Assembly (NCBI RefSeq): GCF_035594765.1
Contig: NC_085841.1
Span: 225,773,326 to 225,837,325, forward strand
DNA from: Anolis carolinensis
Taxonomy: Eukaryota
Direction of reading: 5' to 3'
DNA length: 64,000 nt
In this document: positions 1-64,000 of the stretch, piece after piece
Numbering within the stretch: position 1 is the first letter of the stretch
Layout of the letters: every line of letters starts with the position of its first letter
The notes under the pieces: generated by a model
The model's input: the letters and a program-made list of their open reading frames with translations, nothing else
Database searches by the model: none
What the model was told of the DNA's origin: nothing
Translations under genes and position numbers: made by a program

Positions 1-50
1 AAATAGCAACTGTTGGGAGTCTTCCATGTGTGGAAATTTACCCTCAATAC

Positions 51-184
51 CAGGGGTGGGCAGACTTCTGCCCTCCAGGTGTTTTGGAGTTCAACTCCCA
101 CAATTCTAACAGCCGGTAAGCTGGCTGGGATTCCTGGGAGCTGAAGTCCAAAGCACCTGGAGGGCTAAAGTTTGTCTATGCCTG
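51..184. mobile_element. hAT-type MITE (diverged) with palindromic interior
   Basis: Ends caggggtgggcagactt...aagtttgtctatgcctg; interior related to the SPIN-like MITEs; degenerate 8-bp TSD ctcaatac/ctctatat. Confidence 0.75.
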
Positions 185-1106
185 CTCTATATCAATTCCT
201 GGCAGGTGGGGAGCATTAAGGTACAAGAGCACAGCAAAAACCTAGTGGGCTTCATGTTGCTCATGGCCCTGACTCAATGTGCTTTGGCCATAACCTTATC
301 CAATTCAGCACTATTCCTAGCCAATACAGCACAACTCAATAAAATATTTTCCTTGATCCATTCTAAAACATCTGCATCACCAGTAGGCAATACTAAGCGT
401 TATCTATAGTCTATAGTTTATATCTATAGCATAAATCCGTTCTCATTTTACTTTATTGCATATCAAGTTCTTCACAGAAAGCCGATCCAGCAATATTCAC
501 TGTGGCTACATTAAAGTCACCATTATTAAATACATGCATAATTCATGTCTAACAAAGCAAATACGAAAAACAAAGCTAAACAGTTCAATATGAAGAGGAT
601 AAAAGGCAGGTTGAAAACTGTTTTTGTAAGCATAGGGAAATATTTAATTCACTAACAAAATCATTTATTTTTCTTTATTTTCTCAAATACCCCCTGCACT
701 TGTCTTCCTTTAGCACAGTTTTTTCTTAGCGTAACTTTTGTTCTCAGATCCTTGATCAACATGAGAAGGATAAGGAGGGAGAAATTTTCAGAGATGGTTT
801 TATATGAGAGACTTCAAAACTGAAAACAAATGAACAGATAAAGGATACAACATCTGGTGCCAGACACTGCTCATATTTCTCCTCCATATCCCTTCCAGAC
901 AATAATACAGCCACTTTTATTTTTATTGGTTGGCATACAAAAAGTTCACCATGAAATGTTTCAGAGATATTAGTGGATGCAGGATGCGGTTAAGGATGAT
1001 AAAATGCCATCCAAAATTGTGTGTGTAAAAATCCCTAAGAAAATATTAAAACTGCATAGCCATTTCTTATTAGGCATGGAACACTGAACAATAAATAAAT
1101 TTCTAC

Positions 1107-1321
1107 CTGAAAATTCTGGAAGAGACAAGCCATAGGGTTTGGGTTGTTAGGTGGTCCAGGAATGGGAGGCTGTCCTTGAAAACCCTGAAGATTCTGGTAG
1201 CCTTGGAGAAGTTGCTGTTGCTGCTGCTGATTTGATGGAAACATTTGATTGTTGTTGAACAGGGACTGCAGGTGAGTGAGCTGATGGTTATTAAGCGTAG
1301 TGTTTATTGAAGACATGTCAC
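1107..1321 (-). CDS. MBD5: MBD5 coding exon: (G)[20 protein letters not shown]...[11 protein letters not shown]; gene continues beyond the window start
   Basis: ORF 1035-1382; acceptor ttgcag|GT, donor CAG|gtagaa; 215 nt, phase 1 to 0. Confidence 0.95.
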
Positions 1322-2133
1322 CTGCAATTCCAAACACATTGAGATTAGTCAGCAATTTCCTCAGTTTTCCTTCTTGCACCATGTTTTACCCTCTAGTGAC
1401 AAAGAATAAAACTACTTTTTACCTATTCTATATGGAACTGGTCCTCCGAGATTTATACCACAAAGGATGGATTACTTTTGCAACTACAGTATTACATTTA
1501 CTAAAACTTGGTCTTAAAACTGTGGAAGCCATCTCCCAAGGAATTATATATATTATAATATGGCTAATGCTATCTAGTTCTTTGAAATTCATTCTGAAAC
1601 TTGTTCCTCAAGCTATCAATTGCTTTCACATTTCTTAAAGAAGTGGTATATTCCATTTTACCTTTTAAGAGCTATTAATATACTGTTTGTTAATCATCAG
1701 TTTTTGTTCAGTACTATCTTTAAATACTACTGTTATCAAAAAGCAACCATACTAAGAAATCAAATTATACATTTTAAAGAGTAATCACAACAATATTTCT
1801 GCTAGGTATTTGTGAATTAACTGAATTTTCCACATGAAACAGTCTATTAAGTTACAGTAGAAGTCGCCATTTCAGACATTCTTAGTTGATACAAACCAAG
1901 TTATTTTTGTAACTGGAATTTAAAGAGCCTCGTCCTTCTTTTGTATTTGTACTGGGGACTGTGTAGTTTCATGTTCCGTATGCAATAGTTTGTGCTACAC
2001 AAATTTGGGCTATATAACAGAAAAAAGCTTTGACAATACTGTATTTGACAACAGAATTACCCCGGAGGACCTACAAATACCTAGGGATCTCCAGGTCCTC
2101 CAGCACACCTCTTGACCACAGGAGGATCTAAAG

Positions 2134-2268
2134 CAGTGGTTCTCAACCTGTGGGTCCCCAGGTGTTTTGGCCTATAACTCCCAGAAATCCCAGCCAGTTT
2201 ACCAGCTATTAAGATTTCTAGGAGTTGAAGGCCAAAACATCTGGTGACCCACAGGTTGAGAATCACTG
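2134..2268. mobile_element. SPIN-like (Buster-family hAT) non-autonomous MITE
   Basis: TIRs CAGTGGTTCTCAACCTGTGGGTC...GACCCACAGGTTGAGAATCACTG; perfect 8-bp TSD atctaaag (2126-2133 and 2269-2276). Confidence 0.92.
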
Positions 2269-2287
2269 ATCTAAAGAATCCTAGAGA

Positions 2288-2619
2288 TAATCACAAATTG
2301 TGAAGAGAGATTAGGTAAAGAAGGAGAACATCAAGGATACATCCGAAGAAGAGATTGGAAGTCAACAAATACCCTTGTTTGTGTGATTCCTCATGTTTTC
2401 TCTATTTTTCTTTTTTTGTCTTCCCTTCCCCCCTTCCCCCTTTTTCTTTTCTTTATGCTTTTATTCCTATTATCCTGAAATCGAATTTTTCCACCAATTT
2501 CGATGTAAAAGAAAAACCAGCACATTAATAAGTGCTGGTTTTCCTTTTATTAATATTAATATTTTTGTGTCTTCTTTTCTTCCTTTCTTTTATTTTATTC
2601 CCAATAAAAATGACTAAAA
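2288..2619 (+). mobile_element. 5'-truncated L1-type 3'UTR fragment
   Basis: 15-bp TSD aaagaatcctagaga (2273-2287 and 2620-2634), AATAAA near 2603, short A tail, GGAAGTCAA motif shared with the L1 at 45.3 kb. Confidence 0.7.
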
Positions 2620-3575
2620 AAAGAATCCTAGAGAGAATATATTAATCAAATCAGCAAATAATCAAATCTGCAAAAGTGAAACCCACAAATGTGGAGGGTC
2701 ACCTGTATTTTTAATCAATGTTTTATTAAGAGCAATTCACTAAGTTCAACACAGACGCAGGTACTTTGTCAAATTCACATAGCAAACACTAGGATATGGC
2801 AATCTTGGGCCCATTTTACAACTTAAAACTACTATAGTACATTCATGTTCCCTAACGACAGAATTTCCGATAAGTGTGACAATCGAAGTTCTGGACAAGG
2901 ACAATGCTACCGTATAGAAATCTTGCACATGCTCTCACTGCAGTTATGGTCCATTGAGTTCAAAGGTGTCTACTGTGAAATACGTGCATACATTTTTGCA
3001 ATATCTGTAAGTAAATGTTTTTAAAGTTGCTGAGAAACTGGAAATCTACAAGCAAGCAACCCAAGAAGTATGAGGAACATCTATGTAAAGTAGCCGAAAT
3101 TACCTTCAATCTGTGCTTGAACTCCTTTATGCACTGCTTTATTACAACCTCAGGGAAGGATACACCAGCATATTTTTGATTCTGATGGACTTGGAAGCTT
3201 TTCATCTATTGCACAGCTACTCATACTAACCCTGTGATGCCTTGGATATTTTATATAAACTGAGGCATTTCGAAGATGCATCTGTGCATGAGATTTGAAA
3301 ATTGTAAAAGCCATTCCAAAAGACTGAGTCAATTTAGATGCCCTCAGATGTCCTAAACAATAGGGTTTAAATGTAAATATTCTACCCCCTCAATTTTATT
3401 TGTAATCGTTCACTGGAATGGTTAAACAAGTTAGCATAGCATAAACCTTTTAGAAAAAAGTGAAATGAAAACTGAGTTTTTTTTAAATTTTAAAAAAGGT
3501 AGAAAATAGAAGTTCCCATCCCACCACCATTTCTTTTTTGTTTTGTTTTAAAATCTGTGAAAAGATTTAACTTAC

Positions 3576-4607
3576 CAAGTAGACCTGTCCCCAGTAGAGG
3601 GTTAAGTAGCTGTGGCACCACAGAGTTATTGTTGAGTTTAGCTGGACCAGATGTGCTCCCAGCACTATTAGATATGCTCAGCAATGTTTCTGCCATTGAC
3701 ATCACTGCTGTCCCACCAAGTGTTGAGACAGACAGTGCTGCCACTGTGGATGATGTAGTGGCTGTGGTAGTGGTAGCCTGGGAGGAGGTTGCTACTGAAA
3801 CCTCTGGATGGTTAGCAGTGCTGCCCGATGTAGAGTTCAAAACACCTCCCAACAGCTGGGGATTCAAGGCCATTAGTCCTGAGGCCCCAGGGATAGCTGG
3901 GAGGAACAGGGGGTTTGAAGCCGTGTCTGTGCCTGAAAAGTTTGGGAAAGGGTTTCCCAGGGGGTTGGTTAACAGGGTCTCAGCTCTGTTGGTATCGGAC
4001 TGACTGCTAAGCAAGTGATCGGATGGTGGGGCGGTCATCTGTGACCCTGTGGGCACAGGGTTGTTTTGCGGTTGCGGTAACAGATCTGAGATGGACAGAT
4101 TGAAAGGTGCTAAGGGGAACATGGCTGCTGTTTGGGCTTGGTTCTGGAGAAGAGCTGCTAGCAGCTGAACATGAACAGGTTGCAGCACCTGCCCATCCAC
4201 ATCACCGGAGAGCAAAGCTAAAGCAGCATTTACATTTGGGTTGAGAGAACCTAAAGGATTGAGGTTGACCTCAGACTTGCCTTCTCCTGTTGAAGGCTGC
4301 AGTATATTTAATAGATTCTGGTTTAGGATGTGCTGCTGATTCACTGGCAAAGAGATAGGTAGCGAACTAAAGAGGTTTGGATTCAAAGAGTGCTGAAGAT
4401 TGTTGTTTGAAGTGCTGTTCTGTGGAAAATGTAGGGCATGTTCATGACCAACGAAAGAAAAGTCATTCCCAAGAGGGAGCTGACTATGTAGTGGGTTTCC
4501 AGCTGCAGTTGTGACTATGACTCCATCTTGCAGAAGAGACGTTGTCTTGGTGATGGCAGGCTGACTGGTGCCAGCTATAGCAGTGGATGATGGTGGTCCT
4601 GCCCTTC
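3576..4607 (-). CDS. MBD5: MBD5 coding exon, long form (1032 nt); short form ends at internal GC donor 4281 (327 nt)
   Basis: ORF 3490-4632; acceptor tttgcag|GA, distal donor CTT G|gtaagt at 3575, internal donor GAA G|gcaagt at 4280; [24 protein letters not shown] matches MBD5. Confidence 0.95.
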
Positions 4608-6939
4608 CTGCAAATAAAAATAGCTGTGTCAATAAGAGTAATACACACTGAACATGCTGTTCATACCATTGGGAAGAAGCCTGATAGAAGAGGCATTACT
4701 TGAAAACATATGTTGCCTTTTAAATTACTGTATAGCAATATTACTTACCTTAGAGAAAAGCTACTCAAATCAGTGGTCATCTCCAGGAAAAATTAACAAT
4801 TGTTTCCAGCAGCCACAAATTTAGTCTGAGAAGTACTTTCCTAGAATGCCCCAAAATGCATGTAGAAACAGAAAATCCATCAAACTCAAACACAATCTTC
4901 TTCAAAAGATAACCACTGAATGGGCATTCTGCTTTGCTGTCAAGGGGGCTGATATTTAAGCTACTTATTAATTGCTATAAGAGCAGGAATTGATAATGAT
5001 TTCAAAGGGAATGATGAGAAATATGAGAAAAGGCGTATAGTTAATATTTTATATCATGACATTATTTAAGAAAGCAACTCCAACAAGTCATTGTATTTCT
5101 TCTTGGGCATACAGTATATACAGCGATGGGATATGTGGAATGTGTAAATAGTATGGAAAGATAAGAGAGATTATAAGAGTAAATAAATTCTTTTCTCAAG
5201 ACTGCCACCAAGTGGCTTGATTTACATGGAAAGTAATGAATTATCAGAGGGCAGAACATGAATGAGTGTGTGAGATTCCATCTTTATCTTCACCTTTTTT
5301 GGGAAGGCACACATTACTTCTTTTGCTTAAGGATATCCAGAGGGCTTCACGGATGACCTCAAGCTTGGCTACATTTAAATCAAGCTAGAAATCACCTATG
5401 CAAAATTACTCTGCTTCATACACACAGATTTCTGCTGGCAGATAGACACTACTTACATAGTCACTTCTTTCACTTCCTTGACACCTAAAGAATGTTCCTA
5501 AACATTTTCTTTTTCAATGTTTTCATATTTGATTTATAAGCCCTGAAGTCTGAAAATATGTGTTTTTCTACATCTCCTTGATTGATAGGTACTTTCATTT
5601 GAGGTAATGTAAATAGCATGCAAACTAAGTGTTGTTTGTTGAGCCAGGGGATGCTGCTCCTAAAACAGAGAGCTTTGAAGAGCATTTCTGTGTGTTAACG
5701 TAGCAGAACAGGGCAATTTCCGTAGATAAAAATGTAAATATAGAAAGTGGAGGTTAATTTGATGTCAGCAATGCATTATTTTATTTTTCTAATAAGAGCT
5801 GGCAAACTGCTGAGCAAAGAAAGCATCAATCACAGTTTTGTGCTTCTTCACAATCAGTGCGAAACTGCACTGGGTAGATGAAGCTGAAGTACACACTAAA
5901 TTCAGTCCTCTCTATTATTACAACAACTCCAAATCGAACCTAATGCAAAGATGCTTCATCTTCAATTAAGCCTAATATGAGAAATCTGTAAGGTTGATGT
6001 AATCCAATGGACAGCTTAGAAACACAGGGCACATACATACATTTTGAGTTGGCATAGGAAAATGTGGGTAGAATACACAGAAGCCTTATATTCATTCTAT
6101 ACCACTCTATTTCTATCCCCTCTTTCTCTTAAAATTAAAACTTAAAGCAGCTAACAGTATCAAAGAGCCACTAAAGTTAAGAGGAAAATGCATAAACTAA
6201 TTGGATCTTGCTGGCTCAAGTCTACTAGTTGATATTTCTTTAGCCTTTATAAATACCAGAAGAAAGCCACTTTTAGCATCGGACTTTCCTTCTCAACCAA
6301 AGCTCAGTGGCCAAGATGTACCTAAGTTATTTATCTCTCCTCTGAAAGCGTGGAAGAAGTTATTGTGCTCAGGTCAAACTAAAATGGAAACGATATTTGG
6401 GAAATCTGACTCAAAACACGATAACACAGAACTAAACTCAGTTCTAAGTCTGAATGAACATCACAAAAAGTAAAACATACCTACAAAATTAAACATTCCA
6501 GACTGATTGTCTAATTACTGCTTTCCAAAGCAAACAAGACAAAAGATTTGATCAGATGGCAGTGGCAGCAACTACTTACTGAAAGAAGAACGATGTAAAT
6601 CAAGCTCAATAATATCAGTGACATCAAGCCATTCAACCATTAATATTTATTGATTGGAAATATTTCTATCATGAATATTTTATTCCTACATCCTCAAAGG
6701 GACTTATCACAGATTATGACAATTTAATCATACAAGGAAATGTATCGTATGTTGATGGCAAGATGTCCAAAAGATATGTTGGAAAAGATACGTTAGTCGT
6801 ATTATACATAAGAAAAACATCCAAAGTCCATATTAAGCAACTAAAATGTGTGTAAGCTTTCAGTATCTTAAGATCTTTATCAGGCAAAGTGTTGCAAAAG
6901 CAGATGGGGAAAGAAAACAAATCTGTTTCGATGTTGAAG

Positions 6940-9250
6940 TTTTGCTTGTCTGCATGCCTGAGATGGAATGAGACAGGAGAGGTTTGGAAGAGAATGGGTT
7001 TCCAGCAAGTGGTGTGATGGTATTAGGTTTCAGCTATAGTAATCCTTAGGAATGCTGGATAAGGTGTGATATCAATGCTTTATATCAGTTCACTTGCCAA
7101 TACTCCTGATTTTATAGTGTACACAGGACACAGAATTCCCTGAGGAAATATGCTACACCGCCGTAACTTGATTTCTCATATGATGGTGCAACGTGGCTCC
7201 TGGATAGCAGGACACCTTGGACGGCTGGAGAAAACACAATATTAATGTTTGTAGCTACCCTCTTGCATGAATAAGGTTTTCCTCTGTCTTTGCGGCATTC
7301 CTACTGGTATCAGTTCTCCTTATTCAGGACATTCTGATTTGGGGGAACAGGCAAGCAAGCTCTAAAATGCTTTTATATAGCTCAGATGAAAAAAAAATGT
7401 TTTTCATAAACTTTACACTTGGCTTATTGGTAATTTAAACACTAATATTAGGGTGATGCTATTATTAAGGCAGTGACAAAAAGCTTGGCTAAGAAGGCTA
7501 GGAAAATGGTTATGGTCTTTTTAAATGAAGTGCAAAGATATTTACTGAAGAACATTCTTCTGAATCCCACTGTACTTAATAATTTCAAGTTTCAATGGTC
7601 TATTTCTGGGAAAGGTGCTTGGATACATGGTGGTGAGTCAGCAGAGATTCTTGGACAGATATAGCTTTTAATAAACCTGGTAGACTATATATCTGTTACT
7701 AGTTAGGAACAGATATAAATTGGTTTTGTGGGCCATATCAGTGGCATCTTGGTCATCCCTTGAGACTATCAGGAAACAATAGTTCCCAGAGTTCCTTAGG
7801 AAAAAAGAAATATCTGTTAAGCCAATTTAAACATTTCTTTATAAGGGACTCTTTTTACTCTGTTTTTGTGAGGGGCTAGGGATCTTCAACACTATTCTCT
7901 TAACCTTCAGCAGATTTGAGTCCATAGGAGACTAAGGAGAAAGTATGACAGTGTGTGTGATATTAATACAGACACTTAAAATTAGTATGTTTATAAAGTT
8001 TGCAGAATGTTCCTGTTTCACTAATTTCATCATGGAAACGTAACGTCAGTGTATGACTAGAAGCTAACTAAAGTACTACTTGTCCAATTAGATTGCTATC
8101 CTGATTAGTGTCCTGCCAATGGATATACTAAATAACAAAACAAGTCTAAGAGCCCTTCCACACAGCTGTATAATCCAGAATATCAAGGCAGACAATCCAC
8201 AATATCTGCTTTGAATTGAATTAGAGTTCACACTGTCATCATCCAGTTCAATGTGGATTTTATACAGCTGTGTGGAAGGGGCCTCTGAGTTAATTGGAAT
8301 ACAACAAAGGAAGGGAAACTCTTGGGTTTTACAGGAAAAAACATTGAGCTACTGTCCATCCAAGTTGCTCTCATATCTCATCAAAATGTTGGGAGCAAGG
8401 AGCAGCCAGAAGTTTCAGAATCCATGGTTGGAATTAGGCTTGCTTTTCTTAATTCTGGACCTAAAATACGAATAACTACTACAGCTGCACTAATTTGTTT
8501 AGAAATTCTACTCTTTAAAGTCCATTAAACAACAAAGAAGAATGAAGAGTTGGCATGTCTGTCCTATCCAGATCAGAAAAGACAACAGCTGGTTCATCAC
8601 CATAAGCATAAGATAAGATGGGATTCTCAAATAATTTCTTATGGTGCTTGGTCAAACTTGGACTTGAAAGAGCATTTGTGCCAAGGCACACTTGAACCCT
8701 GAAGGGCTCTCTTGGGAAAAGGAAGAACATTTTATTGATTAGCCCTTAGGCCGTATCAAAGTCTTGGGGAAAGGATTGTAAGTATCTGATCGTACACTCT
8801 TAAGATAGGCCAACAAGGAAGGGATTAGATCTACTAACAGTACTGACATCTTGAAGAAAAATTTAGGAATTTTCCTACCAACAAGAATTGTCCAATCTAC
8901 CCTTTTCAGGAGAAGTTCACACATACTCACCAAAAATTAGGCATTACTGTGGTAGGAAACAGATTTAGGGAAGTTTCAAACTGTCCCTAAGATTTGTCAA
9001 GGGGAGAATAGGACTCTAAATCCAATCTGATCTTGTCAGCGGACTACTACTGCAACAAAATTGTCTTTGTTTTCTCTCTGTTCCACCACAATGCAACTGG
9101 AAGGTTTACCAGTCTTCTGGGATAAACTTTTATGGGGCTATACCCTCCAAATTCTGCGGATAGACAATTGCATTATAGGAAACACCTTTTGGGATCATGG
9201 CCCTATTATTCAAGCTAGTTCTGACATTCTCTTGCTTTGCTATTCTGGTT
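6940..9250 (-). mobile_element. Highly decayed LINE reverse-transcriptase relic
   Basis: Minus-strand remnants resembling GVxQGCxLAP (~8680-8710) and YADD (YAYGDE, ~8600-8615); family and boundaries uncertain. Confidence 0.3.
8150..8285. mobile_element. Palindromic MITE, probably PIF/Harbinger-type
   Basis: TIRs gcccttccacacagctgtata...tatacagctgtgtggaagggg; the same family appears as cargo in the Helitrons at 11340-11560 and 49960-50250. Confidence 0.6.
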
Positions 9251-9920
9251 AATTTAAATAGCTGAAAAGAACAAGAAGTTTTGTTCAGCAAAAGTCAGTT
9301 TTTGATTGGTAATCTTGGAAGAAAATGCTTTTACAGAGTAAATTAAAAATAAAAATCTCATTGAGGCATATTAACGATTATCACCTTCCCTAATAATGTT
9401 TTTAAAAGATATTCATAGGAAAGGTAACTTTGTTCATATACAGATATTCTGTACTCATATGTCAAACATATTATGTTTTTGTTGTTGTTGTTGTTGTGTG
9501 ACTTTAAGTCATTTCTGGCTTAAGGCGGCCCTAAGTGGGTTTTCTTAGTAATATTTGTTGGGAGGTTTGCTACTGCCTTCTTCTGAGGCTGGAAGACTAT
9601 GACTTGCATAAGGTCACACAATTGGTTTCCATGGCCAAGTGAAAATTCAAGAAATTACATCATGCTGGCTTCCATATTACTATGACTTTTCGAGTGTTTC
9701 TATTAAAATGTTAATAGCCGAGTATACTGAATACATGCTGTGGAAAGTTTTGTGATTCTTATAAGTCCATAAATAAAATTATCAGCAAGATAAAAAATAA
9801 GTAGTCTAGTTGCAGTGAAATAAATATTTTATGAGTTACTAGCTGTGCCCAGCCACACGTTGCTGTGGTGAAGTATGGTGGTATGGGAAATAAAGTATTG
9901 AGGAATTGGTGGTAGTTAAG

Positions 9921-10248
9921 ATAAAGGGTAAAGGTTTTCCCCTGACATTAAGTCCAGTCGTGTCTGACTCTGGGGGTTGGTGCTCATCTCCATTTCTAAG
10001 CCGAGGAGCTGGCGTTGTCCGTAGACTCCTCCAAGGTCATGTGGCTGGCATGACTGCATAGAGCACTGTTACCTTCCCGCCGGAGCAGTACTTATTCATC
10101 TACTCTCATTTGCATGTTTTTGAACTTTAGGGTTGGCAGAAGCTGGGGCTAACAGTGAGGGCTCTCTCTGCTCCCCCAATTCAAACCTGCGACCTTTCGG
10201 TCCAGAAGTTCAGCAGCTCAGCGCTTTAACACACTGCGCCACCAGGGG
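9921..10248 (-). mobile_element. Sauria SINE inside the Helitron
   Basis: (ggtaaa) tail and body similar to the copy at 32120-32439. Confidence 0.85.
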
Positions 10249-10973
10249 ATATTATTTCGTAAAGGTTGTGAATATACAATATTTCTGCTTGGTTTTTTTT
10301 GTTTGTTGGAGGCAAGTATGAATGCTGCAATTAGGCAAAATGAGTAGCATGTAATGGTCTTGTAGCTTTAAAGCCTGGCTGCTTCCTCCCTGAGTGAATT
10401 TTTTTGTTGGGAGGTGTTAGCTGGTCCTGATTGTTTCCTGTCTGGAAATCCCTTGTTTTGAGAGTGGTGTTCTTTGTGATATTTTATGTGCTTGTACTGT
10501 CTGTGGCCTTCAGAAAACAGAGGATTTGCCAAACTTTGGTGATGGGAATACTTTGTTGGGAGGTGTTAGCGGGCCTTAATTGTTTCTTGTGTGGAACTGC
10601 CCTGTTTTCAGAGTGTTGTTCTTTATTTAGTGTTGTGATTTTAGAGATTGTATTGTTCTGTTTATTTTTATATATTCTGATTTTAGTGTTTTTGAATAGT
10701 TGGAGCCAGATTGTATTCATTTTCACGGTTCACAGCAACACAATAACAACAACAACAACAACAACAACAACTTTGGTAATACACGCTGCATTGCTCCCTT
10801 CTCAGCTTCCTTTCTGGAAGAATCCTTTCTTGGGAGGTGTTAGCTGGCCCTGACTGTTTCCTTTCCGGAATTCCCAATTTCCCTGGTTTCAGAGTGTTGC
10901 TCTTTATTTACTGTCCTGGTTTTAGAGATTATATTGTTCTGTATTATTCTACCACAGTAATTATTTGATATTA

Positions 10974-11316
10974 CAGTAGAATCTCACTTATCCAACATTC
11001 GCTTATCCAGTGTTCTGGATTATCCAACGCAGTCTGCCTTTAAGTAGTCAATGTTTTTGTAGTCAGTGTTTTAAATTCACTGTGATACTTTGGTGGTAAA
11101 TTTGTAAATACAGTAATTACTACATAGCATTACTGCGCATGGAACTACTTTTTCTGTCAAATTTGTTGTATAACATGATATTTTGGTGCTTAATTTGTAT
11201 AATGATTACCTAATTTGATGTTTAATCGGCTTTTCCTGAATCCCTTCTTATTATCCAACATATTCACTTATCCAATGTTCTGCCGGCCTGTTTATGTTGG
11301 ATAAGTGAGACTACTG
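10974..11316. mobile_element. Tc1/mariner-pogo MITE inside the Helitron
   Basis: TIR CAGTAGA(G)TCTCACTTATCCAA with TA flanks. Confidence 0.85.
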
Positions 11317-13961
11317 TATATTGATAATCTTATATTATCTGCTTAGAACTGGATTATATGAGGCATCTTCTATACAGCTGTATAAAATGCACACTGAAGT
11401 GGATTATATGGCAGTGTGGACTCAAGATAATCCAGTTCAAAGCAGATAATATAAGATTATAAATGGGTTATATAGCTGTGTGGAAGGGCCTTGAGTCTAC
11501 ACTGCCATATAATCCAGTTAAAATCAGATAATCTGTATTTTATAGGCAGTGGGGAAGAGTCCTAAGTGAGGCCTAACTCTGCCTGTCCCCTGGGCTGAGT
11601 GGGTTGCTAGGAGACCAAGTGGGTAGAGCTTAGCCTTCTAACTGGCAACAATAGGATAAAAACAATTATTCCTCTCCCTCTAATTAGGATTTTATTTTTA
11701 TTTTATTTTTGTTGTATGAACGTAGAGGTGTGGATGAGGGGTTGTGTTGTCAATTTTCGAGGTGTAGTGTTGTTTTGTCCTAGGCCGAAATTTCATTATC
11801 CTTTTATATATATAGATTGCCAATTTAATACAAGTTATTTTCCTATATGTCAAAAAAAAAAAAAAACGTGAATGCTAATATATGAATATGAATTTCCCCA
11901 TAATATAAAAGTTCATCTACATTTTAAAAGCAATGCTGTAATGTTCAGCATCTTTGGTGCCTTGTATCTTAAAAGTCCTGCCCAAAAGCACTTTCGCATT
12001 ATTAGAATGCAGCAATCATACTTGCTTCTGTTTGTTCCTATTCCATATTTTCAGTTTCCTATGCTGATGATGGTGAACCTTTCAAGATTTTCTGCGGTAT
12101 ATTACAGATATAATGTATAAATGTGTACACAAATATTTGGTAGGTGCTTCAGAACTGATAATGACTCTAAAAACAATTAGTCTCTGATGCCTTTAAGAAA
12201 GCTAAATTTAAGAAAGCTACAGAAGACTTTGTTTGAAGACTAGTGGATACAACACTATGGGATATTTTCAGTATATTTTCCATTATTGTTCATATACATT
12301 ATTTTGCTACCATCACAGTTCTCAGATCTCCAACTTCCAATCTCTGAATCCTTTCTCTCCTTGACCATTTACCACATAACAGTTCGTTGAGCTCCTACTT
12401 CCAAATTTGTTTATAGCAATTATGATAAAATCACCAACGCACTTCCAATTCTACTGTAAGTTTGCTATTTCTAATTGGTTCTCAGTTGTATCAGTCTATC
12501 CTCACTAATAAAATATATATAAGGAAAATGATATCGGGGCTTTCTATTGAAAATGCACTGAGAACATACTGCAATTGATATTTTGAATTCTTAGTAAAGC
12601 ACTTATCTTCTTTTTCAGCATTCTAAAATTACTCGATACAATTCTTTTTCAAATTCATGTTGGTTTGGCCTCTCATATGACAAATGACCCCTTTCTTTAT
12701 ACATCACTTTTCAAGATCAAATAAAATGTCTGTTATCTTCAGAATTCTCTATTTGCTATCAATGGCTTGAGCTCCCTCTTCCCTCCTCTGTCCATCTAGA
12801 AATCATGAGATCATTTCGCTATATTGCTTGGGCAAAAAAAGATGCACAAATGGTGTTACCAGAAAGAAAGAGATGGTCCCTAGCTTCTTTTTCTTTGCTT
12901 CATGTCCCCAGCCTCTTGTCATTAACTTTTTTCTAGCTTAAATATTTGGATTTCAGAAGAAGAAGAAAAAGAAGACACTCAACTCGGCTTTATTTGTTTT
13001 CTCCCAAATTGAACTTTATCCTCAATCTGACAGCTATCCGGCTTTCTTTAATCCTTTTGAAACATTATGGATGTTCCTTTACAATACTGTTTCAAGGGCA
13101 AATATGAAATTATTCACACATATTCTGAAAGAACATTCTGTGCATATGGCTGGAAGTAGAAATATCTGATTCGTTACAATGACCACATGGTGTCACATAG
13201 ATGCTCATAACATTTCAGATTTCTTCTTCTATAATGTAGCATGTAAGTTATCATGCTGCTTTGCGAACTGTACACACATATATTATTACATTATGAGCCC
13301 TTATATTATACTGTGACCATATTGAACAGTAGCCATAGCCAAAAACACACACAGCTATTCAGATTACACCACCTCTACTAGGAGCAAAGAAAAATGTTGG
13401 ATAAAAGAAAAATATTTATCTACAGAAACATATGACCCTGTTGAAGTCAACATTGACAACATCCTTACTTTCAAACAATTCACTGCAGCTGTATTTTATT
13501 TTAGCTTTACTTTATTGAAAACAACAGGTTACACCCAATGTTATCTGAACAGACACTTGCTTCCTCCTCTCTCTATTTCATACCCCAATGTCCCCAAATC
13601 TGCCCTGGGGAGCTCCTCAATCCTCTGGAGGATATTTGAGGAGCACACAAGATTAAAAGGGATATGTTTCATCAAGAGAGTCCATTCTATGAGTAGACAT
13701 ACCTCCGTGGATATAACACAGTGTGATTTTATGGTGTTAATATTCTCATGGAGCAATTAAAATTAACTCCTACCAGAAGCAAAAACTATTATGAAAGCAA
13801 ATGGTCATCAGCTAGTGCTGATTCACAAATGACAGCTGATAGTTTTCTTCAATCATGAGTCACTTATATAAGTTCCACAATGAGTGAAATGAGAACCCAG
13901 GCTCCATCTATGGTTCATTTTGGAACCTTTAAAACACAACCTCCAGTTTGTAAAAGTGACA

Positions 13962-14130
13962 AGGTTATAGAATCAGAGTTGGAAGAGACCACAAGAGCCA
14001 TCCAGAGTCTGCTTAAAGGCCTCCAGAGAAGGAGACTCCACCACATTCCCAGGCAACCTATTCCACTGCTGAACAACTCTTACCATTAGGAAGGTCTTCC
14101 TAATGTTGAGGTGGAATTTCTTTTCTGGTC
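13962..14130 (-). mobile_element. CR1 3'-end fragment
   Basis: atagaatcagagttggaagagacc...ttccactgctgaacaactcttaccattaggaagg is the reverse complement of a CR1 3' end. Confidence 0.7.
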
Positions 14131-16422
14131 TATGGAGGATGGGTTCAATGAAATACTTTTGATCTACTACCTAGTACAACACTACTTTTTTTACTGGGCA
14201 GTGTTTCAATGCCAAAATATAAAAATAGCATTTGTGTTTTATAGCTTGGTGATTTTAGGACTTTATACTGCTGCCTCACAAACCCAAACAGGCCAAAAGC
14301 AAACAAAATATATGTAGCATATACAGTATTAGGAAAAGCTTTCTTTTCCTGGACAATGTGATTTTTGTCCCCAGCTATATATCTGAAAGGCAGTAAAATG
14401 CATACCCACATCTTTCCGAAGATTAGTCCAGACACAGTTGTCAGAAGCATCTGGCTCAAAAATCCTATTACAAAATCAAAAATAGTATGCAAAGAGGCTA
14501 AAAAAAGTGTGTTTACTTATAGATAAGGAAGAGAAGTGCAACCTGCTGTTTTCTCCAAAAACAGAAAATGCATAATTTCTCATAATTGCTTCTCATAATA
14601 CTCTGCTTCACTGGGCTTTGTTTGGGCACCGGTAAACATTTAAACTTTTCAGAATTTTCAAGGGGAGAATGAAGTTACTGCCTTCCAAATGACAATTTTG
14701 CCACCCAATTTCCCTCAAGTCCCCAAATTTCTAGCACTAAAATCATTCACATCTAGAACTTCTGCATTTGCTGTATTTGCATTCCCCAGGTCAATTTGCC
14801 GGCTCCTTTTCTTTGGATGTCTAAATTGTATTTCTATAAGCTCAACAGAATTTTTGTTTTTGCAATGCTAGAAATATGGGAAGCAAAGGAAAATTTGTGT
14901 TCAATTTAAGATGTTTTAAGCATTTGTTTTGCTATGTTTTAATCTTGTAATTTGTATTGTGCTTGAATTGTACATCAAATTGTACATTATTATAATAAAA
15001 TTTCACGAGGAGACAAATTCTTATTTAGTGGGAAATATCCTCATTGAGTCCTCCCCTTGTAGCTTTAACACTGAGAATTTTTGAAGACATCATTGAAAAA
15101 AACCCATTAAAAATGGTTACGGTTAACTGTACTATTTTGTGAAGAAACATAAATTGAATGATTATATCTATGCCCAGTGTTCTAAATGAAACAGCTCCAT
15201 CTTGAAGGAATTACATATATATGCTGTCAAGTGGCAAACAGAAAACTTGAAAGTGTAGACTTGAAACAAAATATTCAGTACACCAACCATCTTCAAGCAG
15301 AACCCCTATAGTCCTGCCTGGGATTTAGAGAAGGACTGGAGTGAGAGGTTTCAGGAGGCAAAAACATAAATTATATGTCCCTGTCCCCAGAAGCACATCA
15401 GTTGGATTTTTAAAAATGGACTGCTTCATGTCTCCTGTCCAGACATGTCCTAACCAAGAAACCTGTTAGGCAACTTGAACAATCACCTCTGTTCCCTCTC
15501 CAACTTTTCATCCTCCTGTTTCCATTTAACGCTCAAATGTTCTTTTTCATCACTGAGAAGACTTTGTCTTATCTGATTATCAGAAGTGCTCTATCCCCTT
15601 TCTTTTCCTTTTTATGTACCTCGTGAGTCACAGGTATGCAGAAATCACTCTTCTGTTGCCACTGCCTTCACTTCACTGCCAAACTGATAGGCAGAGGGCA
15701 ATTACATTCAATATTACAAGGAAGGACAATGCAAATGCTGAAAATGATCATTCCAAAATGATGGAAAACTGAAATCAAAATTAATACATTTGTCTTAGAA
15801 ATTGGATGTAGAACTTTAACAACAGAGGAGAAATAGATGTTTATTTGCATCTGAATAAGGCCAAAAATGAAAACACCTACAAATTGTTTTCTCCACTAAT
15901 TGTTCCCTTTAACAATTATTAATCCTCCTAGTGTTCCATATTTGACACATGGAAGTAGTGAAATGATTTTTTTTTGTTTTAAACCACAGTGCCCTACTCA
16001 AATTCAGGTAGGTAGGGGGGGTGATCATTTTCCATCCTTTGAGTATGTGATTATGAGTAGTGATTCCATGTCAGAAAAAGGCAAGTACAGAATAAGGATT
16101 GTAGTTATTAATGAATATTACTGGTTGGACATAGGGTAGGACAGAAATATTTTAAATAAAATAAACTAATAGAAGGAATAAAGATGAAAATTTCTATGTT
16201 ACTTTCTTACACAGGCAAAAGGAAGTATTTTAATGTTACTACAATCTGGCAACTCATTCTGTAGAACATATCTAGCTCTTCCTTGTTTTAAAACTGTGTA
16301 TTTGGTGATGCTATCAGATTGCCAAAAACAACATATTCATGTTTCCAAAGAAATATATAGAGAAACACCAGGCATATTATGATTCATATTTTTCAGGGAC
16401 TAACGTCAGAAAAAATACTTAC

Positions 16423-18555
16423 CTGTTTCAGGACTAGTCTGATTGCAACTGCTCACAATGCTGTTTGGTATCACTGGTGTAGTGGGTGCTTGGATCCGCG
16501 ACTGGGTGGGGTTCGGATGTAATGAATTTCCTAAAGCCATTCCAGATTGATTGAGTACCCCACAATTTCCACTAGCCTGCATCTGATTTATTAAACCTGC
16601 AAGATGGTTGTTTGGGCCAGGGCTAGAACCATGGCCAAAGTTAGTGTTTGAATTCTGGCAGTGCATATTTTCCCCTCGTAAAGGTAAATCATGTGCCAAT
16701 GGGTTCTGAAGAGAGCCAGTGTTCATGTTAGTTTCTGTAAAATGCAGCTGGTTAGCAGAGCAAGGCAAAACAGTATTTGAGCTCACACAACCAGAAGTAC
16801 TATTGCTGCTCATATGAGAACTTTGATAGCTCATGGACTGAAGTAACTGGGACATGGATGTAATGGGAAATGAACCTTGGTTCTGCTTTCTTATCAAATC
16901 CGGTCCCGATTTAGGCGCTCCAGAACTATCCAACTGAGTATGCCTAAGCAAACTCAACACTGTAGTGGTTGGTGGTTTTCTTTTCCTCAAAGGGTCTTTC
17001 TGTTGAGACATCAGTTTATCTCGTAGTGCTGCTCGACCACTTTGCCCTTCACTTGATGGCAAAAGCATGTTGGCAGTAGGAGGAAACATGGTGTTTAAAG
17101 TGCTGTGTCCATCATTGCTGCCACTACTAGCAACAGTTCCAGAATTGCTACTGCTGTTGCTATTGTTNNNNNNNNNNNNNNNNNNNNNNNNNNNNNNNNN
17201 NNNNNNNNNNNNNNNNNNNNNNNNNNNNNNNNNNNNNNNNNNNNNNNNNNNNNNNNNNNNNNNNNNNNNNNNNNNNNNNNNNNNNNNNNNNNNNNNNNNT
17301 TTCATGGGCCCACTTCCAGCAGATGCAGATGGGAAAACTGCATTGCTTGGAGGATTTAATACATTACTGATTCCAGCAATCAATGTGTTAGGGATGTCCT
17401 TGTATTGATGGAGGCCATCAGTCTTTGTAGATGGACTTGATGGCATAGATGGTCTTGGAGACCCTATTGTTGACCTTGGTGATCGAGGAGGAACTTTAAT
17501 ATTACTACAAGATGACTGTGGTCCTATTGGCGGCATCATGAAATTTCCATGATCAGATGATGTGGAAGATGAGCGTGATCTTTGGGGAGAAGCCTCAATC
17601 CTTCCAATTCCAGATGCCATCATATGAACTGGAGATGTTACTGGTGAGGGGGAGAGAGAGGTGGAAGTAGAGTGCTGAACTCTTTGCAGATGACCCCCAT
17701 GGTTTGTGTGACCAGGTTTTACAGTTGGCAAAGGGAGATTACTTGGTAGAGGAACAACAGCTGGAGGCATGCTTACATTCATCACAGGTACCTGAGAGTG
17801 GATATTTGAATGATAAGTACTTGGATTAATGATAACAGGATTCTGGTTCACTGGTTTGCTAGGAATGGGGTCAAGAATGCCAAGTGGATCCTTTTCTGAT
17901 GTTAATGGCTTTTTCTGAAGAGCACATGATGGAGGTGGCGGTGGAGGGCCTTGAGGTGGTTTGTGGTGAAACATTGCTCGTGGAATTTCCATACTAGTTG
18001 AAAAATTACACATGGGCTTTTTCATTACAGGACTTTTTGTGGTCAGGGTTGGGGAAAGAGGTATATTAGTCCTTCCAGCCATTGCACAAGATGACTGCAC
18101 AGGAGAACCATGTAGCATTACTGAAGGTGGGGACAGAGGGGTTCTGTTCATGTGAACAGGACTAGAGTTGGGTGCTCCATGAAAACTGGAATTACTCCTT
18201 GTGAAAATATCTGGACTTCCAAGTGGGTCTGTCCTAGGAGAGATTGAGCCATCTCCATATATTTGTGATCCTGATGAAGCTGGACTAGGCATTCCTCCAT
18301 GGCTGCCACGATATGGAGATTTCTGTCCAAGTTCATTACTGCCCAATCTCTGCCTTGGATAGACAGAATGAAGTTCTTGTTGCTGGCTTGCAGTCATCTC
18401 TTGCACATATAGCCGGCCCATGGCATTCGAGGCCCCCATCATCAACTTGAATGGAGTTTTACATTCTGGCATCACAGAGTTAGTAATTCCTTCATGTGAT
18501 TTATTCCTTATTGATCTTGGAGTTGCTGCTCGTGAAGGTACTAATGGAGTTGCAC
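16423..18555 (-). CDS. MBD5: MBD5 large Pro/Ser-rich coding exon (2133 nt, includes a 132-nt N block)
   Basis: ORF 16406-18592; acceptor cttcag|GT, donor ACA G|gtaagt; [14 protein letters not shown]...NQTSPET is recognisably MBD5; phase 1 to 1. Confidence 0.97.
17168..17299. other. 132-nt run of N inside the large MBD5 exon
   Basis: Directly visible; both edges fall on codon boundaries of the minus-strand frame. Confidence 0.99.
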
Positions 18556-19012
18556 CTGAAGTAGAGTAAATGAGAGTTAGTATGTCTTGCAACTAAATGA
18601 AACATCAGAATTACATTTTTTTTAGACAAAACTGCACCCAGGTATTATATGTGCATGTGACATACACAATTCTAAAAAGTTTCCAGGTAGAGGAGCTTAT
18701 ATATACTGTACTCACTATGCTGTTGTGGCTAGTGACTAGAACCAATGCACAAATTATATTTTTATCTTAAGAACATGACTTTCTAAGATGAAGGATCTTT
18801 AAAAAGGAGCCAAGATGGGTGGGCAAAAATGAACAGGATTTACAATATCAGGACTCATTTTGAATGTAACACAATTAATTTTCAACATTTTAGAAAGTAT
18901 GGTATGTTTGCACAAAAATAGAGCAGTATACTGTATTAATATCTTTTATAGTTACACACATATGCCCAATCTGAATCTTTAACATAAGAAGCATATTTTG
19001 ATTTTCTAATTA

Positions 19013-19355
19013 CAGTAGATCTCGCTTATCCAACATAAGCGGGCCGGCAGAACATTGGATACTCAAAAATGTTGGATAATAAGGAGGGATTAAGGAAAGG
19101 CCTATTAAATGTCAGATTACATTAAGATTTTACAAATTAAACACCAAAACATCATGTTTTACAACAAATTGATAGAAAAAGCAGTTCAATACACAGTAAC
19201 ATTATGTAGTAATTACTGTATTTCTGAATTTAGCACCAAAATATCACACTCTATTGAAAATATTGACTACAAAAACATGAATTACTAAAAGGCAAACTGT
19301 GTTGGATAATACAGAACGTTGGATAAGCGAAGGTTGGATAAGTGAGACTCTACTG
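19013..19355. mobile_element. Tc1/mariner-pogo MITE (orientation A)
   Basis: TIRs CAGTAGATCTCGCTTATCCAA / TTGGATAAGTGAGACTCTACTG with TA TSD. Confidence 0.9.
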
Positions 19356-19952
19356 TAATAGAACTGCTTTGGTTATTATTAAATGTCAAGGTAGTTAAGG
19401 AGGATTAACATACAGTGTTAGGTATTCCAGATTCTGTCCAAATGGGGATTGAAAATACTATACAGTAGTCCCAGTTTAAAAATCACATATGAATGTAGTC
19501 ATCTACATAATTATTACTATCAGTTATTTTAGTAAACAGAGATGGATATAAAATTTCTGCTTAAGCTAGCATATGACTAGATGATTTTGACTTATACGAT
19601 TAAAGAAAAGAAATATATGGATTCAAATAGGAAAAAACCCAATTGGCTTAACTATCTTCTTTCAGATCACGTTGCTGCTGTTCTATTAAACATCAAAGAG
19701 GTGGAGGGTCCACTATAATTAATTCTTGAGTTAAATAAACGGCTATTCTCCTACGACTAGGAAACAGCTGTAAGCCTTATGAGGGGGGAAGTGAAACACC
19801 AGCTAATGAATTGCAATACTTGCTGCAACCCATGGATTATCCTAAAATTTATGTTGCTTTTTCTTTCTCCACTAGGTTTAAAACAGTAATAAGTGGAGAA
19901 AGCAAATTCATGGATAGGCTTTTAACCTTCATTCTGGCAAGATTTCTAAATA

Positions 19953-20275
19953 CAGTAGAGTCTCACTAATCCAAGCCTCGCTTATCCAAGCCTCTGGATA
20001 ATCCAAGCCATTTTTGTAGTCAATGTTTTCAATATATCGTGATATTTTGGTGTTAAATTCGTAAATACAGTAATTACAACATAACATTACTGCTTATTGA
20101 ACTACTTTTTCTGTCAAATTTGTTGTATAACATGAAGTTTTGGTGCTTAATTTGTAAAATCATAACCTAATTTGATGTTTAATAGGCTTTTCCTTAATCC
20201 CTCCTTATTATCCAAGATATTCGCTTATCCAAGCTTCTGCCGGCCCGTTTAGCTTGGATAAGTGAGACTCTACTG
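19953..20275. mobile_element. Tc1/mariner-pogo MITE (orientation B, inverted relative to 19013)
   Basis: Same TIRs, TA TSD, interior is the reverse complement of the 19013 copy. Confidence 0.9.
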
Positions 20276-21106
20276 TATAACAAAGATAGCCAGTGTGGTA
20301 TAGCACTTTGTGTGTTGGGCGAAAATTTTGGAAATAAGGGTTTAGATTCCCAGTCGGTTATAGAAACCCACTGGGCAAGTCAGCCTCAAATGGTAACCCC
20401 CGTCTGAACACATAGGGTCTGCACAGAAATTACTTCAAGCTATATAACAACAATGTGAGATGCATTTAAATTTCAGTTTAGAATGAACAAATTTGAAATA
20501 AGTGTCATCTTTACAATGCAATTATAATTATCATAAGGTGTTTTTAAAAAGGAATTCTAGTACCTTTTCACTAATCATCCTATTTCTGGTTGTGACCACT
20601 TCAAAGTGCGGAAATTGCAGGCCCAGTCTCTGCTGCACTACTGTTCTGCCCATGCAGACGACTGCACCTTTTAGCCCTGTGGGGCTTGTCTAATGCTGGC
20701 TGCCAGCAGGGTCTATCTACTCCTCAGGCTGATCCATTTGTTGCTCATGTGCAAGCCGAAATTCTCAGACTGGTTCCTGCTTGATTCCTTAATGAACTGC
20801 CAGCCTCCAGACCAGCACTAACAAATTCTCTCTTCTGTACATGCTGAATTTTTCATCATTAATCCTCAGAAGTGCAAATTCTTTTTGGCAAGGCAATGTC
20901 TTTGGACACAAAATGTGACTCTCTAAGACATGCCTGAATTTACCTTCAAAACAATTGCCAGGAAGAAAGAAATAAGGAGGATAAGCCATGTAGGATGAAT
21001 TTCACAATGTTAGAACTAGAATACTGATTCTACAGAAGGTTTCAAAATGTTTTAAGCCATAAAATCCTGAAATATTTTGAGTCTGCCCAGTCTAGTGGAT
21101 ATATAA

Positions 21107-22030
21107 TATTTATTTATGAAGGGTTGGAAGGCATGATCATCAAGTTTGCAGATGACAGCAAATTGGGAGGGATAGCTAATATTCCAGAAGAAAAGAGCAG
21201 AATTCAAAACAATCTTAATGGATTAGAGAGATGGACCAAAATTAACAAAATGAACTTCAACAGGGACAAATGCAAGATACTCCTCTTAGGCTGAAAAAAA
21301 TGAAATGCAAAGATACAGAATGGTGGACTCCTGGCTCAACAGCAGAATGTGTGAAAAAGATCTTGGAGTCCTCATGGACAACAAGTTAAGCATGAGCCAA
21401 TAATGTGATGCAGCGGCTAAAAAAGCCAATGGGATTTTGGCTTGTATAACTAGGAGTATAGTGTCTAGATCCAGAGAAGTCATGTTACCCCTCTATTCTG
21501 CCTTGGTCAGACCACACCTGGAATCACATTGTGTCCAATTCTGGACACCGCAATTTAAGGGAGATGTTGACAAGCTGGAATGTGTCCAGAGTAGGGCAAC
21601 TAAAATGATCAGGTTCTAGAGAACAAACCCTATGAGGAGCGGCTTAAAAAGCTGGGCATGTTTAGCCTGCAGAAGAGAAGGCTGAGAGGAAACATGATGG
21701 CCATGTATAAATATGTGAGGGGAAGTCATAGGGAGGAGGGAGCAGGCTTGTTTTCTGCTGCCCTGGAGACTAGGACGCAGAATAATGGCTTCAAATTACA
21801 GGAAAGGAGATTCCACCTGAACATCAGGAAGCACTTCCTGAATGTGAGAGCTGTTTGGCAGTGGAACTCCCTCCCCCGGACTGTGGTGGAGGCTCCTTCT
21901 TTGGAGGTTTTAAACAGAGGCCGGATGGCCATCTGTCGGGGGTGCTTTGAATGCAAATTTTCTGCTTCTTGGCAGGGGGTTGGACTGGATGGCCCATAAG
22001 GTCTCTTCCAACTCTATGATTCTATGATTT
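21107..22030 (+). mobile_element. CR1 LINE 3' fragment (RT C-terminus and 3' tail)
   Basis: [21 protein letters not shown] and LFSLQKRRLRG-type motifs; (ttctatga)n tail at ~22010-22030. Confidence 0.95.
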
Positions 22031-22619
22031 GCTTACTGTCTTTTCCCCAGTGTGTGACCAACATATCATACAACATATTGTTTCACAACTGATGACTGCT
22101 CTTGACTTCGAGGACTGTTCCAAGCCAAACGTGGACAGATGAAAGTAGTAAGACCATGAATCCTCCAAAGTCCTGAACAAATCAGGACAGAGACCACTTC
22201 TCCCATCTCTCTGACACCACCTCTCCTTACACTGACAGTGAACATGCTCTGTCTATAGGAGTGTAAACAGATACTCTGGAGCCCTCCCCCCAAACTACCT
22301 GTTCCAGAAGGTTAAAATGATTATTAGGCCATCAGTGGATTCTTATTCAGTGCTGGAATGCACAATTATAGCATTTTCCCAACAGACCTAATACGTGCAA
22401 TGATCCATCAGTCTAGACAACTTAAAATGCATGGATAAATTTCTCTTACATTCACAATCAGTTACATATCCAAAACAACTATGCAACTGCAAAAGTTAGA
22501 GATTAAAGCTGGTTTCTTCTGCATGGAAAGCAAGTGCCCCCCATGGTCAAGCTATGATACAGTCCTTGAAACTTTCCCCTTAAGACCCCAAGAACCCCAG
22601 TCCTTCCATAGTTTTAACT

Positions 22620-22835
22620 GAAGAAAGATGGCTTAGAACAATCAAACTTTGCTTCTGGACAGTAGGGCTCAAATCCCTGCTCATCTGTGGAAATTCACTG
22701 GGTGGCCTTGGGCAAATCATACTCTTAGGCTCAGAGGAAGGCAAAGGTAACCACCTCCTCAACAAATCTTGCTAAGAAAGAAATCCTGTGAAACCTTAGA
22801 GTTGTCATAAGTCAGAGATGACTTGAAAACACAAA
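22620..22835 (+). mobile_element. Older tRNA-derived SINE relic (similar relics at ~9480-9650, 20285-20450, 33068-33300, 55320-55480)
   Basis: Shared phrases tcaaatccctgc...gccttgggcaa...ctcagaggaaggcaaagg...gccataagtcagaaatgacttgaaggcacac. Confidence 0.6.
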
Positions 22836-23266
22836 CCAAGAAATGCCACCCAGTGTGGCAGCTTCCCTTTTAAAATCCCACAAGCCCCCAAACAGCTAAA
22901 AATAAGCCAAATGCTGCCCCCATATATACAAACTGAAAGTAGATTCCAGACCCTTGCTCCCATCCTTCTGCAACTGCCTATTCTGCACTAGGTTAGGTGA
23001 TTCTTTTCCCAAGAGTTTAGGGTAGGGAGGCGGATTTACAATTGGTGGGATGATTCTACAAGATCTATCGTATAAAGGCATTAAAACCTCCCTGTGCGAT
23101 TCAATTGTTCATTGTCACTTTTTTGTTTATTTGGCTGTATCTCCTCCATATATTGATACTGTATTTAGCAATATATTTGGACATTAAGTCTATTTCCTTA
23201 TTACTTCCAAAATGATGCACTTCAACACTGAATTTCCCATAGAGAGCAAAGAAAAGCCCAACTTAC

Positions 23267-23447
23267 TTGTTCCACCACCAGGACTTGTTAGAACCAGTGA
23301 TGGGTGGGGCACTTCCATACTTTTATGAAGTGTAGCCACAGCAATAATTTTCCGTTTATGAATGCATAGCTTAGTAACATCTTCATCCGCTTTGACATCT
23401 TCAGCTGTTCTTTGTGTCACAGCAACTCCAGGATCAAAATTAAACAC
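23267..23447 (-). CDS. MBD5: MBD5 coding exon 3: [60 protein letters not shown]
   Basis: ORF 23190-23447; acceptor tttttaag|GTG, donor ACA A|gtaagt; 181 nt, phase 0 to 1. Confidence 0.97.
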
Positions 23448-25135
23448 CTTAAAAATAATGTCAGTGCCACAGTGTTAGGAGCATTTTCATTGTGGTTTTA
23501 ACACAAAACAGTAGCAATCCTCAGTGGCCCCTTCTCAGGTTGCTCAAATGGACACAAACCCTTCACCATGACACTGTTGTTTTAATATTTTTCTCCCCAT
23601 TCTATAAGGCTGAAATGCTCTTTTAAGCCATTTTTATAACAAGAAGTAACTAAAAGTCAGTTACAGTTCTGACAAAAGATCTCCCAGGGTGTAGTAGCAG
23701 TTTGTGGTGGGTGGGCATGCAACCCTGAGTTGCACTCTCCCTACTCTGGTCGTAGGGGATTATCATGGTTGGTTGAACAGTTCTCCAGAACGATATAGTG
23801 CTTCAAATGGTACTTTGCATTTCCTACTACACAACAGAATCCTTCTGGGCCATCACTACATCACTCCTTTATCTACTCTGAATTTATTAAGCATTTCAAC
23901 AGACATTACTGTTTATTGAAAAGAGGAGAATGTGGGGGGGGGGGGCATCCTAGTAAAACAAAACAGTGAGGCAGCTCCCAAAGTCTTTTGCCATACATTG
24001 CATCTTCCAGACCTCCAATTATTGGGGACATCTTTTCCCTAAAAATCACCCAACGTGCACTATATGGCTGCAATTAGTTAAGCTCTCTACACACTTTCCC
24101 AATACCACCAACACCTTCAAAATTATCTATAAACTAACCAAAATTACATCAGGAGTGGCATGATGTCACTTCCACAGAGCTGATCATTCATTGGTTTAGA
24201 CTGTAGACCATGTAGTGGGGGTGGATCTTGCCCACTATACAGTTGTCATTGTAGAATTTTTGCAGTAAAAAACAACCACAAGATTTTAAAAAAGAAATTC
24301 CATGAAAAGTACACCTATTTGAAATCCCAGCCAGCCTGCTATGCTTCCTTCTCTTTTTAGGATAACTCATCCTCATCTCCCCAACTTGATCATTTCTCTA
24401 CATGGAACCATTCACCTTTTCATACCCACAGAACACATTCAGTCCTCATTAAAGTTTTTATTTGTTTCTTTTAGTTTTAGAGATAGTATCACAAAACTGG
24501 GTGCTCTTTCAAGCTTATTAATACAGTAATTCCCTATTCTGCACAGATGGTAACATTTTGGCTGCATGAGAACCCATACTTGGGGAATGAGTTCACTAAT
24601 AGTATATCAGATTTGGAAAAGTTGATGGAAAGTGTTGCCCCCACAGCTGAGACAGAGGGGAGAACAGCTACAGTTCTCTTCCAGTGCAATCCCTGTAAAT
24701 GAAATTACCATTATTAAAATGAATAAGATGCCAGATGAATATAAGGCTCTGAATTTTTCCCCTATTTTGGCAAAAAAACACTTTTATATGAGTACATATG
24801 TCTGCACAGCAATTGCCTTGACTCATTTTTCTCTCTTAAATATAACTGTGTAGAGCTACCAGTTAATGTGAAGCTCTGCTTTGATGCTCAAAAAGACAGA
24901 AGAACAGATCGTTTTTCCCTTTAAGTGCCACCACAGAATGTGGAAATAAGCTGTGTCTTGAAATCAAAGAGATAAACTCAGTCTTCATGACCTATTAAAC
25001 ATGCAGTCTTCGTTTTGTTTCAAAAGAATGTCTTTTAAAATTGAATCCACTAAACAAGAGATTAAATTTTTCAAATGTTCTAATCTATGTCATCAGTTTT
25101 CAAGAACACATATGTACACATTTTCCAACATCTCA

Positions 25136-25363
<228 letters not shown>

Positions 25364-27672
25364 TTATAAAAAGTAAGAAAAATTCAATTTCTGTTTAAAA
25401 CAATATTTTAGCAGTTTTTCATCTACCCTACATTTTACCATAAGAATTCAAAGCTCAATATTTCAAAGTTGTTATATTGTTCTCTTGGGCATTGCAGGAT
25501 ACCAGCTTTTCTATTAATGTATAATGCACTACATAATTTAAAATGCATGGAAGAAGTGCAGAACTACTATATAGTCAACCAGTGATACATTTCTTATTGT
25601 ATGGAAAAGCCTACCTATAGCTTGAAAGTAACTAGCCAGAATTTCTTTCTTCAGCAATAAAGCTACATTATGTAATAATATAAATGACAACAAAAAGGAG
25701 TGAAATTATCCCTTAATATATTACTGTAATGCAGCCAGAGATAATTTCACTTTTTTTTTGCAAACACAAGTATAACTGCTTTTACTTGCTTTGATAATCC
25801 TCAGAGTACAGTTATGTCTAACCTATAGCCCTGTAGATGTTCTGGGTTTTAGGTCCCAGAATTGGACAAGCTGCTCAGGGCTTTTGGGAGTTGGGAGTCC
25901 TAAGCACCTGGACACCACTGATGTACCACAGTCCGAAAGAGTCCGAAAAGAAATATATATATAGAACAGTTATATTAAAAAAAGAAAGAAAAAAGATAAA
26001 AGGATACAAATTAAAATGTTTCCTTTTGTGAACTTCCAATCCACATCCTTGCCATCCATGATGAAAATAAGTTCTGTTTCTATTGGTATGTTGTACTTTA
26101 TTGTGAATCTGCTTCCCTATGTGCCTAAAATACTTATTTTATCCCTTCTTTATGTTATTATTGATTTCTTCTCTTTCTTAATATAATCCAAGAAAGGTTG
26201 CCAATCTTTGCTTTTCTTCAGTAGCCCTTGTTGTTTTGTTACTAAACGCCACTTTTAAACCACTATGGGTTACAGCATTTTAAAAAGAACTAATGAAAAA
26301 AATCCACTCCACTTCTGAACAAGAGGAAAGTCAAGTTAATATTTAAATATTTAAACTATAAGGGAATGTACAACTGATCTTGTTAGGGACTGTGCAACTG
26401 AAATGGGAATTTATTAGTTTTGAAAGGTAAAGTTCAAATCTTTGCCTCTATCTCTGATTTCAAGTTGTGATTTTCTTTTTCTTTAAAAAGGAGACAAATT
26501 TAAGCTTTTATTCCTGCATGGCAGGGTTTGAACTGGTCTCTTCCAACTCTCTGATCTAGATTATGCTTACTTATGTAAATTCTTATGTGCAACGATACTG
26601 TGCTGGTTAGATAGCCTATATAATGTTCTGTGTCCTTACGTAGGAAACATCTAGTAAATAAATTTTGCATTGGGCGAATATGAAGCAGGAGAGTGCTTCT
26701 GTCATGCTTTATTTGCTCTCCTCAATCTCTTCAAATATTGGTAGTTTTGATGGGTTTATGAGAAGAACAAGTCCAAAGAAGAGCTGGGAACAGAACAAAG
26801 GAAAATTGTGTGTCCTGTACAATGGTCCACCCACTTTGATCTCGGCAGCCTGTGAAAATGTGCAGTTGTCACGACTCATGGATAGAACAGGGTCCTGTTT
26901 TTGACAACGCTAAAAATTTAGAACCACAACAATACAACATGTCAGAACAATTCTTCATATCCTTCCCCAAATTCAGTGCCAGGGGCTGGGAAATAGCTCA
27001 CTTCCTTGTTCTATGTGTAAGAACTAAATAGTTAAAAGACTGTTATACCACTTTTAACTTCCACAACTCTGTTCTATGAAATCCCAGGACATGCAGTTTA
27101 GGGGGAGGTACTTAGAATTCCTAGCCAGAGAGTTCCTCTAGTACCTTTGACTAAACTACAACTTCCACAGAATACAAGCACAGCAGTTAAAGCAGAATCA
27201 TAGCACAGTAAATATGTGGAATGAAAGGGAACTTAGTGGACACTAAACAGAATCTCTGCTCAATAGCACTATTAAAAACACCCTGGTATAATACACACAT
27301 TACTTGTACATGATATAAACTGACCAAAACTACAGAATTAACGATTCAGTATTTTCAATTAAGTAATCAGTATTTTTAATCATTTTATATGTTATTATTT
27401 AGGAATAGGGTGCACATGTCACTTCTCAATAAAAATCCATTTTTTAAAACTTTTATGAGCTTGGTCTTTTTGAGGGTTTTTAAAATTAGAATCTTATAAA
27501 TCGTAAATATAAATTATTTTCATGAAAAGCAACATTAACATTCTAGTGGCGCAAGCTGTGGTGAGCTGGTGAGCAGCCAGCTGCAGCCAGCTGAGACCAA
27601 TCACTCTGACCAAGAGGTCATGAGTTCGAGGCCAGCTCGGAGCCTGCGTTTGTCTTTGTCTTTGTTCTATGT

Positions 27673-29222
27673 CAGGGGTCCCCAAACTAAAGCCCGGGGG
27701 CCGGATGCGGCCCTCCAAGGTCCTTTACCTGGCCCCCACCCTCAGTTCTATTTATTTATTTATTTATTTATTTATTTCCAACATTTATATCCCGCCCTTC
27801 TCACCCGAAGGGACTCAGGGCGGCATACACAATTGGCAACAATTCGATGCCTACACATAATGAAAACATAGCAATGAAAATACAATTAAAACAATATAAA
27901 AATATAAATATAAGTTTTATAATATATTTTATATCAGTTTTAATAATATAATATATTGTATATGCATATAATATTGATAAAAATATTAAAATGTTATACA
28001 ATATAATACTAATAATACCATATAATAATATTAATTATATGTTATATATTACATATAATGCTAATATTGTGCTTTGCTAATAATATAATATATTGTATGT
28101 ACATACAGCTGCTCTGAGTCCCCTTCGGGGTGAGAAATGTGGGATATAAATGTAGTAAATAAATTTAGTAAATAAATAAATAATTTTAGACTTAGGCTCG
28201 CCCAAAGTCTGAAATGACTTGAAGGAACACAACAACTACAATCCTAATTAACTTGACTATCTCATTGGCCAGTAACAGGCCCACACCTTCCATTGAAATC
28301 CTGATAGGTTTATGTTGGTTAGAATTGTTTTCATTTTTAAATATTGCATTGTTCTTTCACTGTTGTTGTTTTCCACTACAAATAAGACATATGCAGTGTG
28401 CATAGGAATTTGTTCGTATTTTTTTCAAATGATAATTCGGCCCCTCAACAGTCTAAAGCAGGGGTCCTCAAACTTTTAAAGCAGAGGGCCGGTCCACAAT
28501 CCTTCAGACTGTTGAGGGGCTGAATGATCATTTGGGGGAAAAAACCAAACAAAATCCTATGCACACTGCACATATCTTATTTGTAGTGCAAAACAACAAT
28601 AACAATGAAAGAACAATACAATATTTTAAAATGAAAATAATTTTAACCAACATAAACCTATCAGGATTTCAATAAGAAGTGTGGGCCTGCTTCTGGCCAA
28701 TGAGATAGTCAGGTTAATTAGGATTGTTGTTGTTGTTTTGTGTCTTCAAGTGATTTCAGACTTTGGGCGAGCCTAAGTCCAAAATTATTTATTTATTCAT
28801 TTACTACATTTATTTACTACATTTATATCCCACCCTTCTCACCCTGAAGGGAACTCAAAGCAGCTGTATGTACATACAATATATTACATTATTAGCATAG
28901 CACAATATTAGCATTATACTATATTGAACTATACCACTATACTGTAATATTATATGCAATATATAACATATAATTAATATTATTATATGGTATTATTGTT
29001 AGTATTATATTGTATAAAATGATAATGTTCTTATCAATATTATATGTATATACAATATATTATATTATTAAAACGGATATCAAAATATTATATTATAAAT
29101 GAGGACGAGGGCCAGGTAAATTACCTTGGAGGGCCGCATCCGGCCTCCGGGCCTTAGTTTGGGGACCCCTGGTCTAAAGGATTGTGGACCGGCCCTCTGC
29201 TTTAAAAGTTTGAGGACCCCTG
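27673..29222 (+). mobile_element. hAT (Charlie/OC1-like, Buster family) non-autonomous element, outer copy
   Basis: TIRs CAGGGGTCCCCAAACT...AGTTTGAGGACCCCTG; 8-bp TSD ttctatgt (27665-27672 and 29223-29230). Confidence 0.92.
28459..29171 (-). mobile_element. Same hAT family, inner copy in inverted orientation
   Basis: TIRs CAGGGGTCCTCAAACT...AGTTTGGGGACCCCTG; 8-bp TSD gtctaaag (28451-28458 and 29172-29179). Confidence 0.92.
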
Positions 29223-29325
29223 TTCTATGTCAAGGCATTGAATGTTTGCCTTATATGTGTAATGTGATCCGCTCTGAGTCCCCTTCGGGGTGAGAAGGGC
29301 GGAATATAAATACTGTAAATAAGTA

Positions 29326-29648
29326 CAGTAGAGTCTCACTTATCCAACATAAACGGGCCGGCAGAATGTTGGATAAGCGAATATGTTGGATAATAAGGAG
29401 GCATTAAGGAAAAGCCTATTAAACATCAAATTAGGTTATGATTTTACAAATGAAGCACCAAAACATCATGTTAGACAACAAATTTGGCAGAAAAAGTAGT
29501 TCAATACACAGTAATGCTATGTAGTAATTACTGTATTTACGAATTTAGCACCAAAATATCACGATGTATTGAAAACATTGACTCCAAAAATGCGTTGGAT
29601 AATCCAGAACATTGGATAAGCGAGTGTTGGATAAGTGAGACTCTACTG
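29326..29648. mobile_element. Tc1/mariner-pogo MITE (orientation A) inserted in the SINE (taaa)n tail
   Basis: TIRs CAGTAGAGTCTCACTTATCCAA with TA TSD; aataaataaa resumes after 29650. Confidence 0.9.
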
Positions 29649-30548
29649 TAAATAAATAAATAGAAGTGTGCAAGTCTAGAGTTTGAAAAAAAACCCTCAG
29701 TTTTCCCATGCCACCACTGCCTGAGGTTGCCTCTATTCAAAATTTTACATGATTTTTCTGTACTTCTCTGCAACATACAGCGTGATATTGAATGGTAGCA
29801 AGTAATGCATTCAATGGAATTGCAGGAATTTATTTCCACAAGTGCTTAAACAATGGGAGGATCACAGTCACTCTCTTATTAATTCAAGTAAGGGCCATTT
29901 TTTGCTACCAAATGGGTAAAACCTGTAAAAAATATAAGCTATATACTGCCCAAATACCCACTCACCTCCAAGTACATTGGCAGTTGTGAATTAACAGGAA
30001 ACAGCTATTAAAGGTCAAACTACATATTATACCAGGCGGCAGATGAAATGTCACACGTTTGAATGTACTTCATCCTAAACAGACACACACACTTTATTTA
30101 TTTATTTACTGTACTTATACCCCACCTTTCTCACCCCCAGACATAAACATACTCCTCTCCATTAGTGAAAAGCCAGCATGTCAGGAATCTAGTCTATACA
30201 TCTTTACTGATGTACGAGCTTTCTTGAAGAAATAATTCTGTTTATAGGAAAAGCATTCAAATCTATAACTTTTCATCTGAGGCTGGAATGCCTCAAAACA
30301 TAGGGTAGCCTAAACCCAATCTAATGTAAGGCACAATTAATCTAAATGCTGCTGCACAGAACCAAAAGGTGAAGGATCTCAGAGGAAACCATAAACAAGG
30401 CAGTCATCAAATGTTTTGTATAATAGATCACTGAGTAGAATGAATGCCTTCTAGGGCTAAACAGGACTTTTAGCTATCAAGTAAACTCACAGAATTACTT
30501 ATTCTGCATTTAAAAATACTCTAACACATATAATAATAATTTTTTTAC

Positions 30549-30661
30549 CTAATATAGAGAACTCCATGTTGATCCACCCTCCGTTGCCAGCCAACCGGGA
30601 CCTGTACTGTCGGTAGCCCTCCATCTTTGTCCCCAACGTCACATTCCTTGCTTCCATTCAT
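30549..30661 (-). CDS. MBD5: MBD5 first coding exon (CDS part): [37 protein letters not shown](S), start of the MBD domain
   Basis: Manual reverse-complement translation from ATG at 30661 (aaaATGA context) closely matches the recalled human N-terminus [38 protein letters not shown]; 113 coding nt end at donor AG|gtaaaa (phase 2). Confidence 0.96.
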
Positions 30662-31212
30662 TTTTAAAATTCTGCTTGTGACTCCTCAAAGATATCAACA
30701 ATGAGATGATATCATTTTATATGTCTTCATGGCCTTCTGAAGATGGCCATACAGTACAGTAATTCCCAGCGTGTACAAAGTGCATTGGGAAATTTCTGGC
30801 TCACTCCATGAAATCTCCCATTTTGCTGACAAGTCAGTTGCCCATACTGATTAATATCAAGTATGAAATGCTTTATTCCTTATATAGTCATACGGACAGC
30901 CTAGTTGGGTAAAAATGAATGTTTCCAGCTTGGGAAAATCATAATTCATCAATGCTCTGTTACTGGCCAGGAAGAGAGATTTTTTCTTAGTTCAACAGCA
31001 TGACTCCAAATTGATCATTGTCTAGGTGAATTTGCATTTTGAGAAAATAAGTATCATTTTTCCAGGTGAAGCACAACCAAGATCTGCAAATATTAAATCC
31101 TTTTTAAATGCCACAATCTTTTTGTTTTCTTGTCCTCTTCCATTCGTTGTCCAAGATACTCCTGGACATTCCTTGTGATTCTCTCATGATGATACAGCTT
31201 CAATGTTCAAAC
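30662..31212 (-). other. MBD5: MBD5 5'-UTR portion of the ATG-containing exon (551 nt)
   Basis: Strong acceptor ttttcttccttttag|G at 31213-31214 and no obvious TE sequence down to the ATG; length resembles the long UTR part of the human ATG exon as recalled. Confidence 0.75.
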
Positions 31213-32119
31213 CTAAAAGGAAGAAAATATAAACTATTAAAATGTTAAACTGATACTATCAGTATCAAAACAATGACACGTCAGTAAGTACTATCAAAAT
31301 ATATGACTTATCTATTATGACTGGTGCACTCAAGAAGTTGGATAACACTAAAATTACACTTCTGCTACATTTTTCAGCTTTCTCCGATGCAAAGTCTAAA
31401 TGTTTGAATGATTAAGTTTAAACTGTACTTACTACAGGGATTGGCCTAACAAGTTTTGTTGGACAGCTCTAATTAGCCTTGAAAAGCGTGAAACATGATG
31501 TCAGTATATCTTGTAAGAACATAATAAGAGCCCAGAGCATATCTAGACCAACATTTTGTTTGGAGGCTGCCTCAATGGGTGCAACTATATCCCTCTTGTT
31601 TTCTACAGTAATTGTATGTACCCCCCCCCCCCCAAATGTATACACCCTCAACAGGATTAAAGATTCTAATAGTAGTGTCACATATTTACAAGACAAACAT
31701 GATGTGAGGTTTGCAACTCTGTGCTTTAACAATACAAGCAGTGAATTGTAGGGATGACAATCTGAACATCTTACATAAAATTGCAATTAAAGATCCAATT
31801 TGTAACTCTGATTTAATATTGATAATATTATGTATTCACCATATGTACTATTAACTGTTTTTAAAGTATATACAATTTTATGAAAATCACTATAGCTACA
31901 GTTTTTTAAAATAGTATTTTTTTCAATCACCTTTCTCACAGAACCACCAGTGGCTTATCATAGAACTCAAGGATTCTAGAGAATCTTGATTGAAAAATCC
32001 TATCCTAGAGGAATGTAAGCAGGTTGCAATGTAATGCAGTTTAACATACCTAGTCCATGTAATGGATCTTTGACTCCATGCACTTGAAAAATGAGACCCA
32101 TAACTTGATGCAAAACAAA

Positions 32120-32439
32120 GGTAAAGGTAAAGATTTTCCCCTGACACTAAGTCTAGTTGTTTCCGACTCTGGGGGTCAGTGCTCATCTCCATTTCTAAGC
32201 CAAAGAGCCGGTATTGTCCGTAGACACCTCCAAGGACATGTGGCCAGCATGACTGCATGGAGCGCCATTACCTTCCTGCCAGAGCAGTACCTATTGATCT
32301 ACTTACATTTGCATGTTTTTGAACTGCTAGGTTGGCAGAAGCTGGGGCTAATAGTGGGAGCTCACCCTGCTCCCAGGATTCAAACTACTGACCTTTCGGT
32401 CAGCAAGCGGTTTAACTTGCTACGCCACTAGGGGGCTCC
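32120..32439 (-). mobile_element. Sauria SINE, essentially full length
   Basis: (acctt)t-type tail, typical body, 12-bp TSD atgcaaaacaaa (32108-32119 and 32440-32451). Confidence 0.9.
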
Positions 32440-34973
32440 ATGCAAAACAAATTAAGGGGTAAATCCCTGATGAAATACTGCTCCAGGCAATATATTAGGA
32501 AGGAACATAAATCAATCTGCCTAAAACAGGGAACTGCACACTGTCCATAAGGATGACTTCTCATCCCCTCTGAGTGGACACTCTTACTCACTATCAACAT
32601 ATTCCCTCTGTAATGAGTCAGATAAGAAGTAAGTGCCAACCACAAGGGTTAGAAACAGGTGGAAGAAAACATGGTGATGCATTTTCTACTGCTCCCAACC
32701 AAAATATTGTGAAAGAATATAGAACATTAGAAAAATGCAGCTCTGAGTCTCCTTGTTTGCTTATGCAAAACTCTGTACAGTCATTTCCTTTTACTATCTT
32801 TCACCACCACACCACAAAGCAAGCGGTTCACACACTCTGCCTAGAAAGTCCCAAACTGGGCTGTCTCCACATTTAAACATTTGATTTACGAACTTCACTG
32901 ACTTTTAATTAAAAGGCTAGGGGTTGGAATTATCTTGCTAATTAATTAGCTAAGTTATTAATTTACTACATTTTCCTAGCAATTTCCCTAAAGTGAGTTC
33001 CTAATTAGCATTGGAAAAAATATTTTAGTTACTGCTTTAGTAAAGCACTGGAAAGTTATGCTAGAACAGCCAGTGTGGTATAATGGCTCAAATGTTCAAC
33101 TGCGACCCAGGAGAACAGGGTTTAAATCCCTGCTTGGTCATAAAAATCTGTGATGTGGCCTGGGGTAAGTCACTCTCTCTCAGCCTCAGAGGAAGGCAAA
33201 GGCATAAAACCTCTGAGCAACTCTAGCTAGGAACTTCGTAATAGGTTTGCCTTACAGTTGCCGTAAGTCAGAAATGACTTAAAGGCACACAAAAAAGCAA
33301 CATCAATTATACCAGTAACCATGCTGTTTTGGGAGTTCTAGGAATGTTGATCTAAATTGTAACTTGTTCAAGCTCAGGTCCTAATGTTACAGGAAGTGGA
33401 GAGTAACCAATGACTGAGGAATGGCTGCAGTTTCAGCACAAGTTTTAAATGTGCAAAGGCACTCCTGGCTACTGCAGAAACCTGGGTCTCACTGAGCCTT
33501 GTATCTTCAGGGGGAGTGTAACCCCATCCAGCACAGGCTGGATCTGTATTTAATGATCTGCCTTCTGACTGACCAGGAGCACCTCTGGATTACATTACAA
33601 TTTGTTTGCCATCATTCAGTCAATTACTGATGACAAATACTGGTTTAGGGTCAGGACAGTTTCCTTGGATTCAGGTGGAAAGGAGTAGTAGATGTCGGTG
33701 ACATCTGCATATAGATGGCACCACACTCCAAAACTCTGGATGACCTCTTTCCCAGTGGTTTTATATAGATGTTAAAAAGCATGTGAGGGACATAAAAGAG
33801 AGCTGTGACGTCAGCAGCCAGGGGTTCGAACAGGAGTTCCCCAGCACCACCCTTTGGGTTGACTCCTCCAGAAAGGAATTGATTTACTATAAAACAGATC
33901 CTCCAAGTCCCATAATATAGGAGAATGTATCACTTACTTGAAAATTGACTTTCAGGGGAGTGGTATATTGCTCTGTTGTAGCAGAAACAACAAAGACTCT
34001 TGTCAAATTTTACCAACTTTTTATTTACACGGACTACAACCCATTTTTTCAGATGTGTGGGGTAGAAAATTAATGTGTGCTTTTTTTAATACTGCTTCAG
34101 AACTTTAAAAAAGTACATTTCAAAGAAATAAATATTAACCATAAATTCCACATTACAAAGATCAAACATGTACAAAAGCCAAATCGCCATATTCTTATCA
34201 TGCTAAGAAACTGTGAGGCTGTGCAGATAAGGCTGGGTCAGTTCTCAGTTGTTCTTATTTAGGCTTACAGGGCAAAGGAGTTTGAAATATGAAATATTAC
34301 TAAAAAAATGAAAACCCTTCCACAAACCATAGGCACTAGAGTAACTAGGAAAAGATCTGGCACCCGTTGTCATTCAGTGGTAAAATACTGATAATTCATT
34401 GGACTGAGTAGAGTGCACAAACTCGCACATCACCATTTCAGAAGTTTTTACTAATGTCTGTCCTCAGTATTTAATAATATTGAGTAGAGACAACATTCAA
34501 GATCTTCCTATTATGGTATCTGTGACTTGTGAAGTATGATAAACAGCAGAAGTAATGCCCATAATTGTCTGTGGGGAATGTGCTTATATATGTGCTTATA
34601 TACATATTTTGCCAGTACCGTAAGTTGGCACAAAATGCTGACTTCTTCAGCTAAGACTGTCATCTTTAGACCAAGTCTATTTTTTGTCAAGCCTTTTAAC
34701 CTTGAGAAGCGTTTGAAGTTGGACTGCAGACAGCACCAGGGTTTTAGCAATGTAAAAATAGGAACATGTGTGTGCTTTTAAGCATAAGCCACTTAGCATT
34801 AAAATTTCAATTTCCCCCTTCCTACCTTCAGGAATAAATGCTGCAAAGAACACAGGAAGACCCACAAAATACACATACTGAATAATGCCAGCAATGGTAT
34901 CATAGAAAGTATTCATAGTGCTCCCACAACCTTCCAAATGGTAGTTTTCTGTTCAAGGATGACAATACTACCC

Positions 34974-34976
<3 letters not shown>

Positions 34977-35021
<45 letters not shown>
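34977..35021. repeat. (CA)n microsatellite
   Basis: Directly visible, about 22 units. Confidence 0.97.
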
Positions 35022-35023
<2 letters not shown>

Positions 35024-35234
35024 CTATTTTCAGTGGGTGCTGAGGAGGAGTGGGGGAAAGACAGCTTATTACTTTAATGTAATTACTTTAATATAATATA
35101 ATGCAGTGTAATTGGGTAGGGTGCATTATGGCATATGAACAGAAATCACGAAGGCTTTCCAACAGAGCTTTCTTGCCTATACCATTTTCAGTGTATATAT
35201 AATTCAAATAATCATGCATTTCCCAATTAAGTTG

Positions 35235-35471
35235 TTCTTTCATAGCAAGTAGGGCTGGCCTGTATTTATTTTCCACAAATCTTCTTAAGATAGAAAGATA
35301 GACCAGAAAATTATTATTTTTTCCATTTTTCTTCGGGGCCTAATGACTGATTCTTTCATAGCAAGTAGGGCTGGCCTGTATTTATTTTCCACAAATCTTC
35401 TTAAGATAGAAAGATAGACCAGAAAATTATTATTCTTTCATGTTTCTTCGGGGCCTATTGACTGATTCTTT
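35235..35471. repeat. 116-bp tandem duplication
   Basis: ttctttcatagcaagtagggctggcc...cttcggggcct occurs at 35235 and 35351. Confidence 0.95.
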
Positions 35472-36929
35472 GAAAGTAGATGATATATTTCCAAGCTTTA
35501 TGCCACATTGTTGCCAGCAACCAGTGACCAGCTAGTACCCCCCCCCCCTTCAAGGGTTTTTTAAACTGTATTTTATTAAATACACAGGTAATATATCTTA
35601 GCCGATGTACCATGATATTAACCATGCTATTAGGTAAAGGTAAGATATGGCCTTTTTATTAAGGCACTCACTTTTTAAAATGTAACTTGGTCTCATCAAA
35701 ATCATTGAGGATTTCTTGCTATCCAAAACAAACAGCTTGTTCTGTTCCAAAGGTTCAAATAATATTAAATGGTAGCTATGTGCTGGGTACATAGCTTCTG
35801 TCTCTATTGTTTGAGAAAGATTTATGGAATTAAGCTCCCATCCGTGAAGATTCCCTTCTGAGTATGGAAAAGAAAATATTCTCCATCTGACTGGTGTTTA
35901 TTTAAAGCTGCAAAAGCCTATTTTGTTTGCATGCGCACACACGCACTTGCAAGCATACAAACACAGTATGAGCGAATGCCTAATGTAAAACCATGCAACT
36001 GCAAGAATAGAAACCTGAAAAGAATAGGATCTGAAAAGAAAGACTCCTATCCTATAAATTTAGCTAATAAAACAAGGTCTCAACCGCCACCAGGTTAAAT
36101 GGTTCTCTCTTGTTAATTTAGGTTAGTTCAACTGACTCAGCAAAATATTGGAGAATGAAGTAATGAAAATCGTAGATATATTGAGGCCATGTTTTGATTA
36201 TAAATATATACTGAATTCATCTGCAATTTAAAAAGCAAGTCTGAAATGCAATCTAATAACTTGAAGGCATTGCTAGGCATATAAAGGTTTACTTGAAAAT
36301 ACATACACTTTTGTGGCAAAGCTATTCACAGAACATACATATAGTAAATTCAGTTGCTAGGAGTGAGTATAACCACATGAAAGATAGATGTGTCTAAGAC
36401 TGCAAATTTAAATAGATGTATTAGGTCATGAAGTCTAAGTAAGCATGCTGAGGACCAGGTTATCCTTCTGTTCCTAGATAGATAAATTGTAGATTTCAAA
36501 ACTGTTCAAAAAACATAAGCTTCTTATGTGGAAATTTTCTTCATGTATGGTGATTCTTAGTATTCACTCTGAGATTAAGTCAATATATTCTGCAGAGGCT
36601 CAGAAATAGGAAGTCCTTTTTGAAGATTTTAGGCTGAACCTGGCTTTCAGGCCCAGGGCGAGAGCCCTAATGCCAATTAAGCACTGCATAAAAGGATCTG
36701 TTTACAACAAATTTTGATGTATTTCACAACAAATAATAGTTATGTGTTAACAAGAATCATGAGAAATTACTATATTACTGGTGTAGCAAGGGCAAAAGAC
36801 ACAACCAAATAGTCACAGAATAGTGCAATAAAGTATCAGCCACATATTAACAAAATCTATCACATTCTATATTTTTATAGAAGTTTGGGTTAGAGTATTT
36901 TTAAGGCAGAAAAAGAGGTTAAATAAATA

Positions 36930-37318
36930 GTAATAACTATATATTCTCAAATAGAGTTGAGGGCAGGGTTTGGGGCCAAAATTATGAATTTTGAGATGAC
37001 CCACGGTTTACTTGTGGGTGACTTTGTGTAGACAGGAATGCCCAATGCTGCCCCAGGGGGTCAGTCCTGGCATTCAAAAAGTCCAGAGGTTGTGTCACAG
37101 TTGAGAAAGTAAATGGGATTGATACTTCTTTGGGGTATTCCCAGAATGGACTACGCTCTTGCTTTTTGCCACACTAGGTGGAGAAGGGGGTGGTGACTTT
37201 TTCATTATTTTTTAAAGAATTAAGTACAGTACTACCTTAACCCGTGGATAAGTCACCTAAGGTTTTGGGATTGACTTATTGACTAAATTTTTAAACTTGT
37301 ACACCAGTATATACGGTA
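36930..37318. mobile_element. Tc2/pogo-like DNA transposon relic
   Basis: Ends ...gtatatacgg|ta (CCGTATATAC-type TIR) with internal gataagtc/gacttat; left boundary uncertain. Confidence 0.45.
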
Positions 37319-38804
37319 CATCAATTTTAGTTATTATCGCACTTTAATATACTGTTTTCTTTACAGGTCATTAAACTAAATATGTAGATTCCTGTCTCAT
37401 TGAAGTACTCAACCCAGTATAGAGCTAGAATACAAAGAAACTCATTTTGTCTACATACCTAACAAAATCAACTGTCAGTTTGATCCAAAAACCACTGAAT
37501 CAGATCTGCTATTGGAACATCAATGCTTTTTTTCTTACAATATTCATGACCATTTTCCAGTTTTCAACTATATAATATAAAAACCAATTTGAAAAAAAAT
37601 GCAGTCATGCAGAAAGAACACAAAGAATTAAAGAGTATAAAATTATATCAAATTGCCTTGCTTTGCACAAGGAGCACTAATAGTGCAGGGAAATAATAAG
37701 TCATTCAGATCGAGCCACTGTGCAAGAATACGATATATCAAAAAAATATAGAGGGATAGTAAATTAAACTTGTAAATTATGCTTTTGTGCTAAAGTACTA
37801 GGGCATGTGACCAAGCTATATTTAGAAACATAGGATATTTTCCTGGAGTGCTGTTCTTAAAGTTGTTTACTGAAACATTCAGGAAATAATCAACAATTTC
37901 ATGAAAATTCTGCCATTAAAGAGTACTCTTTGCATAATTGGTAACCTATTAATGCAAAATTAACTATTGAGAACCTTCTTGAAACTCTGTATTAGTGTAA
38001 ATGAGTTCATTTTATCTAACTATCATGAAGTTGTTTACAAAAAGATTCCAGTGGAGCTTTACCTATTGAATGCCTAATGCTGCAGTCATACAACTTATCC
38101 CTCAGAAGCTCCCAATGAATTAGACTGAAAAAAATAAGCAAAGTCCAAAACTCTTCCCTGTACCAATAAGCAGTGCAGAAAAGTCCATCTGATTTTGTCT
38201 TTAATAACTGAAGTATCCAGGAGCAGAAGTCAAGGGCAGTAATGGCCACAGAATCATTACAACTATTTACATGTATTTGCATTTCATAAATAAATATGAA
38301 TAATTGTGAATTTTTGGGAAAGATCTCCATATATGATGCTAATTCTGGTTCTATCTTATATGAATTTAAGAATTCACTCCTAAATCGATACAAATACTGC
38401 ACAATACTTAAGTTAAGTTAAATTAAGGAGGCAAAAGACAGTAAGCATTGCAAATGGAACTCTGTAGTACATTTAGTCCTGAAAAATAAAGGGTGAAAGG
38501 AATTTGTGTGGAAGAACTGAGTATCCAGAAATAAAAATGCACAATCATTTGCAATGCTCTCAATGTCAAAACCAGGAACATTACTTATTCCAATTACCTC
38601 CATTATCAAACAAATTAAGGACATTATCACACATGTCCTAAAATGGGTTCTTCCATGGTAAGCCCATCTTGGCTAAGACAGGAACATGCCTGTCTAGCAC
38701 CTTTTCTTATTGAACAAATCCTTTTTGCAGGCGCTTTGAGCTTGTTTACCGCATGTGCAGGAGGGTGGCTCCTCCTCATCTGTGCTGTCTCCATCTTCAT
38801 ACAC

Positions 38805-39815
38805 CGTTGTCGTCTCACTCATTCAGTCGTTTTCAACTCTTTATGACCTCATGGACCAGTCCACGCAGAGCTCCCTGTCGGCCGTCACTGCCCCCAGTTC
38901 CTTCAAGGTCGAGCCAGTTACTTCAAGGATACCGTCCATCCATCTCGCCCTTGGTCGGCCTCTCTTCCTTTTTCCTTCCATTTTCCCCAGCATCATGATC
39001 TTCTCCAAGCTTTCCTGTCTCCTCATGATGTGGCCAAAATACTTCAACTTTGCCTCTAATATCCTTCCCTCCAGTGAGCAGTCGAGCATTATTTCCTGGA
39101 GGATGGACTGGTTGGATCTTATTGCGGTCCAAGGCACTCTCAGGATTTTCCTCCAGCACCAAAGTTCAAAAGCGTCTATCTTCCTTCACTCAGCCTTCCT
39201 TATGGTCCAGCTCTCGCATCCATAGGTCACTATGGGGAATACCATTGCTTTCACTATGCGGACCTTCGTTGCCAGTGTGATGTCTCTGCTTTTCAGTATT
39301 TTATCGAGGTTGGCCATTGCTCTCCTCCCAAGAAGTAGACGTCTTCTGATTTCCTGGCTGCAGTCTGCATCTGCAGTGATCTTCGCGCCTAGAAATTATT
39401 ATTATTATTTGTTATTTACAGCATTTATATTCCGCCCTTCTCACCCCGAAAGGGACTCAGGGCGGATCACACTACACATATAGGCAAACATTAAATGCCT
39501 TTTAACATAGAACAAAGACAAACAAACATAGGCTCCGAGCGGGGCTCAAACTCATGACCTCCTGGTCAGAGTGATTCATTGCAGTTAATTGCACTGGCTT
39601 GCTCTCCCGCCTGCGCCACAGCCCGGGCTGTCACGGCCTCCTCGTTTTCTCCCTCTATTTGCCAGTTGTCAATTGGTCTGATTGCCATGATCTTGGTTTT
39701 CTTGATGTTTAACTGCAACCCAGCTTTTGCACTTTCTTCTTTCACCTTGGTGATAAGGCTCCTCAGCTCTTCCTCGCTTTCGGCCATCGGAGTGGTATCA
39801 TCTGCATACCTAAGG
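38805..39815 (-). mobile_element. RTE-BovB LINE 3' fragment interrupted by a SINE
   Basis: Minus-strand peptides LRYADDTT-like, AESEEELRSL...AGLQLNIKKTKIM and LKYFGHIMRRQESLEKIMMLGKMEGKRKRGRPRARW. Confidence 0.93.
39396..39628 (-). mobile_element. tRNA-derived SINE with L2-type tail
   Basis: 5' GCCCGGGCTGTGGCGCAGGCGG (A box), B box gagtttgagcc, tail ...gagtccctttcggggtgagaagggcggaatataaat-(aat)n. Confidence 0.88.
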
Positions 39816-40414
39816 TGGTATCATCTTCATACATGCCCCCCCCCCTAATTTTTTAAAGGATAAGATAAGAACAGTTGAACTTTTAGAGTCTGTGCACCAC
39901 TGAGCTGTCCTCTTTTCAGTTTCAAAGCTTCAGTGATATGCATATTAACTTTTTTTTTAATGAGCACATTGCAATGTTTTGGTATTGTGTTTATTTGGCA
40001 ACTGGGAGGTGTATTTGAAGGGTTTTTTTTTTTTGGCTTTCATAAGAGTCAAAAGCATGCACAAGTGGAGAGTTCTGAAAAATAGTCTGGCCTTGAAAGA
40101 AAAGAAAACTGGGAGTGATCAGGGGAAGAGAAAGGATTGTTCTTCCTTTGCAGCTGAGAAGGAGAGTATTTGGACTATCTGGGGGAAGGAGGAGAAAGGG
40201 TTACTTTTTGTTTTTTGCAGGTGGGAAGGATAGAGATTGAACGATCAAAGCAGAAAAGGTTGTTTTTTTTCCTTTGCAGCTATGAAAAAGCAGGCACAAA
40301 CTGGGGGGGGGGGGGAGGCAGCATAGGGAATATTTTTCATTAAATACAACTTCGACATGACGTGAAACTTGGTTTGGGATGAGGTTAAAATGTGGTAAAT
40401 GTGCATCTCTTATC

Positions 40415-40492
40415 TGGAATACCACAATCCAAATTCCAAAGTACAAAACATTTCTGGTCTCAAGCAGTTTGGATAAGGGATACTCAATCTGT
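40415..40492 (-). mobile_element. Tigger-like terminal fragment
   Basis: Reverse complement CAGATTGAGTATCCCTTATCCAAA resembles Tigger/MER46-type TIRs. Confidence 0.5.
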
Positions 40493-40529
40493 GTTGATAA
40501 ATCTTGTGAAAGCATAAAGAACAAAATTT

Positions 40530-40815
40530 GTTGTTAACTGATGTCATGTAAGCTTTGACTTATGGTGATCTGACAAATAAAAGACCTCCAAGTCACCCTG
40601 TTAAAACCCTGCTCAAGTCCTGCACACCCAGTACTATGGTCTGCATCTGTAATGTCTTCTACCTTACCAAGTGCTATTGTCTTTTCTAGTGAGACATGTC
40701 TTCTCATGATATATCCAAAGTACAATAATCTCAGGTTAGTTACATATCTTGGCTTCTTGGAAGCATTCAGGCTTGATTTTCTCCAAACCCCACTAATTTG
40801 TCTTTTAGAAGTCCA
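40530..40815 (-). mobile_element. Old RTE/BovB-related fragment
   Basis: YFGYIMRRHVSLEKTIALGKVE in ORF 40534-40818. Confidence 0.7.
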
Positions 40816-42582
40816 CACAGTTCCTATGTAAAGTACAAGGCAAGGAAGACTGAGGTGAATGTCATATATGAGCCCTCAAACATACTCTTCACTTCCCATC
40901 CAATCGACAATTTTACTTACAGTCTATCTCTGCCTTTGTTTCCAGAGAAACTCAAGGAATATTCAAATCAAAGTGCTTCCAGGGGAAGACATGACAGGGG
41001 TTCTTAATACAAGCTAAATATTCTTGGATAAAGAATTATCATAATGCTTAAATTTGTTTTGCTTTCAGAAAAGGCATAGCTGCTACTCAGGCATTCTTGA
41101 AGCCATATCCGCAACCTGGAACCTCACATTCCCTCAACTCCCAAACACTTTTTTGACCCTGACATTTTCCAAGTTTTTTTTTTTTGCCTTACTTTTATTT
41201 GGTCAAACCTCATTCCTTGTTCAGAAATTTGCATCCTGTCCAGAGCAGGATGCTATAACGGGGACTTGGTGTCAGGTCTGCTGAAACAAATGTGCAGCAG
41301 CAATACTTAGCCAACTGAATCTATAAATTCAAACTATAGGTGCATTTTAAATAAGCCAAATGTTTGCTACAAATCCATTCTTATCTTCAAATAACTCTGC
41401 CCTTTTAAATCTTCTATATATATAATAAAAGTGAAATCGGAGTATGTATCAGCGTTTTGACTGGCCTGGCGGAATATGCGCTCGCGTTTTGATTGGCCTC
41501 GCAGAATATGGATCAGCTTTCTAATTGGCCAGCCGGAATATGGGCCAGCTCTGATTGGCTGCCACTTTCACAGGCCACTGGGATCGCTGAGGGAAAAACT
41601 ACTACCAACTGGCTTCGTTCGGCCTACTTCTCTCCTCAGAACGATGCTAGCTCTGGGAGAGTTAACAGCCTCGGCCTACACTTTGGTAGCCTCGGCTTAC
41701 ACTTTGGTAATCCAAAACACCACTGCCACCACCAGAAAGGCCGGACCTGGACCAAACCTGACACACATCACCCCATGAACCCACTGACAACGGATGGCCC
41801 CCTTTGGCCCCTCTGCTGACATGTTTAAGGCCTTCCAGGCTGGCCCCTCGCTGCTAGGCCGAAAAGGAAGATGCCATCTTGCCTCAGCTTTCAACTTCTT
41901 TGTAAGGCCCTACTTGCCTCAAAAGACAGCAGAGAACATTGTTATTATCTTTTTAACGATATGCTTATGAACACTTCTAGCCCCCAAAGCCCCAATCCAA
42001 GCCTCCTTTGATCATTTTGCTAACACATTTCAGGCCTTGCAGCCTGGCTCCATTGTGCTAGGCCGCAAAAGAGGCAGCCATCTTCCCTGTTCCACATGGT
42101 TCCAAACAGCAGCTTTTGCCTGTGTCTTTTGGATACAGCACTCTCCTTCAACAAGGTAAGGCGGCAGTACGTAAATACTATTCACAGCAGACTAAAGAGA
42201 AAATAATGACTATCTTTTTATTCTTTCCTTTTAAGGATCGTTTACTCCCCCCCCCCCCCCCAGTTTTTACTGAGGCAAAAAACTACCACAGAGCAGGCTT
42301 TGGCCTACTCACTCTAACAGGCCTGACACATACAGTCCCCATGGCCTACTACACATCCGGGCCCTGTTTGGAGTGGGATGGACCATGGATGATGGACTTG
42401 CATATGGGAGTTGTAGTTCACCTGCCCCACTGAACCCTGCTATTATGTTTTATTTATATGGTGGATGTTAGCACGTGGCTTAATGACCTTGCAAGCCACT
42501 TTGGGTCCATTGCAGAAAGGCGGGGGAGAAATATCAGAATTAAATAAATACATAAATAAATAAATGTCTCAATGGTATGTAT

Positions 42583-42920
42583 GGTTGGAATGACCTTCTG
42601 TCGGGAGGGCTTGAATGGTCTCTTCCTTTGTGGCAGAAGGGGCTGGACTGGATGACCTTCAAAGACCCCTTTCAAATCTAGGACTCTATCTATCTCCCAA
42701 TCGTATGTATGACTGGATGGCCATCTGTCAGGAGGGCTTGGATGGTGTCTTCCTTTACAGCAGAAGGGGCTGGACTGGATGACCTTCAGAGACCCCTTTC
42801 AAATCTAGGACTCTCTCTAGCTCCCAATCGTATTTATGACTAGATGGCCATCTGTCGGGAAGGCTTGGATGGTATCTTCCTCCATGGCAGAAAGGGGTTC
42901 GACTAGATGGCCTTTGGGGC
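42583..42920 (+). repeat. About 2.7 tandem ~128-bp copies of a CR1-like 3' end inside the Helitron
   Basis: gatggccatctgtc...gggcttg...gcagaaggggctggactggatgacctt repeated; resembles the CR1 tail at 21920-22010. Confidence 0.75.
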
Positions 42921-42989
42921 CTTTAAACCAGGCATGGGCCAACTTGGGCAGGTGTTGTGGACTCCAACTCCCACAATTCCAGAGAGCCT

Positions 42990-43810
42990 ACCCCATGATG
43001 CGCTTTATGTCCTGGTGCCGTTTGCAGGATGATGGACCATGGGTGATGGGATATGTAGTACTTTCAATCGCTACGATTCCCACAGACCACTGCGATGCCC
43101 ACCAGTGATGGAACTGGACCAAATTTGGCACACAGATGGGACATGCAGTACCTTCACTCGCTTCTTGAGACCACAGCAACTGCTACATATGACAGAACTG
43201 AACCAAATCTGGTATATATATCCCAAATGACACACTTTATATGTTGCAGCAGTTTGGGGGAGGATGGACCAAGGACGATGGGATTTGCAGTACCTTCATC
43301 CAATTCACCTCCCACAGGCCACTGTGATTCCCATGAATGATGAAACTGTACCATACTTGACACACAGGTGCAATGTGGCCCCCTTTACGCCCTGGTCCAG
43401 TTTGGCGCAGGGTGGGCCATGGATGATGGGATTTGCAGTACCCTCACCCAATTCACCTCCCATGGACCACTGTGATACCCATGAAAGATGAAACAGTACC
43501 ATACTTGACACACAGGTGCAATGTGACACAATTTATGTCCTGGTGTGGTTTGCAGGAGAATGCACCAAGGATGATGGGATTTCCAGTACCTTCATCCAAT
43601 TCACCTCCCACAGACCACTGTGATGCCCATGAATGATGAAACTGTACCAAACTTGACACACAAGTGCAATGTGGCCAGCTTTAAGTCCTCCTGCCGTTTG
43701 AGGAAACAACTGACCAGGGAAGATGGGATTTACAGTACCTTCACTCACTTCCTCAGACCACTGCAACCCACACCAATGACTGATCAAGATCAAACTTGAC
43801 ACATTGCGTC
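42990..43810 (+). repeat. ~148-bp minisatellite array inside the Helitron
   Basis: gatgggattt(g/c/a)cagtacc recurs at 43277, 43425, 43573 and 43722, with diverged units upstream. Confidence 0.88.
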
Positions 43811-44521
43811 CCCATGACCTACTTTACATCCTGGCGCTATTTGGAGGGGGATGGACCATGGACTTACATATGGGAGTTGTAGTTCACCCATACCAATTGA
43901 AGACAACTGACACTGGATCGAGACTAAACTTGGAACAAAGGCAAACAATTCCATTCTCAAATAACCCGGGCACCGCCGGGCCCCCAAGCTAGTAATGTAT
44001 AAAGTTAATAGAAGAGGTACATATACATGACCGACTCAGTTCACTACTCAAATCTTAGAAACTCTCACCTACAGGACAACTAATAAACAAACTTTTCTTT
44101 ATATTGACCATAGAGTTGTACTAGAAAACTAGGAGAATATTTTTTAATCAAATCTGCAAAGTCAAACCTGCCAGTGTGGAGAGATGGCAGTATACTACCC
44201 TTGGGGATAGCAAGTAAACATACCTTTTAAGACCTTTTAAAATATATATTTGAAATGAAGTGCAAGTAATTTGAATTTTTGTAACAGACAGCAAAGATAC
44301 AGGTTTGTTTTGTTTTTTTTCCAAACGGTTACCATTACATACCTGCTTCATTTATTCCAGTAACCACTCTATATGGCAAGGGATACTAAATGGTTAGTGT
44401 CAATTTTTCAAAATGTATGGTTACACTGGGATCTGAAACTGGGCCTTCCTGAATTTCTGTCCAGTATTTAAAATGTTTCTTTATGCTGGCTCTCAGTTTA
44501 AAGCAGAGTTTCATTGTATAT

Positions 44522-45752
44522 AAGACTGCTGTTTACTTGCTTTTTCTTGCTGTTCAGTCAATTTAAAAAATGTATCACTTGTAATTTATTTTTTTTAATA
44601 TCAATGCACGGTACTTTGTTTTACATCGTGAGGACAAAATATTTCTGTTTGGAAGGATAATGTTAAAATGTTTCAGTGGATTGCTGGCTGAAAACAGGTC
44701 CTTAAAAATATCAAAATGATATTATGGGCCAGAAACATAGATAGACCCATTCAAATGTATGAATGGGAATCAATTTGGAACAAAAAAATTAAATATACGT
44801 ATTCAGTAGACATGAAAGAAAATTGGCTTAAACTTATACATAGGTGGTACTTAACACCTAAAAAAATAGGTCATATATATAAGAACGTAAACAATAAATG
44901 CTGGAGGTGCAAAGCCCAAACAGGATCTTACTTCCATATGTGGTGGAAGTGTAAGAAATTGGACAGATTTTGGACTACAATTTTGGAGGAGAGCAATGAC
45001 ATATTAAAGACAAAATTCGTAAAAAAAAACCCCGAATTACTCCTGTTGGGCCTCTATGACCCCAAGGACAGAATTGACTCTAATACCGACAAACTTTTCA
45101 ACTTTTTTATTACCGCAGCAAGGCTCCTAATAGCAAGACTCTGGAAATAGACGCAAGCACCGACGAAAGAACAATGGTTGGACAAATTGATGGAAATTAA
45201 GAACATGGACCAATTATCTTTTTTGATCAGGAGAAGTAACGGCAATACACTGAAAGCTACTGACTGGTCTAATTTTGAGGACTACTTAAGGAATAAATAT
45301 ATAAAGGAAAAATGATTGACTTAACGAACTGAGAAGAACAAAATCGGAAGTCAAACCACCTACCTCCCCAACCCCACCTCCCCTCCCCTATAGTGTTCAC
45401 CCCCTCACCTTTAAACCCTAAACCCATTCTCTCCCCCTACCCTATTCATGTGTATTCTCCAACTCATCCCCATCCCTAAAAGTGTTACTGTTTGTTTTCC
45501 TTGTTTGTCTCTTTTTTTGAGGAAAATCACAATAAAAATTATTTCAAAAAAAAAAAAGACTGCAGTTTACTTGCTTTTTCTTGCTGTTCAGTCAATTTAA
45601 AAAATGTATCACTTGTAATTTATTTTTTTTAATATCAATGCACGGTACTTTGTTTTACATCGTGAGGACAAAATATTTCTGTTTGGAAGGATAATGTTAA
45701 AATGTTTCAGTGGATTGCTGGCTGAAAACAGGTCTTTAAAAATATCAAAATG
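44522..45752. repeat. 197-bp direct repeats (44522-44718 and 45556-45752) flanking the L1
   Basis: aagactgc.gtttacttgc...aaaaatatcaaaatg on both sides; two mismatches seen. Confidence 0.95.
44719..45555 (+). mobile_element. 5'-truncated L1 LINE (ORF2 C-terminus with CCHC knuckle, 3'UTR, polyA)
   Basis: KLIHRWYLTP...CWRC...HMWWKC; internal TAG at 45148-45150, then the frame continues (PTKEQWLDKL...DWSNF) to ~45315; AATAAA at 45531, A tail 45546-45557. Confidence 0.93.
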
Positions 45753-46155
45753 TCTGCCAACTTAACTGGAATAGACATGGAAGCATACTTTTTTCTCTTT
45801 TATGCGTGTAGTTCTGTCTGTAATGTAAAATTGGTAGAGAAAATAAAAAAATTGAATGATACAACTTAATATCTTGCATGCTTAAATTGTTAAACTACCT
45901 TGCTTCATCAATAGTATTGTCATTTTATTTGTCAAATACAGTATGTATTTGCAAGATGAAATTGAGTGCTCCCCTTCAATTTTACATTTCAAAGGTACTC
46001 CATGACTGAAAGTTGAGAATCTTTGGTTTATAGCTATGCATATATTGAGAACCAGTCTAGTGTTATGATCAGCATTGGTCTGGCCTTAAGAGTTCAAGTC
46101 CCCATCAAATCATGAAAATCACTGAGCAAACTTGGGTTAATCATTATCACTTAGC

Positions 46156-46265
46156 AGGAGGAGGAGGAGGAGGAGGAGGAGGAGGAGGAGGAGGAGGAGG
46201 AGTTGTAGAAGAAGGAGGTGGAGGGGGAGGAGAAAAAGAAGAAGGAGATGGAGAAGGAGAAGAAA
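46156..46265. repeat. (GGA)n/(GAA) purine-rich microsatellite abutting an L2-type tail
   Basis: Directly visible. Confidence 0.93.
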
Positions 46266-46267
46266 AA

Positions 46268-46360
46268 GACTTTATTTATATTTCGCCCTATCTCCCCGAG
46301 GGGACTCAGGGCGGATTCCAACAAACAAAAAAGGCAAACATTCAGTGCCTGAGTACAACA
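46268..46360 (-). mobile_element. L2-type 3' tail fragment (similar at ~48085-48280, 54030-54200, 58965-59365, 62335-62790)
   Basis: tttat...cgccctatctccccgaggggactcagggcgg stem-loop next to a microsatellite tail. Confidence 0.65.
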
Positions 46361-48280
46361 ACAAATACGAATATAATAGCCCAAAATAACCCCACTTATG
46401 AAAACGACATCATACAGATTTCATGAGAATCAAATCAGAAGAAAGAGAAATGTCCACTACCTTGAGCACACTGTTGAAGTGAATGTATATACCTATATAA
46501 CCCACTACTTAATCCAAAATACAACAAAAGATTTTTGTTAAAAAGTTACAGAGTACACTTCATATAGGTAGCAGGATTCACACAAGAACCTCTGCAATTA
46601 TATCATGAAAAATGTCTAGACATCAACTATGATATACACATAGATCATAGTTCACATGTAAGCTTAGTAAGCAACAAATTGTATGAAGCCACATACTGGT
46701 CCAAAAAGTTTAGGAAACATACAAGACATATAATATTATAATTTCTTCCCTTTAATGCCTTGAACTTTAACATGAAAACATTTTCAGAATTTAGAGTACA
46801 GATGAAAAGAGATTCATTTTCAACAAGAAAAAGAACTCTGTTCTGTTCAGCTTATAATAGTAGCATTAGCATACTTTAAAAAGACTAGCATGTGTTCAGA
46901 TCCTCTTTGGTATTTTGACATTAAAAAAGAAATACAATGATGGACTCCATCTGGATTCCATTACTTTTCTCCATATCAGTGAACCTACCCTGCAGCATGC
47001 TGTGTACCCTAAAAACCTGCCCCAGATGGCTCAGAAACACCCAGGTACAAAGTTCTGGCATTTCAGCAAGCTGCATTGAGCAGAAAGAGAAGAAAAACCC
47101 AGATTCATTGTTGTTATATATCAAAGTACATTGTTGAATCATCACCCAAATTTACACTATGGTTGAAGTCCTATGAAATATATTAATATTATTTATCTGA
47201 AAGAAGACATGTACACAGGAAAAATGTAACACACTTCAAAAAATATTAAATAATTAGAAAACCACCTATATACACCCAGTGGCCAACTGGGAGTATATAG
47301 GAAGTGACCTGGCAAGCTATTTAGGATTTTGTACTGATTAAAAGACGAGAATGAAGTTTAGTATTTCAAAGACAGCCAGCACAGTGCTTTCAAGATACAA
47401 ATAATAAATACATACATGAATGATCCACCAAGTACTCAAGCTGCTGAATTTTCCACTAGTTGCAGCTTACTAACTAGGCACAAGGGCAATCTTATAAATA
47501 GCTCATTGCAACACTGTAATGATGAGGTTGCTTACTTGGGATGATACCCCACTGAGCACAGATTCAATCCACACAATGGTACTCATTTTGTATTTTTAAG
47601 TCACCTGTCGACTTAATGTCAACCCTATGAATTTCATAGGGTTTTCTCAGACAAGGAATATTCAGATCTAGTTTTGCCAGTTCCTTCCTCGGAATATAGC
47701 CTACAGCACTTTGTATTCTTTGGTGGTGTCCCATCCAATTATTAACAAAGGTAAGTTGGGATTTGGTGCCTTTAAGATATTTAAGCCCCTCACTCCCAAG
47801 TTTTTTTTGTTTGTTTTTTCATGTCAGGAGCAACCGTAGTTGCTTCTGGAGTGAACAATGCTAAAATTGAGCTGTTAGAAAAGACAGGTGCTGTCATATT
47901 AGTAGGTCAAATTATTTCAGTTGAAAAGAAATTCTCCAAAATTACAATATTTGAAAATCCCCTTAACTGCAAGATTTTGATCAGTATCTGACTCATAAAA
48001 TCAAAAGCAATATAATTTATCCCTTATCTCAAATTAACTACTGGGCTTTGACAAGACTACTAGTAAAATACATGTAGCATGTAAGTAAAAGTAAGTAAAG
48101 TAAAAGTTTATTTGTATACCGCCCTCTCTCCCAAGAGGGACTCAGGGCGGTTTCCAATATAAAATCAGCATAAAACATTGTACAATAAAACACTGAAACG
48201 CTATAAAACGCTATAAGAATACAAAGAAAAAAAACATAACAATTGACTAAAACAATCACATAAACAGAAACAATATAATC

Positions 48281-49003
48281 CAGGGGTCCCCAAACTTTTT
48301 ATGCAGAGGGCCAGTCCACAATCCTTCAAACTGTTGAGGGGCCAAATTATCATTTGAAAAAAAATACAAACAAATTCCGATGTACACTACACATATCTTA
48401 TTTGTAGTGCAAAAATAACAACAAGAACAATGAAATAACAGTGAAAGAGCAATACAATATTTAAAAATAAAAACAATTTTAACCAACATACATTTATCAG
48501 GATTTCAATGGGAAGTGTGGGCCTGCTTATGGCCAATGAGATAGTCAAGTTAATTAGGATTGTTGTTCTTGTTGTTGTTGTGTGCCATCAAGTCATTTCA
48601 GACTTTGGGCGAGCCTAAGCATAAAATTTATTTATTTATTTATTTACTATATTTATTTACTACATTTGTATCACACCCTTCTCACCCCAAAGGGGACTCA
48701 GAGTGGCTTACAAATTATATGTACGTACAGTATGTTATATTATTAGCATAGCACACTATTAGCATTATATATTACTATATTGAACTATACCACTATACTG
48801 TAATATTATTAGTAATAAATAATATATAATTAATACTATTTTATGGTATTATTATTATTAGTGTTATTTTGTATTCCATTATAATATTATTATCAATATT
48901 ATATGTATATACAATATATTATATTATAAAACTGAGAGCGGGGCCAGGTAAATGACCTTGGAGGGCCGCATCCGGCCCCCGGGCCTTAGTTTGGGGACCC
49001 CAG
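48281..49003 (-). mobile_element. hAT non-autonomous element, same family as 27673 and 28459
   Basis: TIRs CAGGGGTCCCCAAACT...AGTTTGGGGACCCCAG; perfect 8-bp TSD atataatc. Confidence 0.92.
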
Positions 49004-49642
49004 ATATAATCACTCAAATAACATATGAATCACAGAAAAAAGGCTGCATGCACAAGATCTGCATTTTGTAATCTTTTTTTAAATGTATATGTTCTTCTGA
49101 ACTTTTAAGACCCCTTTCTTAAGAAAAAAAAATCACCCTTTGACTTTTTTCTTAAGACAAGTCTCAGTCAAGTTGCATGAATAAGGAGTGATGGATACTA
49201 ACCTGGGGTAGATCAGACAACAGGGCACAGAACCAATATTCACTGAACATTTGAACCTTTTTGTGTATTATGAAAACAGCAAAGCAGAAGTGACCTGGCA
49301 AAGGCAGTACATGAAAGTGTCCAGCTGAGTCCTGTTACTTCTCTAGCATGGAGATTCATAAGCAACATTTTTGCAGGTCCACTTGTTGCAATAACACAGC
49401 AACATTATATTTCTGACCACACTATGATTCTCCTTTTAATGTCACACTCGACCAGCTAGATGTTTCTACAGACATACACAAATAGCTGCTTGTTATGATC
49501 TAGCAATCACATAGTTCTGGACAAATATATTCACTGAAATGCATATAATTTTTCTTCCTGGGGATATGAAATTGTCTGCCATGAAAAGTGCTGTCAACTG
49601 TAACCTGAAGAATTAAACCACTCAATTTGGGTTTATAATACA

Positions 49643-50503
49643 CTAGCTGTGCCCAGCCACGCGTTGCTGTGGCATTGTCTGGTGGTGTTGGTGAGAACTT
49701 GTTGAGATGGTGGTGGTATTGAATGTCTGTTGTATGGCTGTCTTTATGTTTAGTATGCATTTGGTTGTTTGTGTACTGTGAAAGTGGTGAGGGTAGAGGG
49801 GGTCTATGTCCCTGTGTAGTATTGTGTAGTATTTATACGTTGTCCATGTGTTGTGAATGCTTATTATCCAACACATTCACTTATCCAAAGTTCTGCCGGC
49901 CTGTTTATGTTGGATAAGTGAGACTCCACTGTATATTTATAATCTTATATTATCTGCTTAGAACTGGATTATATGAGGCTCCTTCTACACAGCTGTATAA
50001 AATGCACACTGAAGTGAATGATATGGCAGTGTGGACTCAAGAAAATCCAGTTCAAAGCAGATTATAAATGGGTAATATAGCTGTGTGGAAGGGCCTTGAG
50101 TCTACACTGCCATATAATCCAGTCCAAAGTAAATAATATAAGATTATAAATGGGTTATATAGCTGTGTGGACGGGCCTTGAGTGTACACTGCCATATAAT
50201 CCAGTTCAAATCAGATAATCTGTATCTTATAGGCAGTGTGGAAGAGGCCTGAGGCCTAACTGCCTGTCCCCTGGGCTCAGTAGGTTGCTAGGAGACCAAG
50301 TGGGCAGAGCTTAGCCCTCTAACTGGCATAAAAACAATTATTCCTTTCCCTCTAATTAGGACTTTATTTTTCTTTTCTTTTTGTTGTATCAACCTAGAGC
50401 CGTGGATGATGGGTTGTGTTGTCAAATTTCGAGGTTGGGGGGCCTGTAGTTTTGTTGTTTTGTCCGCTGCCCTGATGCCATCACTCTTTTATATATATAT
50501 AGA
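49643..50503 (-). mobile_element. Non-autonomous Helitron related to 9839-11816
   Basis: Starts TCTATATATATATAAAAG, ends GCCACAGCAACGCGTGGCTGGGCACAG-CTAG; A|T insertion; shares cargo with the 9.8-kb copy. Confidence 0.87.
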
Positions 50504-51782
50504 TTGAAAAAGCAACTTGTTTTTCCACTCATCATTTTGTTTGACAATAACAAACTTCCAGAAAATGCTATTTGGATATATTCCTTATAGAGTATCTGGA
50601 TATAGAGTATGTAAAATGCTGAACAGTAACCTATATAAAGGTTTATTACTACAATGTTAAATATAATCGAAGAAATAAAATGGTCATAACAAAAACATTG
50701 ATGGAACACTGAAATTCCCTATCAGTAAAAGACTACACAGCATAGCATGAACTATTTGCTATGGATACAACAGATTGTTACTGTTTTCTTAAAAGTGGTT
50801 TTTGTACACAGTTTGAATAAAAGGAATGCTTATGCATAGCTTGGAGATTGCAAGATTTTTTTTAGTTATGCCACACTTAGCTGTGCTGCAGAATTAATTT
50901 AGTAGTAACAAAAAAATCTATGGTTTCAAAGAAAAACATCAGCAATGCAGCACACTCCCACCTAGGTTTTCAAAAACTAGGTCATATAGACAAAAATGAA
51001 AATATTCAATGGAAACTGTTCCTAATAAATGTATTCTGTTTTACTAGATCCTGATTCCCATACAGAACATGAATTTTACCATCAATAATAAAAATTCAAA
51101 TTGCATCTGACAATAAATTGACATTTAATACACAGAAATAGAAATGTACATTGAAGCATTTGCTTTTGGAAAACAATGAGGAAAACATTTGGTTTTCATA
51201 TTTACTAAACATCATAATATTTGCATGTCTACATTAGCCCTATCTCGCTCAGCTCAGATCTTGAGAACTGGGGATAGAGTAGTCATTGATAAACCACATC
51301 CCTGTAGAAGTACTGAATGCCTCTCACAAACTTCTCTGGAGAATGAGCAACCTCACAGAACGGCATCAGAAGTACAGCATGAGAAATAGAGATTGTGTGA
51401 TGGTGGTCAAAACTGAGGGAAGTGATAGACCACTACAATATACAAATGGAAGTGAAAGTGCCTACCAATGTGTCAAGAGTAAGCCATCCAGTCTAGAGAC
51501 AGTTTGCAAGGTTTTACGTAGTCTACCAGAGTGAGGGAGAGAGGTCATTCAATATATTAATGGCCTCCTTATCCATAGGCTTGTTATCTATAGTTTCACT
51601 TGCGCTCTAAAAAATATTCTCTCCCAGAAGTGTTTGTAGGCATCTCTAGGTCTTCAAATGTAATTCTACGTTTTGCTTCTAATCCAAATATAGTGAAAGG
51701 GTGGGGTCTACTATTAGCCACTCTTTCCGGTATCCACAGAGAGTCCTAGAATATATCCCTTAAAATACAGCGATTAACTATA

Positions 51783-52105
51783 CAGTAGAGTCTCACTTAT
51801 CCAACACTCGCTTATCCAACGTTCTGGATTATCCAACACATTTTTGTAGTCAATGTTTTCAATACATCGTGATATTTTGGTGCTAAATTCGTAAATACAG
51901 TAATTACTACATACCATTACTGCGTATTGGACTACTTTTTCTGTCAAATTTGTTGTATAACATGATGTTTTGGTGCTTAATTTGTAAAATCATAACCTAT
52001 TTTGATGTTCAATAGGCTTTTACTTAATCTCTCCTTATTATCCAATATATTCACTTATCCAACATTCTGCCGGCCCGTTTATGTTGGATAAGTGAGACTC
52101 TACTG
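51783..52105. mobile_element. Tc1/mariner-pogo MITE (orientation B)
   Basis: Perfect TIRs CAGTAGAGTCTCACTTATCCAAC with TA TSD. Confidence 0.92.
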
Positions 52106-53111
52106 TATATGCATTTCCCTTCCTCTATTATCCTGGTTCTATACTACAGGATCTGAATTTGTAATCTATCTGTAAGGTTCAGGCTTCTACAGAAATGTTT
52201 TCCCCCCATTCCTAAAAGTTTAATAAGCTAAATTAGGTTAACTGGCCTAATACAATCTTATAAACTCTTAAAAGTTTTTTTGATGAAAACATAATGAGTT
52301 ACATGTATCCTAACTCTTATTTATGGTATATGTACTTCTAATAACTGTAATGCAGATATTGGGGACTCATTCACATGTGCTAATGTTTTGTGTGTAAGAC
52401 ACAATTCTCAAAGGAAAACACCACAACCAACTATTGGCAATTTAAAGCAGAGCACATGGGATAAAACACACCATTGCTCCTTCCAGCATAGCTGAAAAAT
52501 AGAGAGCCTTGGGAAAATATTGTTTAAATATACTGCCAAGCTACTTACTAACCTGATACAGAAGTCTACTGTTATATTTTTAATTATAATTCTCAGATGG
52601 ATACCATTTGGACTTAAAAGTGTGTTTGTCTTCAATTTGTCAGAATTTTTAGTCTGTACTTTTTGGCACAGTCCCTTTCTGAAAATGCGAGAGAATTCAT
52701 TTGAGTGTTTTGCAATCTCTTTAACTTCTTTTATTTCCCATGTCACCCAACTGCTTCTCTATCTAGTTCACACCTTATAATATTCTTATGGCAATGCTTA
52801 CACTTCTATTGCCAAATGTTTTGTCCCTCTCACATTGGAAATACTTCTTGTTTCTACCAGCTGAAAGTATAAATGATATAATTTTAAAATATTGATGGTT
52901 TCCGTAAACATCAGCCACTTGAAAAGACATGACTTCTTCTTTCAAATTTTTTTTACCAGACCTTTCATTTTTGAAAGATCTCTTTTGAAATAAAATGTTA
53001 CCATGCTGAACATTTTTGGAAATTGTCTATTAACTTAAAATAACAGTATTATTGTTACTCAATTAAAAATGCCAGTTCACTGAAATAGGAAGAATAAGAC
53101 AGATGAATTAA

Positions 53112-53508
53112 AGACAGTCCTTGATTTACAAACATCCAATTTACAAATGACTCATGGTTAAGAACAGGGGTAAGACAAGAGGAAGTGAGAGAAACCTACT
53201 CCAAGGGAGGGAAATTCAAACCTGGAAGAGTTATCATAGGAAAAAAAGTGTCTCCACTGAAGCTTTCTCACCCATCCTTATTTCCACAAGCCAATTCTTT
53301 CAATATCCAATTATCACACGGACTGAAAGTGAGATGAAATCTTATGAACAGGGGAACAGACAGCAAATCCAAAGCTAATATATACAATTATTTGGCTAGT
53401 GTTACACTTAAAAATCTACCTTACATACAAATTCCGACTTACATACAAATTCATCTTAAGAACAAACCTACAGAACCTGTCTTGTTCCTAACCTGGGGAT
53501 TGCCTTGC
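53112..53508. mobile_element. Tigger-like MITE relic (left-end fragment also at 59396-59450)
   Basis: cagtcct.ga.ttaca.acatc..a.ttacaaatgactcat.gttaagaa left end and cttgttcctaacctggggattgcc right end. Confidence 0.6.
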
Positions 53509-53981
53509 CTATACATATATTCATGCCATCCATATTTGGTATTTATAATGTGAAGCTGAAGAAAACTACTTGTTTAAATTAGATTATGCTAGGTTCTCTT
53601 TAAAATAATACATTTCCTCAGATATCATTTCTCTTTCTATTGTGTCTGAATATAAATTAGTCAATTTAGTTATCACTACCAGGTTCTGTATTTTATCGCA
53701 CATATCATGTATCACACGGAAAAAATTTCTGGGAAATTGTGAGATATTAGATATTCTTGAATCAGCAAATATATAGGGCACTAATTTTTTCTCATCCCCT
53801 AAAGAAAGAAGAAGAAGAAATAAATAGTATAAAGAAATTTCTATAGTTTTATATATATTTCATTCTCTTAGAGTATTTCTAATCAAATGGATGTTTCCAT
53901 CATAAATCTGGTATACTATTACATGCAAACCGGGGCAGTAGACCCTCAGTGTCTGCCAGGTTTTGGTTCCAGGACACACAC

Positions 53982-53983
<2 letters not shown>

Positions 53984-54017
<34 letters not shown>

Positions 54018-54030
54018 CAACAACAACAAC
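53984..54030. repeat. (TAA)n(CAA)n compound microsatellite (L2 tail)
   Basis: Directly visible. Confidence 0.93.
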
Positions 54031-56275
54031 TTTATTTTTATACCCCGCCCCATCTCCCCGAAGGGACTCGGGGCGGCTTACATGGGGCCTTGCCCGATAC
54101 AACAATATAATAACAACAACAAAACAATAAAACAAATATCCCAACAATAAAAACATCAGCATCAATAAAACAGTCATTAAAATCAACATACAGCATAAAA
54201 TGTTAAAAACAGGAGACTAATACACAGATCTAGGCCAAAGTGCAGAATATTCCAAAATGGGGAGAGGTAGTTTCACAGCTAAAATGGACAATAAAGTGCA
54301 ATGTAATAATGGCAAAGCATCAACGATGGAGCTATTGTAGAATGGGCAGATAAATCAAACCCACAACGATTAATCATCAAAAACCTTGGATACCAAAATC
54401 TATACATGATTAAATACCATTTTATACAATAGTCTACTAAAATAGCATACCTTCTCTAAGGTGACAAAATAAAATGTGGGGTTTTTTTTGGAATTTTGTT
54501 TAGAATACAGTATTTTCAAGTCGTGGTTGGTTGACTCTCTAGGTACAGGGGACCAATTGTATCAAGTTCAGAGAGAAGTTACTACTTTTCCTCAGAATAT
54601 TTTTCTAGATTTCCCATTATGCTGCTTTAAAAATCCATCTGACATACACAATTTCCTCTAGAGCTCTTTGGACGCTCAGTCCCACTGTTTGCTCTTTGCC
54701 CAATGCTGGGGGAAATTCTTTTCGTATCTTCCCCATCATCACCGCTATAGCGACTTCTGCTCTGCAGTGCTCAATTTATCAGCAAACTACAGATTAGCAG
54801 TGAAGAAAGTTGTGCTAGGATTCAGATAAAGTTAATCCCACCCACCCCACTTAGTTTAATGGGGAGACTCTGCAGTTGCCAAATTTCTCCCGACTGTTTA
54901 AGGACACTAAAAATTCCACTGATAACTATATAACTTGATAGTAATCTAGTCTAAGAACAACAAGACAGAGCAAAAAGAAAATGGTTTTTAAAGATACAAA
55001 ATGAATCAAATTGAAAAAATCCAAGAAGCACTGAAGGTTTGTTGAACTTTGGATAGGTTCAGAATTATAGTCCTCTGAAAGACTGTTCTTTCCTTATCTG
55101 GTAAACCAAGAGCATGCACTTTTTAAACATGAAGGAAAACCAACACACCACACCGAGAACATTAACTTATAATCAAATCAGGTTGTTCCAGCAGATAGAT
55201 TATTTTGTCACATATTTTTCATGCAATCATAAACCAATAATACTTTGGATAAAGAAAAAGAAAAAGAGTAACACGAAATATTTCCAAAATGTAACACAGC
55301 TACAACATAGCTAATGTATGCCTTTTAGTTATTTACAACTTACAGTGACCGTCAGATGAACCTACCCAGTGTTTTCTTGGCAAGATTTGTTTAGAGGAAT
55401 TTGCCATTGCCTTTTTTCTAAGGATGAGACAGTGACTTGCCTAAGGTCATTCAATGGAATTCAATGGCCAAAGCAGTGAGTTGAAAACCACTGGTCCTGG
55501 GGCACTTTAGAAATGAGTTAGCTAAGTGGTTGTGAATGCCTGCAGGAAATGTATCCATGAGATACATAAAAATCATGGATGGACATATAATATACACCAG
55601 GAGCACAGTAGAAAAATTGCCAAGGTAATATGATGATTATTTATAGTTAAAAAAAAGGCTAGAAACATATTCTAGCGCCAGAAATGCAATATTCAGGTGG
55701 GATACTGCAACACAAAGTTTTCACTTCAGAGTGCTTCTGTGTGGTTTCCACACTATTGCCCATGCACCACTCCAGTCTGCCACCAGTCAGCACCTCATGC
55801 CTGCTGAATATGCTTTATCCTCACTGGTTCATTCTGGGCTTTATCTGTTTTTATTTGGGGACATACATGTTCAGTTGTTGCTACATTCACCTATTTCAGC
55901 TCTTCATTGATGTTTATTATGAGCTCTCACATGTTGACTTAAAAGTGAGGTGAAAACAGAAACAGATATATGGAGATATACAGTAGTCACTCATATTTGT
56001 GGGGTAAGCATTCACAGATTTGCCTATTTGTGGATTACTGTATTTGCTACCTCCTTTGCCTTTGCCCTCTGTGAGACTGAAAAAAAAGTTTTCTCCAGGC
56101 ATTTGTAGGTCCTCTAACACATAGGTCCACTAGTATTTGTAGGTCCTCTGGTGGAGGTTGACCACAGAATCAGACTGGGATGATGATGATGATGATGATA
56201 ATATTTATTTATACAGTACCCTGCTTTTTCTCTCAACAAAGGTGACACTGCAAGGCCCAGATAAGTATTTTTTTC

Positions 56276-56569
56276 ATGTTAAAAAGTGTTTGCAATTTTT
56301 AGTCATATTCATTGTTTTTCTACATTCATTAGGATCCTGCATTGCTAACCTTCACAAATGTGGAGGGACCAATACTTTTCAATGGTGGTGGGATTGTGTG
56401 CTCCAGTGAGGCAAAAAGTTATGTTTAAAAAGTGTTTGCAAGTTTTATTTATATTTATTGTTTTTCTGCTTTCATGGTGACTCTGCATTCCTAACCATCA
56501 CAAATGTGGGGGAGGAATATTTTTCAATGGCGGTGGGATTGTGTGCTTCTGTGAGGCAAGAGGTTATGT
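56276..56569. repeat. Diverged ~145-bp tandem duplication
   Basis: atgtt(t)aaaaagtgtttgcaa...cacaaatgtgg...tcaatgg.ggtgggattgtgtgct...gtgaggcaa.a.gttatgt occurs twice. Confidence 0.85.
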
Positions 56570-57129
56570 AGGTAACAGCAATGCAGCTAGTAGAGCTTCT
56601 CAACTCAGACAGGATTTGTGTGAGAAGCCATATTAAATGTGTCGAACAAGTTACTGTGCAACAGCAATAGTAAATGATAGGGTGGTGGTGACACTGATGG
56701 AAGATCCCTGAGAGACAACAGCAGTGGTACACAGCTAACACTTATCAGTACTACACAGAAAGAAGCTCAGTAAACTTATTTTCATTTTTTTACAAGGAAA
56801 ACCCTATGAAGAGATAATCCACAATGAAACAAAGGATAGTGCCAGAAGATGAGATGGGTTGGAAGGCATCCAAAAAGGTACTTGGGGGTACAGCAGAAAG
56901 CAACTATGCATAGTGCTGTGGCTAATGATGCATCTGGACTCAAGCTGAAAAGATATTCAGCTGTTGATGTGCTTAGAAGTGAAAGGAAAGTGTGAAGGAG
57001 CAAAACACATATTATGGAAACATGAAATATGAAGATCATGAATCACGAAAAGTTAGACATAAAACAAGAAATGCAATTAATCACATTCAATACCTGAGCT
57101 AAATTGGACAGGAAAATGGCATTTTGAGT

Positions 57130-58310
57130 TAGATAATTAAGTGCTTTACTCAGGAAATGAAAAGTCAAGAGAAAATGGGGTGGCTTTAATAGGGAGGCGA
57201 GATGTAGCAAAAGCAGTGAATTAAAATGGCAGTGTCTGGCTGAATAATATTAGTAAGACTTCAGGGAAAGCCTATTAATAAAATCATAGTTCAGGTTCAT
57301 GCTCCAGAGGCAGAAATTAAAAGATTGTATGTTGGAGACCGGGGAAAAATTGACTACACACAAACATAGGATTTTTTGCTAACTGGAATGAAAAAGTAGG
57401 CAGGAGAGCAGAATCAAGACTGTAGAAAAATTTGGCCTAGGATCAAGAAATATTTATTATTTATTATTTATTTATAGCATTTATATTCCGCCCTTCTCAC
57501 CCCGAAGGGGACAGGGCGGATCACATTACACATATAGGCAAACATTCAATGCTTTTTAACATAGAACAAAGACAAACAACATAGGCTCCGAGCGGGGCTC
57601 GAACTCATGACCTCCTGGTCAGAGTGATTAATTGCAGTTAATTGCACTGGCTTGCTCTCCTGCCTGCGCCACAGCCCGGGCCTAATAGAGGGAGAAAACG
57701 TGGAAGCAGTGACAGACTTTATATTTCTAGGCACAAAGATCACTGCAGATGCAGACTGCAGCCAGGAAATCAGAAAACGTTTACTTCTTGGGAGGAGAGC
57801 AATGGCCAACCTTGACAAAATAGTGAAGAGTAGAGACATCACACTGGCAACGAAGGCCTGCATAGTTAAAGCAATGGTATTCCCCGTAGTAACCTATGGA
57901 TGCGAGAGCTGGACCATAAGGAAGGCTGAGCGAAGAAAGACAGACACTTTTAAACTTTGGTGCTGGAGGAAAATCCTGAGAGTGCCTTGGACCGCAAGAA
58001 GATCCAACCAGTCCATCATCCAGGAAATAATGCCCGGCTGCTCACTGGAGGGAAGGATATTAGAGGCAAAGATGAAGTATTTTGAGCACATCATGAGAGG
58101 ACAGGAAAGCTTGTAAAAGAACATGATGCTGGGGAAAATGGAAGGGAAAAGGAAGAGAGGCCGACCAAGGGCAAGATGGATGGATGGTATCCTTGAAGTG
58201 ACTGGCTTGACCTTGAGGGAACTGGGGGTGGCGACAGCCGACAGGGAGCTCTTGCGTGGACTGGTCCATGAGGTCACGAAGAGTCGGAAACGACTGTGTG
58301 ATTGAAGAAG
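57130..58310 (+). mobile_element. RTE-BovB LINE: decayed endonuclease-region fragment (57130-57451) joined through a SINE to the RT C-terminal and 3' fragment (57681-58310)
   Basis: VEAVTDFIFLGTKITADADCSQEIRKRLLLGR...YGCESWT...WCWR...; upstream piece resembles ENGVAF / IVQVHAP / WNxKVG / GKFGLG motifs of the RTE endonuclease. Confidence 0.9.
57452..57680 (-). mobile_element. tRNA-derived SINE with L2-type tail
   Basis: Near-identical to 39396-39628, with B box GAGTTCGAGCC. Confidence 0.88.
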
Positions 58311-59452
58311 TGTATGAAGCAATATGCAGACACTACCTATATTGCTTTATGCACATTATACTATAGTCATCTAGCATTTTTTTTCATTATAGGGATAGAT
58401 GTGGAAGATAGTACCACTCTTTTACACTGATACAAAGTTAATGAGTATTTATTAATGATAATTAATGTGATTGTGGGCCATTTTACACATGCAGTAAAAC
58501 CTGGAAGTAACTGAGATAAAAGGGGGGTGGCTAAATGATGTTTGGGGAAAGTGTAGGCAGGGTTAACAGCTGAAGACCATGTGTTTAAAAAATGTGCTTA
58601 AAACTCAATTCCACCCTTAAATGCATGCCTTCACATGACTGTATATTTTTGTAGTCATGCAAAACACTTGACTTCCTTTCCATCCCTCTGTGTGGACTGC
58701 TTCAGTGTATGTGTTTTAAAAGCCTAAAACAGCTGATCAGGCTGTCAAAAATGGAGCCATGTACACACAGGTGGCTAAAGGAAAGCATAATTGGAAAGCA
58801 ATTAGAACTCTCTCCAACCAATTTTTTCTTATAATATTAAACTGAGCTTGAATTAACAGTTGGGTGAAGAGAGAGGGAAGAAATCTACTTGTATGTACAT
58901 TGGGATCTCTGCATGTGTGCATACAAGGTCCAGCGTATCTCAGAGATTTTTTAAAAATGAAATGAAATGTAATGAAACTTTATTTATAGCCCGCCCTATC
59001 TCCCAAAGAGACTCAGGGCAGCTTACAACAAAATAAACAATTGCAAACATTCAATTTCTACTGCAGTACATAAAACAAAAAAAAAACTCAATAAATTATA
59101 AAACAACTGAAATAAGCAAGACAATGCATAGCACAAACCACATCATTATAAACATATTAAATCCTTAAAACTTATTAAAAGCCTCTAAAATTTGGCTAAA
59201 ATAGTTGTAAGAGACATGGTGAACAGTGAATTAACAGTTGTTAGCAGCTAGGTGAGGATGCATATAGATGTACGTAATCCTCCTCCTCTCCATAAGCTAA
59301 ATTGCATAGATGTTTTTTCAAAAGATTTTTGAAGGAGAGGAGAGAGGAGGCCATTTTTAATTCTTTAAACAAATAAACAATGAAAAACTATATATAGGCA
59401 GTCCTCGAGTTACAGACATCTGACTTACAAATGACTCATAGTTAAGAAGCAG

Positions 59453-60370
59453 GAAAATCACATTCAAAGCACCCCCAACAGATGGCCATTCAGTCTCTGT
59501 TTAAAAGCCTCCAAAGAAGAAGCCTCCACCACAGTCCGGGGCAGAGAGTTCCACTGCTAAACAGCTCTCACAGTTAAGAAGGTCTTCCTAATGTTCAGAT
59601 GAAATGTCCTTTCCTGTAGTTTGAAGCCATTGTTCCACGTCCTAGTCTCCAGGGCAGCAGAAAACAAGCCTGCTCCCTCTCCCTATGACTTCCCCTCACA
59701 TATTTATACATGGCCATCATGTCTCCTCTCAGCCTTCTCTTCTGTAGGCTAAACATGCCCAGCTCTTTAAGCCGCTCTTCATAGGGCTTGTTCTCCAGAC
59801 TTTGACCTTTTTAGTCGCTCTCCTCTGGACATATTCCAGCTTGTCAACATCTCCCTTAAATTGTGGTGCCCAGAATCGGACACAGTGTGATTCCAGGTGC
59901 GGTCTGACCAAGGGGGGAGCATGACCTTCCTGGATCTAGACACTATATTTCTATTCATGCAGGCCAAAATCCCATTGGCTTTTTATCTTCCACATCACGT
60001 TGTTGGCTCATGTTGTCCACGAGGACTCCAAAATCTTTTTCACACATACTGCTGTTGAGCCAGGCATCCCCCATCATGTATCTTTGCATTTCATTTTTTT
60101 CTGCCTGAGTGGAGTATCTTACATTTGTCCCTGTTGAACTTCATTTTGTTAGTTTCAGCCCATCTCTCTAATCTGTTAAGATCGTTTTGAATTTTGTTCC
60201 TATCCTCTGGAGTATTGGCTATCTCTCCCAATTTGGTGTCGTCTGCAAACTTGATGATCATGCCTTCTAACCCTTCATCTAAGTCATTAATAAAGGTGTT
60301 AAAACAGAACTGGGCCCATGGTGGATGTCCGTGCCACTTCACTCGTCACTTCTTTCCAGGATGAAGAGGA
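59453..60370 (-). mobile_element. CR1 LINE fragment
   Basis: FINDLDEGLEGMIIKFADDTKLG, LVRPHLE motifs; reverse complement of the 21.1-22.0 kb copy. Confidence 0.95.
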
Positions 60371-62880
60371 AGAATAGAAAGCAGTGATGAGTGCAGTGCT
60401 GCAGGATTCTGTTCTGGGTGTTTCTATTCTCAAGCAGAGATTTGAACCCTGGTCTTGAGAGTATAACACTCATATTCATACACAATGCTAGATCTGAATA
60501 TTATTGGACTAAAAATAGCTGTGCATATCTGCATACTATTGGTCTGAAAATAGCTGTGCAAAAAGAAAATAAACATGGCCTCTGAGTATATTCTGAACCA
60601 CAGTATCATATAGTCATTGCTTCTCTGAGTACCTATCCTGAGTCATTTTCAAGCTTTTGGAAAGAGACTCTTCTATTAATGGTATTAATGTCTAGGTATT
60701 AATTACTAGACATTATTGTATGAAAAAAATTGTGCACATATACTGAATAACTATGTCCAGGTGTGATCACTCTTAGTGAGGATATATATATATTGTCTCA
60801 TTTAAACACCAAGACAATTTATAATTCCAACTGATAACTCCAACTGATGCATCTGTGAATGAAAGACCACAGAAGAACACATTTGTAAAAATGGGTTAAA
60901 TTAAAATTATGGTTTGTGAAGAGGAAAGTGCACAAAAAAATTGCCAGCACATTGCTTTAAATTTAGGAGAGGCAATCTTCAGGGAACACTACTTGCCTTT
61001 TGCTTCAACATTATAATACAGAGCAGGGAGAAAGGAAATGATTTTTTAAAAATGTGCATGTATAACGAAGCAGAGACGTCAATTTAGTCAATAAAGTGAA
61101 TACCATTAAAACAGCTCATAAAGAAGTGACAAGCTTTAATAATACGTTATATGACTGAAAGCAGACATTTGTTTTCTCAATGAATCCCTCCTATTGACAA
61201 GGAAGAAATATTTTAGTTTTCGTAGCAATGGCATAGATGCAATCCTTACTTAGTTTTAAAACAGAATTAAAATAAGCTATTAGCTTGTTTGTTGAAACAA
61301 CAACACAAAACAGTGGAGAATTATTCATATATGCCACCTTTGCTGGTAAAAAAGAAAGCTCTTGTAAACTCCCTATGACTTTGCACTCACCCCTACGAAC
61401 TGTTGGTTGCCATGGTAAGCATTTGTCTGTATACTGCATATTAACGCTATAATACCATTCCCATTTCTCTTGCGGAATTAGTAACTGATGTTTGGACTCC
61501 CTATTTAAGAAAATTAAAAGGTTTTTAAATTATGAGTCTCACAGAAGTATATTACAGCTGAAAAGGACATAAACCATACCTGAAACCTACTATTTTATTT
61601 TTAGAAGCTCCCCCCCCCTCCCTGCATCCCTTGAGCTCTCGCTTTTGCTCTCTCCATACTACTTCCCAAGCCAAAATAAAACAGTGTAATTTACTTACAC
61701 ACAGAGAAGGAGAGAAGCAGTGCTATCTCCTGCAGTAAATCATAGAACTGTCATTCTGATTTCAATTCTATTTTGCATGTTGATGCCAAGAAATTCTATT
61801 ATCTATCGACAATGCTTTTATTGCTAAAAAGAACTACACCAAGCCAATTCCTTACCTGAACTTCCACTCTTGCTTACATATGCAGCACAGAAAATATCAC
61901 CTCTCCATATAGTTGCATTCCCCCCACCCCCCGAGACATGCCAGTTACATATTATTTCCCAATTACTGTGCCAAGCTCAGTATTGTCCAAAATTTAGTTT
62001 TGGTTTACACTCAGTTTTGCCTAGACTAGCTTTTGCCTCATATATACAATATATCAGAAAAATAAATTTATCTGCTTCAACAAGGAAACTGCCATTCCAG
62101 TGCAACAAGCAACACTTTTAAAAATGCAGGAAACTGGATCAATGAATGTCATTTTTTTAAAATAAAAAAGGAGCCAAGAGTATTCAAAACAATGTATGAG
62201 ATACTGAAAAAACAGAATGAAGATATCTTTTTTTACTTTTTTTGGTTATTGCTTTTATTTTATTTGTTATTATTTTAAAATACCAGTAGTTTGCATTTGT
62301 CATTACGAGCACACCTAAAAAAGGATCCCTGACTGTAATGTTATTATTATTATTACTAATTTTATTTTATCCAGTCTTTTTTTCAATAGGGACTCAAGGA
62401 GGCTAACAGTGACATGACACAATACAATAAAATTTAAAAATAAGGCTAATGCATGTACATATGAAGGCAAAAATATAAAATTAAATATTTGTGTCATGAG
62501 TATAAAAGTTAAAATATAATTACTTTTAATAAAATACAATTAAAATGATACAATTAAAATGACATTTAAAAACTAGCCAGCTCCTGCAAATCCCACTCAC
62601 GGCATCTCCAGAAGCCTGCTCCTCATTATTTCCTAAATGCTTTGCTTGATAGCAAAGATTTATATTTCACTTTCCTTCAAAATGCAAGCAGGCCATCCTG
62701 GTCTCTTTTGAAGGGAGGGAGTTCCAGAGTCTAGGAGCAGCCACCAAAAAGTCCCTTTTCCTTGTTCCCACCAAGCACACTTGAGATCAAAACGTACAGC
62801 CACCAAATGTATGACTTCTTTTTGCTCCTCCAGTCAGGCCCTGTCTTTACTCATGATTGGTTGCTTTCTTCTGTGTTCAG

Positions 62881-63015
62881 CAGTGGTTCTTAGCCGATGG
62901 GTCCCCAGATGTTTTGGCCTTCAACTCCCAGAAATCCTCACACCTGGGAAACTGGCTGGGATTTCTGGGAGTTGTAGGCCAACAGACCTGGGGACCCACA
63001 GGTTGAGAACCACTG
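62881..63015. mobile_element. SPIN-like hAT MITE
   Basis: TIRs CAGTGGTTCT...GGTTGAGAACCACTG; TSD gtgttcag/gtgtacag (7/8). Confidence 0.88.
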
Positions 63016-64000
63016 GTGTACAGCATATATAACTTAGGGCTAAATTCAATGTTAGTCATACCCAGATTTCTAGTTACAGTTAAAATGTACCATTGATGTC
63101 AATGTAATTTTTCTAAGTAGGACTAACATTGGATTTAGTTCTAATACTACAAACTGATAAATGATAGATGGATACATAGATGATCTGACAGGTATCTTGG
63201 TAATGCATAGCAATTATACCAGATGAATAGGTCTGATGTAAATAAAATTAATAATAATGTTGCACAAGAACAGACATTTAATAGAATGCCTTACTATTTA
63301 ACTATACTTTTAGACATTTTAGTAGTATTTTTTATCATGAAATTGTTATCAATGCTTTTGTTTAGTTCCGTTTTGGTAGCTTAATTCTGTTCTGATATTG
63401 ATCCTTGAATGTTTTAACAACATTGAATTTCTTTTCATTTGTCAGCCTTCTTCAATCCCAGTTTTAGGAGGAAGGAAGGGTAGAAAGTAAATCAACAATA
63501 ATAAATATTTTCAAAAGTAGCACTGTCTCTTTTCTCTACTGGCACATAAATTGTCTGGTATGCCTAAATCCCAGATTGTACAGGACCTTAACTTGTTTAT
63601 TTATCTTGTTAGCCTCTTTCCAATTTTTGCCAATCATTTGTTTTAACTGCCAGAAAAAGGAAAGAGCTTGAGTCCTTCTGTATACTAGAGTCTGGGTCAA
63701 ATATAAGTATGAATAAGTCCCATGAGCCATACTTTCCCTTTCTTTTCTATGCATAATAAAAGAGGGGATGCTTAACCTTTTGAACTAACACTAATATGCA
63801 AATTTTCTTAAACTAACCACAGTTACCTAAACTTAGATGCAACAGGGAAAAATGGTTTAAAAAATTGAAGCACCTAACAGGGGAAGATTCCCGTGTGCCC
63901 CACTGGCCTTCCCAACTAGCATAAGTGAAAGGAAAATGAAGGAATTCCACAGTAACCTTAAAATGGGATTCTCCATAACATGCCACCTGTACAAAGAAGG

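What the first reader, a model, noticed from the sequence alone, without database searches (positions are those of the whole stretch)
44522..45752. L1 insertion with a 197-bp target-site duplication
Seen: an 837-bp polyA-tailed L1 3' fragment sits exactly between two 197-bp direct repeats of unique intronic DNA (44522-44718 and 45556-45752) with only two visible mismatches. The repeat starts at T|AAGAC, resembling an L1-endonuclease nick, and the A tail runs straight into it. Established: L1 TSDs are usually about 7-20 bp and very long TSDs are rare. Inference: second-strand cleavage or priming occurred about 200 bp away, roughly one nucleosome repeat, so one retrotransposition event duplicated host DNA. 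The last ATG of the repeat is in frame with L1 MILWA, which suggests microhomology-guided 5' joining.
Basis: partly seen in the sequence, partly recalled or inferred. Interest (0 to 1): 0.78.

Follow-up and report, generated by a model that had tools for sequence, protein, structure and literature searches.

The report
L1 insertion with 197-bp target duplication
A short, dead piece of an L1 jumping gene in a lizard genome is flanked by two near-identical 197-bp copies of ordinary host DNA, which is best read as a rare but already known outcome of L1 insertion in which the two DNA strands were opened about 200 bp apart.

Summary
44522-44718 and 45556-45752 are a 197-nt direct repeat with 2 mismatches, with no third copy in the window.

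The 837 bp between the copies is the 3' end of an L1:
- It matches human ORF2p residues 1072-1208 of 1275 (E 2.6e-12).
- It has a 3'UTR, an AATAAA signal and a 12-A tail that runs into copy 2.

Contigs from other individuals partly confirm the structure:
- One contig bridges the polyA/copy-2 junction.
- Contigs break exactly at the repeat borders.
- The repeat is at about 1-2x single-copy depth, so it is not a repeat family.
- Longer L1 copies share AATG with the end of copy 1, a 4-nt microhomology.
- Another L1 copy has a different 3' flank, so the 197 bp is not L1 sequence or a shared transduction.

Best reading (about 0.8): one target-primed reverse transcription event, with the second-strand break or priming 193-197 bp downstream.

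No empty allele was seen, so the decisive test is missing. Depth patterns hint that the insertion may be polymorphic.

TSDs over 100 bp are a known minority outcome of L1 insertion, mostly with 5'-truncated inserts (PMC5223499, PMC2912911). The nucleosome idea cannot be tested from one case.

This is a clean natural example, not a new mechanism.

The parts
44522..44718 (+). Copy 1 of the 197-bp direct repeat (5' target-site duplication). It is continuous with the upstream flank. The diagnostic bases are T at 44530 and C at 44701.
   Evidence: Contigs of X1, X5 and X12 run from 44100 into the repeat up to 44560 and carry T at 44530 (records 1, 17, 9).
44715..44718 (+). AATG microhomology shared by the end of the target copy and the L1 sequence at the truncation point. 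This makes the TSD 193-197 bp and the L1 piece 837-841 bp.
   Evidence: loose ends. In X1, X5 and X9, contigs of longer L1 copies match the window from 44715 onward and continue 5' with an open ORF2 reading frame.
44719..45315 (+). 5'-truncated L1 ORF2 C-terminal coding part, including the Cys-rich CWRC...HMWWKC segment. It has an in-frame stop at 45148-45150 and the natural stop at 45313-45315.
   Evidence: phmmer to human LINE-1 ORF2p residues 1072-1208 of 1275, E 2.6e-12. Pfam zf-RVT E 0.032, below the cut-off.
45316..45545 (+). L1 3'UTR with the AATAAA polyadenylation signal at 45531-45536.
   Evidence: Contig depth here is close to single-copy depth, which indicates a low-copy young subfamily.
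45546..45557 (+). 12-A tail. The last two A's (45556-45557) could belong either to the tail or to the repeat.
45556..45752 (+). Copy 2 of the 197-bp direct repeat (3' target-site duplication). It is continuous with the downstream flank. The diagnostic base is A at 45564. The reference has T at 45735, but X1, X5 and X12 have C there.
   Evidence: X5 record 23 bridges 45468-45594 with no mismatch. X1, X5 and X12 contigs join the repeat end to the downstream flank.
44518..44525 (-). Inferred first-strand (bottom-strand) nick site, 5'-TCTT/ATAT-3', with the cut between 44522 and 44521. The T's could prime on the poly(A).
   Evidence: for the sequence. That it is a nick site is inference from the TPRT model. 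On the top strand it matches TT/AAAA at 4 of 6 positions.
45749..45756 (+). Inferred position of the top-strand break or priming end in the empty site (...AATG/TCTG). It does not resemble an L1 endonuclease site.
   Evidence: Inference.

Best explanation
This is a single L1 retrotransposition event by target-primed reverse transcription. It produced a 5'-truncated, poly(A)-tailed L1 3' fragment flanked by an unusually long target-site duplication of 193-197 bp. The inferred steps are as follows. The L1 endonuclease nicked the bottom strand at 5'-TCTT/AT. The T's primed reverse transcription on the L1 poly(A). The top strand was opened, or an existing 3' end was used, about 197 nt downstream instead of the usual 7-20 nt. 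That 3' end, ...AATG, annealed to the complementary four bases of the unfinished cDNA. This fixed the truncation point and primed second-strand synthesis. Fill-in of the 197-nt single-stranded stretches then gave the two copies. The anatomy, the L1 identity, the microhomology, the low copy number of the 197 bp and the presence of the structure in other individuals are shown. The order of events and the cause of the distant second break are inferred.
For: The repeat is exact in extent and 99% identical, with sharp borders and no third copy in the window. The insert is an L1 ORF2 C-terminus plus 3'UTR, AATAAA signal and A tail. The tail abuts copy 2 and the truncated 5' end abuts copy 1. Both outer flanks are joined to a repeat copy as they would be in an undisturbed site, which is the geometry of a TSD. 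In Logan contigs of four individuals from four studies: X5 record 23 bridges polyA to copy 2 without a mismatch. X1 and X5 contigs end exactly at 44718 and start exactly at 44715 and 45723, which are graph branch points at the repeat and L1 borders. The flank-linked T and polyA-linked A diagnostic bases recur. X1's shared-repeat contig has 19.2 depth against 11.6 and 10.7 in the flanks. No run shows high depth over the repeat. Longer L1 copies continue 5' of 44715 with ORF2 sequence unlike the repeat, and a sister copy has a different flank after its tail. So the 197 bp is not L1 sequence or a shared transduction. The AATG overlap has a chance expectation of about 1/256. It matches the known microhomology at 5' junctions of truncated L1 (PMC4245944, citing Zingler 2005). 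Long TSDs are a documented outcome. TSDs over 100 bp made up as much as 10% of HeLa events and reached 5.3 kb in repair-deficient cells (PMC5223499). A 1228-bp TSD was found for zebrafish ZfL2-2 in chicken cells (PMC2666801). Extremely long TSDs were tied to 5'-truncated inserts (PMC2912911).
Against: No empty allele or orthologous empty site was seen, so the single-copy ancestral state is inferred. No displayed contig bridges the copy-1/L1 junction with 31 or more letters on each side; its existence outside the reference rests on contig breaks. Repeat depth is near 1x rather than 2x in X5 and X12, and X12's contig runs through the 45752 border without a break. The nick site matches the L1 consensus at only 4 of 6 positions. 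Only one locus was examined.
Confidence: 0.8

Rival explanations
1. L1 cDNA was captured as filler during repair of a DNA break or a replication error that itself made a 197-bp tandem duplication. This would be endonuclease-independent or template-switch repair, not a staggered TPRT event.
For: The final structure would be the same. The second break site has no endonuclease-like motif, and the first site is only a 4-of-6 match. Microhomology at the 5' junction is also typical of end-joining repair. Models that use a pre-existing distant 3' end have been proposed for L1-linked duplications (PMC7058536, PMC5223499).
Against: The poly(A) tail sits exactly on a T-rich bottom-strand site with no missing or extra bases, as expected for endonuclease-primed TPRT. 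Endonuclease-independent insertions usually lack TSDs and often lack tails, which I state from established knowledge of those events. This rival differs from the best explanation only in who made the breaks.
Confidence: 0.1
2. The 197 bp was already a tandem duplication, and the L1 landed exactly at the junction of the two copies with no TSD of its own.
For: This was not excluded directly, because no empty allele was observed.
Against: It needs an insertion at one precise position out of hundreds, with zero target alteration on both sides. The copies differ at only 1-2 of 197 sites. The L1 piece is similarly young, differing from its family's contigs at about 3 sites in 837. That fits one event better than two.
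Confidence: 0.03
3. This is an assembly artefact. The reference assembler wrongly duplicated the 197 bp around an L1, or stitched two haplotypes together.
For: No single contig or long read spanning the whole 1.2 kb was available. Repeat depth is about 1x in X5 and X12.
Against: Other individuals differ from the reference at nearby sites (44399, 45735, 45949), so they are independent. They show the polyA/copy-2 junction directly (X5 record 23). They also show the same copy-specific T and A bases in the same contexts, and contig breaks exactly at the predicted borders.
Confidence: 0.03
4. The 197 bp travelled with the L1 RNA, as a 5' or 3' transduction or by a reverse-transcriptase jump onto host pre-mRNA.
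For: L1 transductions and template switches are known.
Against: There is no second poly(A) after copy 2. The L1 is truncated deep in ORF2, so a 5' transduction from a full-length source is impossible. Sister L1 copies have different sequence on both sides. The host gene's long ORFs are on the minus strand, so its pre-mRNA would give an inverted copy, not a direct one. A jump would also have to end exactly at the nick.
Confidence: 0.02

Closest known systems
Long (over 100 bp) target-site duplications at de novo human L1 insertions in cultured cells. These were reported by Gilbert 2002/2005 and Symer 2002, as summarised in PMC5223499 and PMC2912911.
   Same: The insert is a 5'-truncated, poly(A)-tailed L1. 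It is flanked by a direct duplication of unique target DNA far longer than the 7-20 bp norm, explained by a second-strand break or priming far from the first nick.
   Different: This one is a germline, naturally inherited copy in a lizard genome, from a low-copy non-mammalian L1 family. The human cases are engineered elements in HeLa, HCT116 or repair-deficient cells.
Long TSD (1228 bp) of zebrafish ZfL2-2 in chicken DT40 cells (PMC2666801), and the L-TSD class of PMC4245944.
   Same: It falls in the same category of target-site alteration (L-TSD, over 20 bp) for a vertebrate LINE.
   Different: Those belong to a different LINE clade (L2) and come from an experimental system.
Microhomology-mediated 5' end attachment of truncated L1 (Zingler et al. 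2005, cited in PMC4245944; Kojima 2010, PMC2912911).
   Same: There is a 4-nt overlap (AATG) between the target end and the L1 at the truncation point.
   Different: [quoted passage not shown] The combination seen here is therefore not a known rule, just one case.
L1-mediated large tandem duplications in tumours (PMC7058536).
   Same: A small L1 insert sits at the junction of a direct duplication with an endonuclease-like motif at the 3' breakpoint.
   Different: Those are megabase-scale and are thought to involve a break on a sister chromatid. This one is 197 bp.

Membership tests
L1 (LINE-1) insertion made by target-primed reverse transcription | Sequence homologous to L1 ORF2 and its 3' end | tested here: met
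   phmmer E 2.6e-12 to human LINE-1 ORF2p residues 1072-1208. The reading frame is open apart from one stop.
L1 (LINE-1) insertion made by target-primed reverse transcription | Poly(A) tail preceded by a polyadenylation signal at the 3' end | tested here: met
   AATAAA at 45531-45536 and a 12-A run at 45546-45557.
L1 (LINE-1) insertion made by target-primed reverse transcription | Flanking direct repeat of target DNA that abuts both element ends | tested here: met
   197-nt repeat with sharp borders at the tail and at the truncated 5' end.
L1 (LINE-1) insertion made by target-primed reverse transcription | Endonuclease-type target (top strand TT/AAAA) | tested here: inconclusive
   The site reads AT/AAGA, a 4-of-6 match; the bottom strand is TCTT/AT. 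The preference of this lizard L1 family is not known to me.
L1 (LINE-1) insertion made by target-primed reverse transcription | Empty site with one copy of the duplicated sequence in other individuals or species | tested here: inconclusive
   No joint skipping 1034 bp appeared in four runs. Short contigs cannot span the repeat, and no sister-species data could be reached.
Long-TSD class of L1 insertions (over 100 bp) | The duplicated DNA is unique host sequence, not part of the element or of a repeat family | tested here: met
   There is no other copy in the window. Contig depth is 1-2x single copy. Sister L1 copies have different sequence at both ends.
Long-TSD class of L1 insertions (over 100 bp) | Association with 5' truncation and junction microhomology | tested here: met
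   The element is truncated at about ORF2p residue 1070, with an AATG overlap.
L1 3' transduction | The transduced segment follows the L1 and ends in its own poly(A) before the TSD | tested here: not met
   Copy 2 runs straight into unique flank with no A run.

The most novel reading that the evidence does not exclude
The length of about 197 bp is not an accident. In this lizard, L1 second-strand cleavage or priming would have a secondary preferred distance of about one nucleosome repeat, so a whole class of 150-200-bp TSDs would exist that standard TSD finders, capped at about 30 bp, have missed.
Probability: 0.04. Interest if true: 0.65.

Novelty: new member of a known kind. Interest (0 to 1): 0.25.

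Why it matters
This is a clean, naturally inherited example of a long-TSD L1 insertion outside mammals. The L1 endonuclease-like nick site, the tail, the truncation point and a 4-nt microhomology can all be read directly.

Such cases show that the aberrant outcomes seen in cultured human cells also reach the germline. They also show that L1 can make small local duplications of host DNA.

Two practical points follow:
- TSD finders capped at about 30 bp would misannotate this element as lacking a TSD.
- The two 197-bp copies can recombine and delete the element, which mimics an empty site.

None of this changes the current understanding of L1 integration.

Tried and rejected
- **TSD baseline inside the window:** I scanned every A or T run of 8 or more for a flanking direct repeat of at least 12 nt within 8 kb. 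Only this locus was found, plus an internal echo of the same repeat, so there is no baseline. The first version of the script missed even this locus, because the mismatch at the ninth base broke the exact seed.
- **Rfam and tRNA scans of 43000-47000:** these were run to see whether the 197 bp is SINE-like. Only sub-threshold chance matches and no tRNA turned up.
- **Pfam on the ORF pieces:** this gave only a sub-threshold zf-RVT match. The comparison with solved L1 ORF2p sequences settled the identity instead.
- **Empty allele:** Read laying showed no joint. The runs are kept as short contigs that break at the repeat, so they cannot show absence or zygosity. Both read tools are capped at one call, so sister species and long reads could not be tried.
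- **Big protein searches:** I did not use them, because the L1 identity was already settled.
- **Rejected readings:** 3' or 5' transduction, a template jump to host pre-mRNA, an L1 landing in a pre-existing tandem duplication, and an assembly artefact. The reasons are given under the rival explanations.

Full report
**1. Observation**

The window holds a 197-nt direct repeat at 44522-44718 and 45556-45752. There are two mismatches: 44530 T vs 45564 A, and 44701 C vs 45735 T. The similarity ends abruptly on all four sides:
- Copy 1 is preceded by unique sequence (...TTGTATAT) and followed by L1 coding sequence.
- Copy 2 is preceded by an A run and followed by unique sequence (TCTGCC...).

A sensitive blastn (word size 7, E up to 10) finds no other copy of the 197 bp in the 64 kb. 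The 837-bp insert has no second copy in the window either. The repeat is AT-rich (30% G+C) and non-coding. It has no tRNA or Rfam match of note.

**2. What lies between the copies**

Translation from 44716 gives 144 codons ending in an in-frame stop at 45148-45150. A further 54 codons run to the natural stop at 45313-45315. The 144-residue piece aligns to residues 1072-1208 of the 1275-residue human LINE-1 ORF2 protein with E 2.6e-12. Pfam gives only a sub-threshold zf-RVT match.

A 3'UTR of about 230 nt follows. AATAAA lies at 45531-45536 and a 12-A run at 45546-45557. The insert is therefore the last approximately 0.84 kb of an L1, copied from a polyadenylated RNA and truncated deep in ORF2.

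**3. Evidence from other individuals**

One search found 16 runs of one coded organism that hold part of the stretch. All are kept as Logan contigs. I laid four of them, from four studies. The contigs are short and break at repeats, so they can show presence but not absence. They differ from the reference at nearby sites (44399, 45735, 45949), so they are independent of the assembly.

a. Outer junctions. Contigs in X1, X5 and X12 run from the upstream flank into copy 1 and carry T at 44530. They stop at 44560, exactly 30 nt after the diagnostic site, as expected for a 31-mer graph that meets a second path there.

b. Tail junction. X5 record 23 (45468-45594, no mismatch) bridges the L1 3'UTR, the tail and 39 nt of copy 2, including the A at 45564. 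This is direct independent proof of the tail/copy-2 junction.

c. Repeat borders.
- In X1 and X5 the shared part of the repeat is its own contig (44531-44718), ending exactly at the repeat/L1 border.
- A contig starts at 45723, 30 nt before the first base after copy 2.
- L1 contigs start at 44715. These are the branch points the A-L1-A structure predicts.

d. Copy number of the repeat.
- In X1 the shared contig has depth 19.2 against 11.6 and 10.7 in the flanks.
- In X5 it has 6.3 against 6.3 and 7.6.
- In X12 it has 16.7 against 15.5.
- Nowhere is the depth high, so the 197 bp is not a dispersed repeat.

e. Neighbours of other L1 copies.
- Contigs of longer L1 copies match from 44715 onward and continue upstream with sequence unlike the repeat that keeps the ORF2 frame open (...ETEIVTNS-MILWA...).
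- Another copy continues after its tail with a different flank (GCTGGAGC...). The 197 bp is thus neither part of the L1 nor a transduction shared with sister copies.

f. The second mismatch. 45735 reads C in X1, X5 and X12. So the second mismatch between the copies is a variant of the reference, and only one difference (T/A at 44530/45564) is common to all.

g. Empty allele. No joint that skips the insert was reported.

**4. The junctions**

Bottom-strand sequence at the start of the repeat is 5'-GCAGTCTT/ATATACAA. This gives a T-rich 3' end able to pair with poly(A). On the top strand the site reads AT/AAGA against the TT/AAAA preference described for human L1 (PMC2912911), a match at 4 of 6 positions.

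At the other end, the target's ...AATG and the L1's ...TTC-AATG-ATA overlap by four bases (44715-44718). The chance of an overlap of four or more bases is about 1/256. Microhomology at the 5' junction is a recognised feature of 5'-truncated L1 (PMC4245944, citing Zingler et al. 2005). The TSD is thus 193-197 bp and the L1 piece 837-841 bp. The inferred top-strand break (...AATG/TCTG) has no endonuclease-like motif.

**5. Mechanism**

The best-supported account is a single TPRT event whose second-strand break or priming end lay about 197 nt downstream of the first nick. The shown parts are the geometry, the L1 identity, the tail, the microhomology, the low copy number of the repeat and the existence of the structure in other animals. 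The inferred parts are the order of events and the cause of the distant second break. That cause could be a second cut by the element's protein, a cellular nick, or a replication or repair intermediate.

The copies differ at 1-2 of 197 sites. The L1 piece differs from the majority of its family's contigs at about three sites (44781, 45101, 45149). So both look equally young, which fits one event.

The L1 is antisense to the long coding ORFs of the window (16406-18592 and 3490-4632, minus strand). That also argues against a reverse-transcriptase jump onto host pre-mRNA, because such a jump would give an inverted copy.

**6. Rivals**

- Repair capture: L1 cDNA taken up at a repair-generated tandem duplication gives the same structure. 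It differs only in who made the breaks. The exact seating of the tail on a T-rich site favours TPRT (rival at about 0.1).
- Pre-existing duplication: a tandem duplication hit exactly at its junction needs a coincidence at single-base precision (about 0.03).
- Assembly artefact: this is contradicted by the independent junction contig and the copy-specific bases (about 0.03).
- Transduction or template jump: this fails on the missing second tail, the deep truncation and the different flanks of sister copies (about 0.02).

**7. What remains open**

The depth and graph patterns differ between animals. X1 fits two copies per haplotype. X5 shows the tail junction at about half the flank depth and no doubling of the repeat. 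X12's contig runs through the 45752 border unbroken, and its L1 contig at 44715 is the longer-L1 form, yet its other breaks still suggest a tail-to-copy-2 path.

Either the insertion is polymorphic, or the contig clean-up pruned the 26-word 5' junction path. LINE insertions in the green anole are reported to be mostly polymorphic at low frequency (PMC5389967), so polymorphism is plausible. I did not verify the organism myself. Other notes of this scan call it the green anole.

**8. Comparison with what is known**

- TSDs over 100 bp were seen in as much as 10% of recovered L1 events in HeLa cells. They became the majority, reaching 5.3 kb, in nucleotide-excision-repair-deficient cells (PMC5223499).
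- Extremely long TSDs came with 5'-truncated inserts (PMC2912911, discussing Gilbert et al.).
- A zebrafish L2 element gave a 1228-bp TSD in chicken cells (PMC2666801).
- L1-bridged tandem duplications occur in tumours (PMC7058536).
- Genomic surveys often cap TSD length at about 30 bp (PMC2912911), so natural examples are under-reported.
- Unchecked first-reader notes on this genome list L1 TSDs of 8, 18 and 20 bp, which fits the usual range.

This locus is therefore a new, well-preserved member of a known class. The nucleosome-spacing idea is a numerical coincidence until a genome-wide TSD-length distribution shows a mode there.

**9. Verdict**

- Observation: confirmed.
- Interpretation: supported in its core (one L1 event, long TSD, microhomology). 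It is unproven for lack of an empty allele, and unsupported in its nucleosome extension.
- Interest: low to moderate, 0.25.

Noticed in passing
window 45735 (also 44399, 45101, 45149): The reference base at 45735 (T) is replaced by C in all three other individuals that cover it, which removes one of the two mismatches between the repeat copies. At 45101 and 45149 every laid contig reads differently from the window. 45149 lies within the in-frame stop codon of the L1 piece.
   Followed up: partly
window 44100-44233: Contig depth is 3-14 times the single-copy level in all four runs, and a 1-nt insertion behind 44157 appears in most contigs. A dispersed repeat seems to end about 300 bp upstream of the finding.
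   Followed up: no
window 43250-43743: There is a tandem array of a 148-bp unit, 3.3 copies at 82% identity, in a locally G+C-richer stretch.
   Followed up: no
window 46156-46269: An (AGG)n/(AGAAGG)n purine-rich microsatellite lies about 400 bp downstream of copy 2.
   Followed up: no
window 16406-18592 and 3490-4632, minus strand: Two very long open reading frames (728 and 380 codons) lie on the minus strand. The first is interrupted by the masked N block at 17168-17299. Another first-reader note calls this gene MBD5. I left the N block untouched and did not verify the gene's identity.
   Followed up: no
window 57652-58322: Overlapping ORFs of 154 aa (+) and 142 aa (-) are present. The minus-strand product shares long identical stretches with the 156-aa ORF at 38755-39225 (+), so the two places look like inverted copies of one repeat family.
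   Followed up: no
window 45264-45557 (L1 3'UTR): The 3'UTR of this L1 is at about single-copy depth, with at least two near-identical sister versions in other individuals. One has a different 3' flank. This points to a very low-copy, recently active subfamily.
   Followed up: partly
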